Assembly (NCBI GenBank): GCA_964636355.1
Contig: CAZWRG010000002.1
Coordinates: 32,746 to 96,745 of the forward strand
Source of the DNA: an uncultured Candidatus Saccharibacteria bacterium
Lineage (GTDB): Bacteria; Patescibacteriota; Saccharimonadia; Saccharimonadales; JAGQNK01
Direction: 5' to 3'
DNA length: 64,000 nucleotides
Shown here: positions 1 through 64,000 of the stretch, one piece after another
Position numbering within the stretch: position 1 is the stretch's first letter
How the letters are laid out: every line of letters starts with the position of its first letter
Made by a program: the position numbers and the translations under genes
Notes under the pieces: generated by a model
Told to the model about the DNA's origin: nothing
Seen by the model: only the letters and a program-made list of their open reading frames with translations
Databases searched by the model: none

Positions 1-55
1 AAAAGTCGTCGCCGGCGAAACCACCCTCGAAGAAGTCTATCGGGTGATCGGCTAG
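1..55 (+). CDS. 3' end of a CDS entering from upstream; tail resembles GspE/PilB-type secretion/pilus ATPase C-terminus
   Basis: Frame 2 reads ...KVVAGETTLEEVYRVIG-stop (stop 53-55). The G-x-T-[TS]-LEEV-x-RV tail is typical of GspE/PilB ATPases. Only 18 codons are visible. Confidence 0.3.
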   Translation, partial: KVVAGETTLEEVYRVIG

Positions 56-103
56 TAATTTTAATTACAGATTACATTTATTAAAATATGTTAAGGTTTG
101 AAT

Positions 104-369
104 ATGAGCCGGGAATGGATGATTCAAGCTTATTGTCGAGACGATACAAAGCAGTCAAATATGCTTGATCTATTCTTTCCGGAATCTTTTGAGAGAGAAG
201 AAGACAGGCTTCAGCGTGAGTCTTTGGCTAAAGCGATATGCGCGCCCAATGTGTGGTAAGAACTGAATGCTTGAACTACGCTCTTACTTATGAACAGCAG
301 AGTGATGGGGTGTGGGGCGGTCTAAACAAAGAAGAAAGAGGCCGGCTCATTGACTCCAAGGCTTCCTAA
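104..369 (+). pseudogene. WhiB-like (Wbl) Fe-S transcription factor interrupted by a frameshift at ~248-249
   Basis: Frame 2 (104-259) reads MSREWMIQAYCRDD..MLDLFFPES..AKAICAPNVW-stop. Frame 1 (250-369) reads CVVRTECLNYALTYEQQSDGVWGGLNKEERGRL... Joined, they give C-x34-C-x2-C-x5-C plus the GVWGG turn and a basic tail. Two extra nt (aa, 248-249) split the CxxC. Confidence 0.7.
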
Positions 370-371
370 TC

Positions 372-1505
372 TTAATTTATAACTTTTGCGATTTCGGGGA
401 CTAACCGATGGTCTAGGTTGTTGGGGATTATCATGTCTGGAGTTGGATTTTCAACGAGTTCGGCAATCACTTCGGCGGCGGCAATTTTATGATCATCAGT
501 GATTTTTGAGACCTGATTATCAAGTGCTCCCCGGAAAATTCCAGGAAAAGCCAGGGAGTTATTGACTTGGTTAGGAAAATCGCTGCGGCCGGTGGCCATA
601 ACTGCAACGCCGGCAGCTTTGGCGTCTTCGGGCATAATTTCGGGAACGGGATTGGCCATGGCGAAGATAATCGGATCCGGCGCCATCGACTTAACCATAT
701 CAGCCGACAGTAAGCCAGCCTTTGAGACTCCAATGAAAATATCGGCATCTCTAAGTGCGTCCTCCAAGCTGCCGCTAACATTATCGTGATTTGTAAACTC
801 TAAAAGTCTTCTCTTTTCACTATTTAGGTCTTCTCGATTAGCGCTGATGATTCCTTTGCTATCGACGGCCAAAATCTCAGGCTCAGCATAGAGATTTAGA
901 AGTTTCATAATTGCTGTTCCGGCAGCTCCAGCTCCAACACAAACAATTCGACAGTCTTTGAGGTTGCGCCCAGTTACTTTCATGGCATTTATCAAACCAG
1001 CCAATACAACCACAGCTGTGCCGTGTTGGTCATCGTGAAACACCGGAATATTTAGTTCAGACTTAAGCCGTTCTTCTACTTCAAAACAAATTGGCGCGGC
1101 AATATCCTCTAAATTAATTCCGCCAAAGCTTGGAGCTATGGCCTTAACGGCAGCAACGATTTCATCGGCTGAATGAACATCTAAAATGATCGGAACTGCA
1201 TCAATTCCAGCAAAATGCTTAAACAGCATGGCCTTGCCCTCCATGACCGGCAGCGCGCCATAAGGTCCAATATTTCCCAGTCCCAGAACTGCTGAACCGT
1301 CCGAAACAACTGCTACAGAGTTGTTGAGCCAAGTATAGTCACGGGCTTGGTCTGGGTTTTCGGCCACAAAGCTAGAAACCGCGCCCACTCCAGGCGTGTA
1401 ATAAATGCTGAGCTTTTCCTGAGTATCAAGTTTATCTTTTAGCTCAATACTTAACTTTCCACCGAGTTGTTTGTGTTTGTCTAGAGCGATTTTCGTATAA
1501 TCCAT
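372..1505 (-). CDS. NAD(P)-dependent malic enzyme (short ~377 aa form)
   Basis: Motifs YTPGVG, GLGNIGPYGALPVMEGKA, FGGINLEDI, FHDDQHGTA and VGAGAAGTA are present. The ORF-track start (1550) was trimmed to the ATG at 1505 (MDYTKIALDKH...). Confidence 0.9.
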   Translation of the reverse strand: MDYTKIALDKHKQLGGKLSIELKDKLDTQEKLSIYYTPGVGAVSSFVAENPDQARDYTWLNNSVAVVSDGSAVLGLGNIGPYGALPVMEGKAMLFKHFAGIDAVPIILDVHSADEIVAAVKAIAPSFGGINLEDIAAPICFEVEERLKSELNIPVFHDDQHGTAVVVLAGLINAMKVTGRNLKDCRIVCVGAGAAGTAIMKLLNLYAEPEILAVDSKGIISANREDLNSEKRRLLEFTNHDNVSGSLEDALRDADIFIGVSKAGLLSADMVKSMAPDPIIFAMANPVPEIMPEDAKAAGVAVMATGRSDFPNQVNNSLAFPGIFRGALDNQVSKITDDHKIAAAEVIAELVENPTPDMIIPNNLDHRLVPEIAKVIN

Positions 1506-1606
1506 AAAAACTATTGTATGGCTTTGTTTATAGAAAACAAAAACATTCATGAATTTTGATTAGACTGTTGACCCCAGGTGGTAAATGGTGTAGAGTTGTA
1601 TGGTCT

Positions 1607-2053
1607 ATGCAATCAGTAATTCAAAAAATCAATCAGAAATTCATGAAACCAGAAGTCGTCGATGTGCGCTCTGGCGATACGGTTAAAGTTCATCAGAAAA
1701 TTCGCGAAGGCAGCAAAGAGCGAGTTCAGATTTTTCAAGGTCTAGTAATTAGAGTTGATCGCAAGGGCAGCCACACCAGTCGTATTGTGGTGCGTAAGAT
1801 TGCCAGCGGTGTTGGCGTAGAGAAAAGTTTTCTGCTTCACAGCCCTCTGGTTGTAAAAGTTGAAGTGACTAAGCGAAGCAAAGTTCGCCGTAATTATCTT
1901 ACTTACATGCGTGACCGAACCGGCAAATCTGCGCGTTTGGCTAGTGTTGATTTTGATAAAACCGCAGTTAATACTGTCAAGGACGTCGAGTCCGAGCAGC
2001 CAGCTCCTGAAGCCGAGGCATCAGCAGAAGCTTCTGAAGAAAAAGAAGCCTAA
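1607..2053 (+). CDS. rplS: 50S ribosomal protein L19 with acidic C-terminal tail
   Basis: Reads MQSVIQKINQKFMKPEVVDVRSGDTVKVHQKIREGSKERVQIFQGLVI. Start trimmed from 1556 to the ATG at 1607. The tail reads DVESEQPAPEAEASAEASEEKEA. Confidence 0.9.
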   Translation: MQSVIQKINQKFMKPEVVDVRSGDTVKVHQKIREGSKERVQIFQGLVIRVDRKGSHTSRIVVRKIASGVGVEKSFLLHSPLVVKVEVTKRSKVRRNYLTYMRDRTGKSARLASVDFDKTAVNTVKDVESEQPAPEAEASAEASEEKEA

Positions 2054-2078
2054 ATTATTTTATAAATCGTTGAATTTT

Positions 2079-2106
2079 AAAAGAGCCAGACGGCTCTTTT
2101 TCTTTT
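2079..2106 (+). terminator. intrinsic terminator after rplS
   Basis: Stem agagcc (2082-2087) pairs with ggctct (2092-2097), loop agac, followed by ttttctttttg. Confidence 0.7.
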
Positions 2107-2145
2107 TGCTCCAAATTCCACCATCAATACTCTATAATCTAATAT

Positions 2146-2712
2146 ATGATTGGGATTGATGAGGTCGGTCGGGGTTGCTGGGCAGGTCCGCTTTTGGTAG
2201 TGGCTGCCAGGCTAACCGGCGACTTGCCGGCTGGTCTTACAGACTCTAAGTTGTTATCAAAAGTCAGACGAGAAGAATTATTTTCATCGTTAATAACTAG
2301 CTTCCAGTTTGGGGAAGGCTGGGTTCAGCCCGAGGAAATTGATAAACATGGTTTAGCGGCGGCAATGCGTATTGGGGTTTGCCGAGCATTACTAGCTCTA
2401 AAAGCAGAGCCTGACGAAGAAATTATTATGGACGGCACGGTAAATTACTGTCCGGCAGAGTTTGATAATGTTAAAACTATCGCCAAAGCCGATCAATTAG
2501 AGTCAGTAGTTAGCGCCGCCAGTATTTACGCCAAAGTCACCAGGGATCAGCATATGGAACGGGCGGCAAAATTTCATCCGTATTATGGTTTTGAAAAGCA
2601 TGTTGGCTACGGAACGGCGCTGCACATGAGCGCATTAAAAGTTCACGGTGTCAGCGCCATCCATAGACGCAGCTTCAAGCCAATTAGCGGTATGATGAAG
2701 GTTGAAATATAG
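2146..2712 (+). CDS. rnhB: ribonuclease HII
   Basis: N-terminus reads MIGIDEVGRGCWAGPLLVVAA, followed by the DSK motif. TATAAT at 2133-2138 lies 7 nt before the ATG and there is no SD. Confidence 0.9.
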   Translation: MIGIDEVGRGCWAGPLLVVAARLTGDLPAGLTDSKLLSKVRREELFSSLITSFQFGEGWVQPEEIDKHGLAAAMRIGVCRALLALKAEPDEEIIMDGTVNYCPAEFDNVKTIAKADQLESVVSAASIYAKVTRDQHMERAAKFHPYYGFEKHVGYGTALHMSALKVHGVSAIHRRSFKPISGMMKVEI

Positions 2713-2715
2713 TTA

Positions 2716-3279
2716 ATGAGTTTCTATATTTTGATCTCGTTGCTTCCACCTTTATTTCTTAATATTTGGCATATAATTTTAGTGACAAGGCCGCGAACGA
2801 GTCCTAGGCCATTGACCATCAGTGAACATGCTTCAGAGAGTCAAGCCACATTATTGGCTCATCGCATATTGCATTCGCTGCCAATCATTATGTTAACGCC
2901 CTTTATTGTATGGTTTTTAATCCCAAAAGGGCATATCTATGCTGCAGTGCTGCTTTTTAGTGGTTCATTTTTCGACTCAATAGAGGTTTTAACGCTGAAT
3001 AAGCATTCGGCAGAACTTGATGGCCCTATAAATCTACATAAAGTAACTGCATGGATAATGGCTCTAAGCTACATGGGCTACATGCTTGCAATTAGCAGGG
3101 TAGCGGAAATTAATCCATATATTTATGGTCTTTTCTTTTTGGCATGTGTGCTGCTCATGGTTTTTGCGATTAAGGGTATGTTCAAAGCCTATTTTCTCTT
3201 TATGCAGACTATATTTTTTGTTTTAATGTCCCTTGTAATATTGATGGCCCACATTGCTTTATTGGTAAAAAGTGCATGA
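2716..3279 (+). CDS. hypothetical polytopic membrane protein
   Basis: 187 aa with several long hydrophobic segments and no recognised motif. Tightly packed between rnhB and the yraN-like gene. Confidence 0.5.
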   Translation: MSFYILISLLPPLFLNIWHIILVTRPRTSPRPLTISEHASESQATLLAHRILHSLPIIMLTPFIVWFLIPKGHIYAAVLLFSGSFFDSIEVLTLNKHSAELDGPINLHKVTAWIMALSYMGYMLAISRVAEINPYIYGLFFLACVLLMVFAIKGMFKAYFLFMQTIFFVLMSLVILMAHIALLVKSA

Positions 3280-3611
3280 AGACAAACTATCAATCCGGGC
3301 ATGATGCTGAGAAGTCGGCTGCTGAATACTTGGTCAGCCAGGGATATGAAATTTTAGATATAAATTGGAAGACTCGCTACTGTGAAATCGATATAGTAGC
3401 TAAAAAGGACGGCATCGTATATTTCGTGGAAGTAAAATCCCGTAAAAATACTGATTTTGGTAGCGGGTTAGAATATATTACACCGAAAAAACTCAAACAA
3501 ATGACTTTCGCGGCTGAAATGTGGGTCCAAAGCCAAGTCTGGTCCGGCGATTACCAGTTAGCAGCAATTGCGCTTGATGGACAGCAGGTGACGTTTGTCG
3601 ATGAGCTATAA
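3276..3611 (+). CDS. yraN: YraN/UPF0102 family endonuclease-like protein
   Basis: GHDAEKSAAEYLVSQGYEILDINWKTRYCEIDIVAKKDGIVYFVEVKSRKN matches the family pattern. 4-nt overlap with the upstream ORF. Confidence 0.8.
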   Translation: MKTNYQSGHDAEKSAAEYLVSQGYEILDINWKTRYCEIDIVAKKDGIVYFVEVKSRKNTDFGSGLEYITPKKLKQMTFAAEMWVQSQVWSGDYQLAAIALDGQQVTFVDEL

Positions 3612-3622
3612 GCCAAAAATAA

Positions 3623-3656
3623 CATCCTGAGGTCTGACCTCAGGATGGGTTATTTT
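3623..3656. terminator. bidirectional stem-loop between convergent yraN and pepN
   Basis: catcctgagg (3623-3632) pairs with cctcaggatg (3638-3647), a 10-bp perfect stem with loop tctga. The downstream flank is T-rich. Confidence 0.7.
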
Positions 3657-3731
3657 ATGTTATAATTTTTTGCTAACTCAAAAACATGAAGGGTATTGAA
3701 AGTGGATTATAGAAAAGGGCTTAGTAGCATT

Positions 3732-6284
3732 TTATTTTTGAAAAAAGTTTTTGATTTCTTGTAGGTCGCGTTCTTTCCAGGCAGACTGCCAGGTGAGCAC
3801 TTCAATTCCTTGGTTTATAGCCCGTTCAAAAGCTGGTGTCTTTTTGGGTAGGAAAAAATCTTTAAACTTAACCAGGAAGTCCCGGTTGCTGTAAGCGTTG
3901 GCGGCAAACATTGGGAATCTATAAAAGCTAAGGTCGTCGCCCAAGTTTTCTTCCAGCCAATCCCAATGTTTTTTAATCCATTCCCAGGTTGCGTCGCGTG
4001 CAAAACGGTTTGAGAAACTATACGCTACCCAATATGACACGTCTTGCAACCTAACAGAATCGGAATTGATGAGCTTAAGAGCTCTTTTGATGAGCTCCGG
4101 CTGCTTGAAGTTGGTTAATGCGGCGGCAATAGTGACCCGTTCTTCGCTGGAACTGCTGGCTTCATGAAGCTCAAAAAGTTTATCAAAAGTCGTTTTATCG
4201 CCATGACGAGCCACGCTGGTGTAAATAATGCTTTTAACGTCAGGAGAAATATCCTCAGGTTTGGTCATCGAATTAAATCTATGATGGCACTGCTTGATTG
4301 TTTCAGGGTGATCAGCGCCGGCTGCCAGCCCAAGAATTGTCGGCCTGAGTAGTCTCTGGAAATGGGTTTCATCGTCTTTCGGCTCCCAGCCTAAAATCTC
4401 TAATTGCTTGGCAACTAAGCGGTGGATGTAGGGCTTCATTGATTCTCTTAGCGATTCATCGTCCATCGCTGATCGAGTGGCGGTTATGCCGCTCGCCATG
4501 ACATCCCAAACAGCGTTATCGGATTCTTCTTTGAAGTATTCCAGGAACTTAAAAGCTTCTACAGTTTGGCTCTTGCCAGCTTTCGCTGTTTCAAAAACGT
4601 CACTTAAAATGCCTAGCCTATCTAGTGGCGAAAGTTCACCTTTATCAATTAGCTGACCTAGTCGCGCTAGATGCTCCCGGTCATAAGTCACCCTGTAAAA
4701 ACCGCTTTGTCCGCGGTTAAGTTTGAAATTAGAATTATCCTTAAGAGCGAAGGTTTTAGACTCAGTACTGAGCAGTTCTGGAATGTCTGAATTATTGGCT
4801 AGTAAAGCGATTGGCCAGGTGTCTGATGAGGTTTTTTGAGTTTCTGGATTAATGAAAAACCGTTGCTGTTTGAGTTCAACAGAGCCTGGGTTTAGCTTTG
4901 CTTCGACTATCGGGAAACCGGACTGAGAAGTCCATTTGTGCATGAAATCCTTAACTGGTTTGCCAGATACTTCCTCTAGAGCTTTCCAAAGATCAACCGT
5001 GTCGGTATTGCCGTATTCGTGTTTTTTCAGATAATGACGCAAACCATCACGGAAAGTTTCAGCGCCCAAATAATCATTTAACATATGAATCGCGCTGGCG
5101 CCTTTGCTGTAACTGATGGTGTCAAAAATTGACCTAATTTCATCGGGGTGATTAATTGGCACTTCAATCGGGTGAGTGTGCTCCAAAGCATCAAGTTTAA
5201 AGGCCCGATGCTGTTCGTCGACGGCAAATTGTGTCCACATTTGCCACTCCGGGAAAATATGATCAACCGCCAGGTATTCAATCCAGCTGGCAAAACCTTC
5301 ATTTAGCCAGAGATCGGTCCACCAGCGCATGGTCACTAAGTTTCCAAACCACTGATGAGCTAATTCATGAGCTACCACCATGGCTACATATTGCTTGGTT
5401 GAAACGCTGGTTTTTTTAGGATCAACCAGCATAGTGTGTTCGCGGTAGGTGACCAGACCCCAGTTTTCCATGGCGCCTGACGCAAAATCTGGCAGAGCCA
5501 CCATGTCCAGTTTAGGCAGCGGATATTTGATATCGAAATATTGATTGTAAAATTCCAGGCATTTAACGGCGACGTCCAGGGCAAAATCGGTGTAGTCAAC
5601 GTTGTCAGGCGTGGCGTAAGTGCGAACCGTCACGCCATCTTTGGTAACAGCTTCTTTATAAGACATATTGCCGTAAACAAAAGCCAGTAAATAAGTGCTC
5701 ATCTTTGGGGTGGTTTCAAAAGAGGTGGTCACGAAATCGCCTTCGACAGCTTCTTTTTTAACAGGTGTATTGGCAATTACTTTTTCGCCGTTTGGAGTTG
5801 TAAGCGTCAGGTCAAAAGTTGCCTTGGCCTGTGGCTCATCAATGCAAGGGAAAACTTCTCTGGCGTGATGACTTTCAAACTGGGTGGCGATCAATTGTTG
5901 TTTTTTGCCAGCGTGCTCGAAAAAACAGGGGTAAATGCCATTCATCGCTCGAGTAATTTTACCCTTAAATTTGAGCTTGATGGTGTATTTGCCGGGGTAT
6001 AAAACCTCCGAGGTGTGGAGTCTTACTTCATCAGAGCTTCTGTGGTGGTTTATGCGGCTGACTTTAATTGTAAGCTCGCCGGATTTATCGTGTTTTATTA
6101 TTTCGGCATCGGTAATTTTTAAATCTTTTTGGTGGAGGGTGATTCTTTGGCTGGGACGTGAGGTCTTTTTGCCGCTCAGCGTTAAGGAGCCGCTAAAATC
6201 CTTATGTTCGCGCCGTGGTTTTAGGTGCAGATCATAATGTTCTGGTTGATAGTCAGTGTATAAATGCTTTAAATTTTTCCCCAT
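3732..6284 (-). CDS. pepN: M1-family aminopeptidase N
   Basis: GAMENWGL exopeptidase motif and HELAHQWFGNLVT..x..WLNEGFA zinc site; 850 aa. Confidence 0.9.
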   Translation of the reverse strand: MGKNLKHLYTDYQPEHYDLHLKPRREHKDFSGSLTLSGKKTSRPSQRITLHQKDLKITDAEIIKHDKSGELTIKVSRINHHRSSDEVRLHTSEVLYPGKYTIKLKFKGKITRAMNGIYPCFFEHAGKKQQLIATQFESHHAREVFPCIDEPQAKATFDLTLTTPNGEKVIANTPVKKEAVEGDFVTTSFETTPKMSTYLLAFVYGNMSYKEAVTKDGVTVRTYATPDNVDYTDFALDVAVKCLEFYNQYFDIKYPLPKLDMVALPDFASGAMENWGLVTYREHTMLVDPKKTSVSTKQYVAMVVAHELAHQWFGNLVTMRWWTDLWLNEGFASWIEYLAVDHIFPEWQMWTQFAVDEQHRAFKLDALEHTHPIEVPINHPDEIRSIFDTISYSKGASAIHMLNDYLGAETFRDGLRHYLKKHEYGNTDTVDLWKALEEVSGKPVKDFMHKWTSQSGFPIVEAKLNPGSVELKQQRFFINPETQKTSSDTWPIALLANNSDIPELLSTESKTFALKDNSNFKLNRGQSGFYRVTYDREHLARLGQLIDKGELSPLDRLGILSDVFETAKAGKSQTVEAFKFLEYFKEESDNAVWDVMASGITATRSAMDDESLRESMKPYIHRLVAKQLEILGWEPKDDETHFQRLLRPTILGLAAGADHPETIKQCHHRFNSMTKPEDISPDVKSIIYTSVARHGDKTTFDKLFELHEASSSSEERVTIAAALTNFKQPELIKRALKLINSDSVRLQDVSYWVAYSFSNRFARDATWEWIKKHWDWLEENLGDDLSFYRFPMFAANAYSNRDFLVKFKDFFLPKKTPAFERAINQGIEVLTWQSAWKERDLQEIKNFFQK

Positions 6285-6312
6285 ATAGACCAGTGTACCT
6301 CGGAGCTAGCGA

Positions 6313-6342
6313 TTGACACAAGCCAGCAGGTTAATGTATGAT
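6313..6342 (+). promoter_or_regulatory. candidate sigma70-type promoter for nusA
   Basis: TTGACA (6313-6318), 18-nt spacer, TATGAT (6337-6342). A small hairpin with a T6 run (agtcg..cgactttttt, ~6358-6383) lies in the leader. Confidence 0.4.
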
Positions 6343-6457
6343 AGATTTGTTCTGATTAGTCGGCCAGCAGGTCGACTTTTTTCATGCCTTTCATGTAGAA
6401 ACCAACAAAGCTACCTGAAATTGACAAATAAATACAAGCTAGATAAGGAGAAAAATA

Positions 6458-7642
6458 ATGGATTTAGATGTAAAACAATTGGCCCTGGCTGTCAAAGCAA
6501 TCGCTGAGGAAAAGAATCTGCCAGCTGATACTGTGCAAGAAGTCGTTGAGCAGGCGCTGGCGGCTGCCTATAAGCGTGATTATGGCGACCGTGAACAGGA
6601 AGTGCGAATCAGCATGAATGTTCATAGCGGTGAGGTTGATGCTTATGTGACCAAAGAAGTCGTTGAGCGGGTTGGTGATGAACACTTTGAAATCAGCTTA
6701 AAAGACGCTCAGGTTATGAAAAAGAACGCCAAAGTTGGTGATGAAATTGAAGTTCACCAAAAAGTAGAAAACTTTGGACGTGTCGCTGCTCAAACTGCCA
6801 AGCAGGTTGTACTTCAAAGACTGCGAGAGGCGGAGCGTGAGATCATCGTTGATGAGTACGAGGACAAAATCGGCACGGTTATCAACGGTATTGTTGGTCG
6901 GGTAGAGGGCCGAATTGTACGAGTTGACCTCGGTAAAGCTCAGGGAATTATGCCGATGAGCGAACAGATTCAAGGTGAAAGATATTATCCTGGGCAGCGC
7001 CTAAAAGTCTACTTAAAAGATGTTGAACGAGGCATGCGAGGCCCGCAGTTGGTGGTGTCCAGGGGCAATACTGAATTCGTGGAGTGGCTATTTAGGGCCG
7101 AAGTTCCGGAGATGGAAACTGGCGCCGTAGAAATTAGTGGTATTTCGCGTGAAGCTGGCGTGCGCAGCAAGATTGCAGTTCGCAGCACAGTTCAAGGCGT
7201 GGATCCGGTTGGTACATTTGTGGGCGGTCACGGCACTCGCGTAAATGCGGTGATGAGTGAAATTGGCGAACAGGAAAAGATTGACATTGTAGTTTGGGAC
7301 GAAGATCCAAAAACTTACATCGTTAACGCCTTAAGTCCAACCAAAGTTGATAAGGTGGAGCTTGATGAGGCTAATAAAAAAGCTAAAGTTACTGTTCCCG
7401 AGGATCAGCTAAGTATTGCCATTGGTAAGGGCGGTCAAAATGTTCGACTGGCTAGCAAGCTGACCGGATATGAGATCGATATCAACTCGTCACAATCTGA
7501 TCAGCCGCTGGATGATAAAGCTCCAGCTGATGTTAAGCCAGCTAAACCAGCTGGTCCACAACCACTTGCCGGTCCAAAGCTTAAGAAAAAAGAACAACTC
7601 GAAAGCAGCCTACTGGAAGCTATCGAAGAACACGGCGAATAG
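6458..7642 (+). CDS. nusA: transcription termination/antitermination factor NusA
   Basis: N-terminal domain plus S1 and KH regions recognisable (GRVAAQTAKQVVLQRLREAERE, QLSIAIGKGGQNVRLASKLTGYEIDI). SD aaggag lies upstream. Confidence 0.9.
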   Translation: MDLDVKQLALAVKAIAEEKNLPADTVQEVVEQALAAAYKRDYGDREQEVRISMNVHSGEVDAYVTKEVVERVGDEHFEISLKDAQVMKKNAKVGDEIEVHQKVENFGRVAAQTAKQVVLQRLREAEREIIVDEYEDKIGTVINGIVGRVEGRIVRVDLGKAQGIMPMSEQIQGERYYPGQRLKVYLKDVERGMRGPQLVVSRGNTEFVEWLFRAEVPEMETGAVEISGISREAGVRSKIAVRSTVQGVDPVGTFVGGHGTRVNAVMSEIGEQEKIDIVVWDEDPKTYIVNALSPTKVDKVELDEANKKAKVTVPEDQLSIAIGKGGQNVRLASKLTGYEIDINSSQSDQPLDDKAPADVKPAKPAGPQPLAGPKLKKKEQLESSLLEAIEEHGE

Positions 7643-7647
7643 ATCAA

Positions 7648-7869
7648 GTGTCGGAACGTGACCCGGAGTTAGAATGGCGCTTGGCATATATGACTACCTA
7701 TCGTCCTGATATGTTGGCGGATGATATCGAATTTGTTGAAGAGGCTATACAAATGGATGTAGATTTCGAGCCATTCCGGCAGGTTGGCAACGTTGATAGG
7801 TTGTTGCTAGCTGCGGCAAATCTGGCGGCGGCTGTAAAAAATATGCGACAGCAAGGCTTGGATCCCTAA
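7648..7869 (+). CDS. hypothetical small acidic protein (GTG start)
   Basis: 73-aa ORF directly after nusA. No clear SD and no recognised motif. Confidence 0.3.
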   Translation: MSERDPELEWRLAYMTTYRPDMLADDIEFVEEAIQMDVDFEPFRQVGNVDRLLLAAANLAAAVKNMRQQGLDP

Positions 7870-7917
7870 AAGTATCTTTTATTTGAAATTATCACACTTG
7901 GCCAATATCCTCATGAT

Positions 7918-7956
7918 TTAGCACTCTTGACTTGGGAGTGCTAATTTTGTTACTAT
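7918..7956 (+). promoter_or_regulatory. perfect CIRCE inverted repeat overlapping the clpC promoter
   Basis: TTAGCACTC (7918-7926), N9, GAGTGCTAA (7936-7944). The N9 spacer contains TTGACT (7927-7932), and TACTAT (7951-7956) follows 18 nt later. Confidence 0.8.
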
Positions 7957-8028
7957 GTATTTGTGACAATTTACGCTGAATATGAGAATACGATTCTTTT
8001 ATAATAAACGGTGGAGGGATGAATAAAT

Positions 8029-10530
8029 ATGACACCAAACTCATCTGATTTCCAAGAATTTTTGAACCATTTAACTGATAATGCTCTGCAAAGTTTAAAG
8101 CACGCCGATGCGATTGCTAGAAGCTTTGGCAGTGCTTATGTGGGCACTGAGCACTTGTTGCTGGGAGTCTTGGCTCAAGACACCAGCATGGGCTCCAAGC
8201 TTTTAGAAGGTGCTGGAGTAACTTTGGACCGAGCGCAGATGGCGCTTAATCTAACACCTAAAACTTTGGTCATTAATATGGGAGCCAAAGGTCTGAGCGA
8301 GACAGCCAAGCTAACTCTTAGGATGGCCTATGATGTGGCTCAAGATTTTAATCAGGAATTTTGCGGCACAGAGCATATTTTATATAGTGTGCTGTCGCAG
8401 AAAAATGCCCGGGCGACGGTTCTGCTTAGGGATATGAAGGTTAATGTTGATGGGTTGATGACCGAACTTGAGCAATTTCTAAATCGCCAACAATATGAAA
8501 GTGGCGGTCAGGGAGCTTCGGACAGTCGGCGCAAGTCTAAAAAACAGAAAAAAACGGCACTAGATTTCTTTGGCACAGATCTAACTGCTCAAGCCAGAGA
8601 TGGCAAGCTGGATCCGGTGGTCGGGCGTGAGGCTCAAATTCGCCGGGTAGTTACTATTTTGAACCGTCGAACAAAAAATAATCCAGTTCTAATTGGAGAG
8701 CCAGGGGTTGGTAAAACCGCGATTGCCGAAGGTTTAGCACAACGAATTGTAGCCGAGGAAGTGCCTGATAGCTTGCTTGAAAAACGAATAATTATGCTTG
8801 ACCTGGCCGGAATGATTGCCGGGACCAAATATCGTGGTGAATTTGAAGAGCGGCTTAAAAAAGTTATGGCTGAGCTGGAGAGTGACAACAAAACAATTGT
8901 CTTTATTGATGAGCTTCACTTGATTGTGGGCGCCGGCGCAGCCGAGGGGGCCATGGATGCTGGAAATATCTTAAAACCAGCTCTAGCCCGCGGGAAAATT
9001 CAAATGATTGGCGCTACAACCACGGCTGAATATACTAAGCATATTGAAAAGGATTCAGCCTTAGAGCGCAGATTCCAGCCAATTCAAGTGCCCGAGGCTA
9101 CCAACGCTGAAACTCTGGCCATCCTTAAAGGCCTCCGCAAACACTACGAAGAATTCCACGGAGTTACAGTTAGCGATGAAGTTTTAGAAGACACTGTAAC
9201 TTTGGCCAAAAGATATATAAATGATCGATTCATGCCTGATAAAGCCATTGATCTGCTCGATGAAACGGCGGCTCATTTACGGGTTGATAAGGGCAAAACA
9301 CCGCCCGAAGCACGTAAATTGCAAAAGGAATTAAAGCTAGTCAATGTTCGGATTGAAGAGGCGGTTGATAACGAAGATTATGAAAAAGCTGCCAAGCACA
9401 AACAGCGAGCGTCGCAGATAAAAGAGCAGCTTGATCAGCTTGAGCAAGATGGCAAAACTGCTAATAGCCTGACAGTTACCAGTGAGGATATTGCCGAAGT
9501 TGTGGCTCGTATTACCGGAGTTCCGGTCACTAAGGTCATACGTTCGGAAGCAAAATATTTGTTAAACCTGGAAAAGAATCTCCGAAAATTCGTGATTGGC
9601 CAGGATGAGGCGGTCGAGGCGGTGTCTAAGGCTATTCGTCGAAACCGAGTTGGCATTGGCAGCAGTAAACGTCCAATTGGCTCGTTTATCTTCTTGGGTC
9701 CAACCGGTGTTGGTAAGACTGAGCTAGCGAGAATACTAGCCAGAGAATTCTTTGGCTCGGAAGATTCGCTGGTCAAGATTGATATGAGTGAATTCGGCGA
9801 GCATCATAACGTTTCACGTCTGGTTGGAGCACCGGCTGGTTACGTTGGTTATGACGAAGGCGGCCAGCTGACTGATAAAATTCGCCGACAACCATATAGC
9901 TTGGTGTTATTTGACGAGATCGAAAAAGCCCACCCGGAAGTCTTTAATATGCTGCTTCAGATTTTAGAAGACGGTGTGTTGACTGACGCTAAGGGCCGAA
10001 AGATCGATTTCACAAACACTGTCGTAATCATGACCAGTAACATCGGTGCCGAGAAGCTGCAAAAAGAAGCTGAGCTTGGTTTCCACGCCATAGACAGAAG
10101 CGACATGAACAACCTTGATAGCCTGCACAGTATCAATAAAAGCAAAGTTTTTGATGAGCTTAAAAAGATGATGCGGCCAGAGCTACTAAATCGAATTGAT
10201 AAAACAATTGTCTTCAGAGCGCTTACTAAAAAAGATGTGCTTAGGATTCTAGATCTACAGATTGATGAACTCCGTCAGCGTTTGATTAAGCACGGCATAG
10301 ATTTACAGCTGTCCAGATCTGCCAAAAATCATCTGCTGGAAGAAGGCTATGATTCGCATAATGGTGTGCGACCGCTAAGAAGGTTAATCGCCGATACTAT
10401 CGAGGATCATATTGCTCACGAATTGCTTGATAATAAATATCATAAAGGTCACATCATAAAAGTAAATGCTCGAGGTGGTAAGTTGGTTTATTCAGCCGAA
10501 TCTGAAGTCAAGCCTCAAGCAGTAGTGTAA
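8029..10530 (+). CDS. clpC: ClpC-type AAA+ chaperone ATPase
   Basis: Two Clp_N repeats, two Walker A sites ([16 protein letters not shown]) and a UVR-like linker ([20 protein letters not shown]); 833 aa. Confidence 0.9.
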
Positions 10531-10539
10531 ACTAAAACC

Positions 10540-11469
10540 ATGAACAAAATTGCCGGTTTAGCATTTTGGTTGATCGCTATCGGTCTGCTTGTAGTGTCGG
10601 TTTTGGGCTTTTTGAATCGCCAGGAAATATATGATTGGTGGCGGCTAAGAGATTATTCGCCGCCGCCAGAAATCGCTCAGCTGGCCACCGACACTACCAT
10701 GCAAGACAAGGCTCGGCGTTTGTTTTATGTGTATCGGCCAGAGCTTAATGATCGTCTGCAGTTTAATCAAAACTGTACTCATTTTGAAGAAACCATTGTG
10801 CTGGGCTGTTATGTTTCGAACCTGGGTATATATTTGTTTGATGTCGATGATCCGCGGCTGCACGGTGTTCAGCAAGTCACCGCCGCTCATGAGCTGCTAC
10901 ATGCGGCTTATGATCGGCTGGGCGCAGAAGAGAAAGCTCGGGTTGATAAACTAACGGCTGACACTTTTGCTTCGCTTAATAATCAGCGAATCATAAGAAC
11001 AATTGAAAATTATAAGTCACGCGATCCGTCGGTAGTCCCCAATGAGCTGCACTCTATATTGGCGACCGAAGTTCGAGAGTTGCCTGAAGAATTAGAAGAA
11101 TATTATAAAAAGTATTTTTCTAATCGCTTAAAAATTGTCGAATATTCTGAAAAATACGAGTCAATTCTCACTGAAAGAAAAACCAAAGCCGTTACTTTAG
11201 AGGCTCAAATTACGGGGCTAAAAAACGATATCGAATTGACCGAAGCAGAGCTTAATCAGCAACGAAACAGATTACAGCAAGACAGAGCCAATGTGACTAA
11301 CCAACAGCAAGCTCGGGCATATAATCAGCGAGTCGAAGCCTACAACGCCAGCATCAAAGAGCTGAACAGCATGATTGACCGTCACAATAAATTAATCGAA
11401 GAATACAAACGAAACGCCTTTGAAGCTCAGGAATTGTACGAGGCGATTGATAGTCGACCAACCATATAA
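10540..11469 (+). CDS. membrane-anchored protein with HExxH motif and C-terminal coiled coil
   Basis: N-terminal TM helix (LAFWLIAIGLLVVSVLGFL), AAHELLHAAY, and a Q/N/E-rich heptad-like tail. Confidence 0.5.
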   Translation: MNKIAGLAFWLIAIGLLVVSVLGFLNRQEIYDWWRLRDYSPPPEIAQLATDTTMQDKARRLFYVYRPELNDRLQFNQNCTHFEETIVLGCYVSNLGIYLFDVDDPRLHGVQQVTAAHELLHAAYDRLGAEEKARVDKLTADTFASLNNQRIIRTIENYKSRDPSVVPNELHSILATEVRELPEELEEYYKKYFSNRLKIVEYSEKYESILTERKTKAVTLEAQITGLKNDIELTEAELNQQRNRLQQDRANVTNQQQARAYNQRVEAYNASIKELNSMIDRHNKLIEEYKRNAFEAQELYEAIDSRPTI

Positions 11470-11505
11470 TTAGAAATTGCTGGTCGATGAACTATAATTA
11501 AAGGG

Positions 11506-12855
11506 ATGGCTAAAAAACCTTCGGTTAAATATGTCTGCAGTAACTGCGGCGCGGAAAGTAATTCCTGGAGCGGCCGTTGCTATAATTGCGGCGAATGGAA
11601 CACGCTTGAAGAGCAGCTTTCATCAGTAGTAATTAATAATGTAAAATCGGCGGGTCGAACCTTGCAGCCGCAATCGGTCAGCAAATCAATATCCAAAGAT
11701 CATCATCGTCTGCCAATTGGTATTAGCGAAGTCGATAACGTTTTAGGCGGCGGAATTGTCGCCGGCAGTGTCAATTTGATTGCTGGACAGCCGGGAATTG
11801 GTAAAAGTACTTTGTTGCTGCAAATGGCTTACGAGCTTAGTAAGTCACAACCAGTGCTGTATGTTAGTGCTGAAGAATCGGCTCACCAGATCGGCATTCG
11901 AGCAGAGCGACTTGGCACAAACAGTGATAAGCTTCAGTTAGTTACCAGCACCAGCGCTGATGATATTGCCTCAACGATTGCGGCTGGTGATTATAAATTA
12001 GTTGTAGTTGATTCAATCCAGACGATTTCTTGCGAATCAATTGCCTCAGCAGCCGGCAACGTTAGCCAAATAACTAACAGCACACAGCTATTGACGGCAG
12101 CCGCCAAGCAATCTGACACAGCAATTATAATTGTTGGCCACGTCACTAAAGAAGGCTCAATTGCTGGACCGAAGGTTTTAGAGCATGTGGTCGATGTGGT
12201 ACTTCAACTAGAAGGCGATCGCTACGGCGGCTTCAAAATTTTAAGAGCCGTGAAAAACCGCTATGGATCAACCAACGAAGCCGGAATTTTTGAAATGGTC
12301 GACAATGGTCTAAAGCCGGTAGCCAATCCTTCAGCCGCGCTGCTGGCAGAGCGTAAAATCACTGACGGCTCGATAGTTTTAGCCACACTGGAGGGCACGC
12401 GGCCGCTGCTGGTTGAAGTTCAAGCCCTAGTTAACAAGACAAGCTACGGCTATCCAAAAAGAGCGGCCAGCGGAATTGATCTTAATCGAGTAAATCTTTT
12501 GGTGGCCATGCTGGAGCGTCGGACCAAGTTAAACCTAGCCGATAAAGACGTTTACATAAACATCGTTGGTGGAATTAAACTTACCGAACCGGCAGCCGAT
12601 TTAGCGGTGGCCATGGCGATTGCTTCAGCTACCAAAGGCCTGCAGCTCAAACAAAACGCGGTGGTGTTTGGTGAGCTTGGTTTGGCTGGCGAGGTTCGTC
12701 ATGTGCCGTTTTTGGATAAACGGGTTGCTGAGGCCAAGAAGCTGGGCTTTGAGCTGGCAATTGGACCGGAGATTCGCTCTGGTAAAAAACCAGCCAAATA
12801 TCACGGCGTAAGTGATGTTAGATCAGCTCTAAATACATTTTTAGAGAAAAGTTAA
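11506..12855 (+). CDS. radA: DNA repair protein RadA/Sms
   Basis: Zinc finger CSNCGAESNSWSGRCYNCGEWNT, Walker A GQPGIGKST, KNRYG motif and a Lon-like C-terminal domain. Confidence 0.9.
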   Translation: MAKKPSVKYVCSNCGAESNSWSGRCYNCGEWNTLEEQLSSVVINNVKSAGRTLQPQSVSKSISKDHHRLPIGISEVDNVLGGGIVAGSVNLIAGQPGIGKSTLLLQMAYELSKSQPVLYVSAEESAHQIGIRAERLGTNSDKLQLVTSTSADDIASTIAAGDYKLVVVDSIQTISCESIASAAGNVSQITNSTQLLTAAAKQSDTAIIIVGHVTKEGSIAGPKVLEHVVDVVLQLEGDRYGGFKILRAVKNRYGSTNEAGIFEMVDNGLKPVANPSAALLAERKITDGSIVLATLEGTRPLLVEVQALVNKTSYGYPKRAASGIDLNRVNLLVAMLERRTKLNLADKDVYINIVGGIKLTEPAADLAVAMAIASATKGLQLKQNAVVFGELGLAGEVRHVPFLDKRVAEAKKLGFELAIGPEIRSGKKPAKYHGVSDVRSALNTFLEKS

Positions 12856-12888
12856 TATAATTTCTAGGTAATTACGAGTTAAGACTGA

Positions 12889-15867
12889 TTAGTTAACAGT
12901 AAAGGTTGATTCGTTGCCTCTAGAATCTTCGGCTCGAATTGTGTCGCCAGAGGCTATTGGTGGATTTGGACTACATGAACCTTTGGACGCCGCCTCGGAG
13001 CATATTTGATTGCCGCCGTTAAAGATACGGACTATTCCATTTCCGCCGCTCCAGGATATATCACCGCCCGATGAGGCGCCGGTAATTTCTAGGCCTGAGT
13101 CATTAGAAGCTTTGAATGGGAAAGTGCCGCTGTTGGTGTTGTCATATAGCACGCTGTCGACAATTGTAGCGCTAATTCGTTTAGTGCCTGATGACGTGGC
13201 TTTATAGTTGAATCTAACATTGCCGCTGCCACTGACTTTCGATGAGTGGACTTCTTTGCCGTCGATTTTGACCGTTAAAGTGCCAGGGAAGCGGTCACTG
13301 GAAAGCGGGTGGGTTCCTTGAGTCACATCAATGGTGATTTGGTAGTTACCGTTGCCCAGATCCCGCGCACTAGCCGGTCTGGCGGATGGTTTAACATCGT
13401 CACACTTATGAACGTCATCTTTTTCTTCGGTATTAATCGCCCCACGATTTCCTTCTACGAATTGGTCGGCCGAAAAGCTGTTGGCGTCTCCGCCGGTGAC
13501 TTCTTTTTTAGCCCGCGGCGGGGTACAGTCGGTAGCTAGCTTGTTAGAGACAATATCAATAGTTTGCTTTTTATTACGGATATTATTTTTCTTAAACCAA
13601 GACGGGAAAAGATCGGTTGATGGGCTTGGCTCCACTGATCCAACTCCAACATGGGAGCGCACAACAAAGGCCGGCAAGGTTTGAATTCCTTTTGGTTTTG
13701 GCCAGTCTTCGGCTTTTTGATTGGTGTGGGCCTCTTGCATCCAGCCCTGCCAGATTGGCTGAGTCATGTTTTCCATGAAGCCGGACATTTCTACTCGCCG
13801 GTTGTGGTAGCCAACCCAAACACCAGCGGCGTACTTGCTGGAGTATCCCATCATCCAACCGTCTTTTGAATCGTTGGTGGTACCGGTTTTAACTGCGAAT
13901 TTCCACTCGCCTTGACCGCCGTTAAAGCGGTGTGGTTTGCGGGACAGGTAGCTGGCCCGCGGATCACTCAACATATCAGAAATAATGTAGGCGGTATCTT
14001 CTCTAATGGCTTGTTCGCCTTTTTGTTCTTCCCATTCGGTAACTGTTTTGCCGCCGGCATCAACAATTTTTAGAATGTAAGTCTGAGGGATTAATTTGCC
14101 ATTACGAGCAAATGTACCAAAAGCGTGGACATGTTCATCCATCTTTAGATAAGCACCGTCACCAATCGCTGAAGAAGCATAACACTGGCCCTCATTGGTT
14201 AATTCTTCATCTTCGTAACAGCGGTAGCCGCTCTTGAGGCCCATGCTGTCAGCTACGGCGATGGTTTCATCCACGCCAACTGTGAGCATAGCCTTAACCG
14301 CTGGGATGTTCCTGGATCCGCCTAAGGCATATCGGAGTGTTAAGGGGCCGGGATATCGGAAGTCATAGTTCCAAAGACAGTTGCCAGCTGGTGGTCGGGC
14401 CTTGTTGGTGCAGGGGTAGCCTGGAATTGGGCCCTGAGTATCATAAAGAACCGAACCAGCGCCAATGTTTTCTGATTTTTCTATCAAAGCGGCGTAGTCA
14501 TAGGGCTTGAAACTGGAGCCCGGCGGTAATCGGTAGCGGGCGTAGTTGTTTTGGCCATATTCTTCGTTGGTGAAGTCGGTTCCGCCCACCAAAGATACAA
14601 TTTGACCGGTTTTGACATCTTCAGCTACAAAAGCCGCCACATTACCGCCTTGGGCGCGAATCTGAGCGGCGCCTTCGTTAACTTTGCGTTCAGCAACTCT
14701 TTGAAGATCCAAATCCAAAGTTGTAGTAACTTTCCAGCCACCACGTTGTACTGTTTCGCCACCAAACCTTTCCTCTAATGATTCCTTGGCAGTTAGCACA
14801 AACCAAGGGGCGGTAATACCGGTGTATTTAGGCTTCGGTTCCTTTACTTTAGCCAAGATCTTTACCTGCTTGGCTTCATCGCGGTCTTCGGCAGAAATCA
14901 TGCCCTGGCGTTCCATTTCATCAAGAATATAGTGCATTCGCCCAATTAAGGCCTCAGGATTATAGCTAGAGCCGTAAGGTGAATAATAAGATGGCGATTG
15001 CGGCATGGCTGCCAAGAACGCCGCTTCATCCAGGGTGATATTCTTGGCGGACTTTTGGAAGTAATCACGAGCAGCCGTTTCGACACCGTATTGGACGTTG
15101 CCATATGGAGCGGTGTTTAAATAGCCAGTCAGGATTTCTTCTTTTGAATAGCTTCTTTCCAGCTCAACAGACAAAATTAATTCTTTTAATTTACGGGTGT
15201 AGGTTTGTTCTTTTCCAACGCCGCTTTGAGTTAAGCGCACTAATTGCTGGGTGATGGTTGAACCACCTTGAGTGCTGCCGCCTGTGACGTTATTAAGGGC
15301 CGCTCTGGTGATGCCCCTAACGTCAAAGCCGCCGTGATTGAAAAAGTCTTTGTCTTCGATGGCAATTGTTGCCTGTCGCAGATAATCGGCCATTTCTGTG
15401 CTTTCTACCGGAACTCGTTTAACAGCGTCGAAATCCTCCCAAAGCAGGTGTTTACCAGTGCGATCATAATATCTAATGCTGCCGCCAATGTTATTTCCGG
15501 AAATATCTTTAAGGTTAGGCAGGTCTTTTCGGAAATATGCAAATAGGCCAACTAACAGTAAAAATCCGGCGATAATACCAATTCCGGTAATTTTAAGCGC
15601 CATGATTCCGCCCTCGCGGCTAAACCAATAGGCGTACATTCGCTTAGGATGCAGCCGGTAAAAAAATCTTTTGACGCGACTTTTTGGCATTCCAGCCAAT
15701 CGCTTAGCCCGAGCTTTAGCAAAAGCGTCTCGGCGAGCCCTGATTTTATCTGTCAGGCTGCGATTAATCTTGATGGTTTGTCCGCTTTTGGTCACAAAAG
15801 TGTTTTTGCTTTTACGACCCACACCACGAGCACTGCGGCTAACTTTCCGTTTATTCTTGCTACTCAT
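12889..15867 (-). CDS. class A penicillin-binding protein (glycosyltransferase + transpeptidase) with long C-terminal extension
   Basis: GT51 motifs (AIEDKDFFNHGG, GGSTITQQL), SxxK-type PGSSFKP, KTGTT, an N-terminal TM helix and a ~250 aa Ser/Gly/Thr-rich beta-type tail. Confidence 0.9.
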   Translation of the reverse strand: MSSKNKRKVSRSARGVGRKSKNTFVTKSGQTIKINRSLTDKIRARRDAFAKARAKRLAGMPKSRVKRFFYRLHPKRMYAYWFSREGGIMALKITGIGIIAGFLLLVGLFAYFRKDLPNLKDISGNNIGGSIRYYDRTGKHLLWEDFDAVKRVPVESTEMADYLRQATIAIEDKDFFNHGGFDVRGITRAALNNVTGGSTQGGSTITQQLVRLTQSGVGKEQTYTRKLKELILSVELERSYSKEEILTGYLNTAPYGNVQYGVETAARDYFQKSAKNITLDEAAFLAAMPQSPSYYSPYGSSYNPEALIGRMHYILDEMERQGMISAEDRDEAKQVKILAKVKEPKPKYTGITAPWFVLTAKESLEERFGGETVQRGGWKVTTTLDLDLQRVAERKVNEGAAQIRAQGGNVAAFVAEDVKTGQIVSLVGGTDFTNEEYGQNNYARYRLPPGSSFKPYDYAALIEKSENIGAGSVLYDTQGPIPGYPCTNKARPPAGNCLWNYDFRYPGPLTLRYALGGSRNIPAVKAMLTVGVDETIAVADSMGLKSGYRCYEDEELTNEGQCYASSAIGDGAYLKMDEHVHAFGTFARNGKLIPQTYILKIVDAGGKTVTEWEEQKGEQAIREDTAYIISDMLSDPRASYLSRKPHRFNGGQGEWKFAVKTGTTNDSKDGWMMGYSSKYAAGVWVGYHNRRVEMSGFMENMTQPIWQGWMQEAHTNQKAEDWPKPKGIQTLPAFVVRSHVGVGSVEPSPSTDLFPSWFKKNNIRNKKQTIDIVSNKLATDCTPPRAKKEVTGGDANSFSADQFVEGNRGAINTEEKDDVHKCDDVKPSARPASARDLGNGNYQITIDVTQGTHPLSSDRFPGTLTVKIDGKEVHSSKVSGSGNVRFNYKATSSGTKRISATIVDSVLYDNTNSGTFPFKASNDSGLEITGASSGGDISWSGGNGIVRIFNGGNQICSEAASKGSCSPNPPIASGDTIRAEDSRGNESTFTVN

Positions 15868-15988
15868 ATTATTAGTTTATCGATAACTCCACTTATCTAA
15901 GCTTTAGCTTCAATCTAGTATACCAAATTTAGCCGGCAAACAATTACATTTTGTGCACAATTTATCAGGGTAATATATACTTACTTAA

Positions 15989-17242
15989 ATGAAGATGAAG
16001 TTATCAGAAGAACTCAGCTGGCGTGGTTTTGTTAATCAGACCACTTTTAAAGACATTTCGGTATTAGACGGTCGTCCCATTAATTTCTATTTTGGGGTTG
16101 ATCCAAGTGCTGACTCAATGCAAATCGGCAATCTTGCGACGGCAATGATGGTCAGACATTTTATAGATCATGGCCACAAAGCTACTTTGTTGGTTGGCGG
16201 CGCAACCGGCTTAATTGGCGATCCGGATGGCAAGAAACAAGAGCGTGAACTACAGTCTATCGAACAGATAGAACTCAACAAAAAAGCAATTGCTAAACAA
16301 TATCATACGGTTTTTGCTGGCCAGGATTTTGAGGTGGTTGATAACTACGACTGGTTCAAGAACATGAATTTTATTGGTTTTTTGCGTGATGTCGGCAAGC
16401 ATGTACCGCTTAGTCAGATGTTGGGCCGCGAGTTCGTTCAAAATCGATTAGGTGAAGATGGCGCCGGTATTAGCTACGCTGAATTTAGCTATTCACTAAT
16501 TCAGGGTTATGATTTTCTGCATCTCAATCAAACGAGAGGTGTTACGCTGCAGGTTTGTGGAGCTGATCAGTGGGGAAATAGTATCGCCGGCGTTGATTTA
16601 ATAAGAAGAATTAATTCGGCTGAAGCCCATGTTTGGTCGGCGCCACTGATTGTTAATAAATCTACCGGAATAAAGTTTGGCAAATCAGAGGGCGGAGCAA
16701 TTTGGCTGGATGCTAAAAAAACCAGTCCTTATAAGTTCTACCAATTCTGGCTGAATACTGACGATGAAGGGGTCATCGATTACCTAAAAATTTACACCAT
16801 GCTGAGTAAAAGCCAGATCGAAGAAATTGAACAAAAATTCCAGGCTGATCGGGCTAACCGTTTGGCTCAGAAAACACTGGCCTATGAAGTCACCAAGCTA
16901 ATTCACGGTCAAGGTGCAGCCGATTCTCAGGTACGGATTGCCGAGGCTTTGTTTAGTGGTGATGAAATCAAACTATCAGATACGGAGCTAAAAAGTCTGG
17001 CGAGTGACTTTCCGGTGGCTAAAGTTCCAAAGCGAATTACATCTGATAACCTGTTAAATGCTATGGTTGAAACCGGCTTGGCTTCCTCAAAATCGGAAGC
17101 CCGACGGTTTCTGCAATCCGGAGCGGTATATCTAAACAATATACAGATAAAATCGCATGATAATTTCGAATATGACAGCTCTTCAAGTTATACTGTCCTT
17201 CGTCGCGGTAAAAATACCGTCGCTTTATTAAACGTTAAATAA
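15989..17242 (+). CDS. tyrS: tyrosyl-tRNA synthetase
   Basis: Class I aaRS with KFGKS (KMSKS-type) loop and a C-terminal S4-like domain (EARRFLQSGAVYLN). Confidence 0.9.
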   Translation: MKMKLSEELSWRGFVNQTTFKDISVLDGRPINFYFGVDPSADSMQIGNLATAMMVRHFIDHGHKATLLVGGATGLIGDPDGKKQERELQSIEQIELNKKAIAKQYHTVFAGQDFEVVDNYDWFKNMNFIGFLRDVGKHVPLSQMLGREFVQNRLGEDGAGISYAEFSYSLIQGYDFLHLNQTRGVTLQVCGADQWGNSIAGVDLIRRINSAEAHVWSAPLIVNKSTGIKFGKSEGGAIWLDAKKTSPYKFYQFWLNTDDEGVIDYLKIYTMLSKSQIEEIEQKFQADRANRLAQKTLAYEVTKLIHGQGAADSQVRIAEALFSGDEIKLSDTELKSLASDFPVAKVPKRITSDNLLNAMVETGLASSKSEARRFLQSGAVYLNNIQIKSHDNFEYDSSSSYTVLRRGKNTVALLNVK

Positions 17243-17257
17243 GAGATATTTTTTAAG

Positions 17258-18055
17258 ATGCCAAAAACTTCAACCAAATCTAAAACCGCCAAGACTAAAT
17301 CGTCAAAAAAGGCCGTTAAAAAGGCTGATCAATATAATGATCCAAGCCACAATTACCTGCGCTATTGGGATGGACGGGATTATGAAAATGCTGCCGAAAG
17401 AGTCGCTATTAAACGGCTTTTAAGGGGTAAAACTTTTAAACACGCGGCTGATATTGGCGGCGGCTATGGCCGGTTGTGTATTTTTCTTAAAAAATATGCC
17501 GATAAGGTAACTCTGGCCGAACCATCTCAGCAGCAGCTCGATATTGCTAAGGATTTTTTGAAAGATCACCCTGATATTGAACGCAAGCTTACTCAGGCTG
17601 ATGATCTTAAATTTAAAGATAAATCACTAGATCTGATCACCATGATTAGAGTTATGCATCATTTGCCTGATCCCAGTCAGGAGTTCAGCGAGCTGGCGCG
17701 AGTTTTGAGTGATGATGGCTACCTGGTGCTGGAAGTGGCAAATTATGCTCACGGCCGTAATCGTCTCAAACACCTTCTAAAAGGTTCTAAATTGCCAACC
17801 GAGCCAGTTGATATTAGAACCAAGGAAAGTGACATTGCTTTTGTGAACCACAACCCCAAAACCGTCATCAGGCAGCTGGCTCATGCCGGGCTTAAGGTCG
17901 AGAAAGTTTTATCTGTCTCTAATCTCAGGAGCCCGGGCCTTAAGAAAATTGTACCCAAATCTGTAATGCTATCGATTGAAAAAATTATGCAGCCCGTCTT
18001 AGCTCGTACATATTTTGGCCCCAGCGTCTTTTTCTTGATCAAAAAAGCCAAATAA
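17258..18055 (+). CDS. class I SAM-dependent methyltransferase with Lys-rich N-terminal tail
   Basis: Motif I DIGGGYGR, then the LDLITMIRVMHHL region. Substrate unknown. Confidence 0.7.
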   Translation: MPKTSTKSKTAKTKSSKKAVKKADQYNDPSHNYLRYWDGRDYENAAERVAIKRLLRGKTFKHAADIGGGYGRLCIFLKKYADKVTLAEPSQQQLDIAKDFLKDHPDIERKLTQADDLKFKDKSLDLITMIRVMHHLPDPSQEFSELARVLSDDGYLVLEVANYAHGRNRLKHLLKGSKLPTEPVDIRTKESDIAFVNHNPKTVIRQLAHAGLKVEKVLSVSNLRSPGLKKIVPKSVMLSIEKIMQPVLARTYFGPSVFFLIKKAK

Positions 18056-18101
18056 ACGCTACTGCTTGCAAATACATATACTTGAGATTTAAACTCATCT
18101 T

Positions 18102-19655
18102 ATGAGACAATTTAGCGAAGCGGGTGAAGCAAAGTTGCCAATTGATATGATTGGTGATGTGACAGCTCATTGGACGCATGCTGGCATACATAACGATCGG
18201 GAGTTTGAGGCGTGGGTTACCTTTGTTGCCGAGCGTGGAAAAAATATTAGTTCTATCGTTGCAAGCGAAAAAGTTCTACCGAGCCAAGTTGATGATCTAG
18301 CATTCATTAGTGATGCCTTGCGAATAATGCGCCCTGTAGCTATCCAGCAGATGCCACAATATGTTAAGCGAGACGATGAGTTTGGTTGGGCTCATGAGTA
18401 CGAAAAAATTGAAAACGAAGTTGTTCCACATATAAAGCGCGGTTCTGCAATCAAATCAGTTGTTGAAGGTGATAATTTTAGTGATGTAGAGCTTATAGAG
18501 ATTGTCGAAGCAGCCTATGCAAGCCGGGCACGCTATTTGGCAACAGGAGATAAGCAATCTTTTTGGGAGAATGAACGGCATTATGCTCATGAAAGGATTG
18601 GGCACTGGGACGAAGCTCAGCTACTTGAGCATATGATAACTGTTGGTCAGTACATAGATGAGACCCAAGGCATGAATGAGTATGAGAAGCGTATAAATGT
18701 AGTAATTTCTAATATGGCTCAATTATACGCTGATCATGGTTTAGTAGGTCGTTCTATCGCTATGTTTTCAATCTTGACCGACTTAGAAGAAGCGCGTTCA
18801 ACACTGACTGTCTTGTCCGACAGGATGCGAGAAAATCGTCAACAATATGGTGATGAGTATTATCAGCAGGATTATGCATATGCGATTGACTGCTTACGTG
18901 GTGATGACGAGCTCACAAATCTGTTTGTTTCAACGTTGCAAAATGCTACGATTCCGTTAATTGAGGGCGCGATGCGACGTTCTATTAGATCTTACGGACA
19001 ACACGAAGCCATTATTGAGTACTACGAAAATGCGAGAGATATAAAAGGTTTTGTAGAAGGTGGAGAGCCAGTACCTATGCCGTACAGAGACTTCAAGGAA
19101 AGGGTTATCCAACGTCTTGGCGAATACGACGAAGATGTAAGTTATGGCCTGCAGGCGGAGGTAGAGTTTGACGATTTAACATCCGAGGCACAGCTAGCTA
19201 TAGAGCGCCATCATAACGGGCGAAAAGAAATAGATGAAACTGACAAACTTAAAGAAATTGGACGCCTTATCTTTGGCCTGGGATACAGCTTGTTTGTTAA
19301 TCCCATAAACGATAAAGAACACTACATTCATCCAATTAGTAGTGATGTCGAGGAGCCAAGGGCAGCCTCTTCGGATGTCAAGGCTTTAGATGTAGAGCTG
19401 TTAGAAGAAACTTGGCTTGTCACTGAATATGACGGCGGATATACGCGCGCTCAGGGCTACTTACTTCGAGACATTATGCGGATAGCTCCCGAGGACGCAA
19501 ATGCATTTTGGTTTGCTGGTAACCAGAGACAGGTATTGGCACCGAACGATCAGCACATTACAGCGAAACCCAGCAATCACGATTCTGATGGATATACGTC
19601 AAGGTATGTGATAACTCCAATTTGTTTTTACAAAGCAAAAACAGGCGCTCTATAA
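18102..19655 (+). CDS. hypothetical protein, 517 aa, no recognisable domain
   Basis: Long uninterrupted ORF between the methyltransferase and recG. Acidic and helix-rich by eye, with no SD upstream. Confidence 0.55.
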   Translation: MRQFSEAGEAKLPIDMIGDVTAHWTHAGIHNDREFEAWVTFVAERGKNISSIVASEKVLPSQVDDLAFISDALRIMRPVAIQQMPQYVKRDDEFGWAHEYEKIENEVVPHIKRGSAIKSVVEGDNFSDVELIEIVEAAYASRARYLATGDKQSFWENERHYAHERIGHWDEAQLLEHMITVGQYIDETQGMNEYEKRINVVISNMAQLYADHGLVGRSIAMFSILTDLEEARSTLTVLSDRMRENRQQYGDEYYQQDYAYAIDCLRGDDELTNLFVSTLQNATIPLIEGAMRRSIRSYGQHEAIIEYYENARDIKGFVEGGEPVPMPYRDFKERVIQRLGEYDEDVSYGLQAEVEFDDLTSEAQLAIERHHNGRKEIDETDKLKEIGRLIFGLGYSLFVNPINDKEHYIHPISSDVEEPRAASSDVKALDVELLEETWLVTEYDGGYTRAQGYLLRDIMRIAPEDANAFWFAGNQRQVLAPNDQHITAKPSNHDSDGYTSRYVITPICFYKAKTGAL

Positions 19656-19673
19656 ATAGCCTATACTAACAAT

Positions 19674-21710
19674 GTGATAGTTGATGAATCGTTAAGCAGT
19701 ATAAGGGGTGTGGGGCCGGCTTTGGCTGCCAAATTCAAGACTTTGGGTCTTAGTTCGGTTGGGGATTTAATTAATTATTATCCGCGGCGATATGATGATT
19801 ATTCTGAAGTTCAGCCGATTAAAAGCATCAAACCCGGGCCAGTTACCATAAAAGTGACAATTAAGCAGGCGAAGGGTCGTTATGTACGGCGTGGCATGCA
19901 CATTACCGAGGCGGTGGCTAGTGACTCCACGGGCAGTGTTAAGCTGGTTTGGTTTAACCAACCGTATCGGGCGGCGGCGCTTAAAAGTGAGGCTGAATAT
20001 TACGTATCTGGTGATTTTGCACTTAAAGCTAATCAGTTTAGCATTCAAAATCCGTCAGTCGAGCTGGTCAGTGAGTTTCCAGTAAGTACCGCCCGGATCG
20101 TGCCAATTTATAAAGAAACCAAAGGCTTGAAATCAGCCCAAATTCGTAAAACATTAAAAAATTGCATGCCAGCAATTCGTCAGCTGCCCGAAACATTGCC
20201 GGACTGGGTTATCGAAGATAATTCGCTGGTAGGCTTTAGTGAGGCGCTAAAGACAATCCACTTTCCACCCAGTTCTGAGGTCTTAAAATCTGCCAAAAAA
20301 CGGATTGGTTTTGAAGAAGTTTTTTCACTGGCTTTGTCGTCGCTGATAAATAAAAATGAATTGCTGCATGAACCAGCCCTTAAGATTGAATTTGATCAAC
20401 AGCTAGCTAAGGATTTTGTTAAAAAACTGCCATTTAAATTAACTGATTCGCAGCGCAAAGCTATCTGGCAAATCTATCTTGATATGGAAAAAGCTACGCC
20501 GATGAACCGATTATTAGAAGGCGACGTTGGCTCTGGTAAAACGGTGGTGGCTGTGATGGCGGCACTGATGGCTATGAACCGTGGTTTTCAGGTGGCTTTT
20601 ATGGCGCCTACTGAGATTTTGGCTCGTCAGCACGCTGAGACAATTTATAAATTACTGGAGCCGCTTGGCAGAGAAAAAGAAGTCACCCTGCTTGTCGGTG
20701 GCCTTAAGCCAAAAGCTAAAAGCCGTGCTCAGGATAATATTGCCAGCGGCAAAGCATTATTCATTGTTGGCACCCATGCTCTTTTGCAGGAAAAAGTGAG
20801 TTTTAAAAATCTCAATTTAGTGATTATTGACGAGCAGCACCGGTTTGGTGTCGAGCAACGCAAGCAGCTTCAAAAAATTACCGGACACATTCCGCACATG
20901 TTAAATATGACCGCCACGCCGATCCCCAGAAGTCTGGCGCTGACTTTATATGGAGAAATGGACATTACAATTATAGATGCCAAACCAGTTGGCCGAAAGC
21001 CGATAAAAACCAAAATTGTTTCACCAAATTCGCGGGCCCAGCTTTATAAAAAAATTGACCAGCAGCTGGCGATGGGTCGTCAAATGTTCGTGGTCACATC
21101 GCTGATTTCCACCTCTGATGTAGTGCCAGCTAAATCGGCCGATGAGGTTTATCAGGAACTTAGTTTAAAGTATTTCAAGCACCGCCGAGTGGGGCTTTTG
21201 CACGGCAAGTTAAAACCCGAGCAAAAAGACCATGTAATGCAACAATTTATGAATCATCAGCTTGATATTTTGGTTTCTACAACCGTAATCGAGGTTGGCG
21301 TTGACGTCCCAAATGCCACCGTCATGATTATTGAAAACGCTGAACGATTTGGCTTGGCACAGGTTCATCAACTTCGCGGCCGGGTTGGGCGCAGCGATCA
21401 TCAGGGTTATTGTTATTTAATGTTGAGCAATTCTAAGCCGCCAAGCCGCCGGCTTCGAGCGCTGGAACAATCTAACGATGGATTTTCTTTAGCGGAGTTG
21501 GATTTGGAAATTCGCGGCCCGGGAGCTATTTATGGAGTGTCTCAACATGGCCAGCTGGATCTCAGGATGGCTAAATTAACCGATGTTAAACTCATCCAGC
21601 AAGCCAAGAACGCCGCCGAGAAGTTTATTAGTAGCCAGGAAAAACTGGTAAAATATAAGCAATTACGGTCCAGAGTTAAAAAGCTTCGGGCAATTACAGT
21701 GTTAAATTAA
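19674..21710 (+). CDS. recG: ATP-dependent DNA helicase RecG
   Basis: Wedge-domain region plus helicase motifs GDVGSGKT, DEQHRFG and QLRGRVGR. Confidence 0.9.
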   Translation: MIVDESLSSIRGVGPALAAKFKTLGLSSVGDLINYYPRRYDDYSEVQPIKSIKPGPVTIKVTIKQAKGRYVRRGMHITEAVASDSTGSVKLVWFNQPYRAAALKSEAEYYVSGDFALKANQFSIQNPSVELVSEFPVSTARIVPIYKETKGLKSAQIRKTLKNCMPAIRQLPETLPDWVIEDNSLVGFSEALKTIHFPPSSEVLKSAKKRIGFEEVFSLALSSLINKNELLHEPALKIEFDQQLAKDFVKKLPFKLTDSQRKAIWQIYLDMEKATPMNRLLEGDVGSGKTVVAVMAALMAMNRGFQVAFMAPTEILARQHAETIYKLLEPLGREKEVTLLVGGLKPKAKSRAQDNIASGKALFIVGTHALLQEKVSFKNLNLVIIDEQHRFGVEQRKQLQKITGHIPHMLNMTATPIPRSLALTLYGEMDITIIDAKPVGRKPIKTKIVSPNSRAQLYKKIDQQLAMGRQMFVVTSLISTSDVVPAKSADEVYQELSLKYFKHRRVGLLHGKLKPEQKDHVMQQFMNHQLDILVSTTVIEVGVDVPNATVMIIENAERFGLAQVHQLRGRVGRSDHQGYCYLMLSNSKPPSRRLRALEQSNDGFSLAELDLEIRGPGAIYGVSQHGQLDLRMAKLTDVKLIQQAKNAAEKFISSQEKLVKYKQLRSRVKKLRAITVLN

Positions 21711-21767
21711 ATCGCAGAGGAACCCCCAAAGACATGGACTACATCAGATCAAGTCAGAAAATTTATT

Positions 21768-22649
21768 ATGTATAGCGGCACAACTCTTACTAGATATTCC
21801 GGACGGGTTATTGGCGGTCACCAAAAAATCGATCGCATTGCCCGGAGGCACCTTGGAAAACTTATTCCAAGGGACGTTGCTTTTCCAACTAGTCGTCAGA
21901 TTTTATATTTTGAAGGCAAAAACGGCCCCGATGCAATTAAGCGAAAAAGCCCCGCCAAGGATGAGCTGTGGCATTATTACGACCCGTTTGATGAAAACGA
22001 CACGCGTATTTTTGAAATAATTGATGATCATTTCGAGCAGCTGGTTAAGGAAATTAAAGCCGGCAACACCGAGCGTGTAGCGTTTGAAGCGGCGTGGCTG
22101 TCGCATGCCATTGTTGATGGTTTAACTCCAGCTCATCATTATCCCTACGAAGAGGAATTAACTCAGCTCCGCGGCGGTGAGGGTATCGAAACCCGAACTT
22201 CTCTCAAGCAAAAAATCATTATGCCTGGCATAAACAAGCGTCAAATCATGTCTAATAACTGGAAAATGTGGGGGCCCAAAGGCCTGATGTCAACTCACGC
22301 GCTGTTTGAAATGGGCGTCGCTGGCATAATCGCGCCGCTGACTTTTAGTGACACCGTTCCAAGACGTTCAGAAATCAAAACCATACAAGAAATTGGTGTA
22401 GTTGAATATTTTAAGCGAACGGCTCGTGAAATAGCAGTACTTGATATCTATCATCGTTATCATAAAAAGGGCTGGACGCCCAAGTTGGTTTACGAAGTCC
22501 GCCATCGGCTCGGTCCGTTAATTATAAGTTGTGTCACATTAGCTTGGTACCTGGCGCTAGTTGAAGCAAAAGTAATCGATAAAAATTATTATGAGAATCA
22601 TATCCGGAAGCCTCGGCGGAAGAACCTTCCAAAGTCCCAAAACATATAA
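21768..22649 (+). CDS. hypothetical His-rich protein (weak resemblance to zinc-dependent phospholipase C / S1-P1 nuclease-like folds)
   Basis: GGHQKIDRIARRHL and WLSHAIVDGLTPAHH motifs. The 3' end overlaps rsmD by 59 nt, so the true stop or start is uncertain. Confidence 0.45.
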   Translation: MYSGTTLTRYSGRVIGGHQKIDRIARRHLGKLIPRDVAFPTSRQILYFEGKNGPDAIKRKSPAKDELWHYYDPFDENDTRIFEIIDDHFEQLVKEIKAGNTERVAFEAAWLSHAIVDGLTPAHHYPYEEELTQLRGGEGIETRTSLKQKIIMPGINKRQIMSNNWKMWGPKGLMSTHALFEMGVAGIIAPLTFSDTVPRRSEIKTIQEIGVVEYFKRTAREIAVLDIYHRYHKKGWTPKLVYEVRHRLGPLIISCVTLAWYLALVEAKVIDKNYYENHIRKPRRKNLPKSQNI

Positions 22650-23124
22650 CACCCACCCGATGAGCGATAAAATTCGCGGCGCGATTTTTAATATGCTGGG
22701 TGATATTAGTGGGTTGAGTGTTTTGGACAGTTTTTCGGGTAGCGGGGCGATTGGGTTTGAGGCAATTAGTCGCGGCGCAAGCTCGGCACTGTTAGTCGAG
22801 ATTGATAAAACCGCTTTTCAAACCATCAAACAAAACATCAAGGCACTTGATCTTGAAGATCAAGTTCAGACGATACGCGGAAACATTAAGGGTTGGTCAA
22901 ATAATAATCCAGATAAAAAATTTGATATCGTAGTTTGCGATCCGCCGTATGACGCCGTTTTAGAGCAGTTGATTCATAAAATTTCACGGCATGTGAGCAG
23001 TGAGGGACTGTTGGTTTTATCATGGCCCAGCAAAGAGCCTACCCCTGTTATTCCACTGATGGAGCTGTTGCGCCACAAAACTTATGGCAATGCCACTCTG
23101 TTCATTTACAAAAAAACAGGGTAA
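22591..23124 (+). CDS. rsmD: 16S rRNA (guanine966-N2)-methyltransferase RsmD
   Basis: MRIISGSLGGRTF..P.....HPMSDKIRGAIFN, LDSFSGSGAIGFEAISRGA and the DPPY motif. Confidence 0.85.
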   Translation: MRIISGSLGGRTFQSPKTYNTHPMSDKIRGAIFNMLGDISGLSVLDSFSGSGAIGFEAISRGASSALLVEIDKTAFQTIKQNIKALDLEDQVQTIRGNIKGWSNNNPDKKFDIVVCDPPYDAVLEQLIHKISRHVSSEGLLVLSWPSKEPTPVIPLMELLRHKTYGNATLFIYKKTG

Positions 23125-23171
23125 AATAGTTTTTGTTTCAATAACCTGAAGCAACTGTTTAACAATCATAT

Positions 23172-23205
23172 GCGCGAGTGGTGAAATTGGTAGACACGCA
23201 TGCTT
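23172..23205 (+). pseudogene. tRNA-Leu-like 5' half fragment (acceptor + D arm + 5' anticodon stem only)
   Basis: gcgcgagtggtgaaattggtagacacgcatgctt closely parallels 23314-23347 of the intact tRNA-Leu (tggtgRaattggtagacacgcatgc). No matching anticodon stem, T arm or acceptor 3' strand follows. Confidence 0.45.
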
Positions 23206-23313
23206 ATAGTAGAATTCGAGCACGTGCCGCCGGCACATCGTACATTTTTAAGTTATATTACTGTATGGGGATGTAATGAATTGGTAGAGTCCCTCACAGT
23301 TTAAATCCTGGAT

Positions 23314-23398
23314 GCCGGAATGGTGGAATTGGTAGACACGCATGCCTTAGGAGCATGTGCCGCAAGGCGTGGAGGTTCAAGTCCTCTTTCCGGCACCA
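23314..23398 (+). tRNA. tRNA-Leu (anticodon UAG), CCA encoded
   Basis: Acceptor gccggaa/ttccggc, D loop aattggtaga, anticodon stem catgc/gcatg with loop cttagga, long variable arm, T arm ggagg-ttcaagt-cctct, then A-CCA. Confidence 0.9.
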
Positions 23399-23440
23399 AT
23401 TAGACCCAAATGATTTTCTAACAGTATAGTTTCAAACATT

Positions 23441-23797
23441 ATGAAGGATTTGGCACCACAGCTTACTCGCCAACGTCTACTTATTGAAGCTAAGTATGAC
23501 CGTGAGCTGAATCAAGCAGACATTAAGTCTTTTCTATTAGGCGTGGCTGAAAAACTAAATCTACGAATCTATGGTGACCCAATCATTCATTCGCCAAGCG
23601 GTGAAGGAAAAGATGAAAATCAAGGCTTTGATGCATTCGTACCTTTGATTGACTCAGGTATTTCATTATACGTTTGGACTAACGCAAAATTTCTGTCAGC
23701 TGTACTTTATACTTGTAAAGAGTTTTCTGTTGCTGATGCAGTTGAGTTTACAAAAAAATTCTTCAATACCTCAGAATTGGAACAACTAGAATTTTAG
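23441..23797 (+). CDS. small S-adenosylmethionine decarboxylase (SpeH/SpeD class 1)-like protein, divergent
   Basis: GFDAFVPLIDSGISLYVWTNAKFLSAVLYTCKE aligns by eye to the [33 protein letters not shown] core. The ES-H processing site reads DS-G, and the downstream His is Tyr. Confidence 0.5.
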   Translation: MKDLAPQLTRQRLLIEAKYDRELNQADIKSFLLGVAEKLNLRIYGDPIIHSPSGEGKDENQGFDAFVPLIDSGISLYVWTNAKFLSAVLYTCKEFSVADAVEFTKKFFNTSELEQLEF

Positions 23798-23963
23798 TCA
23801 AGTAGATTACCAGTGAGGTTAAATTTATTGACTAGCTGCTGTAGTTTATAATCGTTCACAGCATCGATAGCTGATGTTTGAAATGCGTCAACTATGTTGC
23901 ACCAAGATTTATACTGCGGGGCCCGCATATTCTCGTAGCAAGGTCCGCCTGCTACAGGACAGG

Positions 23964-24003
23964 CTTAGGAGCATGTGCCGCAAGGCGTGGAGGTTCAAGT
24001 CCT
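23964..24003 (+). repeat. 40-nt exact direct repeat of the 3' part of tRNA-Leu (anticodon loop to T arm)
   Basis: cttaggagcatgtgccgcaaggcgtggaggttcaagtcct is identical to 23346-23385. No complementary 5' half lies upstream, so it is not a tRNA gene. Confidence 0.9.
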
Positions 24004-24022
24004 TACACCCCACCAAACAATG

Positions 24023-24047
24023 AGCCCAGTGAATGCTGGGCTTTTTG
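24023..24047 (+). terminator. intrinsic terminator
   Basis: agcccag (24023-24029) pairs with ctgggct (24036-24042), followed by ttttt. Confidence 0.7.
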
Positions 24048-24163
24048 TATGGTTTGAAATCAAAATCATCTTTAGTATGGTGTGGGCTTGTTGTTTGAGG
24101 GGTTTGTAAAGTAGTTCACAAAATATATTTGTAGTATATACAAAAGGTGATAAAATAATTTTC

Positions 24164-24928
24164 ATGAACGAGAAACTTACACCTACTCAAATTGTTGATT
24201 TTGTAGAACATGATCCTATAGATTTACCAATATCAGATGCTGCGCTTCAAGTTGAAGTAGCTGAAAGGCGTGACATGATATTAAGTGCCATGGCTGATAG
24301 AGCACTAGATATTGCTACCGATCCTGCCAGTACACAGCGGGACGCCGGCCAGGCGACAGCAATATATAGCCAAATAGCAGAATTTCATCAGCCAAACAAT
24401 GAAAGTATGCCAACCTTTGAATCCCGCGTAGCCACCGCCAAACAAGCCCTCGCCGAGCGTTATAGTAAATCAGAAGAAGACTTTGAATTGATTTCGTGGC
24501 AAAACGAAGACGGTGAAACCGAGCATTCAGTTGTGTATGCAGCTTTGTCGGGAATTGATCTGGGTGACCCAGAGAAAGATTATGACGAAAAGCGTAGCTT
24601 CGATAGCCTAATGGCTGACGACACCCACTTCATAGAAATAAACGGCGAGCGGGTTGATACTCGTACTCTTACCGAGGCAGGCTATCGAGCCTTTATTAAA
24701 GCAGCTCAAGAAAAAGGCATTAGCCCATTACCAGATAGTGAGGCCCTGCGAGACGAAGAGAACGAAGGTGTTTGGACAGCCACCTGGCTACCAGGCGAAG
24801 AGGCGGACGGTTCGGACGCTCGGTGTGGTGACGTCAACGTCGGTCGGGCGCGCGTGATCTGGGTTTATCGTGACGGCGGCGGCCGTGCTATGCGGTTGCG
24901 CCCCGCAGTGATGATCAAAAAAGATTAA
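24164..24928 (+). CDS. hypothetical acidic protein, 254 aa
   Basis: Uninterrupted ORF with no recognised motif. C-terminus is Arg/Gly-rich (VGRARVIWVYRDGGGRAMRLRP). Confidence 0.5.
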   Translation: MNEKLTPTQIVDFVEHDPIDLPISDAALQVEVAERRDMILSAMADRALDIATDPASTQRDAGQATAIYSQIAEFHQPNNESMPTFESRVATAKQALAERYSKSEEDFELISWQNEDGETEHSVVYAALSGIDLGDPEKDYDEKRSFDSLMADDTHFIEINGERVDTRTLTEAGYRAFIKAAQEKGISPLPDSEALRDEENEGVWTATWLPGEEADGSDARCGDVNVGRARVIWVYRDGGGRAMRLRPAVMIKKD

Positions 24929-25042
24929 TCTTTTAAAACTTTTCCTTTTTCCCTCTTTTACATTTTTTATATTTAACATCTCGCATAATTTCAACCAGCG
25001 CAGTACAAACCCAAACCCAAGTAAGTTATAATGGTTTAAATC

Positions 25043-26347
25043 ATGGCCTTATCAACACAACCTTATAAAGGCGCGCGGGATTTTTATCCGGAGGATAAGC
25101 GCATTCAAAAATACATGTTTGGCGTTATGCGTGACGTGGTTGAGGCGTTTGGCTACGAAGAATACGATGCTCCAATCTTAGAGCCCACCGAACTCTATGC
25201 CGGCAAAACCAGCGAAGAAATCGTTAACGAACAAACCTATACTTTTAATGACCGCGGCGACAGAAGCGTTACTATCCGGACCGAAATGACTCCAAGCGTC
25301 AGCCGGATGGTGGCCGCCAAAAGGCAAGAACTGGCTTATCCGCTGCGCTGGTATTCGATTCCAAATTTGTGGCGTTATGAGAGGCCGCAGCGTGGGCGTC
25401 TGCGTGAGTTTTGGCAGCTGAATGTTGACCTTTTTGGGGTGGCTGGCGTTGAGGCTGATCACGAAGCTATATTAGTGGCCGATAGAATCATGCAGGCTTT
25501 TGGCGCCAAGCGCAGTATGTATACAGTCAAACTCAACAGCCGCAAGCTCATGGACAGTCTGTTTAGCGACGTCTTAAAGTTGGACGCCACTCAAAGCAAA
25601 ACCATGGCTCAGCTGATTGATAAAATGCAAAAACTGGAATACGCCGAATTTGCTGCTAAGCTTGACGCTATTTTTCGGCCAGATCAAAGAGAGGCTGGTG
25701 AACCGGAGCTGCTGCTTGAGTTTTTAAAGTGCAGGGATTTTAAAGATCTGCCGGCTCAGATAAGTTCCCATCCTTCGGCTTTGGAGTTGCAAAAACTGAT
25801 GTCGATGTTTGATCAGGCTGGAATTTCCAATGTTGAGTTTGATGTTTCGTTGATGCGCGGATTTGATTATTATACCGATATCGTTTTTGAGGTTTTTGAT
25901 ACTCATCCGGAGAACAATCGGTCACTGTTTGGCGGCGGCCGTTATGACGGACTGGTTGGCTTGTTCGGAGTTGAGCCGGTGCCGACAGTTGGTTTTGGGA
26001 TGGGTGATGTGCCGCTTAAAAACTTCTTAGAAACGCACGAGCTTATGCCAAAACTGGAGCCAGAGACCGATGTTTACGTGATTTTAATTGGCGACGTTTA
26101 TGAGCGGGCGCAACCAGTGCTTAGCGATCTTCGAAATATGGGCGTCAAGCTGGCGGTAGACATTAGCGGCCGAAAGCCTGATAAACAAATTAAAACAGCT
26201 GTTAAAAAGGGCATTCATTACGCCCTGTTCATCGGCGAAAATGAGCTGACTGACGAACAGTTTGTGCTTAAAAATTTACTGACTTCTGAAGAGGAAAAAC
26301 ACGGCCTGGAGCGACTTGTCAGTATCATTAAAGATTATCGGAAGTAA
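25043..26347 (+). CDS. hisS: histidyl-tRNA synthetase
   Basis: Class II motifs (RWYSIPNLWRYERPQRGRLREFWQ, GGGRYDGL) and an anticodon-binding C-terminal domain. Confidence 0.9.
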   Translation: MALSTQPYKGARDFYPEDKRIQKYMFGVMRDVVEAFGYEEYDAPILEPTELYAGKTSEEIVNEQTYTFNDRGDRSVTIRTEMTPSVSRMVAAKRQELAYPLRWYSIPNLWRYERPQRGRLREFWQLNVDLFGVAGVEADHEAILVADRIMQAFGAKRSMYTVKLNSRKLMDSLFSDVLKLDATQSKTMAQLIDKMQKLEYAEFAAKLDAIFRPDQREAGEPELLLEFLKCRDFKDLPAQISSHPSALELQKLMSMFDQAGISNVEFDVSLMRGFDYYTDIVFEVFDTHPENNRSLFGGGRYDGLVGLFGVEPVPTVGFGMGDVPLKNFLETHELMPKLEPETDVYVILIGDVYERAQPVLSDLRNMGVKLAVDISGRKPDKQIKTAVKKGIHYALFIGENELTDEQFVLKNLLTSEEEKHGLERLVSIIKDYRK

Positions 26348-26350
26348 TTT

Positions 26351-26791
26351 GTGCGAGCTGTAAATCACACCGTTACCGGGGCAGTTATTGGCGCGGCAGT
26401 GGCTAACCCAATTTTAGCCGTTACTGCGGCGCTGTTGTCTCATTTGGTGCTTGATATAATTCCTCACTCTAGTGGTCCTGATAAAAAATCAAAAGCTTTT
26501 TTGTATCATCTAGTAATTGATGCAGCCATGGCGGCGGCGTTTTTGATGTTTTTGGTACTTTCGGGAATTCCCAATTGGCAGCTATTGACAGTCTGCGGAA
26601 TTATAGCGGCCAGTCCAGACTTACTATGGTTTCGGCATTGGTTATCGGAACTTAAAAATAAACCTGTCAAATACAATAAGTTGGAAGAATTCTTAGCCCG
26701 AATCCAGTGGTGTGAAAGGCCCTGGGGAATTTATATTGAGGCGGTGTGGTTGGTGCTGTCGCTGGCAGTGTTTTTTGCAATTACATCTTAA
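26351..26791 (+). CDS. small membrane protein, YdjM/DUF457-like (GTG start)
   Basis: N-terminal HTVTGAVIGAAV...SHLVLDIIPH pattern and 4 hydrophobic segments. Confidence 0.45.
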   Translation: MRAVNHTVTGAVIGAAVANPILAVTAALLSHLVLDIIPHSSGPDKKSKAFLYHLVIDAAMAAAFLMFLVLSGIPNWQLLTVCGIIAASPDLLWFRHWLSELKNKPVKYNKLEEFLARIQWCERPWGIYIEAVWLVLSLAVFFAITS

Positions 26792-26834
26792 AAACTGTGG
26801 AAAATTATAGTCTAATCTGTTAGCATGGATAACC

Positions 26835-28124
26835 ATGCAAGTAAAAATAACTCACCCAACCAAGACTCAGGCTGTTTTGACAGTCATCGCCGGCGACAAA
26901 GAGCTGGCTCCGATTAAAGCTCATGTATTGACTCATTTTAAAGATAGAGTCAAAGTTCCGGGCTTTCGAGCCGGTAAAATTCCAGCTGAAATATTAGAGA
27001 AAAACATTGATCCAAATGTTCTTCAGACCGAGTTTTTAGAAGACGCCATTGAGCAGCTTTATGTAGCCGCCGCCCAGGGCGAGAAGATCAGACCAGTTGA
27101 TCGCCCGAAGATAGATATTAAAAAATTTGTGCCTTATAGCACTTTAGAATTTGAAGCTACCGTAGACGTAATCGGCGAAATTAAACTGCCAGATTATAAG
27201 AAAATTAAAAAATCAAAACCGGAAGTTAAAGTTACTGCCGAGGACGTAAATGATGTTTTAAAGTCACTTCAGTCCCGTCTGGCTGATAAAAAGGACGTCA
27301 CCAGGGCCGCCAAAGATGGCGATCAGGTGTTTATTGATTTTTCTGGAGTTGACGCTAAGACCAAAGAGAAAATCAATGGTGCTGATGGCCAAAACTATCC
27401 GCTGGTGATTGGCAGCGGTACTTTTATCCCGGGGTTTGAGCCGGAGCTGATTGGGCTTAAAGCCGATGAGACTAAGACATTCACGGTGACTTTTCCAAAA
27501 GACTACGGCGTGGCAGCTCTAAAATCTCGCAAAGTCGAATTTACGGTGACCGTAATTAAGGTTCAGGAAGTTATTGAGCCAAAACTTGATGATCAGTTTG
27601 CGGCTAAAGCCGGGCCGTTTAAGACCTTAAAAGATCTAAAAGATGATATTAAAAAGCAGTTTGCTAACGAAAAGCAAACTAAAGCAAACCAGGATTTTGA
27701 GTCCGAGCTTGTTAAGCAAATCAGCGACAAAAGCAAAGTAGAGGTTCCTGAGGTTCTGGTTAATGATCAAGTAGAGCGGCTGCTAAATGAAATCAGACAA
27801 AACGTGGCTTACCGCGGTCAGACAATTAAGGAATTTTTTGAGCTGGAAGGCAAAACCGAGAAGCAATACAGGGATGAAATCCTAAAGCCCCAGGCATATG
27901 ACCGTGTAAAGGCCAGTCTGGTGTTGGCTGAAATTGCCGAGCAGGAAAAGCTTGACGTGACCGCAGAGGAGTTGGAAGCAAGAATGCAAAGTCTGAAGAA
28001 TCAATATCAAGACCCGCAGATGCAAGAAGAGCTTAACAAGCCCGAAGCCCGGCGCGATATAGCAGCTCGACTGCTGACTGAAAAAACAGTTAAAAAATTA
28101 ACAGATTACGCTACCACTAAATAA
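26835..28124 (+). CDS. tig: trigger factor
   Basis: N-terminal ribosome-binding GFRAGKIP motif, central FKBP-like domain (GDQVFIDFSG...FIPGFE) and the canonical position upstream of clpP. Confidence 0.9.
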   Translation: MQVKITHPTKTQAVLTVIAGDKELAPIKAHVLTHFKDRVKVPGFRAGKIPAEILEKNIDPNVLQTEFLEDAIEQLYVAAAQGEKIRPVDRPKIDIKKFVPYSTLEFEATVDVIGEIKLPDYKKIKKSKPEVKVTAEDVNDVLKSLQSRLADKKDVTRAAKDGDQVFIDFSGVDAKTKEKINGADGQNYPLVIGSGTFIPGFEPELIGLKADETKTFTVTFPKDYGVAALKSRKVEFTVTVIKVQEVIEPKLDDQFAAKAGPFKTLKDLKDDIKKQFANEKQTKANQDFESELVKQISDKSKVEVPEVLVNDQVERLLNEIRQNVAYRGQTIKEFFELEGKTEKQYRDEILKPQAYDRVKASLVLAEIAEQEKLDVTAEELEARMQSLKNQYQDPQMQEELNKPEARRDIAARLLTEKTVKKLTDYATTK

Positions 28125-28142
28125 TAGGATAATTTTCATGCT

Positions 28143-28700
28143 ATGAGTATAGAGTTCGATTCACAACCAGTCGTATCATTGAGAGCCGCATCGCCAGAGC
28201 AACAGCCCCAGCCGCGATTTGGCAGTCGCCTGACGCGTCCTGCTTTCTGGGCTCTGGCAACTAATCAAATTAATAAAATCTATGAGGTATTTGAGCAGAC
28301 TGGCCACGACGAAGTAATGTTAACAAACCCCACGATTAGCCCCTTTGTGCCAGCTGTTTCTGTTACTCGCGACCAAGACGGAGGCGGAAGTATATTAATA
28401 ACCTTTAAATCTATGGTTCGTCCATCCCGAAGAGAAAAAGAACTCCAGGTTCATTTTGCCAGAGATAATCATGAGTTAGATGACAACCACACCGTAAACG
28501 AAATATCCCAAATAAATTGTCATCGACGCGAATTTAGTGTTGGCTTTGGTAGGCCGATTTCTCATCAAGAGTTACACATTGACAATCAAGGTAAATTCAC
28601 CGGCAAATTGAGCCCAATTTCCGTTTTAATTGGGCTGGAAAGAGCCGTAATGTCCAGAAAACAGCTAAACCCACCAGCCGCACGGCAAGTTGAGCTATAA
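28143..28700 (+). CDS. hypothetical protein, 185 aa, inserted between tig and clpP
   Basis: Uninterrupted ORF with no recognised motif. Confidence 0.45.
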   Translation: MSIEFDSQPVVSLRAASPEQQPQPRFGSRLTRPAFWALATNQINKIYEVFEQTGHDEVMLTNPTISPFVPAVSVTRDQDGGGSILITFKSMVRPSRREKELQVHFARDNHELDDNHTVNEISQINCHRREFSVGFGRPISHQELHIDNQGKFTGKLSPISVLIGLERAVMSRKQLNPPAARQVEL

Positions 28701-28716
28701 CAAATTAGCGCCAAAA

Positions 28717-28754
28717 TTAGCACTCTTGACACGAGACTGCTAATTTCTTACAAT
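28717..28754 (+). promoter_or_regulatory. CIRCE-like inverted repeat (1 mismatch) overlapping a consensus clpP promoter
   Basis: TTAGCACTC (28717-28725), N9, GACTGCTAA (28735-28743). TTGACA (28726-28731), N17, TACAAT (28749-28754). The clpP ATG is at 28764. Confidence 0.75.
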
Positions 28755-28763
28755 TAAAGTACT

Positions 28764-29369
28764 ATGAACAAACCAACCAACGCTACATTGATTCCAACAG
28801 TTATTGAACAAGACGGCCGCGTGGAGCGAGCCTATGATATTTACTCCCGCCTATTAAAAGATAGGATTATCTTTTTGGGTGATGGCGTTAATGAGCACAC
28901 CGCTAATTTAATTGTTGCTCAGCTGCTGTTTTTGGACAACGAAGATACTAACAAAGATATATTCTTATACATCAATAGCCCTGGCGGCAGCGTATATGAC
29001 GCTTTGGCGATTTACGACACCATGAAGTATGTCAAATCAGACATCCAAACCGTGGGGATTGGTGTTCAGGCCAGCGCCGCGGCTTTTCTGCTAAGCTCAG
29101 GAACCAAAGGTAAGAGGTTCTTATTGCCTCACTCGACGGTTATGATTCATCAGCCAAGTTCAGGCACGCGCGGTAAGGTCACCGATCAGGAAATTGACCT
29201 TAGAGAATCGCTACGGGTAAAGAAACTACTGGAAGAAATTATGGCCAAAAACACTGGTCAAAAAGTATCCCGGATTCACGATGACATGGAACGTGACAAA
29301 TGGCTGACCGCTGAAGAAGCCAAAGATTACGGCATTGTCGACAAGGTTATCAAAACACCACCAAAGTAG
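28764..29369 (+). CDS. clpP: ATP-dependent Clp protease proteolytic subunit
   Basis: [24 protein letters not shown] and the MIHQP catalytic region. Confidence 0.95.
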
Positions 29370-29407
29370 TCTAGGGGCTACAGCTTATAGATGTGTTTTT
29401 GTCTTGC

Positions 29408-29437
29408 TGGGCTGGCCGCAGTTTTGAGGCCAGCCCA
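29408..29437 (+). terminator. 10-bp GC-rich stem-loop after clpP (no T-run)
   Basis: tgggctggcc (29408-29417) pairs with ggccagccca (29428-29437). It is followed by aaaacc, so its function as a terminator is uncertain. Confidence 0.35.
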
Positions 29438-29459
29438 AAACCAACTTTCAATTCAAATA

Positions 29460-29497
29460 GTACCATTAAAGTGTCCGATCGGACACATTAATGGTAC
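29460..29497. repeat. 38-nt near-perfect palindrome upstream of rpoB
   Basis: gtaccattaaagtgtccga|tcggacacattaatggtac: 19-nt arms, one mismatch, no loop. Confidence 0.85.
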
Positions 29498-29717
29498 AGG
29501 GTTGGCAACTTCTAGGTTAACCCTTGACTCAATATCCATAACTCTGTACTCTATACAGTAAGAAGTAGTGTACGTATGGGATGTGTTCAGCTGTAAGCAA
29601 TAAATTGAATACCAAAAACCCATTTTACGTAGTTAACTTTGCGCGCAAATATCAAAGTCAACATTAACCCCTAAACGACAGGGGATATAACAATATTAAG
29701 TGGGAGTTTTATAGCTT

Positions 29718-33283
<3,566 letters not shown>

Positions 33284-33284
<1 letters not shown>

Positions 33285-36200
33285 TGAGACGCTACAATTA
33301 CGGGACCGATATTGCTGATTTTGATGCTGTTAGGTTGGCGGTTGCCAATCCTGAAGACATCATGGATTGGAGTCATGGCGAAGTAACCAAGCCAGAGACT
33401 ATTAACTATCGAACCCAAAAACCAGAACGTGATGGACTGTTTTGTGAGCGGATTTTTGGTCCGGTCAAGGACATCAACCCTCACGATGCTAAATATAAAG
33501 GTGTTAGATCACGTGAAGCAGCCGTTGATAAGAATGGCGAAATCGTCACCAAAAGCATTGTTCGTCGTGAACGAATGGGTCACATTCAGCTGGCTTCACC
33601 AGTGGCGCACATTTGGTTCTTGCGCGGCACGCCATCAGCCGTTGGCTTGCTGCTTGGCATGACTGTTAAAAACCTGGAAAGAATCGTTTACTTTGCAAGT
33701 TATGTCATTAAATCTGTTGATACTGAAAAGCGCGACCAATATCTAGCTGATAAAGAAGCTGAGTTCGCAGCGGCTCAGGAAGCTATCAAAGCTCGCTTTG
33801 AAAAAGAAGCCGAAGCCGAGGACGCCAATGTTAAAGCTCTGGCTGAAATGCAAACCAAGGAGCTTGAGGAAGTTACTGCGCAATTTGAGCAGCTTAAGGA
33901 TCAGTTAACTGGACTTGAGAAGCTGGCTCTGATCAGCGAGAGTGATTACCGTGATCTGCCGGATGAGCTAAAAGACATGATTACTGTTGGAATGGGCGGC
34001 GCGGCAATCAAGGAGCTTCTAGCCGATATTGATCTTGACGCCCTAATTCAGTCGCTGACCGAGGAGGCTGAGGAGGCCAAAGGCCAACGCAAGAAGAAGC
34101 TAATGAAGCGACTTCGATTGCTGGAGAGCATGCAGCGGGCTAACATTCGCCCAAGCAGTCTTTGTGTTAGCGTTTTGCCGGTAATCCCACCGGATCTTCG
34201 CCCAATGGTTCAGTTGACTGGTGGACGTTTTGCGACCTCTGATCTTAATGATCTTTACCGACGAGTCATCAACCGTAACAATCGTCTTAAGAAACTGATT
34301 GAACTCAATGCTCCAGAAGTTATTCGCCGCAACGAACAGCGAATGCTTCAAGAAGCAGTTGACGCCTTAATTGACAACAACAATGCTCGTTCAGGACGTG
34401 CAGTAGCCGCTACTGGTCAACGCCGCCGCCTGAAGAGTTTGAGCGATCTGCTAAAAGGTAAGCAAGGTCGATTTAGGCAGAACCTGCTTGGAAAACGCGT
34501 TGATTACTCTGGTCGTTCAGTGATTGTGGCTGGTCCAGAGCTAAAAATTTACGAATGCGGTCTGCCAAAGATGATGGCCCTCGAGCTGTTTAAGCCATTC
34601 GTAATTGGTCATTTGATCGCTAACGAGCACGCTCATAATATTCGTTCGGCCACTCGAATGATTGAAACAGGTGAAACCGAAGTTTGGGACGCCTTAGACG
34701 AGGTAATTAAAGGCAAATACGTGCTGCTTAACCGCGCGCCTTCACTTCACCGTTTGTCAATTCAGGCCTTTCAGCCTCGGCTAATTGAAGGTAAAGCTAT
34801 CCAGCTTCATCCGTTAGTTTGTAAGGGCTTTAACGCTGACTTTGACGGTGACCAGATGGCTGTTCACCTGCCACTATCGGATGGCGCTCAAGAAGAAGCC
34901 AGAGAAATTATGGCTGCCAACCGAAACCTGCTAAAACCAGCCGACGGTTCACCAATTCTTCACATTGAACAAGATATTGTACTTGGCTGTTACTACTTGA
35001 CATATGATCGACCGGGCATTAGCAAACAGGCAAAAGCCTACAGCAGCCTGAACGAAGCATTAATGGCCTTTGACAGCGGTGCAATTACCCTGCAGAGTCT
35101 AATTAAGCTGCCTTTCCGCGGCGAAAATCGCGAGACAACGCTTGGCCGAGTTCTGTTTAACGAAATTTTCCCAGAAGATTTCCCATATCAAGATGAAGCG
35201 ATGACCAAGAAACGCCTCAACAGCGTGCTGGCGCTTTCTTACCAAAAATATGGTCAGGCTAAGACTGCTGAAATTGCTGACAATCTTAAAGACTTGGGCT
35301 TTGAATACGCCACACTTTCAGGACTCAGCCTTGGGATGACAGACTTCAGCGACCTTGAAGATCTGGACAAAATGTTGGAAGTGGCCGAAGAGCGAGCTAC
35401 TGAAATTAGTGATCAGTACGAGCAGGGCTTCATTACCGATGACGAAAGATATCGTTTGACGGTTGAGACCTGGATGGATGCTGATAAGACAGTTCAAGAC
35501 GCACTTTCCGAGCAATTTGCCGACGAAGACAGTTCAATGTCCATCGCGGTTGTGTCTGGTGCTCGTGGTAACATCGGTCAGGTTAAAACTGCCGTTGGTA
35601 TGCTGGGTGTCACAATGGACACCACCGGTAAAGCAATTGAGCTGCCAATTAAGAGCAACTATAAAGACGGTCTAACGGCGCTGGAATACTTTACGGCGAC
35701 CCGTGGTGCTCGTAAAACCATGATCGACACAGCGCTTAAGACAGCTGACTCGGGTTACTTGACTCGTCGTTTGGTTGATGTTTCACAAGATGTCTTTACT
35801 ATCGATGAAGATTCAGAGGCTGATGATCCAGGCTTTGCAATGAAACGAGCCGACGCCGAAGAAATTGGTGTTAGCTATGCTTCAAGATTGCGCGGACGAT
35901 TCGCCGCTGAAAATATCGATAAGCTGGTCAAGCGTGGTGAGCTGATCACTGATGAGATTGCTGAGAAAATCGAAGCTGATAAATCATTGGATGATGTAAA
36001 AATCATGAGTGTGCTGTCGGCTACATCTGTTAAGGGCGTGCCTCAAAAATCATATGGTCTTGACCCGGCAACCGGCGAGCTAGTGGCTAATCACCACCCA
36101 GTTGGTGTGATTGCTGCTCAGTCAATCGGTGAGCCAGGAACTCAGCTAACACTGCGTTCCTATCACGGTGGTGGTTCGGCGGCAGCTGAAGACATCACTC

Positions 36201-37111
36201 AAGGTCTGCCGCGTGTTGAAGAGTTATTCGAGACTCGGACACCAAAAGGTCAGGCTTATATTTCTGAAATCGAAGGAACAGCGGCGGTTTGGGAAGACGG
36301 TGATAACTACATCGTTCAGGTCACTGCTCCCGATGATCAATCGGTTACTCTGGATATTGGTGATCGAAAGGTTCAAGTGGCTGATGAGTCCGAGGTTGCA
36401 GTTGGTGATGTATTGGCCTCTAGCAAAGATGGCTCAAATCCGCTGATTGCTTCAATTGCCGGCAAAGCTCACGTAACCAAAAAACAGATCACAATTTCTG
36501 GCCTTAACGGACGAGTAGAGCGCTACGAGATCCCAGGCTTTAAGCAGCTGCAAGTAAAAGACGGCGACACAGTTACCGTTGGTCAACGGCTAACTAATGG
36601 TTCAATTAACCTGCACGATCTGATGCGAGTTTGCGGTGTGGAGGCTACCCAGCGCTACATCATGAATGACATCTTGCGTATCTTTGCTTCTCAAGGGCAA
36701 AATATTGCCGATAAACACCTGGAAATCATTGTTCGTCAAATGTTTAGTCGGGTTCAAATTGAAGACGCTGGCGATTCAGAGTTTGTAACAGGTGACATTG
36801 TTTCCAAGCTGGCGGTTGTAGAAGCTAACAAGAAATTAGCCCAAGCCAATAAGCAGCCAGTAGTCTTTAGTCAGCTGCTGCTAGGAATCACCAAAGCCAG
36901 CCTATCGACTGATTCATTCCTCAGCGCGGCCTCATTCCAAGACACAACCAGAGTTCTGATATCAGCCGCCACCAGCGGTAAGGTTGACAGACTTTACGGA
37001 CTCAAGGAAAACGTCATCTTGGGCCGCAAGATTCCAGTTGGTACCGGCTGGACACCTGAAGATTCAGAAGCTGACGTCGAAGAGCTGCTTGCAGAAGAAG
37101 TCGAACTGTAG
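33284..37111 (+). CDS. rpoC: DNA-directed RNA polymerase subunit beta'
   Basis: NADFDGDQMAVH catalytic motif plus trigger loop and bridge helix regions. The start overlaps the rpoB stop (TAATG). Confidence 0.97.
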
Positions 37112-37117
37112 CCCGCG

Positions 37118-37138
37118 AGAGGGAGTGACCCTCCCTCT
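37118..37138 (+). other. stem-loop just after rpoC stop (agagggag/ctccctct)
   Basis: 8-bp stem and 5-nt loop with no T-run. A GAGAGGG/CCCTCTC hairpin theme recurs at 47238-47262. Confidence 0.5.
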
Positions 37139-37383
37139 AGGGCGTTGCAACTGATGACAATTTCTGCTAAAATAACCAAGTTAATAATTTCAATCCGAGC
37201 CGGACGAAAAAAGCTCATAGGCATTAATGAGTTCGGATGTTACGGGTGAGTGCAGTTTGTGCAAATGTCACCGGATCGCATGGAGCGGTACATAAATTCC
37301 GCGAAAGAGCACCGCAAGAGATTTGCGCAAAATATGCTATCTGTATCAGCCGCGTCTGCCGCAGTAAGATTAAAGGAGAATAA

Positions 37384-37797
37384 ATGCCAACAATCAATCA
37401 ATTAGTGCGTAAACCACGCAAGAGCAAAGCCGAGAAGTCAAAATCTCCGCACTTGCACCGAGTGGTTAATACGCTCAAAACTACCAACTACGAAAAACCA
37501 GCGCCTTTTAAACGTGGCGTTTGTGTAAAGGTAACTACCAAAACCCCAAAGAAGCCAAACTCGGCGCTTAGAAAAGTCGCTCGTGTTCGGTTGAACAACG
37601 GTCACGAAGTGTGGGCCTATATTGGCGGTGAAGGTCACAACCTGCAAGAACACGCTGTGGTGATGATTCGTGGCGGTCGCGTAAAGGACCTTCCCGGTGT
37701 GCGTTACCACATTGTTCGTGGCGCACTCGACCTTCAGGGCGTACAAAACCGTAAAAATGGCCGTTCCAAGTACGGCGCCAAGAAGGAGGGTAAGTAA
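37384..37797 (+). CDS. rpsL: 30S ribosomal protein S12
   Basis: [13 protein letters not shown]..., [15 protein letters not shown] and GVRYHIVRG. Confidence 0.97.
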
Positions 37798-37799
37798 TC

Positions 37800-38057
37800 A
37801 TGGGTGATTTCTTATTTGAAGCAAAGCGTTGCCCAGCAACCGGGGAGCCTTGTCAGATATTAGAGGATGAAATTACTGGCTCATCTTTTGAAGTCAATCT
37901 TCGCTTTACTCTCGGTACAGCATGCAGGGAAGGAATGCGTGTAGCAAAAATGACTCAAACAGAACAGATTGAGTGTGGGCTGGAGTATGGTGCGCAGCTA
38001 GAAGCGGAACGCGCATCACGTGCAGCTGCAAAAGAAGCAGGAGTCTACTATGCCTAG
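37800..38057 (+). CDS. 85-aa 4-Cys small protein inserted between rpsL and rpsG
   Basis: ATG lies 2 nt after the rpsL stop, with SD aaggaggg upstream. The stop overlaps the rpsG start by 8 nt. Cys residues at 11, 18, 42 and 59 (CPATGEPC...). Confidence 0.55.
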   Translation: MGDFLFEAKRCPATGEPCQILEDEITGSSFEVNLRFTLGTACREGMRVAKMTQTEQIECGLEYGAQLEAERASRAAAKEAGVYYA

Positions 38058-38526
38058 GAAAGTTACTAAATCACTAGTTCGACCTATTCCCGCTGATCGT
38101 TTGTACAATAGCGTACAGGTTCAGCGCTTGATTAACCGCGTTATGTTAAACGGCAAAAAACAGCTTGCTGAACGATTAGTTTACGGTGGTATGCAAAAAG
38201 CTGCTGAGACTCTCAAGGTGGATAATCCGCTAGACGTGTTTGAGCAGGCGATGGCCAACATCAAGCCATCTGTTGAAACTCGTTCACGCCGTGTTGGTGG
38301 CGCTAACTATCAGATTCCTTTTGAAGTTAAGGGTCAGCGCCAGAATCACTTGACGATGATGTGGTTTGTGGCCGCCGCTCGAGCTCGTAAAGGCATGAGC
38401 ATGGAAGACCGCATTAAGCTAGAGCTGATCGATGCCTACAATGGTACAGGTGCGGCAGTTAAAAAGCGTGAAGACAACCACAAGATGGCCGAAGCTAACC
38501 GAGCATTCGCTCATTTTGCAAGGTAA
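38050..38526 (+). CDS. rpsG: 30S ribosomal protein S7
   Basis: MPRKVTKSLVRPIPADRLYNS...; start trimmed from 38020 to the ATG at 38050, which is preceded by aggag. Confidence 0.95.
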   Translation: MPRKVTKSLVRPIPADRLYNSVQVQRLINRVMLNGKKQLAERLVYGGMQKAAETLKVDNPLDVFEQAMANIKPSVETRSRRVGGANYQIPFEVKGQRQNHLTMMWFVAAARARKGMSMEDRIKLELIDAYNGTGAAVKKREDNHKMAEANRAFAHFAR

Positions 38527-38529
38527 ATT

Positions 38530-38802
38530 ATGTCTCCTGTATCAGGTGTGCCAGCTAGCTGCCAAGATAGATGTCCTCTGGAAGCCCTTCCCGAGAATCT
38601 GATCGTCGATTACCCATTTACAAAAAGATGTAATGGTCCGGTAATGGTAACGGATACGCCTGTTGATAATGAATTTGACATTGAAAATAGCGGCTACGTA
38701 GAAAGGGTTACACAGGATTCTAGAAAAATAGGAGCCAGAGCGTGTACGAACAATGGAGTTGCAATTTATTTAGATAAAATAGCGTCTGGAGAAGGAAAGT
38801 AA
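38530..38802 (+). CDS. 90-aa 4-Cys small protein inserted between rpsG and fusA
   Basis: ATG lies 3 nt after the rpsG stop. The stop overlaps the fusA start (TAATG). Cys residues at 11, 15, 34 and 72 (CQDRC...). Confidence 0.55.
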
Positions 38803-40889
38803 TGGCAGCAAAGAAAACTGAGATGAAGAACATCCGCAACTTGGGCATCATTGCCCATATTGACGCGGGTAAAACAACCACAACCGAAGGTATTTTGTAC
38901 CGAACCGGCATCAAGCATAAAATTGGTGCAACTCACGAAGGTGAATCAACCACTGACTGGATGGATCAGGAGCGTGAGCGCGGTATTACTATCGTAGCGG
39001 CTAGCGTGACCTGTTTTTGGAAGGGTAATCAGATTAACATCATTGATACCCCTGGTCACATTGACTTTACAGTTGAAGTAGAGCGATCACTTCGTGTGCT
39101 TGACGGCGCTTGCGTGGTCTTTGACGGTAAGATGGGTGTTGAATCACAGTCTGAAACCGTCTGGCGTCAGGCCGACAAATATCACGTGCCGCGTATCTGT
39201 TTTGTCAATAAAATTAACCAAACCGGCGGTGATTTCTATAAATCACTCGATTCAATTCATAACCGCCTCAGCAAGCGAGCTTTCCCAGTTATGCTGCCGA
39301 TTGGTTTTGAGCAAAGCATCAATGGCGTAGTTGATTTGGTAGAGATGAAAGCCTTTACCTACACTGATTTCCACGATCATGAGTTGGTTGAGAGCGAAAT
39401 CCCAGCCGACATGATGGATCAGGTGAAAAAATATCGAAGTCTGCTAATTGAAAACGCAGTTGCCGAAGACGAAGCCATGCTTGAAAAATATTTTGAAGTT
39501 GGCGAAGAAGGTTTGTCAGTTGAAGAGATCAAACAAGCCATTAGAAGTGCTACTTTAACTGGACAGTTCTTCCCAGTCACCGGTGGTGATGGTCGGGGTG
39601 TGATTGTAGAAAAAGTTTTGGATATGGTAAATGATTACCTGCCAAGCCCACTCGATAACCCGTCTATTTGGGGCACTCACCCAAAGACTGGTGATGAGAT
39701 TGAGCGCAAAAGCTCTGAAAGCGAGCCTTTCGCAAGCTTAGCATTTAAAATTACCTCTGATCCGTTTGTTGGTAAGTTGGCATATTTCCGAGTTTATTCC
39801 GGAAAAGTAACCTCTGGATCGTACGTATTTAACAGCTCAACCGGCGAGAAAGAACGGGTTGGCCGTATTGTGCGCCTGCACGCTGACAAACGCGAAGAAG
39901 TCAGCGAAGTTGGCGCTGGTGACATTGCTGCCATTGTTGGACTTAAAGCCACTACCACTGGTAACACGCTGTGTGACCCCAATAATCCAATTGTGCTTGA
40001 AAGCATTGAGTTCCCAGAGCCGCCAGTTAGTATTGCGATTGAGCCAAAGACCAAGTCTGACCAAGAAAAGATGAGCTTGGCGCTGCAACGACTAGCCGAA
40101 GAAGACCCAACTTTCCGGGTTAGTGTTGATGATGAAACCGGCCAAACAGTTATTTCAGGTATGGGTGAGCTTCATCTAGAGATTTTGGTTGAACGTATGA
40201 AACGCGAATTCTCAGTAGAGGCTAACATTGGTGCGCCACAGGTTGCCTACCGTGAAACAATCCGTAAAGACGCAGTTGAAGCCGAAGGTAAATTTGTTCG
40301 CCAATCTGGTGGACGCGGTCAGTACGGTCATGTTTGGCTAAGACTTAGCCAAAACGAGGCCGGCAAAGGCTTTGAATTCATAAACTCCATTAAAGGTGGC
40401 GTCGTTCCATCGGAATACATCAAACCAGTTCAGCAAGGTATCGAAGAAGCTATGAGCAACGGTGTTTTGGCTGGCTATCCAGTGGTTGATGTTAAAGTGG
40501 AGCTTTACGACGGTAGCTATCACGATGTTGACTCCAGTGAAATGGCCTTTAAGATTGCCGGAAGTATGGGCTTTCAAGAAGGAGCTAAAAAGGCTAAACC
40601 AGTTCTTCTGGAGCCAGTTATGAAAGTTGTCGTGGTTACCCCAGAAGAATTCATGGGTGACGTCATTGGCGACCTCAACTCCAAGCGTGGTCGGATTGAA
40701 ACCATGGAAGATCTAACCGCTGGCATTAAAGAAATCACCGCTTTTGTGCCACTTGGCGAGATGTTTGGCTACACCACCAGCCTGCGTTCTATGACTCAGG
40801 GTCGAGCCAGTTCAAGCATGGAACTGGATCATTACGCCGACGTACCACCAAACGTCGCCGAAGCTATCATCGCCAAAAACAGTAAGTAG
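38802..40889 (+). CDS. fusA: elongation factor G
   Basis: [27 protein letters not shown] and NKINQ G-domain motifs; 695 aa. Confidence 0.97.
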
Positions 40890-41055
40890 CCATAGAGAAA
40901 AAGCCGGAAGAATAATACTTGAAACTTTCGGCTTTCTAACATATACTTTCAGGGTAACTCGCGTGAGGGCTTTTGCTGTTATGCAGTAAATATGGATCGC
41001 GAAAATACATAAAATAATTCATTAAACCCTTATAAATAACAAGGAGTCCATACAT

Positions 41056-42240
41056 ATGGCAGATACATTTGACAGAAGCAAGCCGCACGTTAATGTCGGA
41101 ACCATGGGTCACGTTGACCACGGTAAGACTACTTTGACTGCTGCTATCACGACTGTACTTGCAAAGAAACTTCCAAGTGCAGTAAACAAAAAAGTTGACT
41201 ACGATCAGATCGACAACGCTCCAGAAGAGAAAGCTCGTGGTATCACGATTGCTACTTCTCACAACGAATACGAATCAGAAAAGCGCCATTATGCGCACGT
41301 TGACATGCCAGGTCACGCTGACTACGTTAAGAACATGATTACCGGTGCCGCTCAGGTTGACGGTGCAATCTTGGTTGTTAGCGCAGCTGACGGTCCTATG
41401 CCGCAGACACGTGAGCACGTTTTGCTTGCTAAGCAGGTTGGTGTGCCAAAAATTCTAGTATTTATGAACAAAATGGATCTTGCTGATCCAGAGCTTGTTG
41501 AGCTGGTTGAGATGGACATTCGTGAACTACTCGCAAAGAATGGTTTTGACGAAGACGCTCCAATCATCAAGGGCTCAGCTGTTAAGGCTCTTGAAGGCGA
41601 CGCAGCCAACGAAGACGCTATCATGGAGCTGGTTAAAGCTATGGACGATTACGTTCCAGAGCCAGTTCGTGACCTAGACAAGCCATTCTTGATGCCAATC
41701 GAAGACGTTTTCTCAATTAAAGGCCGTGGTACTGTGGCCACTGGTCGTATCGAGCAAGGTGTTGTTAACCTTAACGATGAAGTAGAAATCGTTGGTATCC
41801 GTGACACTAAGAAAACTGTTGTAACTGGTGTTGAAATGTTCAAGAAAATGCTTGATCGTGGCCAGGCTGGTGACAACGTAGGTATCTTGCTGCGTGGTAT
41901 CGAGCGCGACGACATCGAACGTGGTCAAGTGCTTTGTAAGCCAGGTTCTGTTACCCCGCACACCGAATTTGACGCTGAAGTTTATATTCTTACCAAAGAA
42001 GAGGGTGGACGACACACTCCATTCTTTAAGGGCTACAAGCCACAGTTCTACATCCGTACAACTGATGTAACTGGTGAAGTCGAACTTCCAGCCGACAAAG
42101 AAATGGTTATGCCAGGCGACACCGTAACCTTTAAGGTTAAGCTGTTGGCTCCAATTGCTATGGAACAAGGTCTAAACTTCGCTATTCGTGAAGGTGGCCG
42201 AACCGTTGGTGCTGGTGTTGTAACCAAAATCAACAAATAA
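41056..42240 (+). CDS. tuf: elongation factor Tu
   Basis: [32 protein letters not shown] and NKMD. Confidence 0.98.
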
Positions 42241-42262
42241 TCGAAGACGATTATTGATTGCC

Positions 42263-42292
42263 GAAGAGCTGCTCCTTTAGGGGCGGCTCTTC
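42263..42292 (+). terminator. stem-loop after tuf
   Basis: gaagagctgc pairs with gcggctcttc, a 10-bp stem with one G-U pair. No clear T-run. Confidence 0.45.
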
Positions 42293-42324
42293 ACTATTCA
42301 TACCTACAGGTATAGAATGTAATT

Positions 42325-42567
42325 ATGCATCCCGGTGTTGTTTTCGAGCTTGAGCGGACAAAACAGCCAATCAAGGCAATTATTAGTCAAGCTCCGGAAG
42401 TTGTGGCAAATCAACACATTATGGTGCTAGTTGGGTTGATCCGGCTTAAACAGCTCAGGGCTGACAATTTTGTAGGCGCCGTAAGAATAAAATACGTCGA
42501 AAATCTTACGCATGATGAAATGAAGTATATCAATGACATGTCGCCACTTAATGACTCCGTTGAATAA
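42325..42567 (+). CDS. hypothetical 80-aa protein between tuf and rpsJ
   Basis: TAGAAT (42313-42318) lies 6 nt before the ATG, with no SD (leaderless geometry). No recognised motif. Confidence 0.4.
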   Translation: MHPGVVFELERTKQPIKAIISQAPEVVANQHIMVLVGLIRLKQLRADNFVGAVRIKYVENLTHDEMKYINDMSPLNDSVE

Positions 42568-42602
42568 CTAACCTAGCGTAACTCTAAAAATTAATTGAAT
42601 GC

Positions 42603-42631
42603 TTGGATAATCTTATTTATTGTTGTATAAT
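42603..42631 (+). promoter_or_regulatory. candidate promoter for rpsJ
   Basis: TTGGAT (42603-42608), N17, TATAAT (42626-42631). A ~160-nt structured leader follows. Confidence 0.55.
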
Positions 42632-42732
42632 CACTCCTGTAAATTAATCGTGGTGACTAAAAGTCGTCTGAATCGTTCTCTATAACGACCAGGAGATGTT
42701 ACACCACAAATTAGAAGATAGGAATTGGCAAA

Positions 42733-42756
42733 TGGAATTTAGAATTCTAAATTCCA
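42733..42756. repeat. 24-nt perfect palindrome in the rpsJ leader
   Basis: tggaatttagaattctaaattcca is its own reverse complement. Imperfect complementarity extends to ~42712-42780. Confidence 0.9.
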
Positions 42757-42798
42757 CAATCCATATTCCAAATTCTAGGACGACTGAAAGGAGTCAAG

Positions 42799-43152
42799 AT
42801 GGCAGAAGCAAAATCAACTAAGAAAGCTGAAGCTCCAGCAGCTAGCGGCAAGCAACGGATTAGAATCCGTCTAAAAGCTTATGATCACAAGGTCATTGAC
42901 CAATCCGCCAAGCAAATTATTGACACGGCGCTTAGAACCGGCGCTACGGTTGCCGGGCCAATTCCGCTGCCCACCAAGAAAACACTTTACACTGTCGTAA
43001 AAAGCCCTCACGTTTATAAAAAGGGTCGCGAACAGTTTGAAATGCGAGTTCACAAGCGCCTAATAGATGTTTTGGAGCCAACTCACAAGACAATCGATAG
43101 CTTGATGAATCTTAGCTTGCCAGCCGGATGCGATGCTGAAATCAAGATGTAG
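42799..43152 (+). CDS. rpsJ: 30S ribosomal protein S10 (N-terminally extended)
   Basis: [26 protein letters not shown]...GPIPLPT...[23 protein letters not shown]. Confidence 0.95.
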
Positions 43153-43172
43153 CCTACGATAAGCTCAAACTT

Positions 43173-43208
43173 AAAATCATCCATCCTTAACTGAATGGAT
43201 GATTTTTG
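43173..43208 (+). terminator. strong intrinsic terminator directly after rpsJ
   Basis: aaaatcatccat (43173-43184) pairs with atggatgatttt (43195-43206), 10-nt loop, T-run 43203-43207. Confidence 0.85.
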
Positions 43209-43225
43209 TTTAACATGTTATATTA

Positions 43226-43552
43226 ATGCTAATGGCTAAAAAACAAACATCTAAGCAAAAGAAAAAATCACCAGCTCGGCTGCGGCTAAGAAGCAGGGTT
43301 CGTAAAGAGCCACAAACTCCTGATGGGATTTATTTCTTAAAGCTGGTCATGTATCTAATTTTAGGCAGTTTATGGGTAAAAATTACTGATGGCAATACAG
43401 TTCAACTGCCAATACCAGTTGGGTTGTTGCTTGGTCTGGTATTTGCGGCTCATGATAAAGTTCAGCTCGATAAAAAAATCGGTTTTGCAATTCTACTGGT
43501 TGCCATGCTGGTCGGTTTTTGGGCCCCTTTTGGAATCTACATTGCTATTTAA
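43226..43552 (+). CDS. small membrane protein with Lys/Arg-rich N-terminus, inserted between rpsJ and rplC
   Basis: Three hydrophobic segments. An extended -10 TGtTATATT (43216-43224) lies 7 nt before the second ATG (43232), which may be the real, leaderless start. Confidence 0.55.
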   Translation: MLMAKKQTSKQKKKSPARLRLRSRVRKEPQTPDGIYFLKLVMYLILGSLWVKITDGNTVQLPIPVGLLLGLVFAAHDKVQLDKKIGFAILLVAMLVGFWAPFGIYIAI

Positions 43553-43575
43553 TCGAATGTAAAATAAACATCATA

Positions 43576-43605
43576 TTGACAGATGAGCTGGTTACATGCT
43601 AATCT
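43576..43605 (+). promoter_or_regulatory. candidate promoter for rplC and downstream S10-operon genes
   Basis: TTGACA (43576-43581), N18, TAATCT (43600-43605). Confidence 0.45.
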
Positions 43606-43630
43606 GTAACGGTCTATTAAATTTTCCAGA

Positions 43631-43705
43631 CTTGGTGAATGAGGTAGGTCTACAATTGTTCCACTATAGAACAGGGGTAGAAACCATCCATCACCAAGAA
43701 TTTTT
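43631..43705 (+). terminator. attenuator-like long-range stem plus T5 in the rplC leader
   Basis: cttggtga (43631-43638) pairs with tcaccaag (43691-43698), enclosing ~50 nt, followed by aattttt (T-run 43701-43705). Confidence 0.35.
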
Positions 43706-43749
43706 GTGTCATGGGACCAAAATTCTGGAGTAAAAAAGTAAAGGTTGCT

Positions 43750-44364
43750 ATGAAAGCATTAATTACAAGAAAGGTTGGCATGACCAGTACCATTGGTGAA
43801 GATGGTGTGGTGGCTGCTGTTACCTTGCTTTCCGCTAGTCCTTGCGTCATTACGCAAGTTAAGACCGATGAGATTGACGGCTACACAGCTGTCCAGATCG
43901 GCACCGAAGAGGCTAAAAACATGGGCAAGACTCAGGCTGGTCACTTCAAAAAATCAAAAGTTCAACCGAAGGTTGTTCGCGAAGTCCGAGTTGCTGAGAT
44001 TGACGAATCTTTGAAGGTCGGCGAATCAATCAATGTTGACACATTTGCTACTGGCGATGTTGTGTCAGTAACTGCCAACAGTAAAGGTAAGGGTTGGGCC
44101 GGCACAATTAAACGGCATAATTTTCACCGTCAGCGCAAAACTCATGGTGGAAAAGGAAATACTCGAAAACCAGGTTCAATTGGTTCAATGTATCCGCAGC
44201 ATATCTTAAAAGGTAAAAAGATGGCCGGCCAAATGGGCGCCGAACAAGTTACCGTCCGAAACCTAAAAGTTGCCTTTGTTGATCCCGAGTTAGGCATTAT
44301 TGGAGTTACCGGTGCTGTGCCTGGGCCTCGAAAAGGTATTGTTTTGATCAAGGAGGCCAAATAA
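43750..44364 (+). CDS. rplC: 50S ribosomal protein L3
   Basis: MKALITRKVGMTS...; start trimmed from 43711. GKGWAGTIKRHNF motif present. Confidence 0.95.
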   Translation: MKALITRKVGMTSTIGEDGVVAAVTLLSASPCVITQVKTDEIDGYTAVQIGTEEAKNMGKTQAGHFKKSKVQPKVVREVRVAEIDESLKVGESINVDTFATGDVVSVTANSKGKGWAGTIKRHNFHRQRKTHGGKGNTRKPGSIGSMYPQHILKGKKMAGQMGAEQVTVRNLKVAFVDPELGIIGVTGAVPGPRKGIVLIKEAK

Positions 44365-44468
44365 TGTTTCGTTTCACTCAACATCAGTCTCCAGTCTCCA
44401 GTCTCCAGTCTCTTGCGACTAGTGACAGGCGACTAGCGACTAAAACCGACCAAGGGGAGGTTTTGTAA
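44364..44468 (+). other. rplC-rplD spacer module: heptamer tandem repeats, also a 34-codon ORF bounded by TAATG at both ends
   Basis: 4x CAGTCTC (44385-44412), then CGACTAG-type heptamers (44416-44443). The ATG at 44364 shares A with the rplC TAA. The TAA at 44466-44468 shares A with the rplD ATG. Translation: MFRFTQHQSPVSSLQSLATSDRRLATKTDQGEVL. Confidence 0.6.
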
Positions 44469-45136
44469 TGGCAATAGCTACTTATACTAAAAGCGGTACC
44501 AAAGCCACAACCGCTGCGAAGCTTGATAAAAGCGTCTTTGGGGTTGCTGCTCAGAATCATCAATTATTAAAAAATGCATATCAGGCTTATTTGAATAACG
44601 GTCGCGGTAACTTTGCTCAAACCAAAAAGCGCGGCGAAGTTCGTGGTGGTGGCCGCAAGCCCTGGAAACAAAAAGGCACCGGCCGAGCTCGATTTGGTTC
44701 GATTCGTACTCCAATCTGGCGAGGTGGTGGTATAACTTTTGGCCCAACTGGCAATGAAAACTACAGCCACAAACTGAATGTTTCAGCTAAGCGCCAAGCA
44801 GTTCGACAAGCTCTAAGTCTGGCAGCTGATAAAGGCAAGATCATTGTTATTGAAGATCTAAAGATCAAAGATAACAAAACCGCTGAAGCATCTAAGTTGT
44901 TTAATAAGATTGGCATTAGTAGAAATGCTCTGGTGGTCGTCGCTGATAAGACAGAAGACTTGGTGAAATCAACCAGAAATCTTCAAAATATCAGCTTGGT
45001 CCAGGCTCGCTATCTGAATGTTTTTGACGTGTTAAATGCTGATCACATTGTTTTAACTAACGAGGCTCTAAAAGCTATCAGTGATTGGCTAGGCGCTAAA
45101 ACTGCCGCTGCTAAGAGTAAAGAGGGAGAAAAATAA
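44468..45136 (+). CDS. rplD: 50S ribosomal protein L4
   Basis: [36 protein letters not shown]. Confidence 0.95.
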
Positions 45137-45471
45137 TGGATAAGACTCTTGTACTTAAGCCGCGGGTCAGCGAGAAGGCTTATGGAATGAGCCAAGGAGA
45201 CGTCTATGTTTTTATGGTTCCAAAATCAGCCAGCAAACCGGCAATTGCCAGCGCTGTTAAGGCTCAGTTTGATGTAACTGTCACCGATGTAAATACAGTT
45301 GTAGTCAAGGGCAAAGCTAAGCGTACTATCAGAAAAGGCGGTCGACCAGTAATGGGCCGGCAGAGTGACTTTAAGAAAGCTTATGTGACCTTGAAAGAGG
45401 GTGATTCAATCACTGTTTTTGCGGCTGAAGATGATAACTCATCTAAGTCGACCAAAAAGGAGACTAAATAA
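45136..45471 (+). CDS. rplW: 50S ribosomal protein L23
   Basis: Operon position, L23-like sequence (LKPRVSEKAY...) and TAATG junctions on both sides. Confidence 0.9.
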   Translation: MDKTLVLKPRVSEKAYGMSQGDVYVFMVPKSASKPAIASAVKAQFDVTVTDVNTVVVKGKAKRTIRKGGRPVMGRQSDFKKAYVTLKEGDSITVFAAEDDNSSKSTKKETK

Positions 45472-46307
45472 TGGCCATTAAACAATACAAACCAACCACT
45501 CCAGGCCGACGTGGCATGACATCTCAGGATATGAGTGCTATCACTACAAAGAAGCCTCTGAAATCGCTGACTGTCATCAAGAAAAAGCACTCTGGTCGTA
45601 ACAATCAGGGGCGAATCACAACTCGTCATCGTGGCGGCGGCGTTCGTAAGTTTTACCGAATTATGAACTTTGGTCTACCTGCCGACACAACTGCAACCAT
45701 TGAACACATTGAATATGATCCAAACCGCAGCGCCCGAATTGCAAGAATTAAAGACCAGGCTGGCAAGTATCACTACATCCTTGCTTCAAAAGGTATGACT
45801 GTTGGTCAAAAAATCGTCAGCGGTGAAGAAGCACCTATCGAAAACGGCAATCGCCTGCCACTGAAGAACATTCCGGTTGGTAGCGTTATACATTCTATTG
45901 AGCTGCAGCCAGGTAAGGGCGGCCAAATTGTTCGCTCAGCTGGAGCCAGCGCTCAGCTTATGGCCAAAGAAGGTAACTACGCTCAGATCAAATTGCCGAG
46001 TGGTGAAGTTAGATTGGTAAACGTCAACTGTACAGCTAGTTTGGGATCAGTTGGTAATGAGCAGCATCAGAATATTAAAGTTGGTAAAGCCGGTCGTAAT
46101 CGTCGGAAAGGTATTCGTCCTGGTGTTCGTGGTGTAGTTATGAACGCAGCTGATCACCCGCACGGTGGTGGTGATGGTGGTCGTCACCGAATGGCCCGCG
46201 CGCCGGTCACCCCATGGGGTCAAAAGACTCTTGGCTTTAAGACCCGCCGACGCAAGAGCACATCTAATATGATTGTCCGAACCAGACATCAGGCGAAGAG
46301 GAAATAA
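45471..46307 (+). CDS. rplB: 50S ribosomal protein L2
   Basis: GRNNQGRITTRHRGGG and MNAADHPHGGG. Confidence 0.97.
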   Translation: MAIKQYKPTTPGRRGMTSQDMSAITTKKPLKSLTVIKKKHSGRNNQGRITTRHRGGGVRKFYRIMNFGLPADTTATIEHIEYDPNRSARIARIKDQAGKYHYILASKGMTVGQKIVSGEEAPIENGNRLPLKNIPVGSVIHSIELQPGKGGQIVRSAGASAQLMAKEGNYAQIKLPSGEVRLVNVNCTASLGSVGNEQHQNIKVGKAGRNRRKGIRPGVRGVVMNAADHPHGGGDGGRHRMARAPVTPWGQKTLGFKTRRRKSTSNMIVRTRHQAKRK

Positions 46308-46319
46308 GGAGCATATAAG

Positions 46320-46592
46320 ATGAGTAGATCACTGAAGAAAGGTCCATTTATTGATCCTAAGCTGGCTAAAAAAGTAGCCGCTTTAGGAGCTGAGGACCGC
46401 ACAATTATTAAGACCTGGGCCCGCGGGTCTACAATTCCGCCGGAATTTGTGGGTCGCACAATAGCTGTTCATAACGGTAAGGTTCATGTGCCAGTATTTA
46501 TCACAGAAAACATGGTTGGTCACAAACTCGGTGAGTTTAGCCCAACCCGTAAATTCCGCAAGCATGGCGGTAAGTTAGCGAAAGGTAAATAA
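46320..46592 (+). CDS. rpsS: 30S ribosomal protein S19
   Basis: [15 protein letters not shown]...[26 protein letters not shown]. Confidence 0.97.
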
Positions 46593-46594
46593 TA

Positions 46595-46699
46595 ATGGAA
46601 TTTAGAATATCGAATATGGAATTTAGAATGGGCTTCAATGAAGCTATTCCAACTTCTAACTTCCAGCATCTAACTTCTGCGACTGGAAGGAGCATCTAA
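46595..46699 (+). other. rpsS-rplV spacer module: GGAATTTAGAAT repeats and pyrimidine-rich arm, also a 34-codon ORF ending in TAATG
   Basis: ATGGAATTTAGAAT occurs at 46595-46608 and 46616-46629. Central hairpin gcttc-aat-gaagc lies at 46632-46644. The stop TAA (46697-46699) overlaps the rplV ATG. Translation: MEFRISNMEFRMGFNEAIPTSNFQHLTSATGRSI. Confidence 0.6.
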
Positions 46700-47091
46700 T
46701 GGCAGTTAAAGCAATTGCAAAAGGTGTTCGCATGAGCCCACGCAAAGTTGGTGTGGTTGCTGCATTGGTGCGCGGTAAATCAGTGGCTGACGCATTGACA
46801 ATTTTAGAGCACACTCCGCGACGGGCAGCTGAACCAGTTAAAAAGGTCATTGAGAGTGCTCGGGCTAACGCTGATCACAATCATAACTATAAGGCAGATT
46901 CCTTGGTGATCACCTCAATTAGCGTCACTCCGGGCGCTAGAATCAAGCGATATCGTCCAGCGGCTCATGGCCGAGCATTGCCTTTCATGCGCCGAACATC
47001 GCATATTTTTGTAGCGGTTGATGGCGAACAGCGTGCACCAAAGAAGCCAGCTTCTAAGAAGACCGAAGCCAAGAAAGAGGAGGCCAAGTAA
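46699..47091 (+). CDS. rplV: 50S ribosomal protein L22
   Basis: RMSPRKVGVVAALVRGKSVADALTILEHTP. Confidence 0.95.
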   Translation: MAVKAIAKGVRMSPRKVGVVAALVRGKSVADALTILEHTPRRAAEPVKKVIESARANADHNHNYKADSLVITSISVTPGARIKRYRPAAHGRALPFMRRTSHIFVAVDGEQRAPKKPASKKTEAKKEEAK

Positions 47092-47285
47092 TGGGTTTGT
47101 ATGGAAAAGAATTCTGGTCTGCTGAAATGGATGCAGCTTTGGTAAATGAAAAAGTTAACAGCGCATTTAGTCAGACTTTCAATAAGGATGACAGGGGAGA
47201 GCAGCCCGACAGTCTGGCTCTGCCAGCTGACGGCGCGCTGAGAGGGGATGTTCCCCTCTCAGGAACCGAACGGAGTGAGGTGTAG
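47091..47285 (+). CDS. 64-codon ORF inserted between rplV and rpsC (coding status uncertain; contains an 11-bp hairpin)
   Basis: The ATG overlaps the rplV stop (TAATG), and the stop lies 2 nt before the rpsC ATG. Perfect hairpin ctgagagggga-tgt-tcccctctcag at 47238-47262. Confidence 0.4.
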   Translation: MGLYGKEFWSAEMDAALVNEKVNSAFSQTFNKDDRGEQPDSLALPADGALRGDVPLSGTERSEV

Positions 47286-47287
47286 TT

Positions 47288-47920
47288 ATGGGACAAAAAG
47301 TTAATCCAATTTCAATGCGTCTCCAGGTCAATAAGAACTGGCGAAGCAAGTGGTTCGCAAACAAGCGTGAATACGCTAAGTTTTTGACCCAAGATCTAAA
47401 GGTTAGAAAATTGCTGCAGGATAAAATCGGTAGTCGCGGCGCAATCAACAAGATTGACATTGAGCGTTCACCAAATCTTGTTTCTGTAACCGTAACTACT
47501 GCTAAGGCCGGTGTTGTGATTGGCCGAGGCGGCGCCGGAGTTCAAGAGCTTAAAACAGCCATTGAAAAGATTTACGGTATTCCAGTGCGTGTCAACATCG
47601 AGGAAATTAAAAAACCTGAACTATACGCTAAGTTGGTTGCTGAAAACATTGCTCATCAGCTGGAACGCCGAATTGCTTTCAGACGAGCTACCAAACAAGC
47701 GGCTGCCGCAACCATGCGAGCTGGTGCGAAAGGTATTCGTATTGAAGTAGCTGGTCGTTTGGGTGGAGCAGAAATGTCGCGCCGCGAAAAAATCGTTGAA
47801 GGCTCCGTGCCACTTCACACCCTGCGAGCAGACATTGATTACCACGCCGCCAGAGCTCGTTATCCTGGCTCCGGTATCATCGGCGTTAAAGTATGGATCT
47901 ATAAAGGGGAGGTAGAATAA
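47288..47920 (+). CDS. rpsC: 30S ribosomal protein S3
   Basis: [12 protein letters not shown]..., KH domain and [10 protein letters not shown]. Confidence 0.97.
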
Positions 47921-47921
47921 G

Positions 47922-48335
47922 ATGTTAATGCCGAACCGAACTAAACACCGCAAGGTCTTTAAAGGCCGAGTCCGCGGACCAGCCACCTCTGGTAATACAA
48001 TCGCTTTTGGTCAATACGCTTTGCAAGCCCAGGGTCACGAGAGAATCACTTCTCGTCAGATTGAATCAGCTCGTCAAGCAATGACTCGCTACGTTAAGCG
48101 TGGCGGTAAAATTTGGATTAGAATTTTCCCTCACACGCCTGTTAGCCGAAAGGCTCTCGGTACAAAAATGGGTAGTGGTAAGGGAAATCCGGAATTCTTT
48201 GTAGCCAAAGTTAGACCTGGAACCATTATGTTTGAAATGCAAGGAGTTCCAGAAGAAGTAGCCCGCGAGGCAATGCGCCTGGCAGCGCACAAGCTACCTA
48301 TCAAGACAAAATTCTTGGTTAAGGAGGACGCATAA
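47922..48335 (+). CDS. rplP: 50S ribosomal protein L16
   Basis: [16 protein letters not shown]...RMGSGKG-type motif ([10 protein letters not shown]). Confidence 0.97.
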
Positions 48336-48535
48336 TGAAAATTGTTGACATTCGTAAATTATCAACCGCTGAGCTAACTGTTGAAAGCACAAAGCTCCGC
48401 GAGGAAATTGCTGAACTGAAGCGTCGTCTGCACATGGGTGAAGTAAGTAACGTCAGAGTAATTCGTGAAAAGCGCAAAGATCTTGCCCGCATTTTGACAG
48501 TCCTAAGTGAACAATTAATTAAGGAGACCGTGTAA
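48335..48535 (+). CDS. rpmC: 50S ribosomal protein L29
   Basis: Operon position, 66 aa, LREEIAELKRRL pattern. Confidence 0.9.
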   Translation: MKIVDIRKLSTAELTVESTKLREEIAELKRRLHMGEVSNVRVIREKRKDLARILTVLSEQLIKETV

Positions 48536-48855
48536 TGGCAAGAACAATTACTGGCGTGGTTTCCTCTGACAAGGCCGACAAGACAATTGTTGTCGCCGTG
48601 ACCACCAGAAAAACCCACCCGCTTTACAAAAAGCAATACACTTCAACCAAGAAGTTCATGGCTCATGATGAAAACAACGAAGCCCACACTGGTGACCGAG
48701 TTTTAATCAGTGAGACTAGACCACTCAGTGCCCGCAAGCGCTTCAAACTGGAAAAAGTTTTAGAAAAAGCAGCGATTACACACGTTGAAGAAATTGATCC
48801 AGAAGTCGCTGAAGTTGTAGGCGCGAATAAAGAAGAAGCCGAGGAGGACAAATAG
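48535..48855 (+). CDS. rpsQ: 30S ribosomal protein S17 with acidic tail
   Basis: [29 protein letters not shown]. Confidence 0.95.
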
Positions 48856-48856
48856 T

Positions 48857-49225
48857 ATGATTCAAAAAGAATCCCGACTGATTGTCTGTGATAACTCAGG
48901 CGCCAAAGAAATTCTTTGCATTCAGGTGCTTGGTGGAACCCGCAAACGATACGCCCGTGTTGGTGACGTTATCGTGGCGACCGTTAAGCAAGCCAGCCCA
49001 ACCGGAACAGTCAAGAAAAAGACTGTTGTGCGTGCTGTTGTGGTCCGAACTCGCGATGCAATTCGCCGAAAAGATGGTTCTACGATTAGCTTTGACGATA
49101 ACGCAGCCGTCATAATTGGCGATGATAAAAATCCTAAAGCCACTCGTATTTTTGGGCCAGTTCCCAGAGAGCTTCGAGATCTGGGCTACAGCAAGATTAT
49201 TAGCCTTGCGCCGGAGGTACTGTAA
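48857..49225 (+). CDS. rplN: 50S ribosomal protein L14
   Basis: [18 protein letters not shown]...[10 protein letters not shown]. Confidence 0.97.
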
Positions 49226-49557
49226 TGAGTGATCAAGTATATAAAATTCGATTAAAGAAGGGCGATAAAGTTATTGTCCGAACTGGCAAATATAAAGGCC
49301 AGACCGGTACTGTGCTGCAGACTCATCCACGACTCAACAAAGTCACGGTTGAGGGCATAAATATTGTCAAAAAGCATCAAAAACCAAATCGTGCTCATCC
49401 GCAAGGTGGAATCATTGAAGTGACTAAACCAATCGATGTCAGTAAAGTTGGATTTTATGATGCGACTTCCAAGAAAGCCTCTAGAATTGGCTTCAAGGTG
49501 GACAAGGATGGTAAAAAGACTCGAGTTCTTAAAACCACCGGCAAGGAGATTAAATAA
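49225..49557 (+). CDS. rplX: 50S ribosomal protein L24
   Basis: KKGDKVIVRTGKYKGQTGTVL KOW motif. Confidence 0.95.
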   Translation: MSDQVYKIRLKKGDKVIVRTGKYKGQTGTVLQTHPRLNKVTVEGINIVKKHQKPNRAHPQGGIIEVTKPIDVSKVGFYDATSKKASRIGFKVDKDGKKTRVLKTTGKEIK

Positions 49558-50132
49558 TGGCAGAATCTAAAACCGCTACTTACACCGTAAGGTTAAAGCA
49601 GGAGTACAACCAAAAGTTTGCTGCTGAGCTGCAAAAAGAGTTAGGTCTTAAGAACTCATCCGAAGTCCCAAAGCTGGAAAAGATCGTGATTAATGTTGGT
49701 CTTGGCAAAGCTAAGGACGATAAGAAGGTTTTTGAAGTAGCCACCAACACACTGCGAAAAATCACCGGTCAGCAGCCAGTTGAAACAATCGCCAAGCAAT
49801 CAATTGCTGGGTTTAAGCTGCGTGAAGGTAACCGCATTGGCCTAAAAGTCACATTGCGCGACGCCAGAATGTACGAGTTCATGGATCGTTTGATTAATAT
49901 TGTGATTCCTCGGCTTCGTGACTTTCATGGTGTCAGTGAAAAATCATTTGATAAGTCTGGAAACTACAGTCTTGGTTTAGTTGATCAATCTGTTTTTCCT
50001 GAGCTGACCTTTGAAGAAACAACCACCCCGCACGGACTACAAGTGGTATTTGTAATTAAATGTCAGGAACGTGAGCATGCTAAAGCACTACTGAAGCAGT
50101 TTGGCATGCCATTCCAGAAAGGAGCAAAATAA
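49557..50132 (+). CDS. rplE: 50S ribosomal protein L5
   Basis: [13 protein letters not shown]...RDFHG...NYSLGL. Confidence 0.95.
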
Positions 50133-50401
50133 TGGCTAAAAAGTCTATTGTTGCTCGTGATCTAAAACGACAGAAAATGATCCAAAAGTATGCCGCCAAA
50201 CGGGCTGAACTCAAGGCTATGGGTGATGCTGAAGGGTTACACAAATTGCCTCGCAATAGCTCGCCGACACGCTGGAAAAACCGTTGTGCTGAAACCGGAC
50301 GTCCTAGGGCTTACATGCGGCAATTTGGACTCAGTCGTATTAGCTTCCGAGAACATGCAAGCAAGGGTGAAATTCCCGGCGTAACGAAATCAAGTTGGTA
50401 G
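50132..50401 (+). CDS. rpsN: 30S ribosomal protein S14 (long, zinc-independent type)
   Basis: 89 aa reading [15 protein letters not shown]...[19 protein letters not shown]...PGVTKSSW. It has one Cys only, so no CxxC pairs. Confidence 0.93.
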
Positions 50402-50417
50402 AAAGGAGATAACAAAT

Positions 50418-50819
50418 ATGAGCACTACAACAACCGACCCAATAGCTGACATGTTATCTCGAATTCGAAACGCGATAGCAGTTAACAAAACCGAGGTTAG
50501 CTTGCCTCATTCTAATGTAAAAGAAGCAGTTGCTAAGCTTTTAGAGCAATCAAAATTCATTGACAAGGTGAATGTTGAAAAAGCTGAAGTTGGCAAAACA
50601 TTAAAGATTACAATCAACCAGCCGCAAACCAACGCCCGAATAACCGAGATTAAAAGGCTGAGTAAGCCTGGTCGACGCTACTACAGCAGCGCCGATAAAA
50701 TCCCAACAGTTATGCGCGGCCGCGGAATCGTCATCGTTAGTACCAGCAAAGGTATGATGACTGGCGCCCAAGCCAAGAAAAATGGTGTTGGCGGCGAATT
50801 AATTTGTAAAGTTTACTAA
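50418..50819 (+). CDS. rpsH: 30S ribosomal protein S8
   Basis: DPIADMLSRIRNA...GIVIVSTSKGMMT. Confidence 0.96.
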   Translation: MSTTTTDPIADMLSRIRNAIAVNKTEVSLPHSNVKEAVAKLLEQSKFIDKVNVEKAEVGKTLKITINQPQTNARITEIKRLSKPGRRYYSSADKIPTVMRGRGIVIVSTSKGMMTGAQAKKNGVGGELICKVY

Positions 50820-50911
50820 AGGAGTAGAAAGTAAAAAGTAGAAAGTTCATAAAGTAATAACTTTGAAACTTTTAACTTGATAACTTTATACTTTCGACTA
50901 AAGGAGAAAAG
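50820..50911 (+). repeat. rpsH-rplF spacer module: AAAGT-repeat arm / ACTTT-repeat arm imperfect hairpin, non-coding
   Basis: gtagaaagtaaaaagtagaaagttcataaagt ... aactttgaaacttttaacttgataactttatactttc. It ends cgactaaaggag before the ATG at 50912. No start codon and no open frame. Confidence 0.7.
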
Positions 50912-51451
50912 ATGAGTCGTATAGGAAAACTGCCAATCGATATCCCGAGCGGCGTGACAATCACTGTAGACCCTGAATGGATTACAGTTTCTGGGAGCAA
51001 GGGCACCCTCAAACAATTCACCATGCCAGGCGTAACAGTCAAGCAGCAAGACAACCAAATTGTGGTAACTCGTGACAATGACGAGCCAGTTAATCGATCC
51101 AAGCATGGGCTGATGCGGACTTTAATCAACAATATGGTTGTTGGTGTTAGCCAAGGCTTTGAAAAGAAACTTGAAATCAATGGTGTTGGTTTTAGGGTTG
51201 CAATGGCCGGCAATGGCTTGAAGCTAAACCTTGGTTTTTCTCATGATGTAAATTATGCTTTACCAACTGGCATAAGTGCCGCCGTGGAGCAGAATGTAAT
51301 CACCATTTCCGGTATTGATAAGCAGCAAGTTGGTCAAGTTGCTGCTGAAATTCGAGCCCTTAAGAAGCCTGAGCCATATAAAGGTAAAGGAATTAAATAC
51401 GTTGGCGAGCGAATTATTCGCAAGTCTGGTAAGTCAGGAAAGGACAAGTAA
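50912..51451 (+). CDS. rplF: 50S ribosomal protein L6
   Basis: [16 protein letters not shown]...PEPYKGKGI. Confidence 0.96.
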
Positions 51452-51452
51452 A

Positions 51453-51809
51453 ATGGCTAAAATATCGAAAAAATTGCAAAATCTTGTCCGGAGAAAAAAT
51501 CGGGTTCGGGCTACATTGTCCGGCACAGCAGTTCGTCCGCGGCTGAGTGTGTTCGTCAGCAATAAGCACGTTAGCGCGCAACTAATTGACGATGAAAATC
51601 ACCAGACATTAGTTCAGGTTAGTACGGTTGGTCAAAAATCCGCAACTGGAACAATGACCGAAAGAGCGACTTGGGTTGGCGCTGAAATCGCCAAGCAGGC
51701 TAAAACCAAGAAGATTAAGACAGTTATATTTGACCGCGGCGGTAGACTTTACCACGGCCGTGTAAAGGCACTGGCTGATGCAGCTCGTGACGGGGGATTG
51801 GAGTTTTAA
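51453..51809 (+). CDS. rplR: 50S ribosomal protein L18
   Basis: Start trimmed from 51315 to the ATG at 51453 ([20 protein letters not shown]...). [19 protein letters not shown] and [26 protein letters not shown]. Confidence 0.95.
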
Positions 51810-51811
51810 TT

Positions 51812-52363
51812 ATGGCTGAACAAAGAAGAAACAGGCAGCAAGCACCGACAGAAGAAAAACAGTTCGACGAACGAGTGGTTCATATTGACCGCGTCGCCCG
51901 TGTTGTTAAGGGTGGTCGACGATTTAGGTTCCGCGCCCTAGTGGTACTTGGTGATCACAAAGGCAAGGTTGGAATTGGTATTTCAAAGGGTGCTGACGTA
52001 ACAGCAGCCGTCGCCAAGGCAGTTGATGTTGCCAAGAAAAACATGGTATCGATTCATCTTTATAACGGCACAATTCCACATGAAGCCGAAGCTAAAGTAA
52101 GCGGTGCTCGAATCTTAATCAAGCCAGCAGCGCCAGGTACCGGTTTGATTGCTGGTGGTGTGGTACGAACAGTTCTTGAAGTAGCTGGCGTCAACAATGC
52201 GCTTTCAAAATCACTCGGCTCAACTAATAAAATTAATATTGCTTACGCCACTTTAGAGGCCTTGCAATCAGTCGTGCCGGCTGCCGAATGGCTGACAGTT
52301 AAAAGTAAAAAGTCTCAAGAATCAGCCACCAAAGCTAAGAAAGCAGCTGAAGGAGCAAAATAA
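51812..52363 (+). CDS. rpsE: 30S ribosomal protein S5
   Basis: VVHIDRVARVVKGGRRFRFRALVVLGD and PAAPGTGLIAGG. Confidence 0.96.
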   Translation: MAEQRRNRQQAPTEEKQFDERVVHIDRVARVVKGGRRFRFRALVVLGDHKGKVGIGISKGADVTAAVAKAVDVAKKNMVSIHLYNGTIPHEAEAKVSGARILIKPAAPGTGLIAGGVVRTVLEVAGVNNALSKSLGSTNKINIAYATLEALQSVVPAAEWLTVKSKKSQESATKAKKAAEGAK

Positions 52364-52833
52364 TGAAATTTAATGATTTAAATCTGACTAAAAATCGTTC
52401 CCCAAAGCGAGTTGGCCGCGGTACGGCTTCTGGTCACGGTAAAACTGCTGGCCGAGGCACCAAAGGTCAAAGCTCGCGCTCTGGCGGCAAGGTTCGTCCA
52501 GGTTTTGAGGGCGGTCAAAACCCACTTTATAAGCGGCTTCCAAAGCTGCCGGGTTTTACTTCTCACCGGCCAAAAGCTGAGAATATTTACACTGGCCAAT
52601 TAGATGCTTTTGCGGGCAAAACAGTTGATAATTTTACACTGGCAAATGCTGGCTTAGTCTCCAGCCCATACACCAAAGTAAAGTTAATCTCAAAGGGCGA
52701 AGTGACTAAAAAAGTCACTGTCAAACTGCAAGCAGCCAGTGAAACGGCTATTGAAGCTGTTCAAAAAGCTGGTGGCAGTTTCAGCGTGGTTGATCAGGTC
52801 AAAAGATTGCCCAAAGAAAAATCTGACAAATAA
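52363..52833 (+). CDS. rplO: 50S ribosomal protein L15 (follows S5 directly; no L30 gene)
   Basis: KRVGRGTASGHGKTAGRGTKGQ. TAATG junction with rpsE. Confidence 0.95.
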   Translation: MKFNDLNLTKNRSPKRVGRGTASGHGKTAGRGTKGQSSRSGGKVRPGFEGGQNPLYKRLPKLPGFTSHRPKAENIYTGQLDAFAGKTVDNFTLANAGLVSSPYTKVKLISKGEVTKKVTVKLQAASETAIEAVQKAGGSFSVVDQVKRLPKEKSDK

Positions 52834-52856
52834 ACCGCAATTTTAAAATCACTGAT

Positions 52857-52896
52857 AAAAACTGCTCTTTTATGTAGTATACTAGGAGCAGTTTTT
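52857..52896 (+). terminator. stem-loop with T-run between rplO and secY
   Basis: aaaaactgctc (52857-52867) pairs with gagcagttttt (52886-52896), 18-nt loop. Confidence 0.5.
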
Positions 52897-52927
52897 ATGT
52901 TGAACTTGAGGGGAAAATACTGATTTT

Positions 52928-54433
52928 ATGAACTGGAAGATTATTTGGAAATCATTTAGCAATAGCGACATGCGCGGCCGTATTTTGGCTGTCCTGGGGA
53001 TGTTGCTGGTATTCAGAATTTTAGCTCATGTGCCTATTCCGCTAAGTGATCCGCAAACCCTAAGACAAGTTCTGGAAAACCTTTTTTCCTCGGCTGATAC
53101 GCCGCAGCTTCTGAGTTTTATTGATGTTTTATCTGGTGGAGCATTGGCTAATTTTTCAATTATGCTGGTTGGACTTGGTCCATACATTAATGCCAGTATT
53201 ATTATGCAACTGCTGACCAAAGCTATTCCGCAGCTTGAAAATCTTAATAAAGAGGGTGAATTTGGTCGGCGCAAAATCAATCAATACACTAGAATTCTAA
53301 CCTTGCCGCTAGCGATTATACAATCAGTCGGTGCCATTTACCTGGTGCGCCAATCGGCACTTCAGATCGGCGGAATTGGTGACATTACCGCTAATACATC
53401 AATTGCCCAGTGGGTGTTGATGGTCGCTTCGCTAACTGGTGGCGCCATGCTGCTGATGTGGCTGGGAGAACTAATAACCGAACAAAGCATCGGTAATGGA
53501 ATATCGCTGCTAATCACAGTTGGAATTGTCAGTACTCTGCCGGCGACAATCTCCAGTCTTTATTCGGCGGTTTTCAGTGGCGGCGAAACAAGTATCTTAG
53601 GATTCAAGTTCGGTTTTGACCGTGCTCAAGCGATTTATGCTGGGATAATTGTGGCGGTTACAGTTTTGATTACTGTATTGGTGGTTAAAATTAACGAGGC
53701 TTCGCGGCGATTGACCATTAACTACGCCAAACGAGTTCAGGGCAACCGAGCTTACGGCGGCGTGACAACTGTTCTGCCAATCAAATTAATAACCGCCGGT
53801 GTGATTCCGATAATTTTTGCGGTCGCCTTTTTGAGTGTGCCGGCTTTCGTCGGTCAAATATTGTCCGGCGCCGGTAGCGCCAGACTTCAGGAAATCGGCG
53901 CTAAGCTTACTATTTGGTTCCAAAATCCCAGCCCGCAGACCTTCATGCAAGAAGGATTCACGCCATATATTTACCCGCTGGTCTATTTCTTGTTAGTTTT
54001 TCTATTTACTTTCTTCTACACCAGCATCACTTTCAACAGCAAAGAAATAGCAGAGAACTTACAAAAACAAGGTGGATTTATTGAAAATGTTCGCTCCGGC
54101 GCGCAAACAGAGAAATACTTAAGCCGAATTGTGAACCGTTTAACACTATTCGGAGCTGTGGCTCTCGGACTACTAGCACTAGTGCCGATTATCGGCCAGG
54201 CTTTTCTTCAGACCAACATTGCGCTTGGTGGAACCAGTATTTTGATCTTGGTATCAGTAGCGCTTGAAACCTTACGAGCCGTTGAATCTCGAGCCTTAAT
54301 GGTAACTTATGATCAGTACGAACAGCCTGATTTCTTTTATGATACCTCTGTTCCAGCCGAAGCTGCCACTGGCGGACGACGACTAAAATTCCTGCCCAAA
54401 CGAAACAAAAAATCGACCACCGATAAAAAATAA
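52928..54433 (+). CDS. secY: preprotein translocase subunit SecY (C-terminally extended)
   Basis: 10-TM profile with GLGPYINASIIMQLL and LMWLGELITE. ~60 aa basic tail. Confidence 0.95.
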   Translation: MNWKIIWKSFSNSDMRGRILAVLGMLLVFRILAHVPIPLSDPQTLRQVLENLFSSADTPQLLSFIDVLSGGALANFSIMLVGLGPYINASIIMQLLTKAIPQLENLNKEGEFGRRKINQYTRILTLPLAIIQSVGAIYLVRQSALQIGGIGDITANTSIAQWVLMVASLTGGAMLLMWLGELITEQSIGNGISLLITVGIVSTLPATISSLYSAVFSGGETSILGFKFGFDRAQAIYAGIIVAVTVLITVLVVKINEASRRLTINYAKRVQGNRAYGGVTTVLPIKLITAGVIPIIFAVAFLSVPAFVGQILSGAGSARLQEIGAKLTIWFQNPSPQTFMQEGFTPYIYPLVYFLLVFLFTFFYTSITFNSKEIAENLQKQGGFIENVRSGAQTEKYLSRIVNRLTLFGAVALGLLALVPIIGQAFLQTNIALGGTSILILVSVALETLRAVESRALMVTYDQYEQPDFFYDTSVPAEAATGGRRLKFLPKRNKKSTTDKK

Positions 54434-54490
54434 TAAAACTCTTTACAAACTGTAGTCATATTTGCTATACTTCATTGACGTTATATCTGT

Positions 54491-54712
54491 ATGGCAAAAA
54501 ATAAGGAAGTAATCGAGTTAATGGGAGTAGTAAAAGAGGCCCTTCCAGGGACTCAGTTCCGTGTAGAGCTCGAAAACGGTCATCAGATTATAGCTCATGT
54601 TGCCGGTAAAATGCGAAAACACTACATTCGTTTGGTACCGGGCGACAGCGTTACGGTAGAATTGACACCTTACGATCTTACGAAGGGTCGGATAACGTAC
54701 CGCAAGTCCTAG
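54491..54712 (+). CDS. infA: translation initiation factor IF-1
   Basis: [52 protein letters not shown]. Confidence 0.97.
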
Positions 54713-54777
54713 TACTTTCTTACTAGTTTTATAAATTATAAGGGCAGTGAGTTATTGCGAAAGGAGCAATGATCCGC

Positions 54778-54894
54778 ATGAAAGTGCGTGCAAGTGTGAA
54801 AAAGATTAGCCCCGACGACAAAATTGTACGTCGTAAGGGTCGTCTTTACGTTATAAACAAATTTAAGCCCAAGCATAAGCAAAGGCAAGGATAA
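54778..54894 (+). CDS. rpmJ: 50S ribosomal protein L36, Cys-less (zinc-independent, YkgO-like) form
   Basis: Not in the ORF track (38 aa): [40 protein letters not shown] aaggag lies 11 nt upstream. The usual CxxC...CxxxH positions read S, D, N. Confidence 0.9.
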
Positions 54895-54898
54895 AATT

Positions 54899-55006
54899 AT
54901 GAATAATTTTATCAAGTTAAAAGTTAAAAGTGTAAAGGTAAAAGTAGCTCAACTTTCTACTTTCAACTTTCTACTTTCAACTCAAGTTACCGGAGGTAAC
55001 AAATAA
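54899..55006 (+). other. rpmJ-rpsM spacer module: purine-rich / pyrimidine-rich arms, also a 35-codon ORF ending in TAATG
   Basis: Arm aagttaaaagttaaaagtgtaaaggtaaaagtag faces arm aactttctactttcaactttctactttcaactcaagtt. ATG at 54899; the TAA at 55004-55006 overlaps the rpsM ATG. Translation: MNNFIKLKVKSVKVKVAQLSTFNFLLSTQVTGGNK. Confidence 0.6.
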
Positions 55007-55392
55007 TGGCGCGAATATCTGGAGTAACCATTCCGGACAATAAGCAAGTGCAAGTGGCGCTTACTTATGTTTATGGAATCGGCCCCAAGACCGCTGGTGA
55101 TATTTTGACACAAGCCAAAGTTGAGCCAACCGTAAGGACCAAAGAATTAACCGATGCCGAAATTTCACGCATCCAAGATGTTATCAACGAGACGCTAACT
55201 GTAGAAGGTGAACTTCAAAGAATTGTTAGTACTAACATCAAGCGTCTGAAAGACATTGGCAGCTACCGTGGTATGCGCCACAAAGCCAACTTGCCAAGTC
55301 GCGGACAGCGCACCCGAACTAACGGACGATCCCGCCGGGGTCGTAAGGTCGCCGTTGGTGGAGCACAACCTAAATCAGCATCTAAGACATAG
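55006..55392 (+). CDS. rpsM: 30S ribosomal protein S13
   Basis: MARISGVTIPDNKQVQVALTYVYGIG...GSYRGMRH. Confidence 0.97.
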   Translation: MARISGVTIPDNKQVQVALTYVYGIGPKTAGDILTQAKVEPTVRTKELTDAEISRIQDVINETLTVEGELQRIVSTNIKRLKDIGSYRGMRHKANLPSRGQRTRTNGRSRRGRKVAVGGAQPKSASKT

Positions 55393-55401
55393 GACTCAAA
55401 C

Positions 55402-55797
55402 ATGGCAGAAATATCTACAGCAACCAAGAAGAAAAAAGCCAAGCGCTCGGTTCCTTATGGACAGATGCACATTCAGGCTACATTTAATAACACGATTATC
55501 ACCTTTACCGACCCAGCTGGCGGCAAGCTAACTGCTTCAAGTGCCGGCGCATGCGGTTTTCGAGGTAGCAAAAAGGGTACTGCCTACGCAGCCCAAGTTG
55601 CTACTGAAAAAGCCGGTCAGGCTGCCAAGCAGCTTCACGGTTTAACCAAAGTTGACGTTTTTATAAAAGGTATTGGACTGGGCCGCGAGGCAGCTGTTCG
55701 AAGCCTCAGCGGTCTTGACATCAAAGTCGAGTCAATCAAAGACGTTACCGGCGTGCCCCATGGCGGTGTAAGACCTCGTAAGGCACGAAGGGTATAG
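55402..55797 (+). CDS. rpsK: 30S ribosomal protein S11
   Basis: HIQATFNNTIITFTD..G...SAGACGFRGSKKGT. Confidence 0.97.
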   Translation: MAEISTATKKKKAKRSVPYGQMHIQATFNNTIITFTDPAGGKLTASSAGACGFRGSKKGTAYAAQVATEKAGQAAKQLHGLTKVDVFIKGIGLGREAAVRSLSGLDIKVESIKDVTGVPHGGVRPRKARRV

Positions 55798-55811
55798 GCA
55801 GGAGATTTATT

Positions 55812-56429
55812 ATGGCAAGAGATACTCAATCGATAGTAAAAATGTCCCGCCGCGAAGGTTATGCGCTTCACCCTAAGGCTCATAAGGCTTTAGCAAAACG
55901 CAGTGGCCCGCCGGGACAACAGGGTGGACGTTATCAACGAAACAAGGCTAGTCAGTATTCGCTGCAGCTTCGAGAAAAGCAAAAGGTCAAGCGGCTTTAT
56001 GGTCTGCTTGAAAAACAGTTCAGCAACCTGATGAAAGAAGCCACTCGCCGCCAAGGTCAATCTGGCGAAAACCTGTTGCAGCTACTAGAACAACGAGCTG
56101 ACAATGCGGTTTATCGGGCTGGATTTGCTCCTTCACGTCGAGCTGCTCGACAGCTGGTGACTCACGGTCACTTTATGCTGAATGGTCGTCGTGTCGATAT
56201 TCCATCAATCCGCATGAAAGCTGGCGATGTTTTGACAGTGCGTGAACACAGCGCAAAGACCGAATATTTCAAGAGAATTGATGAAGTTAGCCCAGTCCCG
56301 TCAGAAATTCCTGGCTGGATGAATGTTAACCGCAAAAAACTAGAAGTGAAAATTACCGGTTCACCTGTTCGTGAAGACGCTGAACCAGACATAAATGAAC
56401 AATTAATCGTGGAATATTACTCACGCTAA
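55812..56429 (+). CDS. rpsD: 30S ribosomal protein S4
   Basis: S4 domain (RADNAVYRAGFAPSRRAARQLVTHGHFMLNGRRV). Confidence 0.96.
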   Translation: MARDTQSIVKMSRREGYALHPKAHKALAKRSGPPGQQGGRYQRNKASQYSLQLREKQKVKRLYGLLEKQFSNLMKEATRRQGQSGENLLQLLEQRADNAVYRAGFAPSRRAARQLVTHGHFMLNGRRVDIPSIRMKAGDVLTVREHSAKTEYFKRIDEVSPVPSEIPGWMNVNRKKLEVKITGSPVREDAEPDINEQLIVEYYSR

Positions 56430-56448
56430 GGGACTACAGGAGAAAATA

Positions 56449-57390
56449 ATGTCTAAAACAATCCACACCCCAGGAGTTGTCAACGTACAAGATCACGCCT
56501 CAAACAGTGCAACTTTTACTGTTGAGCCGCTGCATACCGGTTACGGAATGACTCTGGGAAACAGCTTACGCCGAGTTTTGCTTTCTAGCATTGCAGGCGC
56601 AGCCGTAACTGCCTTTAAGGTTGAAGGTGCAACTCATGAGTTCACTACTATCCCTGGCGTGAAAGAAGATGTCGTTGACATCATGCTTAATCTAAAGGGT
56701 ATTCGGTTCCGCGTTTTTGGTGATGAAATCCAGAACCTTCGAATCACTAAAAAAGGTCGCGGCACAGTAACCGCTAAAGACATCCAGCTGAACGCTGATG
56801 TTGAGATCGCTAACCCGGATCACGTGATTGCCACTATCGACGACGATAAAGCTAATTTCGTGATGGATCTAGTGGTCGAGACTGGTCGCGGTTATCGCAC
56901 AATCGAAGAAGGCACAATCCGAAAAGCCAGCGACATGATTGCTGTCGATGCTATTTTTAGCCCAGTTTTGAGAGTTCGCTATAAGGTCGAGAACACTCGT
57001 GTTGGACAAATCACCGACCTTGATAAGCTAATTATCACTATCGACACTGACGAGACCATTAGTCCACGAGATGCTTTTGAAGAAGCAGCCGCGATTTTGG
57101 TTAATCAATACACCGCGCTGGCTGGTCAAACCCGAGTTGAACTGTCTGCTCCGGCAACGGCTGGAGATGATGACCTTGATGGTGCCGATGGCGACGATGC
57201 GCCTGAGCTTATGACTCCAATCGAAGACATGAACCTCAGCGCTCGTACAACCAACGCTTTGATCAATAACGACATCCACACCCTTAAAGATCTATTCTCG
57301 TTGAGTGATCCGGAGCTTCGAGAGCTGAAAGGCTTTGGTAGCAAGGCACTTGATGAAGTTAAAGAGAAATTAGCGGAGTTGGAGCTCTAA
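56449..57390 (+). CDS. rpoA: DNA-directed RNA polymerase subunit alpha
   Basis: EPLHTGYGMTLGNSLRRVLLSSI and C-terminal domain LSARTTNALINNDIHTLKDL. Confidence 0.96.
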   Translation: MSKTIHTPGVVNVQDHASNSATFTVEPLHTGYGMTLGNSLRRVLLSSIAGAAVTAFKVEGATHEFTTIPGVKEDVVDIMLNLKGIRFRVFGDEIQNLRITKKGRGTVTAKDIQLNADVEIANPDHVIATIDDDKANFVMDLVVETGRGYRTIEEGTIRKASDMIAVDAIFSPVLRVRYKVENTRVGQITDLDKLIITIDTDETISPRDAFEEAAAILVNQYTALAGQTRVELSAPATAGDDDLDGADGDDAPELMTPIEDMNLSARTTNALINNDIHTLKDLFSLSDPELRELKGFGSKALDEVKEKLAELEL

Positions 57391-57391
57391 T

Positions 57392-57898
57392 ATGCATCGT
57401 CACGGATATAAAGGTCGGAAATTCCACCGCGAGCGTGATCAGCGCCGAGCTCTGATTAAGAGCTTAGCCGAAAGCCTGATCAAATATGAATCAATTGAAA
57501 CAACTTTGCCAAAGGCTAAAGAAGTTCTGCCGTATGTTGAAAAGCTGATAACCAAGGCCAAAAAAGGTGATCTGCATAATCGTCGCCAAGTGATTAGCTC
57601 ACTTCAGACGATTGAAACTGCCCACAAATTGGTTGATGAAATCGCTCCCAAATTAAAAGGCCGCGTCAGTGGTCACCTAAGGATTGAACGAACTGATTTT
57701 CGTCGCGGCGATCATGCTCAGATGGCAAGAATCAGCTTTGTAGATGATCTTAAGCAACCGCCGGTTGCAGCAGCAAGCAAACCAGCTGAGAAGAAGGCTT
57801 CACCTACACCTAAGACGCCAGCTAAAGCAAAGCAAGCTACCGCTAAGACTAAGCCAGCCGCTAAAAAGCCGGCTCCGTCCAAGAAAGAGGCTAAATAA
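57392..57898 (+). CDS. rplQ: 50S ribosomal protein L17 with Ala/Lys/Pro-rich tail
   Basis: MHRHGYKGRKFHRERDQRRAL...; tail reads AAASKPAEKKASPTPKTPAKAKQATAKTKPAAKKPA. Confidence 0.95.
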   Translation: MHRHGYKGRKFHRERDQRRALIKSLAESLIKYESIETTLPKAKEVLPYVEKLITKAKKGDLHNRRQVISSLQTIETAHKLVDEIAPKLKGRVSGHLRIERTDFRRGDHAQMARISFVDDLKQPPVAAASKPAEKKASPTPKTPAKAKQATAKTKPAAKKPAPSKKEAK

Positions 57899-58338
57899 TG
57901 AAGACATATAGCGCAAAACCAAATGAAGTAACCAGAAAATGGTACGTGCTTGACGCTGCTGAAGTTCCAGTTGGCAGATTGGCAACTTTTGCCGCTAATT
58001 TACTGACTGGCAAAGGCAAGCCAATGTTTACCAAGCACATTGACTGCGGCGATTACGTAATTGTCATCAATGCCGATCAGCTAATCATGACCGGCAACAA
58101 AGCCGAGCAAAAAACTTACTACAAGTACAGCAAATACCCCGGCGGACTTAAAGAGACCAAGCTTAAGGAGCAAATGGCCAAAGATTCAACACGTGTTATC
58201 GAGCACGCCATCCGCGGCATGTTGCCAGTTAACAAGCTGCGAGCCGACCGCTTAGCTAGGTTGAAAGTCTATGCCGGCGCAGAGCACAATCACGAAGCTC
58301 AGAAACCAGAAGTAATTAAATTAGGAGAGGTTAAGTAA
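57898..58338 (+). CDS. rplM: 50S ribosomal protein L13
   Basis: RKWYVLDAAEVPVGRLAT...GDYVIVINA. Confidence 0.96.
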   Translation: MKTYSAKPNEVTRKWYVLDAAEVPVGRLATFAANLLTGKGKPMFTKHIDCGDYVIVINADQLIMTGNKAEQKTYYKYSKYPGGLKETKLKEQMAKDSTRVIEHAIRGMLPVNKLRADRLARLKVYAGAEHNHEAQKPEVIKLGEVK

Positions 58339-58339
58339 T

Positions 58340-58747
58340 ATGGCCGAGAAATCAACTCATTACCATTATGCGCTTGGCCGCCGAAAAAGCTCCACAGCCC
58401 GGGTTCGATTGATGAACGGCAAGGGTAAAATCACCATCAACGACAAAGATGTGGTTGAATATTTTGATGGCAGCAAGTCAATTCTTCATGAACTGCAAAA
58501 ACCATTTGCAGCGCTGGAGCTTGAAGCCAAAAAATTCGACATCAGCGTGGTTGTTAGTGGTGGTGGTCATGCCGGTCAGGCTGATGCAATTCGACTTGGC
58601 ATCGCTAAAGCATTGGCCATCATGAACGAAGACCTTAAGGGAACTCTTCGGCGAGCTGATCTGTTGGGCCGCGATCCAAGAGAAAAAGAACGCAAGAAGT
58701 TCGGCCTCAAGGGCGCCCGCAAACAACGTCAGTTCACCAAGCGTTAG
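58340..58747 (+). CDS. rpsI: 30S ribosomal protein S9
   Basis: GRRKSSTARVRL...GGGHAGQADAIRLGIAKAL...KARKQRQFTKR. Confidence 0.96.
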   Translation: MAEKSTHYHYALGRRKSSTARVRLMNGKGKITINDKDVVEYFDGSKSILHELQKPFAALELEAKKFDISVVVSGGGHAGQADAIRLGIAKALAIMNEDLKGTLRRADLLGRDPREKERKKFGLKGARKQRQFTKR

Positions 58748-58749
58748 TA

Positions 58750-58777
58750 ATGAGGGAACCGATATAGGTTCCCTCAT
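58750..58777 (+). other. 11-bp perfect stem-loop right after rpsI
   Basis: atgagggaacc-gatata-ggttccctcat. Confidence 0.7.
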
Positions 58778-58790
58778 CGCACCAAGAAAA

Positions 58791-58821
58791 GAAACCCCAG
58801 TAAATGGGGATTTCTTTATTT
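58791..58821 (+). terminator. intrinsic terminator closing the ribosomal supercluster
   Basis: cccca-gtaaa-tgggg core with A/T extension, followed by tttctttattt. Confidence 0.6.
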
Positions 58822-58900
58822 GGGACACTCCTTACTGAAAGTTGCGAGTAATTTTACCAATAAAATTTATAAAATTTCTAGGTTATAATATTCAAAATAC

Positions 58901-58929
58901 TTGACAAAGGGTGTATATAGCGGTATTGT
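58901..58929 (+). promoter_or_regulatory. consensus-like promoter (with TTGACAA/TTGTCAA inverted repeat)
   Basis: TTGACA (58901-58906), N17, TATTGT (58924-58929). ttgacaa and ttgtcaa are reverse complements. Confidence 0.55.
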
Positions 58930-58938
58930 CAAATAGTT

Positions 58939-59022
58939 ATGAATAAAGTAATAAATTTCTTTGCATATTGGTTTACCTCCAGCAAGCTGGCGGCTACTAC
59001 TGTGCGCATTCGTAACAAATAA
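58939..59022 (+). CDS. 27-codon leader-like ORF (or part of a ~130-nt small RNA)
   Basis: MNKVINFFAYWFTSSKLAATTVRIRNK. The ATG lies 9 nt after the -10 box with no SD, and a terminator follows at 59044-59066. Confidence 0.3.
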   Translation: MNKVINFFAYWFTSSKLAATTVRIRNK

Positions 59023-59043
59023 GAATTAAACGAAGCAATCAAG

Positions 59044-59066
59044 ACCGCCAGAAATGGCGGTTTTTT
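59044..59066 (+). terminator. intrinsic terminator with possible upstream anti-terminator partner
   Basis: accgcca-gaaa-tggcggt followed by tttttt. The upstream ctggcgg (58987-58993) can pair with ccgccag (59045-59051). Confidence 0.7.
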
Positions 59067-59087
59067 AATTTTCATTAAGGAGATCAA

Positions 59088-59276
59088 ATGGAAAACTTAC
59101 AAACATCAAATGACGCAGACCCATCAGGATCAGAACCAGAAATATCAGCTGTATCTACATGTCCAGATATAAAAGGTCGAGATGTATTACCTATAGACGA
59201 GCCTGTAGCTAGCGTTTCAGCTAATCCTGAAATGGTTGTGATGGGCGTCCGCAGGCGTTTTCGTGTAGACCTCTAA
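59088..59276 (+). CDS. hypothetical acidic 62-aa protein
   Basis: Strong SD aaggag lies 8 nt upstream. No recognised motif. Confidence 0.4.
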   Translation: MENLQTSNDADPSGSEPEISAVSTCPDIKGRDVLPIDEPVASVSANPEMVVMGVRRRFRVDL

Positions 59277-59292
59277 TCTGCAGAGTTACATC

Positions 59293-59508
59293 ATGGAAAT
59301 ATCTCCAGAAGAACTAAATAGACAAAATGACCAGCTTGTTGACAAGTGGGCTTCAGATATAAAAGAAAAACGGCTTTATGAATATGAGTCAGACCAAATG
59401 ATGCGCACGGCAATAATCGCAATAGCCCGCGCCAGAGAGGCTGGCTACTTAGCAAAAGTTGCCCGCCAGGAAAACCAAGCTATCCAAGCTCAACGCCACG
59501 GCACATAA
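59293..59508 (+). CDS. hypothetical 71-aa helical protein
   Basis: ORF only, with no SD and no recognised motif. Confidence 0.35.
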   Translation: MEISPEELNRQNDQLVDKWASDIKEKRLYEYESDQMMRTAIIAIARAREAGYLAKVARQENQAIQAQRHGT

Positions 59509-59546
59509 TGAAGCTAGTAAACCTTAGGAATGGGTTATAATAAATC

Positions 59547-60572
59547 ATGACAATGAGTAAACAAGTTATTTTAACTGGGTTGAGGGCCAATAATGACCTG
59601 CATATTGGTCATTATTTTGGCGCTATGCTGCCGATGATTGATGTAGCCAAGCAAAAAGCTGGTAAGTATCAGGTCAATATGTTTATTCCGGACTTGCATA
59701 GTTTTACGACACCGATTGATCATAGTCAGTTGCAGGATCAAATCATGAACAATCTTCGGATATTTGTGGCGGCTGGTTTGCCACTCGATAATCCCGATGT
59801 TCATATTTATCGCCAAAGCTATATTCCGGCACATTCAGAATTGACGGTCATCATGAACAATTTTGCTGGCATGGGCGAAATGGAGCGCATGACGCAGTTC
59901 AAAGACAAATCTGCCAAGCTAGGGAATGACCGAGTAACAGTGGGTCTTTTTGATTATCCGGTGCTGATGGCTTGTGATATTTTGCTGTACGGCGCTTCTT
60001 ACGTGCCAGTTGGCGATGACCAATCGCAGCATATTGAGATCACCCGTGATCTTGGGCAAAGGCTTAATACAAAATTCAACAAAGAGTTATTTGTTATACC
60101 TAAAACCGTCAAAGAACAGCACCAGTTCTTCGGCAAAGATCAAGGGCTTAGAATAAAAGACTTGGTCGACCCCACCAAAAAGATGAGCAAATCAGATGAA
60201 ACTGGCAAGGGCGTAATCTTTTTGTCTGATTCTTCCGATGTTGTCCGAAAAAAGATCATGTCAGCCACTACTGACTCATTTGGCGACGTGCAGTTTGATC
60301 ACAAAACACGACCTGGAGTTAGTAATTTGCTCGATTTATACGCCTTGTTAGGCGGAAATCCAAATGAGTTTATCGGCCAGGAACAATACGGGCCGCTCAA
60401 ACAAGCCGTTGCTGATAAGGCTGCAGGATTTATAGAAGACTTTCAGACTAAGCTGGCAGCGGTTAATGACACGGCGATCTTAAGCAAACTTGAAGCTTCA
60501 GAAAAGTTAATGAATGAACAAGCTAACCAAACACTACTTAGGGTTCAAAAAGCCGTCGGCCTAAGAGTTTAG
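59547..60572 (+). CDS. trpS: tryptophanyl-tRNA synthetase
   Basis: HIGH-type LHIGHYFG and KMSKS (KKMSKSD). Confidence 0.93.
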   Translation: MTMSKQVILTGLRANNDLHIGHYFGAMLPMIDVAKQKAGKYQVNMFIPDLHSFTTPIDHSQLQDQIMNNLRIFVAAGLPLDNPDVHIYRQSYIPAHSELTVIMNNFAGMGEMERMTQFKDKSAKLGNDRVTVGLFDYPVLMACDILLYGASYVPVGDDQSQHIEITRDLGQRLNTKFNKELFVIPKTVKEQHQFFGKDQGLRIKDLVDPTKKMSKSDETGKGVIFLSDSSDVVRKKIMSATTDSFGDVQFDHKTRPGVSNLLDLYALLGGNPNEFIGQEQYGPLKQAVADKAAGFIEDFQTKLAAVNDTAILSKLEASEKLMNEQANQTLLRVQKAVGLRV

Positions 60573-60574
60573 AA

Positions 60575-61255
60575 GTGAGTATAGAGTTGAGAAAATCGTT
60601 GGAAATTGAAGCAATATTATTTGACTGGGACGGGACGCTGGCACAGACTCTTGAAGTTTGGTTAAAGACTTTTAAACAAGCTTTCGCGGCTTTAAATATA
60701 TACCCTACGGATGCCGAGATTGGTTCTAGATTTGGCAATCTAAATATTCATTCTGAGCTTGGTGTTACGCCGGAAAGCGAGAAGATATTCTATCAACACA
60801 TAGAAGTAGTATACGATCGTCTTAAAAATGTACCTCTTTATGATGGTGCTCTTAGTGTTTTGCAGGAACTTAAAGACAATGACCTTAAGCTAGGGTTAGT
60901 TTCAACGTCAAATCGAAAAATGCTTGAGGCCGCATTTAAAAACAATAAGATTAATCATTTATTTGACGTAACGGTTACTGAGGAAGATTCTGTTAAGCAC
61001 AAGCCAAACCCAGAGCCATTGTTTATAGCCCTCGATAAATTAGGTGTTGAGCCTAAAAATGCTTTGTTTGTGGGAGATTCCATTAAAGATACCGGAGCTG
61101 CTAAAAACGCAGGTATGGATCTTTTGCTTTTCGCTCCTAAATCTCATGAAATTTATTATGATCTTAATCGACTAAGAAATGAACCTAGCGTAATAGAAGT
61201 TTTTGAAGTTTGGCAAAACTTTCCTTTTAATAGTGTTGGCTTGTACAATAAATAG
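60575..61255 (+). CDS. HAD-superfamily hydrolase (phosphoglycolate phosphatase/beta-PGM-like), GTG start
   Basis: Motif I FDWDGTL, motif II VSTS and motif III-IV K....GDSIKD. Confidence 0.8.
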   Translation: MSIELRKSLEIEAILFDWDGTLAQTLEVWLKTFKQAFAALNIYPTDAEIGSRFGNLNIHSELGVTPESEKIFYQHIEVVYDRLKNVPLYDGALSVLQELKDNDLKLGLVSTSNRKMLEAAFKNNKINHLFDVTVTEEDSVKHKPNPEPLFIALDKLGVEPKNALFVGDSIKDTGAAKNAGMDLLLFAPKSHEIYYDLNRLRNEPSVIEVFEVWQNFPFNSVGLYNK

Positions 61256-62113
61256 GTGAGTAAAGATACAAAAATCGATTTTGAGCCTGGACTAAGGCTT
61301 GATAAAGCGCTAGCTTTGGCCTTTCCGGAATATTCCAGAGCATATTTAGCGCGGCTGATAGATGGTGGCGCCGTGAAAGTCAACGAAAAACAAGCTAAAG
61401 CCGGCCACAAGCTCCGAGTTAGTGACCAAGTAAATGTGACTGTTGATTTATCCAAAGAGCAAGTGATAGAAGACATTGATTTGCCAATATTATATGAAGA
61501 CGAAAACGTTTTAGTTATTGATAAACCAGCCGGAGTTATCAGTCATAGCCGCGGTCGATATTGGTATGAGCCATCGGTGGCGTCTTTTGTGCGGCAAAAA
61601 ACTGGCCAGGAGGGTGATCGCAGCGGAATTGTTCATCGGCTTGATAGAGCAACTTCTGGTGTGATGATTTGCGCCAAAAATTCTGAAACTTTGTCCTATC
61701 TTCAAAAACAGTTTTCAAGTCGTAAGGTCAAGAAGTCTTACATGGCTGCAATTGAAGGCAAAATATCACCTGAGCAAGCAATTATTGACATGCCAATTGA
61801 GCGCAACCCTAAAGCTCCGGCAACTTTTAGAGTTGGGGCTAACGGCAAGCCTTCTCAGACAAAGTATTCTGTCTTAAAAGATTTTGAGAATTACCAACTA
61901 CTGAAACTAGAGCCGATAACCGGGCGAACTCATCAGCTAAGAGTTCATTTGGCTTATCAAAAACATCCTATAATTGGCGATAGTTTGTACGACGGCAAGC
62001 CCGCCGAGAGATTATTTTTGCATGCTGAATCGCTTGAGATCACCATACCTGATGGTCAGCGGAAAATTTTTCATTCGCCGCTACCTGAGAGTTTTAATAA
62101 ATTAGAGTTTTAA
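61256..62113 (+). CDS. RluA/RluD-family pseudouridine synthase with S4 domain, GTG start
   Basis: HRLDRATSGVMICAKN catalytic motif plus TGRTHQLRVHLA. Confidence 0.85.
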   Translation: MSKDTKIDFEPGLRLDKALALAFPEYSRAYLARLIDGGAVKVNEKQAKAGHKLRVSDQVNVTVDLSKEQVIEDIDLPILYEDENVLVIDKPAGVISHSRGRYWYEPSVASFVRQKTGQEGDRSGIVHRLDRATSGVMICAKNSETLSYLQKQFSSRKVKKSYMAAIEGKISPEQAIIDMPIERNPKAPATFRVGANGKPSQTKYSVLKDFENYQLLKLEPITGRTHQLRVHLAYQKHPIIGDSLYDGKPAERLFLHAESLEITIPDGQRKIFHSPLPESFNKLEF

Positions 62114-62116
62114 ATT

Positions 62117-62971
62117 ATGTTAATTCATCCTAAAACCAAACTAGCTGCCCAGGATTTTATTGATAAACCATCGCATGGTCTTCTGATTAGTGGCTTGCCG
62201 GGCAGTGGTAAGACTATGCTGGCGATGTATTTATTCCGGCAGCTACTCGGCCTAAATACCGATGAGCAACTTAGAAATTACGCTTATTTTTTGCATATTC
62301 AGCCGGAAGCTAATTCAATCGGTATTGATCAAATCCGGGGTTTACAAAAGTTTTTACAGTTAAAAGTACCCGGGAATAGCTATTTAAGGCGAGCCGCAAT
62401 TATCAGTGATGCTCAGCAGATGACCCTCGAGGCTCAAAATGCGCTTTTAAAAGCCCTCGAAGAGCCCCCGGAAGACACTGTAATAATCCTGACTGCCCCC
62501 AAAAGCCTTAACCTTAAAGAAACTATTTATTCAAGGGTTCAGCAAATTTCGGTTTTGAGTGTTGGCCAGCAACAATCAGCTGAATATTTCGCCAACTCCT
62601 TCACGCCAGACCAAATAAAAAAAGCTTTTCTAATTAGCGGCGGACGAGCTGGACTAATGAATTCTGTTCTGAACGATTTGGAGCATCCACTGCTTAAGCA
62701 AATTGATTTTGCTAAGGAGCTTATGGGTAAAAGCCCGTATGAACGCTTAATTAATGTTGATGATTTGTCCAAAGATCGTCAAAAAGCGGCCAACTTGATC
62801 GAAGCTTTAAAGCTAATATGCCTAACTGCCATCGGCGTTGCAGGAAATAGCAAACCGCAGCAGCTGGAGGCCTGGCAGCGTCGGCTGAAAATAATCTATG
62901 ATGCCGAGGCATCCTTAAGACACACGCCCAACCAAAAACTTCTAATGAGCGATTTATTGCTCGGGCTATAA
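62117..62971 (+). CDS. holB: DNA polymerase III delta' subunit
   Basis: GLPGSGKT and NALLKALEEPPEDTVIILTA. Confidence 0.8.
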   Translation: MLIHPKTKLAAQDFIDKPSHGLLISGLPGSGKTMLAMYLFRQLLGLNTDEQLRNYAYFLHIQPEANSIGIDQIRGLQKFLQLKVPGNSYLRRAAIISDAQQMTLEAQNALLKALEEPPEDTVIILTAPKSLNLKETIYSRVQQISVLSVGQQQSAEYFANSFTPDQIKKAFLISGGRAGLMNSVLNDLEHPLLKQIDFAKELMGKSPYERLINVDDLSKDRQKAANLIEALKLICLTAIGVAGNSKPQQLEAWQRRLKIIYDAEASLRHTPNQKLLMSDLLLGL

Positions 62972-62991
62972 CTGTAGTATAATGAGTAATT

Positions 62992-63645
62992 ATGTATGAA
63001 TTAATCCTGTTGGTGGGATTTGGGGCGTTGGCATTTAGAAGTGCTCGGGTTTTTGATGAAGACCCGCTGGCGATACCTCGAAAAATCAGCGATAAAATGG
63101 GTCAGCTTTGGGACATTGCTCACCAGGGCATGAGAGAAAAACGCTTCTTACGAGCTGAAAAGGCCCTGCTGACCATCCTGAAAATTGATCAGAAAAACGC
63201 CGCTGCCTATAACCGCTTGGGCATTTTATACGCCAAACAAAAAGAGTATAAAGACGCGATTGACTGTTTTGAAATTGCCTCAAGCATCGAACCGACTGCC
63301 TCGAGTCTTCACAACCTTGGCTTAATTTATTATGAAACTGAAAACTATCAAAAGGCAGCTACCGCTTTTGAACAGGCTCTAAAACTAGAGAACGACATGG
63401 CCGCAAGGCACATCGCCTACGCTAAAGTTCAGGAAAAACTCGGCAACACCAAATTAATGATAAGTGAGCTTGAAAAGGCGGTTGAACTTGAACCCAACAA
63501 AGAAAGCTACACACTTTTAATCAAGGCCTATCAAGATAATGACATGCAGCCGCAGGCTGATATTTTGACTGATAAACTCCAAAAATTGATTGTTCCGGCC
63601 GGAAAACCTAAAAGAGTTAAGCGTCCTAAAAGAGTTGTAATTTAA
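62992..63645 (+). CDS. TPR-repeat protein with N-terminal TM segment
   Basis: Repeated A..YN.LG..Y....Y..A...FE.A..L.P pattern. Confidence 0.75.
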   Translation: MYELILLVGFGALAFRSARVFDEDPLAIPRKISDKMGQLWDIAHQGMREKRFLRAEKALLTILKIDQKNAAAYNRLGILYAKQKEYKDAIDCFEIASSIEPTASSLHNLGLIYYETENYQKAATAFEQALKLENDMAARHIAYAKVQEKLGNTKLMISELEKAVELEPNKESYTLLIKAYQDNDMQPQADILTDKLQKLIVPAGKPKRVKRPKRVVI

Positions 63646-63689
63646 CCCCTGTTTTGATACACTTGCTCGGTATTAATAAACGTAACTAG

Positions 63690-63766
63690 GCCACCTTAGC
63701 TCAGCTGGTTAGAGCATCGGTTTTGTAAACCGAGGGTCGTCGGTTCGAATCCGACAGGTGGCTCCA
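63690..63766 (+). tRNA. tRNA-Thr (anticodon UGU), CCA encoded
   Basis: Acceptor gccacct/aggtggc, D arm gctc-agctggtta-gagc, anticodon loop tttgtaa, T arm gtcgg-ttcgaat-ccgac. Confidence 0.9.
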
Positions 63767-63769
63767 CAT

Positions 63770-63854
63770 GCTGGGATACTCAAGCGGTCAACGAGGTCTG
63801 ACTGTAAATCAGATGGCTACGCCTTCGGGGGTTCGAATCCCTCTCCCAGCACCA
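63770..63854 (+). tRNA. tRNA-Tyr (anticodon GUA), long variable arm, CCA encoded
   Basis: Acceptor gctggga/tcccagc, anticodon stem tctga/tcaga with loop ctgtaaa, T loop ttcgaat. Confidence 0.9.
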
Positions 63855-64000
63855 TGGAATTTAAGAGTATGCAAATTCACATCGAAAATTATGTCGAAGT
63901 GTTAGGCCCCTGTACAGAAGATATTAGGGATTGTGAGATTATGCGGGCAGTGATCGTCCTGCAGCAAAAGGTACCTGATGACGACAGACCTAAAACTATC
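63854..64000 (+). CDS. 5' end of an unidentified ORF running off the window
   Basis: The ATG shares its A with the tRNA-Tyr CCA. 49 open codons (MEFKSMQIHIENYVEVLGPCTEDIRDCE...). It starts with the same ATGGAATTTA decamer seen at 42732, 46595 and 46616. Confidence 0.3.
   Translation, partial: MEFKSMQIHIENYVEVLGPCTEDIRDCEIMRAVIVLQQKVPDDDRPKTI

Follow-up and report, generated by a model that had tools for sequence, protein, structure and literature searches.

Results

A WhiB-like gene split between two reading frames

The window, by which we mean the whole 64,000-nucleotide stretch of DNA that was analysed, begins within an ATPase gene, which is followed by a small WhiB-like (Wbl) gene in two pieces and by a convergent malic enzyme gene. 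The features of this locus are as follows:

1-55, + strand: 3' end of a PilB/GspE-type (T2SSE) ATPase gene, stop codon TAG at 53-55; identical ends in contigs L002 and L001
56-103, + strand: AT-rich spacer of 48 nt, with a Shine-Dalgarno-like AAGG at 93-96, 7 nt 5' of the ATG at 104
104-259, + strand: N-terminal Wbl piece, 51 codons with a premature TAA at 257-259; carries Cys11, Cys46, Trp5 and Phe24-Phe25; Pfam Whib positions 1-32
241-243, + strand: lesion, T to CGC (net +2), placed by alignments with L001, L002 and L018; between the Cys46 and Cys49 codons
250-369, + strand: C-terminal Wbl piece in the -1 frame, with Cys49, Cys55, the GVWGG turn and the stop codon TAA at 367-369; Pfam Whib positions 32-65
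372-1550, - strand: convergent malic enzyme gene (NCBIfam NADP-dependent malic enzyme, 1.5e-103), the right edge of the slot

The Wbl gene appears on the + strand as two overlapping open reading frames, 104-259 and 238-369, the latter in the -1 frame. From the ATG at 104 to the TAA at 257-259 the first encodes a product of 51 aa, MSREWMIQAYCRDDTKQSNMLDLFFPESFEREEDRLQRESLAKAICAPNVW, and the second, given a mechanical start at ATG 238, reads MRAQCVVRTECLNYALTYEQQSDGVWGGLNKEERGRLIDSKAS. When compared with the Pfam Whib model PF02467, for which the score cut-off is 23.6 bits, the first piece alone matches model positions 1-32 (E 9e-3) and the second positions 32-65 (E 1.6e-9), while the joined protein of 87 aa covers positions 1-65 of 65 with 65.5 bits (E 6.5e-18), a match far beyond chance. 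A first-pass annotation of this DNA had proposed that the two frame pieces together reconstruct a complete Wbl protein, and both the full-length domain match and the intact state of the orthologues described below bear this out. The signature elements that it listed are likewise all found in the repaired protein, namely the cysteine arrangement C-x34-C-x2-C-x5-C, DLFFPE (within LDLFFPE) and GVWGG, the last corresponding to the Gly-rich beta-turn G[V/I]WGG. Its description of a basic tail fared less well, as the segment after GGLN, KEERGRLIDSKAS, is barely basic (4 basic residues against 3 acidic ones), and the Wbl C-terminus contains neither a basic DNA-binding tail nor an AT-hook (no RGRP). 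A basic C-terminal tail or AT-hook is a trait of several Wbl subclasses, not of all of them.

Since the frame that encodes Cys11 and Cys46 is not that of Cys49 and Cys55, the window copy does not place the four-cysteine ligand set in one chain, and it is therefore a Wbl pseudogene rather than a working member of the family. No Wbl subfamily model of NCBIfam matched the protein, and a tblastn search of the 64-kb window found no second Wbl copy. The spacer at 56-103 differs from that of L001 by one substitution. No promoter upstream of the Wbl gene passed a consensus scan of the + strand, nor was a terminator-like site found between the Wbl and malic enzyme genes.

Affiliation of the host

The surroundings had been judged Saccharibacteria-like in the first-pass annotation, and two regions of the window agree with this. 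For the NusA encoded at 6458-7642 there are hundreds of relatives (78-92% identity), on contigs of up to about 1 Mb, and those that carry names include 'Candidatus Saccharibacteria bacterium' and 'Patescibacteria group bacterium' at 80%. Further along, the S5 gene (51812-52363) abuts the L15 gene (52363-52833) with no L30 gene between them, and a missing L30 at this position is a known CPR trait. One NusA from NCBI (P0285, on a 294-kb contig), which is 82% identical to that of the window, carries the name 'Candidatus Limnocylindria bacterium' (Chloroflexota). As its fellow close relatives with names are assigned to Saccharibacteria or Patescibacteria, the MAG has probably been mislabelled or mis-binned.

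Intact orthologues in the same chromosomal slot

Orthologues were sought with a word-indexed search and then, exhaustively, with HMMER among 1.84 billion representative proteins. The former returned P0001, an intact protein of 87 aa that is 98% identical to the repaired window protein. Its contig, L001 (Logan run SRR34148156), carries the genes in the order ATPase, Wbl, malic enzyme (- strand), L19 and RNase HII, and aligns with the window at 98.04% DNA identity over 3313 nt (63 mismatches). The exhaustive search gave 9270 Wbl matches, among which there was one other close relative, P0014 (88 aa, intact, 58% identity, E 1.3e-24), with the following match at 4e-15. P0014 is encoded on contig L018 (run SRR29564175), likewise in a slot between a PilB-like ATPase gene and a malic enzyme gene, and this contig is 70% identical to the window DNA over 1262 nt. 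The upstream ATPase genes are partial in L002 (329 aa) and L001 (176 aa), with ends identical to window positions 1-55, and the malic enzyme gene is the neighbour of the Wbl gene in L001 and L018 as well. The stop codons of the Wbl and malic enzyme genes lie 2 nt apart in the window (366-374), and the two genes overlap by 4 nt in L018 (646-649).

Both P0001 and P0014 hold all four cysteines (C-Xn-C-X2-C-X5-C) within one polypeptide and retain the Gly-rich turn seen in the C-terminal piece of the window, which is 97.6% identical to residues 47-87 of P0001. The suggestion that related genomes be inspected for an intact CxxC is thus answered by C-A-Q-C in L001 and by the intact P0014 on L018. Comparison of the L001 and L018 genes yields a dN of 0.38, a saturated dS of about 2.2 and a dN/dS of 0.17, and the repaired window gene compared with L018 gives a dN/dS of 0.12, again with saturated dS; purifying selection has preserved the Wbl gene in at least two species. 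The base composition of the gene is native to the host genome, with a GC content of 45.9% compared with 44.9% for the window and a GC3 of 44% compared with 41-43% in the neighbouring genes.

Polarity and nature of the lesion

The surplus bases had initially been taken to be an 'aa' at 248-249. Alignment with the orthologues places the lesion instead at the third base of the Cys46 codon (241-243), where it creates a (GC)3 run at 240-245. The intact orthologues read TGT GCC CAA TGT (C-A-Q-C) and the window TGCGC GCC CAA TGT, such that ATATGCGCGCCCAATGT in the window corresponds to ATATGTGCCCAATGT in L001, which encodes I-C-A-Q-C. Because the Cys46 codon is TGT in both L001 and the outgroup L018, the state found in the window is derived.

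A lesion of this kind raises the question of whether the gene is broken at all, and the first-pass annotation had listed a sequencing error among its options. According to this account the gene is intact in the organism, and the surplus of two bases arose by mistake when a GC-rich run was sequenced or assembled. Several observations are compatible with it: the 98%-identical strain represented by L001 has an intact gene, selection has been purifying over the long term, and the window differs from L001 within the Wbl gene by just 2 synonymous and 2 non-synonymous changes, with no decay visible beyond the frameshift. However, the identical T to CGC change is present in L002, a separately built Logan contig (run SRR7082976) that agrees with the window over 295 nt at 100% identity, and the resulting 51-aa product, P0002, which is identical to the window fragment, is recorded in both NCBI and Logan. 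L002 and the NCBI record may derive from the same reads, which lessens the weight of this agreement. The lesion is also the sole gap in the 3313-nt alignment of the window with L001, and all of the neighbouring genes between 372 and 18055 (13/13) match the lengths of their orthologues, so the assembly is not indel-prone. Moreover, a gain of two bases together with a substitution is an atypical short-read error. We therefore regard an error as unlikely, and presume that the lesion belongs to the organism and not to the reads. As a separate observation, P0002 shares its 90%-identity cluster with P0004, a 369-aa 'ImpK' type VI secretion protein of unrelated sequence; this co-clustering is an artefact of the protein collection.

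Programmed recoding was also among the options initially considered. Here a -1/+2 ribosomal frameshift or transcriptional slippage would bypass the lesion and yield a full-length product, and the two frames do overlap by 22 nt (238-259), where a shift would join them. The overlap nevertheless lacks the expected signals: there is neither an X XXY YYZ heptamer nor a homopolymer run at 236-259, and the downstream RNA fold has a z of 0.46, with 134 of 200 shuffled sequences folding as well. A -1 shift would additionally produce C-x3-C rather than the invariant C-x2-C, the reading frame is uninterrupted in both orthologues (L001 and L018), and the lesion is derived. Recoding is accordingly the least credible of the accounts considered here, and we give it almost no weight.

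A further account would treat the (GC)n run as a reversible on/off switch (phase variation), or the two pieces as chains that co-assemble around one Fe-S cluster. The lesion does make or extend a dinucleotide repeat, on and off alleles are found side by side among strains of one species, and two cysteines fall on each piece. Known contingency loci, however, need more than three repeat units for high slippage; the intact allele, TGTGCC, is repeat-free and the window contains only (GC)3, with three units too few for slippage at the rates of such loci. As for split assembly, the ATG at 238 is not preceded by a Shine-Dalgarno-like motif, and a start at GTG 253 would lose Cys49. Either form of this account strikes us as very improbable. 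The frameshift is best read as ordinary strain-level pseudogenisation confined to the sequenced strain, in which Wbl function has presumably been lost.

Distribution of the gene among syntenic relatives

Syntenic contigs were fetched via NusA homologues that are 84-86% identical to the NusA of the window, giving L022/L023, L024/L025, L106 and L107. All four of these further syntenic lineages (4/4) are Wbl-less: the ATPase gene, which matches PF00437 (T2SSE) in L022-L025, L106 and L107, has the malic enzyme gene as its immediate downstream neighbour, with spacings that run from an overlap of 4 nt up to 123 nt. No Wbl remnants were detected by tblastn in the four lineages (best E 0.29).

The relationships among these lineages are less clear-cut. 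The malic enzyme of the window is 88% identical to that of the Wbl-less L022/L023 and 82.5% identical to that of the Wbl-bearing L018. In an NJ tree of malic enzyme plus the PilB C-terminus (402 columns), the Wbl-bearing clan receives a bootstrap value of 0.20, the value being 0.016 when malic enzyme is analysed by itself and 0.50 when the PilB C-terminus is. The closest NusA, P0278 (92%), is encoded on contig L109, which shares its sample of origin with L018 and whose DNA is 75-78% identical to the window, compared with 70-73% for the Wbl-less lineages. The GC contents of L109 (44.4%) and L018 (44.6%) are similar to that of the window, as opposed to 47-51% in the Wbl-less contigs. From the shared sample and GC, L018 and L109 would appear to come from one organism, and we lean towards the view that the Wbl-bearing lineages form one small clade. 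On the local species tree, a single gain is indistinguishable from ancestral presence followed by several losses.

Hence, it is necessary to consider that the gene may be ancestral to this Saccharibacteria group, inherited vertically and repeatedly lost, with the window showing a loss in progress and no transfer from Actinobacteria being needed. The malic enzyme identities and the clan support of 0.016-0.20 just described favour such a history, as do the native GC content and the deep split between the two orthologues. In addition, a Dormibacteria protein (P0186) places Wbl outside the strict Actinobacteria. Several lines of evidence argue otherwise. Among 1.84 billion proteins there is one close cluster (P0014, 1.3e-24, with the next at 4e-15), the gene is absent without remnant from all four further syntenic lineages, NusA identity and GC tie the window to the sample of L018, and the family is overwhelmingly actinomycetotal. 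We thus judge vertical descent with repeated loss to be improbable, about as much so as a sequencing error. The broad, vertically inherited non-actinobacterial clade that the first-pass annotation had set against its own proposal did not emerge either, since the appearance of vertical inheritance is limited to a narrow group of two species.

Other features of the slot and its surroundings were recorded as well. The one candidate for a mobile-element signature, a pair of AT-rich inverted repeats at 59-74/367-382, is weak (75% complementary) and has no counterpart at the Wbl gene boundaries in L018; we treated it as chance. A variable spot lies at 2716-3279, where the window has an ORF of 187 aa with no Pfam or NCBIfam match between the RNase HII gene and a YraN-family gene; the spot is empty in L022/L023 and holds unrelated short ORFs in L024, L025, L106 and L107. 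The 123-nt spacer at the Wbl slot of L106 (2460-2582) contains a near-perfect promoter (TTGACA, 18 nt, TATAAT) followed by a GAGAAG...CTTCTC hairpin and a T run. Rfam returned no match for this spacer (best E 0.75), and the element could be a small RNA or leader. On L024, the ClpB gene at 11995-14489 is represented by a pair of ORFs, of 121 aa and 711 aa, that overlap each other, which suggests a frameshift in that contig.

Relatives outside the Saccharibacteria

Beyond the two orthologues, the Wbl relatives that carry taxonomic labels have 41-52% identity and belong to Streptosporangiaceae, Actinomycetes, Microthrixaceae, Acidimicrobiales and one Dormibacteria MAG. A scan of representative genomes found Actinomycetota only (41-51% identity), and the best outside relative in a metagenome scan reached at most 52%. 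Nearly all of the 98 Wbl loci that were fetched lie on contigs of 60-74% GC. The next match of the word search after the orthologues, P0003 (42%), is phage-encoded beside capsid, tail and lysin genes (L015-L017). Among GenBank phages there were 362 Wbl matches, all below 60% with a maximum of 44.6% and nearly all from phages of Actinobacteria, and a scan of viral contigs found nothing closer to the window Wbl. By sequence, the affinity of the gene is to an actinomycetotal family.

The first-pass annotation had recommended a phylogeny against actinobacterial and phage Wbl proteins. In an NJ tree of 120 Wbl sequences the Saccharibacteria trio groups together (44% bootstrap), and no supported sister is found. 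No donor can be named, as the genome, metagenome, viral and phage searches end at about 52% or less and the NJ tree provides no supported sister.

A number of individual relatives deserve mention in their own right. Two low-GC contigs, L097 (32% GC) and L103 (36% GC), carry WhiB1-like genes. L097 was weighed as a further case of Wbl in CPR and rejected because of its gene order, prs-glmU-ispE-ksgA-tatD-rsmI, which we take to be that of a low-GC actinobacterium with a marine or freshwater look. On L108 (1374-1739), a Wbl protein of 121 aa whose composition, rich in N, K and I, is of a low-GC style and which is 47% identical to the query (P0017) adjoins a NUDIX gene and a gene for a 270-aa protein without a Pfam match; the host of L108 could be another non-actinobacterial Wbl carrier. 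Finally, P0163, from a JGI contig of 908 bp, is a 190-aa protein with two complete tandem Wbl domains, the halves of which are nearly identical; either the fusion is genuine or it arose during assembly.

Resemblance to characterised Wbl proteins

The solved structures that match best by sequence are WhiB1 (2.5e-10), WhiB3 and Streptomyces WhiB. An AlphaFold2 model of P0001 (pLDDT 85.9, pTM 0.73) was compared by Foldseek with sigma-bound WhiB1 and WhiB3, giving TM scores of 0.68-0.74 (query) and 0.80-0.85 (target) with a probability of 1.00. WhiB1 of Mycobacterium tuberculosis (PDB 6ONO, 5OAY), the top sequence match, is also the best fold match by E-value (4.2e-5; TM 0.68 query, 0.80 target). 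It shares the C-Xn-C-X2-C-X5-C ligands, the GVWGG turn and all four aromatic-patch residues, with W5, F24, F25 and W70 aligning with W3, F17, F18 and W60 of WhiB1 (phmmer, 6ONO). The likeness is nonetheless bounded: identity is only about 40%, the spacing between the first two cysteines is 34 in the window Wbl and 27 in WhiB1, and the window protein has an FEREEDR insert. The tails of WhiB1 and WhiB7 are strongly basic, whereas that of the window Wbl is not, and WhiB1 is encoded in an actinobacterium, the window Wbl in Saccharibacteria.

Closer in overall form is a group of Wbl proteins of about 85 aa with an 'FFPPxxFERK' pattern from Acidimicrobiales, Microthrixaceae and Dormibacteria (P0186, P0217, P0234), which are the closest labelled relatives at 47-52%. 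They resemble the window Wbl in overall length, in the FER..R.RE..AK.IC pattern between the first and second cysteines and in a short non-basic tail. The window Wbl differs from them in having four extra residues before LFFP and EQQSDGVWGG instead of REPHGIWGG; in addition, these proteins are encoded in high-GC genomes, and a sister relationship lacks bootstrap support. The Wbl proteins of actinobacteriophages (Thermobifida phage P1312 and the P0003 cluster, L015-L017) are comparable as small stand-alone mobile genes with 42-45% identity. In contrast, the gene of the window is surrounded by housekeeping genes whose chromosomal synteny is conserved, and no phage homologue reaches 60%.

In WhiB1, an aromatic patch (AP1-4) mediates binding to sigma-A region 4 around His516-Pro517 (PMC13013590). 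The aromatic-patch residues W5, F24, F25 and W70 are all kept in P0014. On the basis of sequence and modelled structure, and by analogy with WhiB1, the intact Saccharibacteria Wbl proteins would be expected to bind a [4Fe-4S] cluster and a sigma factor. In region 4.2, E. coli sigma-70 and M. tuberculosis SigA align, and the His-Pro pair lies in what we take to be an RHPSRS segment found also in E. coli sigma-70, which makes a non-actinobacterial primary sigma factor a plausible Wbl partner. The 64-kb window itself contains no sigma-70 gene, as judged by the region 2 motif.

Discussion

The current study describes a Wbl gene that occupies a conserved chromosomal slot in a narrow group of Saccharibacteria and is broken in the strain sequenced here. 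We consider it probable that the gene is an old horizontal acquisition which became domesticated and, in this strain, was recently disabled by the insertion of 2 bases. In such a scenario, a Wbl gene would have entered the Saccharibacteria lineage by horizontal transfer long ago, its source probably being an actinomycetotal cell or its phage, and would have inserted into the slot flanked by the genes for the PilB-like ATPase and the convergent malic enzyme. Subsequently, the gene would have been retained by purifying selection in at least two species. It is the native GC content, the 58% identity of the positional orthologue and the actinomycetotal affinity that together speak for an old transfer as opposed to a recent one from a present-day host, and both the direction and the age of the transfer are to be understood as probable. 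The first-pass annotation had suggested a host-derived acquisition that is now decaying. The acquisition and the broken gene are consistent with our results. A recent arrival or a gene already rotting is not, given the native GC content, the dN/dS of about 0.15 and the lack of any actinobacterial or phage relative above approximately 52%.

A synonymous T to C change in the Cys46 codon was probably followed by slippage of one GC unit, which would have cut off the first two cluster cysteines from the last two and left only a 51-aa fragment, presumably as a very recent, strain-specific pseudogene. With the cysteine pairs separated, a four-ligand cluster cannot form in a single chain.

Where the gene is intact, its product would be a monomeric [4Fe-4S] protein that grips region 4 of the primary sigma factor via the aromatic patch. 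It presumably functions as a regulator that senses redox state or NO while bound to sigma and that has no basic tail for DNA binding. One could also imagine, by analogy with phages, that the protein is aimed at the sigma factor of the host rather than that of the epibiont itself and, following delivery, reprograms the host, the aromatic patch being the one with which Wbl proteins of Actinobacteria and their phages hold sigma-A region 4. Under this reading, strains would drop Wbl on changing host; however, the adjacent PilB-like gene is found in the same synteny in the Wbl-less relatives as well. We hold host targeting to be highly unlikely and favour a domesticated regulator acting on the sigma factor of its own cell.

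Wbl proteins have been described as occurring in Actinobacteria and their phages only (PMC6282962, PMC13013590), and the first-pass annotation had stated essentially the same distribution. A host among the Saccharibacteria departs from this statement. The restriction is a stated distribution rather than a molecular criterion, and membership in the family is not barred by it. The literature that was searched contained no description of Wbl genes from Saccharibacteria or Patescibacteria. A selected and conserved Wbl in a narrow Saccharibacteria clade is therefore a taxonomic extension of a known family, to which the frameshift adds only that Wbl is dispensable in at least one strain.

The significance of the finding derives from the intact gene. 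Wbl has remained in a fixed Saccharibacteria slot for long enough that identity has fallen to 58%, and throughout this time all of the ligands and sigma-contact residues have been kept. This suggests that a regulator of the actinobacterial type, with an Fe-S cluster and bound to sigma, works in a CPR bacterium whose regulatory repertoire is tiny. Cultured Saccharibacteria grow on Actinobacteria, and the presence of the gene fits with gene flow between the two groups. It may further serve as a natural test of whether Wbl function depends upon an actinobacterial sigma-A.

Follow-up and report, generated by a model that had tools for sequence, protein, structure and literature searches.

Does the Clp proteolytic system of Saccharibacteria stand under the control of the repressor HrcA? 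The question is raised by a palindrome ahead of clpC in the stretch of DNA analysed here (64 kb in its whole length, referred to below as the window). The first-pass annotation had read this palindrome as a perfect CIRCE element, i.e., the operator of HrcA, and from it, together with a second site at clpP, had suggested that Clp proteolysis has been drawn into an HrcA-type regulon in this lineage.

The window has a G+C content of ~45%. Its ClpC is 77–80% identical to that of GTDB representatives labelled Saccharibacteria or Saccharimonadales, and the nearest named ClpP proteins, at 85–90% identity, come from bacteria labelled Saccharibacteria, Saccharimonadales or "Patescibacteria group". In addition, two stretches of gene order, nusA-clpC-orf309-radA and tig-clpP-rpoB, are kept with Saccharibacteria relatives. 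The window accordingly belongs to a genome of the Saccharimonadales (Saccharibacteria, TM7).

Two CIRCE operators with embedded putative promoters

The two sites and the genes behind them comprise the following features:

7918..7944, no strand assigned: CIRCE operator, a perfect 9-N9-9 inverted repeat, exact match to the consensus
7927..7932, + strand: -35 hexamer TTGACT at the start of the CIRCE N9 spacer (promoter scan)
7951..7956, + strand: -10 hexamer TACTAT (promoter scan), an extended -10 with TG at 7948-7949
8013..8017, + strand: Shine-Dalgarno sequence GGAGG of clpC (direct sequence reading)
8029..10530, + strand: clpC, 833 aa, with an LGF ClpP-docking loop and two Walker A motifs (Pfam, NCBIfam, motifs)
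28717..28743, no strand assigned: second CIRCE, overlapping the putative clpP promoter, with 1 mismatch; its right arm reads GACTGCTAA (pattern search)
28726..28731, + strand: -35 hexamer TTGACA, inside the clpP CIRCE spacer (promoter scan, 11/12)
28749..28754, + strand: -10 hexamer TACAAT for clpP (promoter scan)
28764..29369, + strand: clpP, 201 aa (Pfam CLP_protease, E 1.5e-76; NCBIfam)

In a pattern search, TTAGCACTCTTGACTTGGGAGTGCTAA at 7918-7944 agrees at 18/18 positions with the CIRCE consensus TTAGCACTC-N9-GAGTGCTAA, as quoted in PMC3842655. Spelled out by arms and spacer, the site reads TTAGCACTC TTGACTTGG GAGTGCTAA, and it ends 84 nt before the clpC start. With up to 3 mismatches allowed, CIRCE gave 0 matches in 100 dinucleotide-preserving shuffles (chance expectation 0). 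That is, the perfect CIRCE described by the first-pass annotation stands. The clpP site that it had placed at 28717 is real as well: TTAGCACTCTTGACACGAGACTGCTAA at 28717-28743 agrees at 17/18 positions (spelled out, TTAGCACTC TTGACACGA GACTGCTAA) and sits 20 nt 5' of clpP, with the same promoter layout as at clpC. Its one mismatch falls on an arm position that is normally invariant, a point against the HrcA reading. A third CIRCE was found nowhere in the 64-kb window, neither at up to 5 mismatches nor with spacers of 7–11 nt, and only the clpC and clpP sites came up.

Both operators overlap putative sigma-70-type promoters, which we have identified by consensus and conservation. At clpC, the promoter scan gives TTGACT-18 nt-TACTAT with 9/12 matches, which bears out the earlier placement of a -35 hexamer in the N9 spacer; at clpP, it gives TTGACA-17 nt-TACAAT with 11/12 matches. 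In both cases the N9 spacer contains the -35, while the stretch from -35 to -10 is taken up by the palindrome's right arm. Other than this, the upstream regions of clpC and clpP hold further repeats only as short pairs at chance level.

The clpP ATG lies 9 nt past the -10 hexamer, without a Shine-Dalgarno sequence (28749-28766). Since the -10 ends so close to the ATG, we predict a clpP mRNA with no leader or almost none. The sequences suggest that some members of the lineage transcribe clpP and clpC, both stress genes, as leaderless mRNAs. Several clpC orthologues start 17-21 nt past CIRCE (L148, L151, L153, L158, L165, L166, L185, L193 and L194).

As to the gene itself, the ORF at 8029-10530 is of the ClpC type and not ClpB, because it has a UVR-type middle domain, a length of 833 aa and an LGF docking loop. 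Its Pfam architecture runs Clp_N, AAA, AAA_lid_9, a UVR-type short middle domain, AAA_2 and ClpB_D2-small, and the LGF tripeptide for ClpP docking corresponds to residues 683-685.

Conservation of the operator at clpC and clpP

We have collected 80 metagenome loci with ClpC orthologues of 73-87% amino acid identity, picked on protein similarity alone. CIRCE (≤3 mismatches) is found within 400 nt 5' of clpC in 77 of the 80 loci, and 33 of these sites are exact. As for the three loci without a complete element, two have no usable upstream DNA, while the third (L192) has a partial operator. The L192 contig opens with ...GAGTGCTAA followed by the -10, so it is severed inside the operator. That is, CIRCE is present at clpC in 78/78 assessable orthologues, of which 77 are complete and one is cut by the contig end. 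Outside clpC such sites are scarce: the 1,088,711 bp of clpC loci contain 78 sites at ≤3 mismatches, 77 at clpC and one at hrcA (L172).

For clpP, the sample consisted of relatives with 83-91% identity to the window ClpP and covered the contexts of five different ClpP proteins. In all five protein-selected orthologue groups, CIRCE (≤3 mismatches) lies 10-40 nt before the annotated clpP start. An independent 1.2-kb Logan contig that encodes an identical ClpP has exactly the same one-mismatch clpP CIRCE as the window. A viral contig collection contained two distant ClpP relatives (56% and 32% identity), and the former carries no CIRCE.

Overall, the operator is near-universal at clpC and clpP in Saccharimonadales. 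Since relatives keep it almost universally, the lineage appears to control Clp proteolysis via HrcA, and the counts at clpC (78/78) and clpP (5/5 groups) thus support the regulon that the first-pass annotation had suggested.

Other genes carrying the operator

A genome-collection scan was made over one genome per GTDB species with the pattern TTAGCACTCTTGAC-N4-GANTGCTAA. It gave at least 119 loci, mostly from Saccharibacteria and other Patescibacteria, in which the first downstream ORF was clustered and representatives were checked with NCBIfam and Pfam. In Saccharibacteria-labelled loci, the genes downstream of the operator are:

clpC: at least 23 loci
dnaK: at least 22 loci
hrcA: at least 9 loci
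clpP: at least 7 loci
hsp20: at least 3 loci
gene class unsettled by clustering: 5 loci among the matches listed

Two of the five unsettled loci are dnaK and clpC according to tblastn, and the rest end at the edge of the locus or contig. The dnaJ gene of Saccharibacteria carries CIRCE too. The first-pass annotation had asked whether groESL and dnaK carry CIRCE too; in Saccharibacteria loci dnaK does, as do hrcA, dnaJ and hsp20. In other Patescibacteria the operator is found chiefly at hrcA among the matches listed. The operator-bearing clpC orthologues include some as distant as 44-52% identity, from mammal-associated lineages such as Nanosyncoccus, which indicates that the link between operator and clpC is old within the phylum.

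In Saccharibacteria, dnaK usually has two tandem CIRCE copies (L003, L008, L009, L013, L020, L023, L024, L028, L031 and others). The first copy holds the -35, and the second, e.g., TTGGCACTC-N9-GAGTGCTAA, lies just 3' of the -10. The single CIRCE at clpC and clpP, compared with two at dnaK, may mean that dnaK is repressed more tightly.

The Saccharibacteria loci yielded no groES or groEL gene with CIRCE. By tblastn, GroEL and GroES were found only in loci from outside Saccharibacteria, the loci being a non-random genome sample, and the literature that we searched made no statement either way on GroEL in Saccharibacteria.

HrcA homologues of the lineage

The 64-kb window contains no hrcA. Among relatives, HrcA homologues are encoded at L113:1638-2430 and L172:4384-5100, and also in L030, L037, L067, L073, L086, L106 and L109. 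The Saccharibacteria proteins match TIGR00331 at E values of 1e-38 to 1e-51, with 132-176 bits, below the NCBIfam equivalog cut-off of 197. In Saccharibacteria and other Patescibacteria, HrcA is 225-249 aa long and lacks ~100 central residues compared with a 360-aa streptococcal HrcA ORF. PF01628 is covered only from profile positions ~83-106 to 215, i.e., in its distal half, and two of the three lineage proteins tested match TIGR00331 in two separate stretches. The full HrcA architecture (TIGR00331 / PF01628 + PF03444; winged helix plus complete C-terminal domain, about 340 aa) is not found in them. Judged from their sequences, these proteins are clear homologues of HrcA with a truncated architecture.

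The winged-helix region aligns closely with that of Thermotoga maritima HrcA (1STZ), and the recognition region, SSATIR...QPHTSAGRxPTDKGYR, is common with canonical HrcA. The ~100 absent residues are presumably the inserted dimerising domain of the T. maritima protein (1STZ). Because this presumed dimerising insert is absent, the binding mode of HrcA is not guaranteed here.

The hrcA genes of the lineage are preceded by a CIRCE of their own. On two contigs, hrcA and CIRCE-clpC occur together: L113 has the order nusA, CIRCE-hrcA, CIRCE-clpC, and in L172 hrcA and clpC are 5.5 kb apart. The first-pass annotation had named two findings that would speak against its reading, a genome without any hrcA homologue and CIRCE-like repeats at many unrelated promoters. 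In the relatives, hrcA homologues are present, and no unrelated gene carries the operator in Saccharibacteria-labelled loci among the matches listed.

These proteins also bear on a different reading of the site, namely that a regulator other than HrcA reads the operator, or that the truncated HrcA-like protein acts in an altered manner (e.g., non-thermosensing or activating). The central deletion, the scores below the equivalog cut-off and the lack of hrcA in the window would fit such a reading. On the other hand, the recognition region is strongly conserved relative to canonical HrcA, the CIRCE ahead of hrcA is the classic pattern of autoregulation, and the overlap of the operator with the -35 and the spacer suits repression, not activation. 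To our knowledge, no family other than HrcA binds CIRCE. We therefore consider this reading unlikely.

The operators of other Clp regulators were also searched for. The CtsR heptad (A/G)GTCAAA-NAN-(A/G)GTCAAA has 7 matches (≤3 mismatches) in the window against 9.4 expected, none of them in the promoter regions 7640-8030 or 28690-28770, in agreement with the earlier statement that no CtsR-type heptad is seen. The genes ctsR, mcsA and mcsB are absent upstream of clpC, where nusA and a 73-aa ORF are found instead. A ClgR-type palindrome, searched for by its CGC-N5-GCG core (a weak test), is found neither in 6577-8288 nor in 28501-28876. Since no CtsR box is detectable, the HrcA operator would be the sole operator of a known type at clpC and clpP.

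Operator and promoter are conserved together

We have calculated a column-wise information profile over 77 unique clpC upstream regions. The CIRCE arms reach ~2 bits per position, and the two A residues immediately 5' of the palindrome are also conserved. The TTGAC in the spacer has 1.3-1.7 bits per position and takes the same spacer position in 70/77 sites, and a TAnnnT hexamer follows 16-19 nt past the -35 in 73/77, so the layout of the window promoter is kept in relatives. In the few loci where TTGAC is displaced within the spacer, the -10 is displaced likewise. The tracking of TTGAC by the -10, together with the confined conservation, is as expected if the operator and the embedded promoter are both selected.

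This profile argues against the idea that CIRCE works in RNA, as a stability or translation element of a clpC leader that starts from an upstream promoter-like site at 7883-7911. A 9/12 promoter-like match does end at 7911, immediately 5' of the palindrome, and in the classical Bacillus arrangement (B. subtilis dnaK/groE) CIRCE is found at the transcription start or 3' of it. However, the 50 nt 5' of CIRCE reach 0.0-0.3 bits among the 77 relatives and are thus unconserved, unlike the -35 inside the operator and the -10 behind it, and on this ground 7883-7911 has been ruled out as an alternative clpC promoter. At clpP, moreover, the palindrome begins 17 nt past the preceding stop codon (ORF end 28700), and the scan shows no promoter-like site 5' of this palindrome. 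Since the promoter lies inside the operator, CIRCE would not be transcribed from that promoter, and a role at the RNA level is very unlikely.

The palindrome could also be mainly an intrinsic terminator of the nusA/orf73 transcript (hairpin plus TTTTGTT), with its likeness to CIRCE being secondary. Actually, a terminator scan flags 7918-7944 with its T-rich tail, and the RNA hairpin is predicted at -14 kcal/mol (z = -3.3). However, the T-run 3' of the palindrome is unconserved (0.2-0.7 bits in 77 relatives), while the arms are kept as the exact CIRCE sequence, beyond what mere pairing would require. The element also stands at clpP, hrcA, dnaK and hsp20, where the upstream surroundings are of many kinds, and a terminator leaves the conserved -35 in the loop and the downstream -10 unexplained. 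As a main function, termination is thus highly improbable; in the window genome it may at most be a minor, secondary role of the palindrome.

That the palindrome is a chance or decaying, non-functional sequence can practically be dismissed, as none is expected from the shuffles and every assessable locus keeps the site amid unconserved flanks.

Genes around the two sites

The neighbouring genes in the window are:

7648..7869, + strand: 73-aa ORF between nusA and CIRCE, without a family hit
10540..11469, + strand: 309-aa gene, 9 nt past clpC, with an N-terminal membrane helix, HExxH and a C-terminal coiled coil
11506..12855, + strand: radA (Pfam; synteny)
28143..28700, + strand: 185-aa ORF between trigger factor and clpP, no Pfam/NCBIfam hit

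The 309-aa protein (10540-11469) has no Pfam or PDB assignment. Its zinc-peptidase-like HExxH motif reads HELLH and is located at residue 117; across 83 homologues, HExLH is kept without exception. Homologues of its gene lie directly 3' of clpC in all loci whose gene order was checked, with radA or clpP next. There is no terminator-like site between clpC and the 309-aa gene, and the latter probably shares the clpC transcript. Its product could be a partner or adaptor of ClpC, or a membrane protease within the CIRCE-controlled transcript. As for radA, the clpC transcript may extend to it as the distal gene, or else it may be driven by a promoter-like site of its own, which the promoter scan places at 11471-11498.

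Upstream, clpC is preceded by nusA and then by the 73-aa ORF. This ORF (7648-7869) has no homologue in 199 related loci, and it may be spurious or strain-specific. The possibility that it is an hrcA remnant was rejected, as it has no similarity to HrcA. The nusA-clpC spacer varies strongly among relatives, from 0.2 to 2.9 kb, and contains hrcA in L113. At the other site, the interval between trigger factor and clpP holds differing small unannotated ORFs of 54-111 aa in relatives, so that this interval is variable although the genes around it are syntenic.

Proposed regulation

Based on the above analyses, we regard it as quite likely that the 27-bp palindrome is a functional CIRCE for an HrcA-family repressor, and that HrcA blocks RNA polymerase at the clpC and clpP promoters. 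In the following scheme, the inferred parts are that HrcA binds and represses, that heat induces, where transcription starts and how far the operon extends. An HrcA dimer on the palindrome would cover the -35 and the spacer behind it, and RNA polymerase would be excluded, because the -35 is part of the N9 spacer and the space from there to the -10 is filled by the right arm. In this state clpC, and probably also the HExxH gene and radA, would be kept repressed, and the near-identical site at clpP would repress clpP likewise. Under heat or proteotoxic stress HrcA would be inactivated. ClpC and ClpP should then be de-repressed jointly with hrcA, dnaK, dnaJ and hsp20, which have the same operator in the phylum.

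In other bacteria HrcA is inactivated through its own thermolability and when chaperones cease to assist it. GroE is the assisting chaperone there, and the heat lability is intrinsic to HrcA (PMC8533110). Since no groES or groEL with CIRCE is found in the Saccharibacteria loci, it may be that GroE titration, as in the classical model, does not apply to this lineage. In the transcriptome of TM7x, 'clpB' and clpP change together, both rising (bioRxiv 10.1101/2022.03.25.485537), which is compatible with co-regulation.

A wider proposal is that one HrcA without the insert runs all of proteostasis in Saccharibacteria, and perhaps more widely in Patescibacteria. It would act on DnaK/DnaJ/Hsp20, ClpC-ClpP and the co-transcribed HExxH protein through operators that contain the -35. 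Neither CtsR nor ClgR nor a heat-shock sigma factor would take part, and GroEL would possibly not be the sensing partner. We put this forward tentatively and think it rather less probable than its contrary. If true, it would be a minimal proteostasis regulon with a single repressor, whose sensing is unlike the GroE-titration model.

Relation to known systems

The closest known system is the HrcA-CIRCE class I regulon of Bacillus subtilis and many other bacteria. The consensus is identical, dnaK, dnaJ and hrcA are targets in both, the lineage has an HrcA-family repressor behind its own operator, and negative control through promoter overlap is what we propose here. The Saccharibacteria targets differ in that they include clpC and clpP and, in our sample, no groESL; in addition, the -35 is embedded in the operator and the lineage HrcA is without the ~100 central residues.

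The Mollicutes provide a precedent. In these genome-reduced bacteria HrcA is the only stress regulator, and CIRCE extends to lon, which encodes an AAA+ protease, and to clpB, which encodes an AAA+ disaggregase (PMC5138195); lon of M. pneumoniae carries CIRCE (PMC7737663). Both groups thus have CIRCE at genes of AAA+ proteolysis, as well as tandem CIRCE at dnaK. However, the Mollicutes belong to another phylum, and the genes concerned are those of Lon and ClpB there but of ClpC and ClpP here. Given this precedent, a specialist of heat shock would find the extension unsurprising.

For clpP itself, dual control by CtsR and HrcA has been described in Streptococcus salivarius (Chastanet & Msadek 2003), as far as this work is cited in PMC3842655 (ref. 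22). By that account, the S. salivarius clpP promoter resembles the present one in having CIRCE and differs in having a CtsR box next to it, whereas neither clpC nor clpP has a detectable CtsR box here. The novelty implied by the first-pass annotation was therefore slightly overstated: the assignment of Clp genes to the regulon is supported, but HrcA/CIRCE at protease genes has already been documented (Mollicutes lon and clpB; S. salivarius clpP).

With the CtsR regulon of Firmicutes (ctsR-mcsA-mcsB-clpC-radA-disA), the lineage shares the linkage of clpC and radA and, in our proposal, clpC and clpP under a repressor in heat stress. Unlike that regulon, it has no CtsR heptad and no ctsR, mcsA or mcsB, and the operator and repressor belong to different families. 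Similarly, ClgR of Actinobacteria coordinates the transcription of clpC and clpP, as is proposed here, but ClgR activates its targets and has another operator, and no ClgR-like motif (by the weak test above) is seen here.

Our literature search found no paper that ties HrcA or CIRCE to Saccharibacteria or Patescibacteria. We know of essentially no transcription factor-operator pair described in this ultrasmall, mostly uncultured phylum of episymbionts. The data support a canonical HrcA operator that has apparently become fixed at non-classical targets across a poorly studied phylum. This would give Saccharibacteria a concrete and testable regulon, the first well-supported one there. It would also mean that genome reduction has converged twice, in Mollicutes and in Saccharibacteria, on AAA+ proteolysis inside the HrcA regulon. 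In practice, the motif of CIRCE with an embedded promoter can help to annotate the stress regulons of metagenome-assembled genomes. As Saccharibacteria become accessible to genetics, the promoter itself could also be employed as a compact one that responds to stress. The HrcA without the insert and the HExxH membrane protein linked to clpC are side leads.

Outside Saccharibacteria, CIRCE with embedded TTGAC was also observed ahead of ClpC/ClpB-like genes in Fervidobacterium (L004), Paceibacterota (L007) and Spechtbacteria (L048). In view of these sites, HrcA control of Clp ATPases may have arisen repeatedly or be more widespread. A -35 within the CIRCE spacer occurs also at groEL of cyanobacteria (L027, L074) and at groES of Dehalococcoides (L043), so the embedded layout is not specific to Patescibacteria.

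Follow-up and report, generated by a model that had tools for sequence, protein, structure and literature searches.

Fragments of tRNA genes left by integrating elements are well known, and in this respect the basic finding reported here is an ordinary one. Integrase-less remnants still flanked by att sites have been termed CIMEs ('cis-mobilisable elements'), a concept derived from streptococcal ICE work. In islands and prophages integrated at tRNA genes, an intact tRNA gene is accompanied by a downstream 3' fragment in the same orientation (Reiter 1989; Williams 2002; PMC4383910); the fragment starts in the anticodon loop (Islander subsite A), the interval between gene and fragment holds accessory DNA, and an empty site can be found (PMC4383910). 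The crossover subsites used by tyrosine integrases are the anticodon loop, the T loop and the T/acceptor junction (Islander, PMC4383910). More recently, van der Gulik et al. 2023 (PMC9897764) attributed tRNA fragments lying by complete genes, at the flanks of elements of 9-23 kb, to incoming DNA. A literature search turned up no paper on integration at tRNA-Leu in Saccharibacteria.

The features listed for tRNA-integrated islands recur at the rsmD/tRNA-Leu/hisS locus in the window, i.e. the whole 64,000-nt stretch of DNA which was analysed (Table 1). Unlike such islands, this locus is without an integrase, its interval measures only 0.6 kb, and 5' fragments are present upstream as well. A CIME is resembled in that a short segment bounded by att-like repeats lies at a tRNA gene, lacks a recombination module and plausibly came from a larger element; it differs in that the repeats are no matched attL/attR pair, the segment was not found elsewhere and its genome is not known to encode a cognate integrase. 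The partial, non-functional tRNA copies beside a complete gene are shared with the cases of van der Gulik et al. (PMC9897764), but theirs duplicate the neighbouring gene, whereas those of the window belong to other alleles and little is left of the element.

Table 1. Features of the rsmD-hisS interval, with coordinates in the window.
Feature	Coordinates	Strand	Evidence or remark
rsmD (16S rRNA m2G966 methyltransferase)	22591..23124	+	Pfam Cons_hypoth95, E 4e-44
Pseudo-tRNA 'A', nt 1-50, GCGCGAG-type tRNA-Leu(UAG)	23172..23230	+	nhmmer E 9.5e-9
Putative fragment 'B', decayed 5' end (about nt 1-24), GGGGATG-type tRNA-Leu	23267..23289	+	read directly, GGGGATGTAATGAATTGGTAGAG
Upstream flank of intact tRNA, 24 nt	23290..23313	+	sequence read directly
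Intact tRNA-Leu(UAG)	23314..23398	+	ARAGORN; Rfam tRNA 57.5 bits
Repeat copy 1, exact 40 nt	23346..23385	+	tRNA nt 33-72; repeat search family D1
118-aa AdoMetDC-like gene	23441..23797	+	Pfam PF02675 (AdoMet_dc) E 1.2e-7
44-codon antisense ORF	23794..23928	-	sub-threshold Pfam match only, E 0.04
3' half (nt 33-85), GGGGATG-type tRNA-Leu	23964..24015	+	repeat search; nhmmer E 7e-13
Intrinsic terminator, probably of the displaced resident tRNA	24022..24047	+	terminator scan; hairpin 24022-24043
254-aa ORF	24164..24928	+	second locus-specific insertion, between old terminator and hisS
hisS (histidyl-tRNA synthetase)	25043..26347	+	conserved right anchor; tblastn synteny in relatives

The order rsmD, tRNA-Leu(UAG), hisS was kept in about 29 related Saccharibacteria loci, with rsmD as the conserved left anchor (syntenic in 28 genome loci) and a single tRNA-Leu(UAG) at the locus in every relative. 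The nearest relatives, of which the next-best RsmD is 77% identical, include no strain-level 'before' state. In four loci (L007, L009, L013 and L014) rsmD, tRNA-Leu and hisS adjoin directly without extra genes, which supplied the empty sites that the initial annotation had proposed to look for. Since the AdoMetDC-like gene and the 254-aa ORF were missing from the rsmD-hisS site in all 28+10 related loci, they were regarded as insertions, that is, as inserted DNA lacking at the same site in relatives, in the manner of an island. These comparisons support the assignment of the segment as accessory DNA within a tRNA gene of a Saccharibacteria (TM7) chromosome.

Only one tRNA, tRNA-Leu(UAG), was predicted in the region by ARAGORN, and an Rfam search of positions 23000-24250, even at E<=10, revealed nothing besides it, neither an intron nor another RNA family. 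Both programs thus agree with the intact tRNA annotated initially at 23314-23398; no valid tRNA was found at 23172 or 23964, and three tandem genes were found in no relative. In the intact tRNA the two strands of the acceptor stem (GCCGGAA/TTCCGGC) are fully complementary, with A as discriminator base. The allele, identified by the sequences GCCGGAATGGTGGAATTGGTAGACACG and GGTTCAAGTCCTCTTTCCGGCACCA, was absent from about 39 related loci compared. The gene of the working GCCGGAA tRNA is complete and is preceded by a short flank of its own, in which the A/T-rich, -10-like sequence GTTTAAAT is a putative promoter element.

The tRNA pieces belong to three alleles within 850 nt: GCGCGAG (23172-23230), GGGGATG (23267-23289 plus 23964-24015) and GCCGGAA (the intact gene). 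Two of these acceptor types are identical to alleles of other lineages, and among relatives the acceptor types are spread as a mosaic. The 5'-half-like copy noted upstream of the intact gene was recovered by the repeat search (23170-23203 versus 23312-23345, 88% identical), and with an nhmmer profile made from 29 related tRNA-Leu(UAG) genes the match was extended to the whole of fragment A. Against nt 1-32 of the L007 tRNA, which is also of the GCGCGAG type, this fragment is 97% identical. It occupies the ancestral position right after rsmD, its upstream flank aligning with the tRNA-upstream flanks of relatives; the anticodon loop is interrupted by an 11-nt insertion (TAGTAGAATTC, 23207-23217), and within the variable arm the copy breaks off.

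A second 5' piece, fragment B, is more decayed and had been overlooked in the initial annotation. Its acceptor strand is identical to those of L006, L009 and L044, and the sequence AATTGGTAGA occurs four times in the window versus 0.23 expected, three of the four lying within 23185-23336. Fragment B was detected neither by nhmmer nor by blastn-short and, being short, its putative assignment is the least secure component and the weakest part of the description.

The 3' half has its left junction at tRNA nt 32|33 and shows no difference from the intact gene over its first 40 nt. It ends in CCTTACACCCCACCA, decayed from CCTTTCATCCCCACCA. Together with the terminator, which is homologous to that after the L009 tRNA, it is 88% identical over 85 nt to nt 33-85 of the L009 tRNA plus the L009 terminator. 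The GGGGATG-type gene survives as two pieces, a stub of 23 nt from its 5' end and a 3' half of 52 nt that keeps a native-type terminator. Two to three changes were counted in the last 12 nt of the 3' half versus none in the preceding 40 nt, and for this reason gene conversion or an unsampled allele is needed. Unlike the fragment of a tRNA-integrated island, whose acceptor pairs with the 5' strand of the gene, the displaced 3' end CA-CCCC (CACCCCA-CCA) is unable to partner the GCCGGAA strand in the 5' half of the intact gene, and a simple attL/attR model therefore fails. Because nt 33-50 of the tRNA are present in both fragment A and the 3' half, at least two events have to be assumed. The spacers between the tRNA pieces showed no mutual similarity. 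A split or intron-containing tRNA was also considered and rejected, as GCGCGAG and GGGGATG pair with CACCCCA only with defects and no intron was found by Rfam.

The exact 40-nt direct repeat reported initially, with its different acceptor-like end followed by a terminator, was recovered by the repeat search and the terminator scan (23346-23385 = 23964-24003, spaced 618 nt start-to-start). Copy 1 runs from the anticodon loop to the third base of the T stem 3' strand; beyond the repeat, copy 2 reads TACACCCCACCA and the intact gene reads CTTTCCGGCACCA. Identity over 40 nt cannot be due to chance at such length. The exact 40-mer was found in 10 metagenome contigs, where it lay in every case inside an intact tRNA at this chromosomal locus; the acceptor stems were of four other types. 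None of these matches was near an integrase, and a degenerate form of the 40-mer gave 0 matches to viral contigs; the search for the repeat next to integrases, as proposed in the initial annotation, thus yielded no such case. A shorter core pattern matched only intact tRNA-Leu genes in viral contigs, mostly in multi-tRNA clusters of larger phage contigs. Since the 40-mer is common to alleles with different acceptors, it is no evidence for an att core or for a recent event. Judged by this distribution, it is the invariant core of tRNA-Leu(UAG) and no att core, and the exactness of the repeat requires no special explanation, the stretch being invariant across lineages; gene conversion may also maintain the sameness. 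Its right edge is the point where the alleles diverge, and the left edge alone is a true breakpoint. For island detection, this implies that an exact repeat of a tRNA core gives no grounds to infer an att core or a recent event.

With tRNA nt 33, the 3' copy begins on the first base of the anticodon loop, and its edge thus coincides with one of the canonical crossover subsites; the complete tDNA and the fragment have the same orientation on the same replicon (both on the + strand). At locus L006 an independent 3' half starts at the same base, nt 33; there it follows a 5' stub and an intact tRNA, which represent two different alleles. Breakpoints at L011 and L012 are in the T loop. That four of four breakpoints should fall within two 7-nt loops has a probability of ~0.002 under uniform breakpoints, by our own estimate. 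The proposal of att-type integration accordingly stands as far as the anticodon-loop start and its recurrence in L006 are concerned, while the 40-mer does not bear it out and the 3' end lacks the match that a plain attL/attR pair would require. Similarly, accessory DNA within a tRNA gene and empty sites in relatives uphold the suggestion of a decayed island, although there is no plain attL/attR pair. No integrase was found between the repeats, where the ORF and Pfam check returned only the 118-aa AdoMetDC-like and 44-codon ORFs, as annotated initially. Neither an integrase nor another recombinase was detected in the rsmD-hisS interval of any relative or among the ten larger window ORFs tested. 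No full-length element was seen at tRNA-Leu(UAG) in any Saccharibacteria locus, and no att-bounded cassette of the CIME kind recurred at other sites or genomes.

An arrangement with an integrase was identified in a family of IMG/VR viral contigs (L089 and L190-L198). A tyrosine integrase lies 277 nt from a tRNA-Leu(UAG) 3' half which begins at the anticodon stem-loop, and a complete tRNA-Leu(UAG) is located 1.7 kb off on the same contigs. The tRNA species and the subsite are the same as in the window, and a complete spare tRNA is carried by the contigs. The allele (GCGGATG) is different, there are no genes in common with the window, and the spare tRNA is on the strand opposite to the att fragment, whereas the window pieces all point in the same direction. 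No similar GenBank phage was found for this family, and all integrase matches were <30% identical. Beyond att in L192 and L197 are three long ORFs which, by eye, resemble DNA methyltransferases and a restriction enzyme and bear no likeness to host core genes.

On balance, the locus appears to be the worn-down scar of horizontally acquired DNA inserted in the resident tRNA-Leu(UAG) at rsmD/tRNA-Leu/hisS. An integrative element targeting the anticodon loop of tRNA-Leu(UAG), moved most likely by a tyrosine integrase, would have entered the then-resident GGGGATG-type gene, bringing its own complete tRNA-Leu and the AdoMetDC-like gene. One later deletion, starting within the left half of the old gene and reaching into the element, would have taken away the hybrid tRNA along with the integrase and the bulk of the element, and the imported tRNA would do the job today. 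The intact gene would then be a complete import, unlike the regenerate of host 5' half and element 3' half seen at tRNA-integrated islands. The GCGCGAG-type pseudo-tRNA with its 11-nt anticodon-loop scar may record a still earlier round. This account is supported by the conserved synteny with its empty sites, by the three alleles, by the scattered contexts of the cargo gene's homologues, by the breakpoints in the anticodon and T loops, which are canonical integrase subsites, by the independent repetition of the architecture in L006 and, by analogy, by the viral contigs as a precedent for an element with a spare tRNA. It is weakened by the opposite strand of that spare tRNA, by the lack of an integrase and of a full-length element at any related locus, by the shortness of fragment B, which nhmmer missed, by the changes at the end of the 3' half, by its overlap with fragment A, and by the coincidence that the deletion starts inside the 5' half both in the window (nt 24) and in L006 (nt 16).

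A broader proposal, which we regard as speculative and rather improbable, is that some elements of Saccharibacteria-like hosts carry a complete spare tRNA-Leu(UAG) and do not regenerate the gene they split. Because acceptor stems vary by lineage while the 40-nt core, which contains the crossover site, is invariant, a gene joined from the 5' half of the host and the 3' half of the element would often be defective. If the proposal were true, an element could enter hosts of any acceptor type, with serial replacement of the host tRNA-Leu allele as a side effect, and such replacement would have left its fossils in L006 and in the window, where three alleles lie within 850 nt. It would also explain how elements tolerate divergence of host acceptors, and the mosaic of tRNA alleles among related genomes.

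The most serious competitor, although a fairly unlikely one, dispenses with a site-specific recombinase: repeated homologous or homology-facilitated illegitimate recombination with other Saccharibacteria DNA would have left the tRNA pieces as junction scars. Saccharibacteria take up DNA by competence. The 40-nt core could serve as crossover or anchor because it is among the few perfectly identical stretches across diverged lineages, and it is indeed identical in lineages whose acceptor stems differ and form a mosaic. The window has a mosaic identity to contig L067, 97.6% from the tRNA core up to 24423 and 78% thereafter, which resembles a recombination tract ending within the 254-aa ORF. The failure to find an integrase in related intervals or tested window ORFs and a cargo of ordinary small metabolic genes also fit. 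However, a double crossover or anchored insertion leaves no duplicate of its anchor such as the intact tRNA and same-orientation 3' half observed here, and illegitimate joins would not predict nt 32|33 at two loci and the T loop at two more. Functional tRNA pieces, which might serve the AdoMetDC-like transcript as a processing signal or tRNA-like 3' structure or else be split-tRNA halves, are improbable in the extreme. The identity of the 3' half and terminator in L067, despite divergence further along the 254-aa ORF, and the position of the old terminator, well sited to end transcripts from the tRNA or the AdoMetDC-like gene, could be cited for a function, but the whole first 450 nt is about 98% identical to L067 and the fragment is no exception. 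Moreover, the fold of 23900-24050 is unremarkable (z = -1.7, with the terminator as the sole stable part), the acceptor strands of the pieces are non-complementary, and AdoMetDC-like homologues elsewhere occur without adjoining tRNA pieces.

Equally hard to credit is a local tandem duplication of tRNA-Leu with subsequent decay of the extra copies, the collapsed tandem genes of the initial annotation. Small local duplications do occur at the locus, as in L008, where a 110-nt tandem duplication takes in the first 12 nt of the L008 tRNA. The idea was dropped because the pieces derive from three different alleles: they have three acceptor stems, and decay cannot yield the alleles of other lineages. 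The single tRNA-Leu(UAG) of all relatives and the dissimilar spacers also speak against it. Least probable is a metagenome misassembly across the conserved tRNA core. The core is common to co-occurring species and contigs of independent assemblies end there, among them L067, a close relative from another sample whose contig ends inside the tRNA core. Yet the left side was reproduced by an exact match to window 21660-23349 in an independent Logan assembly of run SRR7082976, and on the right side the CCTTACACCCCACCA end, the terminator and the beginning of the 254-aa ORF recur unchanged in L067. In addition, one half of the intact tRNA is perfectly complementary to the other, and reads must contain the junction of non-tRNA sequence with nt 33. 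Going by the contigs compared, the locus is no assembly artefact.

The locus illustrates a tRNA-linked hotspot even in the very small genomes of Saccharibacteria, with a turnover of small accessory genes that is represented here by the AdoMetDC-like gene and orphan ORFs. DNA 23798-23963 had no match in any related locus compared, and the 44-codon antisense ORF is probably not a gene. The 254-aa ORF belongs to no Pfam family and has only 4 homologues among 5.8 billion proteins. For the AdoMetDC-like protein no PDB chain was matched by sequence, an exact look-up in the contig index returned no record, and the DNA flanking its gene had no match elsewhere. Five close homologues each occur in a neighbourhood of their own, and none has tRNA-Leu pieces in its vicinity. 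The notion of a miniature mobilisable cassette is consequently unsupported, as the homologues vary in context and are never flanked by tRNA pieces; the cargo would instead act as an accessory gene. The protein scored 32.5 bits against PF02675, above the Pfam gathering threshold (cutoff 25), and its family comprises 2026 homologues, nearly all of 118 aa. The gene is an intact member of this conserved family and would be the surviving cargo. An alignment of 25 sequences revealed 34 invariant columns, including the invariant motif LIDSGI, which includes a serine.

Insertions into tRNA genes that have since decayed to a scar are a known kind of feature, and the tRNA-Leu(UAG) locus is one such scar in a Saccharibacteria genome. 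It is unusual in that its working tRNA is a whole foreign allele, flanked by the remnants of earlier resident genes. Of the readings proposed in the initial annotation, that of a decayed island is partly borne out in this form by empty sites in relatives, the integrase itself being only presumed.

The window is Saccharibacteria (TM7) chromosome, with recG, rsmD, hisS, tig and clpP around the locus and homologues from Saccharibacteria and Saccharimonadales MAGs. Based on 28 genome loci collected via RsmD and 10 metagenome loci collected via the 40-mer (the exact 40-nt repeat of the locus), the conserved order is recG / PLC-like / rsmD / tRNA-Leu(UAG) / hisS / p146 / tig. In L007, L009, L013 and L014 nothing but the tRNA separates rsmD from hisS; these are the empty sites that the initial annotation had proposed to look for. 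In other relatives the tRNA is accompanied, upstream or downstream, by differing small genes (OMP-decarboxylase-like, UPF0259, HisG/PRA-PH, PRA-CH, AstE/AspA, His_Phos_1, DUF4389 and unknown ORFs), none of them a recombinase, and neither the AdoMetDC-like gene nor the 254-aa ORF of the window occurs at this site in any relative. This variety, together with the absence of the window's cargo, marks the interval as a hotspot for gene-content change, and the content of the window between rsmD and hisS is lineage-specific. Two loci (L050:1051-2219 and L052:4028-4915) lack hisS and have the order rsmD, tRNA-Leu, p146, tig. In the window the last 59 nt of the upstream PLC-like ORF lie within rsmD (22591-22649), and several relatives show the same overlap.

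Features of the tRNA-Leu locus and its surroundings in window coordinates
Feature	Position	Basis or content
PLC-like ORF, 293 aa	21768-22649	
34-nt copy of tRNA 5' region	23170-23203	88% identical, repeat search
Fragment A (partial tRNA-Leu copy)	23172-23230	profile of 29 related tRNAs matches nt 1-50, E 9.5e-9
11-nt insertion in fragment A	23207-23217	TAGTAGAATTC
Fragment B (partial tRNA-Leu copy)	23267-23289	GGGGATGTAATGAATTGGTAGAG; GGGGATG acceptor strand (as in L006, L009, L044) and D-loop motif
Intact tRNA-Leu(UAG)	23314-23398	sole tRNA predicted in region by ARAGORN
Exact 40-nt direct repeat	23346-23385 = 23964-24003	repeat search
118-aa ORF, AdoMetDC-like	23441-23797	between 40-mer copies; Pfam AdoMet_dc, 32.5 bits
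44-codon ORF		antisense, between 40-mer copies
3' half (partial tRNA-Leu copy)	23964-24015	ends CCTTACACCCCACCA
Terminator hairpin	24022-24043	
254-aa ORF	24164-24928	

All features described initially (tRNA, 5' copy, 40-nt repeat, two ORFs and terminator) are present. ARAGORN and Rfam (57.5 bits) agree on a single tRNA, and in 23000-24250 Rfam matched no further RNA family, even with the cutoff relaxed to E<=10. The 40-mer covers tRNA nt 33-72: it opens with the first base of the anticodon loop (CTTAGGA) and closes with the third base on the 3' strand of the T stem. Beyond it the intact gene continues with CTTTCCGGCACCA and the downstream copy with TACACCCCACCA, followed by the terminator. 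An assembly artefact was ruled out on both sides. On the left, one contig of the Logan assembly of run SRR7082976 is identical to window 21660-23349 and takes in fragments A and B together with the beginning of the tRNA. On the right, contig L067 from a different sample has the identical CCTTACACCCCACCA end, terminator and next-ORF start; its start, 30 nt short of the 40-mer's end, is the break expected of a k=31 graph at a repeat ending there.

Three tRNA-Leu alleles are present at the locus. Fragment A has the acceptor strand GCGCGAG, is 97% identical over its first 32 nt to the L007 gene, and is preceded by a flank which aligns with the tRNA-upstream flank of several relatives; it occupies the ancestral tRNA position after rsmD. 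Its anticodon loop is broken by the 11-nt insertion, and the copy ends in the variable arm. A promoter scan flagged two sigma-70-like -10 boxes created by this insertion, TATAGT and TAGAAT (23181-23215), which point towards the intact tRNA. The second allele, GGGGATG-type, is that of fragment B and the 3' half, apparently the opposite ends of a single older gene. The motif AATTGGTAGA occurs 4 times in 64 kb (0.23 expected), 3 of these within 150 nt at the locus. The CCTTACACCCCACCA end is one substitution and one deletion away from CCTTTCATCCCCACCA of the GGGGATG allele, and the 3' half with its terminator shares 88% identity with the L009 tRNA and terminator over 85 nt. The intact gene, with its perfectly paired stem GCCGGAA/TTCCGGC found in 0 of ~39 related loci, is consistent in itself and foreign to the flanking pieces. 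The segment 23290-23963 is an insertion, containing the complete GCCGGAA gene, the AdoMetDC-like gene and the short antisense ORF, and appears to split the older GGGGATG-type gene.

The repeats had been read as an attL/attR footprint. In the classical scheme the regenerated gene consists of the host 5' half and the element 3' half, the displaced fragment being the host's old 3' end (PMC4383910), so that pairing is expected between the displaced end and the regenerated gene's 5' strand. Here the two fail to pair (CA-CCCC against GCCGGAA), and what survives of that reading is the anticodon-loop breakpoint at nt 33. Nor is the 40-nt repeat an att core. The exact 40-mer was found in 10 metagenome contigs, in every case as part of an intact tRNA-Leu(UAG) at the same locus, and with four different acceptor stems (GGGGATG, GCGCGAG, GGGCGAG and GCCGCGG); thus tRNA-Leu(UAG) genes of different origin can be identical throughout these 40 nt. 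The repeat has one real breakpoint, its left edge at nt 32|33, the right edge being the mere onset of allele divergence. Among related Saccharibacteria (L001-L021, L044-L053) the acceptor stem is strongly polymorphic (GCGCGAG, GGGCGAG, GCGGATG, GGGGATG and GCCGCGG, with GCCGGAA in the window) while nt 33-72 can be identical; in a comparison of a few loci, acceptor type did not follow the degree of RsmD identity with the window.

An independent parallel was found in L006, a relative's locus with the order rsmD, small ORF, 16-nt 5' stub (GCGCGAG-type), 159-nt spacer and intact GGGGATG-type tRNA. After a further 24 nt comes a 3' half starting again at CTTAGGA (nt 33), interrupted by a 109-nt insertion and ending with a GGGCGAG-type 3' strand, so that, as in the window, the displaced end mismatches the intact gene. 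Exact repeats of the tRNA-Leu 3' end were identified in L012 (5658-5830; 19 nt, 130 nt downstream of the gene) and L011 (6439-6660; 16 nt, 185 nt downstream). Both start in the T loop and resemble attL/attR-type scars of the T-loop class, though very small ones; in L012 the hairpin and T-run behind each copy were read as its own terminator. Islander lists the anticodon loop and the T loop, both of 7 nt, as crossover subsites (PMC4383910). All four downstream fragments (window, L006, L011, L012) start in one of these two loops, for which our own estimate of the probability is ~0.002 if breakpoints were uniform. This clustering is the main argument for a site-specific recombinase over random joins.

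No matching mobile element was found at the rsmD-hisS locus of any relative. As initially stated, there is no integrase between the repeats, only the AdoMetDC-like and 44-codon ORFs, and the suggestion to seek the 40-mer beside integrases yielded nothing: viral contigs lack it, and the 10 metagenome contigs have it only within intact tRNAs, none near an integrase. A T-arm/acceptor pattern scan led instead to a family of viral contigs (L089, L132, L142, L150, with 46 relatives via the integrase; L190-L198 belong to the same family) of ~30-37 kb and ~40% GC, resembling no GenBank phage that we found. These encode a 315-aa tyrosine integrase (Pfam Phage_integrase, E 3.6e-26). A tRNA-Leu(UAG) 3' half, from the anticodon stem-loop on, lies 277 nt from the integrase, and the opposite strand bears a complete GCGGATG-type tRNA-Leu(UAG) at a distance of 1.7 kb (L089:380-3500). 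The family serves solely as a precedent, showing that there are elements which target the anticodon loop of tRNA-Leu(UAG) and carry a complete spare copy. Two members with the same integrase, L192 (5228-8662) and L197, leave the att-bearing form 7 nt into the tRNA-like 3' end; beyond, three long ORFs resemble, as judged by eye, DNA methyltransferases and a restriction enzyme.

The best explanation is that an element of this general kind would have inserted into the anticodon loop of what was then the resident gene, of GGGGATG type. Most of it, together with the hybrid tRNA and the integrase, would later have been lost in a deletion that began at nt 24 of the old 5' half and extended into the element; left behind would be the right-hand junction and, of the element, the imported tRNA and AdoMetDC-like cargo, and fragment A may record an earlier round. 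On this account the element would have carried its own complete tRNA-Leu(UAG). The most novel possibility, that some elements of Saccharibacteria-like hosts rely on such a spare tRNA instead of regenerating the gene they split, we consider improbable. The weak points are that none of the related loci yielded an integrase, that the window and L006 both require a deletion starting inside the 5' half, that fragment B is short, and that the 2-3 changes of the 3' half all fall in its last 12 nt, the 40 nt before them having none, a pattern suggestive of gene conversion by the intact copy.

The main rival is recombination with foreign Saccharibacteria DNA, the invariant core serving as anchor. It would fit L067, which is 97.6% identical to the window from the tRNA core to 24423 and ~78% beyond, a drop resembling a recombination tract, but anchored recombination does not by itself duplicate the anchor and leaves the recurrent loop junctions unexplained. 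Collapsed tandem tRNA-Leu genes, a third initial proposal, are rejected, for although small local duplications do occur, as L008 demonstrates, the pieces are different alleles and relatives have single genes. The L008 duplication (3015-3220) is a tandem repeat of ~110 nt that spans the region upstream of tRNA-Leu and reaches 12 nt into the gene (CGTGGGCGAGTGGTG twice). No support was found for a functional role of the tRNA fragments.

The AdoMetDC-like gene is real and accessory: the protein has 2026 homologues, nearly all of 118 aa, and 25 aligned sequences have 34 invariant columns including LIDSGI and TCK. No PDB chain matched it by sequence. Its close homologues lie in five unrelated neighbourhoods (L029, L031, L033, L034, L036); the gene does not travel with tRNA pieces, contrary to the proposed miniature mobilisable cassette. 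In L033 it adjoins an HTH protein and a reverse transcriptase (RVT_1). For the 254-aa ORF the protein database gave only 4 homologues. Its counterpart in L067 (191-952) is followed by different DNA without hisS, and the identity drop within it suggests an internal recombination breakpoint or a hypervariable C-terminal half.

Follow-up and report, generated by a model that had tools for sequence, protein, structure and literature searches.

A CIRCE operator built into the clpP promoter of Saccharibacteria, a candidate target of HrcA

The CIRCE operator and its repressor HrcA form a classical regulatory system. In Bacillus subtilis, the HrcA regulon is limited to two chaperone operons, and CIRCE is located past the promoter, at the transcription start or beyond it. 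The Clp protease genes clpP and clpC are normally controlled by CtsR in Firmicutes, by ClgR in Actinobacteria and by sigma-32 in Proteobacteria, and the clpP gene of Streptococcus salivarius is reportedly under dual regulation by CtsR and HrcA (Chastanet & Msadek 2003, as cited in PMC3842655 and PMC6305308). Leaderless mRNAs are common in Actinobacteria, Deinococcus and archaea. Gene regulation in Saccharibacteria and other Patescibacteria is, to our knowledge, almost uncharted; our literature searches found no paper linking HrcA or CIRCE to these lineages, and none tying leaderless mRNAs to them. In most bacteria, groESL is the sole constant HrcA target, often accompanied by the dnaK operon (PMC545781, PMC3842655). 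The HrcA regulon of Mycoplasma pneumoniae comprises lon, clpB, pepA, dnaK, dnaJ and groESL (PMC7737663).

We analysed a stretch of 64,000 nucleotides (64 kb) from an uncultured Candidatus Saccharibacteria bacterium, hereafter the window, in which a CIRCE operator lies directly upstream of clpP. With a probability of about 0.8, we read this element as a CIRCE operator built into a sigma-70-type clpP promoter that is repressed by HrcA, relieved under stress and followed by a leaderless mRNA. The finding is a new target and a new lineage for the known HrcA/CIRCE system, and not a new kind of system. Saccharibacteria share with B. subtilis the 9-N9-9 repeat consensus, an HrcA made of winged-helix and C-terminal domains, and the autoregulated hrcA-grpE-dnaK-dnaJ and groES-groEL operons. 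They differ from it in having the −35 box within the operator, clpP and clpC among the predicted targets, a repressor that is approximately 100 aa shorter and a clpP transcript predicted to be leaderless. M. pneumoniae offers a closer parallel in layout, with a small genome, HrcA placed over the chaperones and the main quality-control protease, and the order tig, CIRCE, protease; there, however, the protease is Lon and the tig promoter is reported to drive lon, whereas the saccharibacterial protease is ClpP and its CIRCE has a conserved promoter of its own. The saccharibacterial case is thus the ClpP/ClpC counterpart of the Mycoplasma arrangement in an unrelated phylum with reduced genomes. 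S. salivarius gives a precedent for clpP as an HrcA/CIRCE target, but in that species HrcA acts together with CtsR, whereas no CtsR box is found near clpP or clpC here and the control appears to be lineage-wide. The CtsR class III regulon of Firmicutes (clpP, clpC, clpE) resembles the present case in its clpP and clpC targets and in having a promoter-bound repressor released by proteotoxic stress; its operator, however, is a tandem GGTCAAA heptad read by another repressor, and was not found at the clp genes of the window. The likeness to known leaderless mRNAs consists of a −10 box 6-11 nt before the start codon, no Shine-Dalgarno (SD) sequence and an ATG start, while saccharibacterial clpP differs in that predicted leaderless and SD-led forms of the gene occur among sister species. 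The features of the locus are as follows.

26835-28124, plus strand: tig (trigger factor; TIGR00115, 357 bits), the conserved upstream neighbour of CIRCE-clpP
28143-28700, plus strand: ORF of 185 aa that fills the variable gap between tig and clpP, with no recognisable relatives
28717-28743, no strand assigned: CIRCE operator, presumed HrcA site, TTAGCACTC-TTGACACGA-GACTGCTAA, one mismatch, kept in relatives
28726-28731, plus strand: −35 hexamer TTGACA, coinciding with bases 1-6 of the CIRCE spacer (the register called type A below), from a promoter scan
28749-28754, plus strand: −10 hexamer TACAAT, 17 nt past the −35 box, from the promoter scan
28761-28764, plus strand: predicted transcription start, inferred to fall at A 28761, giving a 3-nt leader, or at the first base of the ATG (28764), giving a truly leaderless mRNA
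28764-29369, plus strand: clpP, coding for the 201-aa proteolytic subunit of the ATP-dependent Clp protease, a clear ClpP (NCBIfam NF001368, score of 293 bits, exceeding the cut-off)

By its inverted repeat, its spacer of precisely 9 nt and its small number of mismatches, the operator qualifies as a CIRCE. Its left arm TTAGCACTC (28717-28725) and right arm GACTGCTAA (28735-28743) flank the spacer TTGACACGA (28726-28734), and the only departure from the consensus TTAGCACTC-N9-GAGTGCTAA is a G to C change at operator position 21. The repeat covers the −35 box and part of the spacer of a promoter that serves a protein-quality-control gene and, counted from the predicted transcription start, spans about −44 to −18. 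This promoter, TTGACA-N17-TACAAT, agrees with the consensus at 11 of 12 positions, is the top promoter-like site between 26000 and 30000, and has the near-consensus hexamers, 16-18 nt spacing and conservation in relatives of a sigma-70-type promoter. Nine nucleotides (28755-28763) separate the −10 box from the clpP ATG, and no SD-like sequence is present among them. An initial annotation of this DNA had described a one-mismatch CIRCE-like operator overlapping this promoter, with 9 nt between −10 box and ATG and no SD, and each of these points holds. A clpP start upstream of 28764 is excluded by an in-frame TAA at 28755-28757. The alternative start at TTG 28788 (M-IPTVIE) was rejected as the primary one; it lacks a preceding SD and is further disfavoured by the recurrence of MNKP/MSNP-type N-terminal extensions in relatives that start at a leaderless ATG. 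Separately, the 8-nt string AAATTAGC occurs twice, 12 nt apart, at 28702-28709 and 28714-28721; the second copy is the beginning of the CIRCE left arm with its AA flank, and the first could be a vestigial half-site or a chance occurrence.

Scanning both strands of the window for CIRCE-like sites with at most three mismatches returned two, one at clpP and the other, at 7918-7944, in front of clpC. In 100 dinucleotide-preserving shuffles of the window no match appeared, so that two sites are observed where zero are expected by chance, and the resemblance of the clpP site to CIRCE is not a chance one. The initial annotation had argued that two operators of the same architecture, both on clp genes, are unlikely to be a coincidence, and the pairing with clpC proves to be conserved as well. 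The sister locus has the following features.

7918-7944, no strand assigned: perfect CIRCE upstream of clpC, with TTGACT (7927-7932) in the spacer and −10 box TACTAT (7951-7956)
8029-10530, plus strand: clpC-type Clp ATPase, 833 aa, with a leader of approximately 66 nt and a GGAGG SD at 8013-8017

The architecture is indeed common to both sites, as had been claimed: the left arm is identical and the spacer starts with TTGAC in each, the −10 box at clpC lying at 18-nt spacing from the embedded −35 box. Eight independent Saccharibacteria-like metagenome contigs also carry a perfect CIRCE with embedded TTGAC before clpC; they share the gene order of the window, nusA-clpC-(309 aa)-radA, with ClpC identities of 60-65%. 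In Saccharibacteria-like metagenome clpC loci the −35 box takes a third register within the spacer, with two bases on either side. The gene preceding clpC in the window is nusA, not ctsR-mcsA-mcsB. Two observations can be added on this locus. The leader made from the CIRCE promoter contains a perfect TATAAT at 8000-8005, just ahead of the GGAGG SD and 24 nt before the clpC ATG. A good −35 box is lacking, and the hexamer might be either a second, weak promoter that does not depend on HrcA or a product of chance. The 309-aa ORF between clpC and radA (10540-11469) has only weak coiled-coil (SMC-like) matches, and its position is kept, with about 30% identity, in four Saccharibacteria-like contigs (L085, L168, L177 and L196); since it would be co-transcribed with clpC, it may belong to the HrcA regulon.

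Comparison among species places the clpP operator on firmer ground. Using ClpP as query against one genome per species, we collected 80 loci, every one from Candidatus Saccharibacteria/Saccharimonadales or unclassified Patescibacteria, with ClpP identities of 80-90%, which places the window in a TM7 bacterium. An exact copy of its ClpP turned up only on a Logan contig of 1.2 kb. Conservation was counted in the 78 loci that include upstream DNA, and the footprint was built from 79 sequences. CIRCE lies directly upstream of clpP in all 78 loci, which supports a real CIRCE; most copies have 0-2 mismatches, 77 have three or fewer and one has four. Only one further CIRCE with at most three mismatches occurs in the 593 kb of clpP loci. 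In the alignment of 79 sequences, operator positions 4-6, 8-9, 19-20, 22-24 and 26 are invariant and the arms as a whole nearly so, whereas there is hardly any information content in the flanks or in those spacer bases that lie outside the promoter. In sequence terms, such conservation of arms against drifting flanks is the classic picture of a phylogenetic footprint. Only 3 of 79 sequences have the G to C change at position 21, which falls at a nearly invariant site and might weaken binding; the same arm GACTGCTAA, however, recurs as the right arm of the second hrcA operator in a Saccharibacteria genome (L208), so the variant of the window is probably tolerated.

The overlap between promoter and operator is likewise borne out by the relatives, all of which have the −35 motif within the spacer, placed in either of two registers. 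In type A, represented by 42 sequences with the window among them, TTGAC comes right after the left arm, replaced by TTGC in two loci; in type B, represented by 37, TTGAC comes right before the right arm. A TAnnnT −10 hexamer follows the embedded −35 box at 16-18 nt in nearly all 78 relatives, and since this is true of both registers, the −10 box moves with the −35 box. As a side observation, metagenome contigs unlike Saccharibacteria (from human gut, fermentation and other sources) carry perfect CIRCE copies with TTGAC just before the right arm, located upstream of hsp20 (L082, L097, L104-L111, L114, L116, L121, L125 and others) and of clpB-like genes (L103, L129, L130, L166, L170 and L197). 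The design with the −35 box in the spacer is therefore not unique to CPR bacteria.

The same alignments bear on whether the palindrome acts mainly at the RNA level, as a terminator hairpin for tig or for the 185-aa ORF, its likeness to CIRCE being secondary. The transcribed repeat would fold at −12.8 kcal/mol (z = −3.6) and is followed by UUUCUU, and 15 of 75 loci have the tig stop codon no more than 40 nt from the repeat, too close for a separate terminator to fit between them. Against this, the arms are kept as the specific HrcA-operator sequence, beyond what mere pairing would demand, and a plus-strand terminator scan does not call the hairpin. T-rich tails are not enriched next to tig, being present in 5 of the 15 loci where tig abuts the repeat and in 31 of the 64 others, and the T-richness is accounted for by the promoter spacer. 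The repeat also stands before hrcA and groES, beside divergent or unrelated neighbours. We consider the terminator reading improbable and retain that of a DNA operator.

The tig gene itself is a stable neighbour, with tig-clpP synteny in 74 loci. The distance from the tig stop to CIRCE, 592 nt in the window, ranges from −4 to 1622 nt among species, which makes the tig-clpP gap a hot spot of variable content. The 185-aa ORF that occupies this gap in the window has no Pfam or NCBIfam match and no tblastn homolog in the 80 related and 120 metagenome loci; for want of a family match or a homolog in related loci it was rejected as a part of the regulatory unit, to which it probably does not belong.

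Transcription in bacteria usually starts 6-8 nt past the −10 box. Across the 78 loci, the distance between −10 box and clpP ATG is bimodal. In 51 loci, besides the window, the ATG stands 6-11 nt past the −10 box (mode 6-7) without an SD. In 25 others it stands at least 20 nt past it, nearly always with AAGG, GAGG or GGAG before the ATG; the remaining 2 have an ambiguous geometry. A bimodal distribution of this kind is expected if transcription starts about 7 nt past the −10 box, and it therefore supports the promoter together with a leaderless reading. The suggestion, made in the initial annotation, that the clpP mRNA has little or no leader thus gains support from the comparison of sequences across species. 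The 9 nt of the window fall at the long end of the leaderless class, and a 3-nt leader and no leader at all are equally likely for its clpP mRNA.

This geometry also argues against clpP being expressed mainly by read-through from tig, with TTGACA-N17-TACAAT inactive and CIRCE serving as a roadblock or surviving as a vestige. Synteny of tig and clpP is conserved, the gap between tig and CIRCE shrinks to 0-20 nt in some relatives, and lon of M. pneumoniae, which is separated from tig by a CIRCE, is transcribed from the tig promoter (PMC7737663), all of which would suit read-through. The −35/−10 pair, however, is kept at correct spacing in nearly all 78 species despite the shift in register, and the ATG tracks the −10 box at 6-11 nt, with no SD, in 51 of them. 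Ribosomes would make poor use of an internal AUG that lacks an SD, so such tracking only makes sense if transcription starts there. In the window, moreover, tig and the operator are 592 nt apart, with an unrelated ORF in between. Read-through as the main source of clpP mRNA is thus very improbable, and initiation at the embedded promoter is the reading that we carry forward.

Leaderless initiation may extend well beyond clpP. A −10 hexamer matching at least 5 of 6 positions and ending 5-10 nt before the start codon is found at 11 of the 31 SD-less genes in the window and at none of the 29 SD-bearing ones (Fisher p = 3e-4), against a background of 1.8% at random positions. Such SD-less starts include 2146, 11506 (radA), 15867 (minus strand, PBP), 15989 (tyrS), 18102, 19674 (recG), 25043 (hisS), 59547 (trpS), 61256 and 62992, while genes inside the ribosomal protein operons have strong SDs. 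As many first genes of transcription units combine a near-consensus −10 hexamer, ending 5-10 nt before the start codon, with the lack of an SD, leaderless initiation seems to be general in this genome, judging from its sequence.

The repressor has to be sought outside the window. Neither tblastn with probe sequences of these genes, run against the 64 kb window and the 80 clpP loci, nor NCBIfam and Pfam scans of the window ORFs found hrcA, groES, groEL or dnaK. We therefore scanned metagenome contigs for a perfect CIRCE with embedded TTGAC and obtained 120 loci, whose downstream genes encode the following, among others.

Hsp20: 30 of the 120 loci
HrcA-like proteins of approximately 230 aa: 20 of the 120 loci
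Clp ATPases: 16 of the 120 loci
GroES: 10 of the 120 loci
DnaK: 8 of the 120 loci
ClpP: 4 of the 120 loci

One of the HrcA-like proteins (L172) has thousands of relatives, the closest of which include proteins that NCBI names Candidatus Saccharibacteria. The phylum accordingly has an HrcA, of approximately 232 aa, in which PF03444 (winged-helix) and PF01628 (C-terminal) both score above the Pfam cut-offs. HrcA of Saccharibacteria and the HrcA-like proteins of other CPR-like contigs measure approximately 226-245 aa (L172, L176, L202 at 6001-6714, P0001-P0120) and those of Saccharibacteria are approximately 100 aa shorter than characterised HrcA proteins, such as the 338-aa HrcA of Thermotoga maritima (1STZ). 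Comparison of accession prefixes revealed no assembly common to the hrcA or groES matches and the CIRCE-clpP loci.

In a 797 kb Saccharibacteria contig, hrcA heads an hrcA-grpE-dnaK-(NYN)-dnaJ operon, upstream of which stand a perfect type A CIRCE with TACAAT and then a second, weaker CIRCE. A perfect CIRCE with embedded TTGAC precedes hrcA in three Saccharibacteria genomes (L202, L206 and L208), and a perfect type B CIRCE precedes groES-groEL in named Saccharimonadales genomes (L216 and L220). With CIRCE at both hrcA and groES, the canonical HrcA targets use the same operator-in-promoter design as clpP and clpC.

Several observations accompany these loci. CIRCE is present in tandem at the hrcA operon (L202 at 5911-5984; L206 and L208 at 2900-2973) and at dnaK in five other contigs (L083, L134, L135, L144 and L180). 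One site of each tandem holds the −35 box, and the second begins approximately 5-10 nt past the −10 box, level with the expected transcription start or slightly beyond it. In the window, clpP and clpC carry only the first, −35-containing CIRCE of this design. A perfect CIRCE also precedes genes for small FmdB-type zinc-ribbon proteins in three contigs (L094, L098 and L175) and genes for proteins of approximately 307 aa in another three (L118, L120 and L199), the latter being putative RpoH-like sigma factors as judged from their N-terminal sequence. Between groES and groEL of Saccharimonadales there is a conserved ORF of 52-56 aa (L216 at 1767-1937; L219 and L220 at 1764-1934), which has no Pfam match and overlaps both neighbours by a few bases.

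The shortness of the repressor raises the possibility that some regulator different from HrcA reads the operator, or that the short HrcA follows another logic, for example one without GroEL titration. About 100 canonical residues are missing from the protein, and its PF01628 match covers only profile positions of approximately 82-215. A structural model of the short HrcA, of low to moderate confidence (pLDDT 67), has 1STZ as its top PDB match, with a TM-score of 0.66 when normalised by query length but of 0.50 by target length; given this pLDDT, the model was not used to name the missing domain. The winged-helix DNA-binding domain is nevertheless conserved, the N-terminal part aligning to residues 17-98 of 1STZ, and the short hrcA, placed behind a perfect CIRCE at the head of grpE-dnaK-dnaJ, shows the classical autoregulated arrangement. 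The operator sequence is, furthermore, identical to the CIRCE consensus. A different regulator or a different logic is therefore highly improbable in our estimate, and HrcA is the repressor that we favour. Control of the clp genes by CtsR was considered separately and rejected at the sequence level, as no GGTCAAA-NAN-GGTCAAA is present near 7900 or 28700; a heptad scan of the window allowing up to three mismatches gave five matches against 2.7 expected.

These features suggest a simple mechanism. In the absence of stress, an HrcA dimer would bind the inverted repeat at clpP. Because the repeat covers approximately −44 to −18 and holds the −35 box in its spacer, bound HrcA would exclude RNA polymerase by promoter occlusion. 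As unfolded proteins accumulate, GroEL/ES would be titrated away and HrcA would be inactivated, following the titration model that, as cited in PMC7737663, was established in B. subtilis (Mogk et al. 1997); the GroEL dependence and the dimerisation mode of the short HrcA are assumptions here. The promoter would then open, and clpP would be transcribed alongside clpC, groES-groEL and hrcA-grpE-dnaK-dnaJ. Transcription of clpP would begin 0-3 nt before the ATG, and the resulting leaderless or near-leaderless mRNA would be translated without a Shine-Dalgarno sequence. On any read-through transcript from tig the AUG would be internal and SD-less, so ClpP synthesis should depend mainly on the HrcA-gated start, which would govern it even where tig abuts the operator.

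Saccharibacteria thus probably control their protease and their chaperones through the single repressor HrcA. The sites at clpP, clpC, hrcA and groES outline a compact stress regulon that is well conserved and predictable from sequence alone, and they supply a concrete promoter model for the phylum, with the −35 box inside the operator and a predicted leaderless start. In practice, they offer a candidate stress-inducible promoter/operator cassette for the new Saccharibacteria genetic systems and a simple rule for calling the start codons of leaderless genes in Saccharibacteria genomes. They also present a natural case in which one repressor would have taken over targets that are held by CtsR, ClgR or sigma-32 in other phyla. 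A broader proposal, to which we give somewhat less than an even chance, is that the class I and class III heat-shock regulons have merged, in Saccharibacteria and perhaps in much of the CPR, into one HrcA regulon governed by a truncated form of the repressor. If true, hrcA-grpE-dnaK-dnaJ, groES-groEL, clpP and clpC would all answer to this repressor from promoters built inside the operator spacer, and leaderless transcripts would make translation of clpP strictly dependent on the HrcA-gated start. Proteostasis in these ultrasmall episymbionts would then have HrcA as its only master regulator, and the short version of the protein would represent a minimal form of the repressor.
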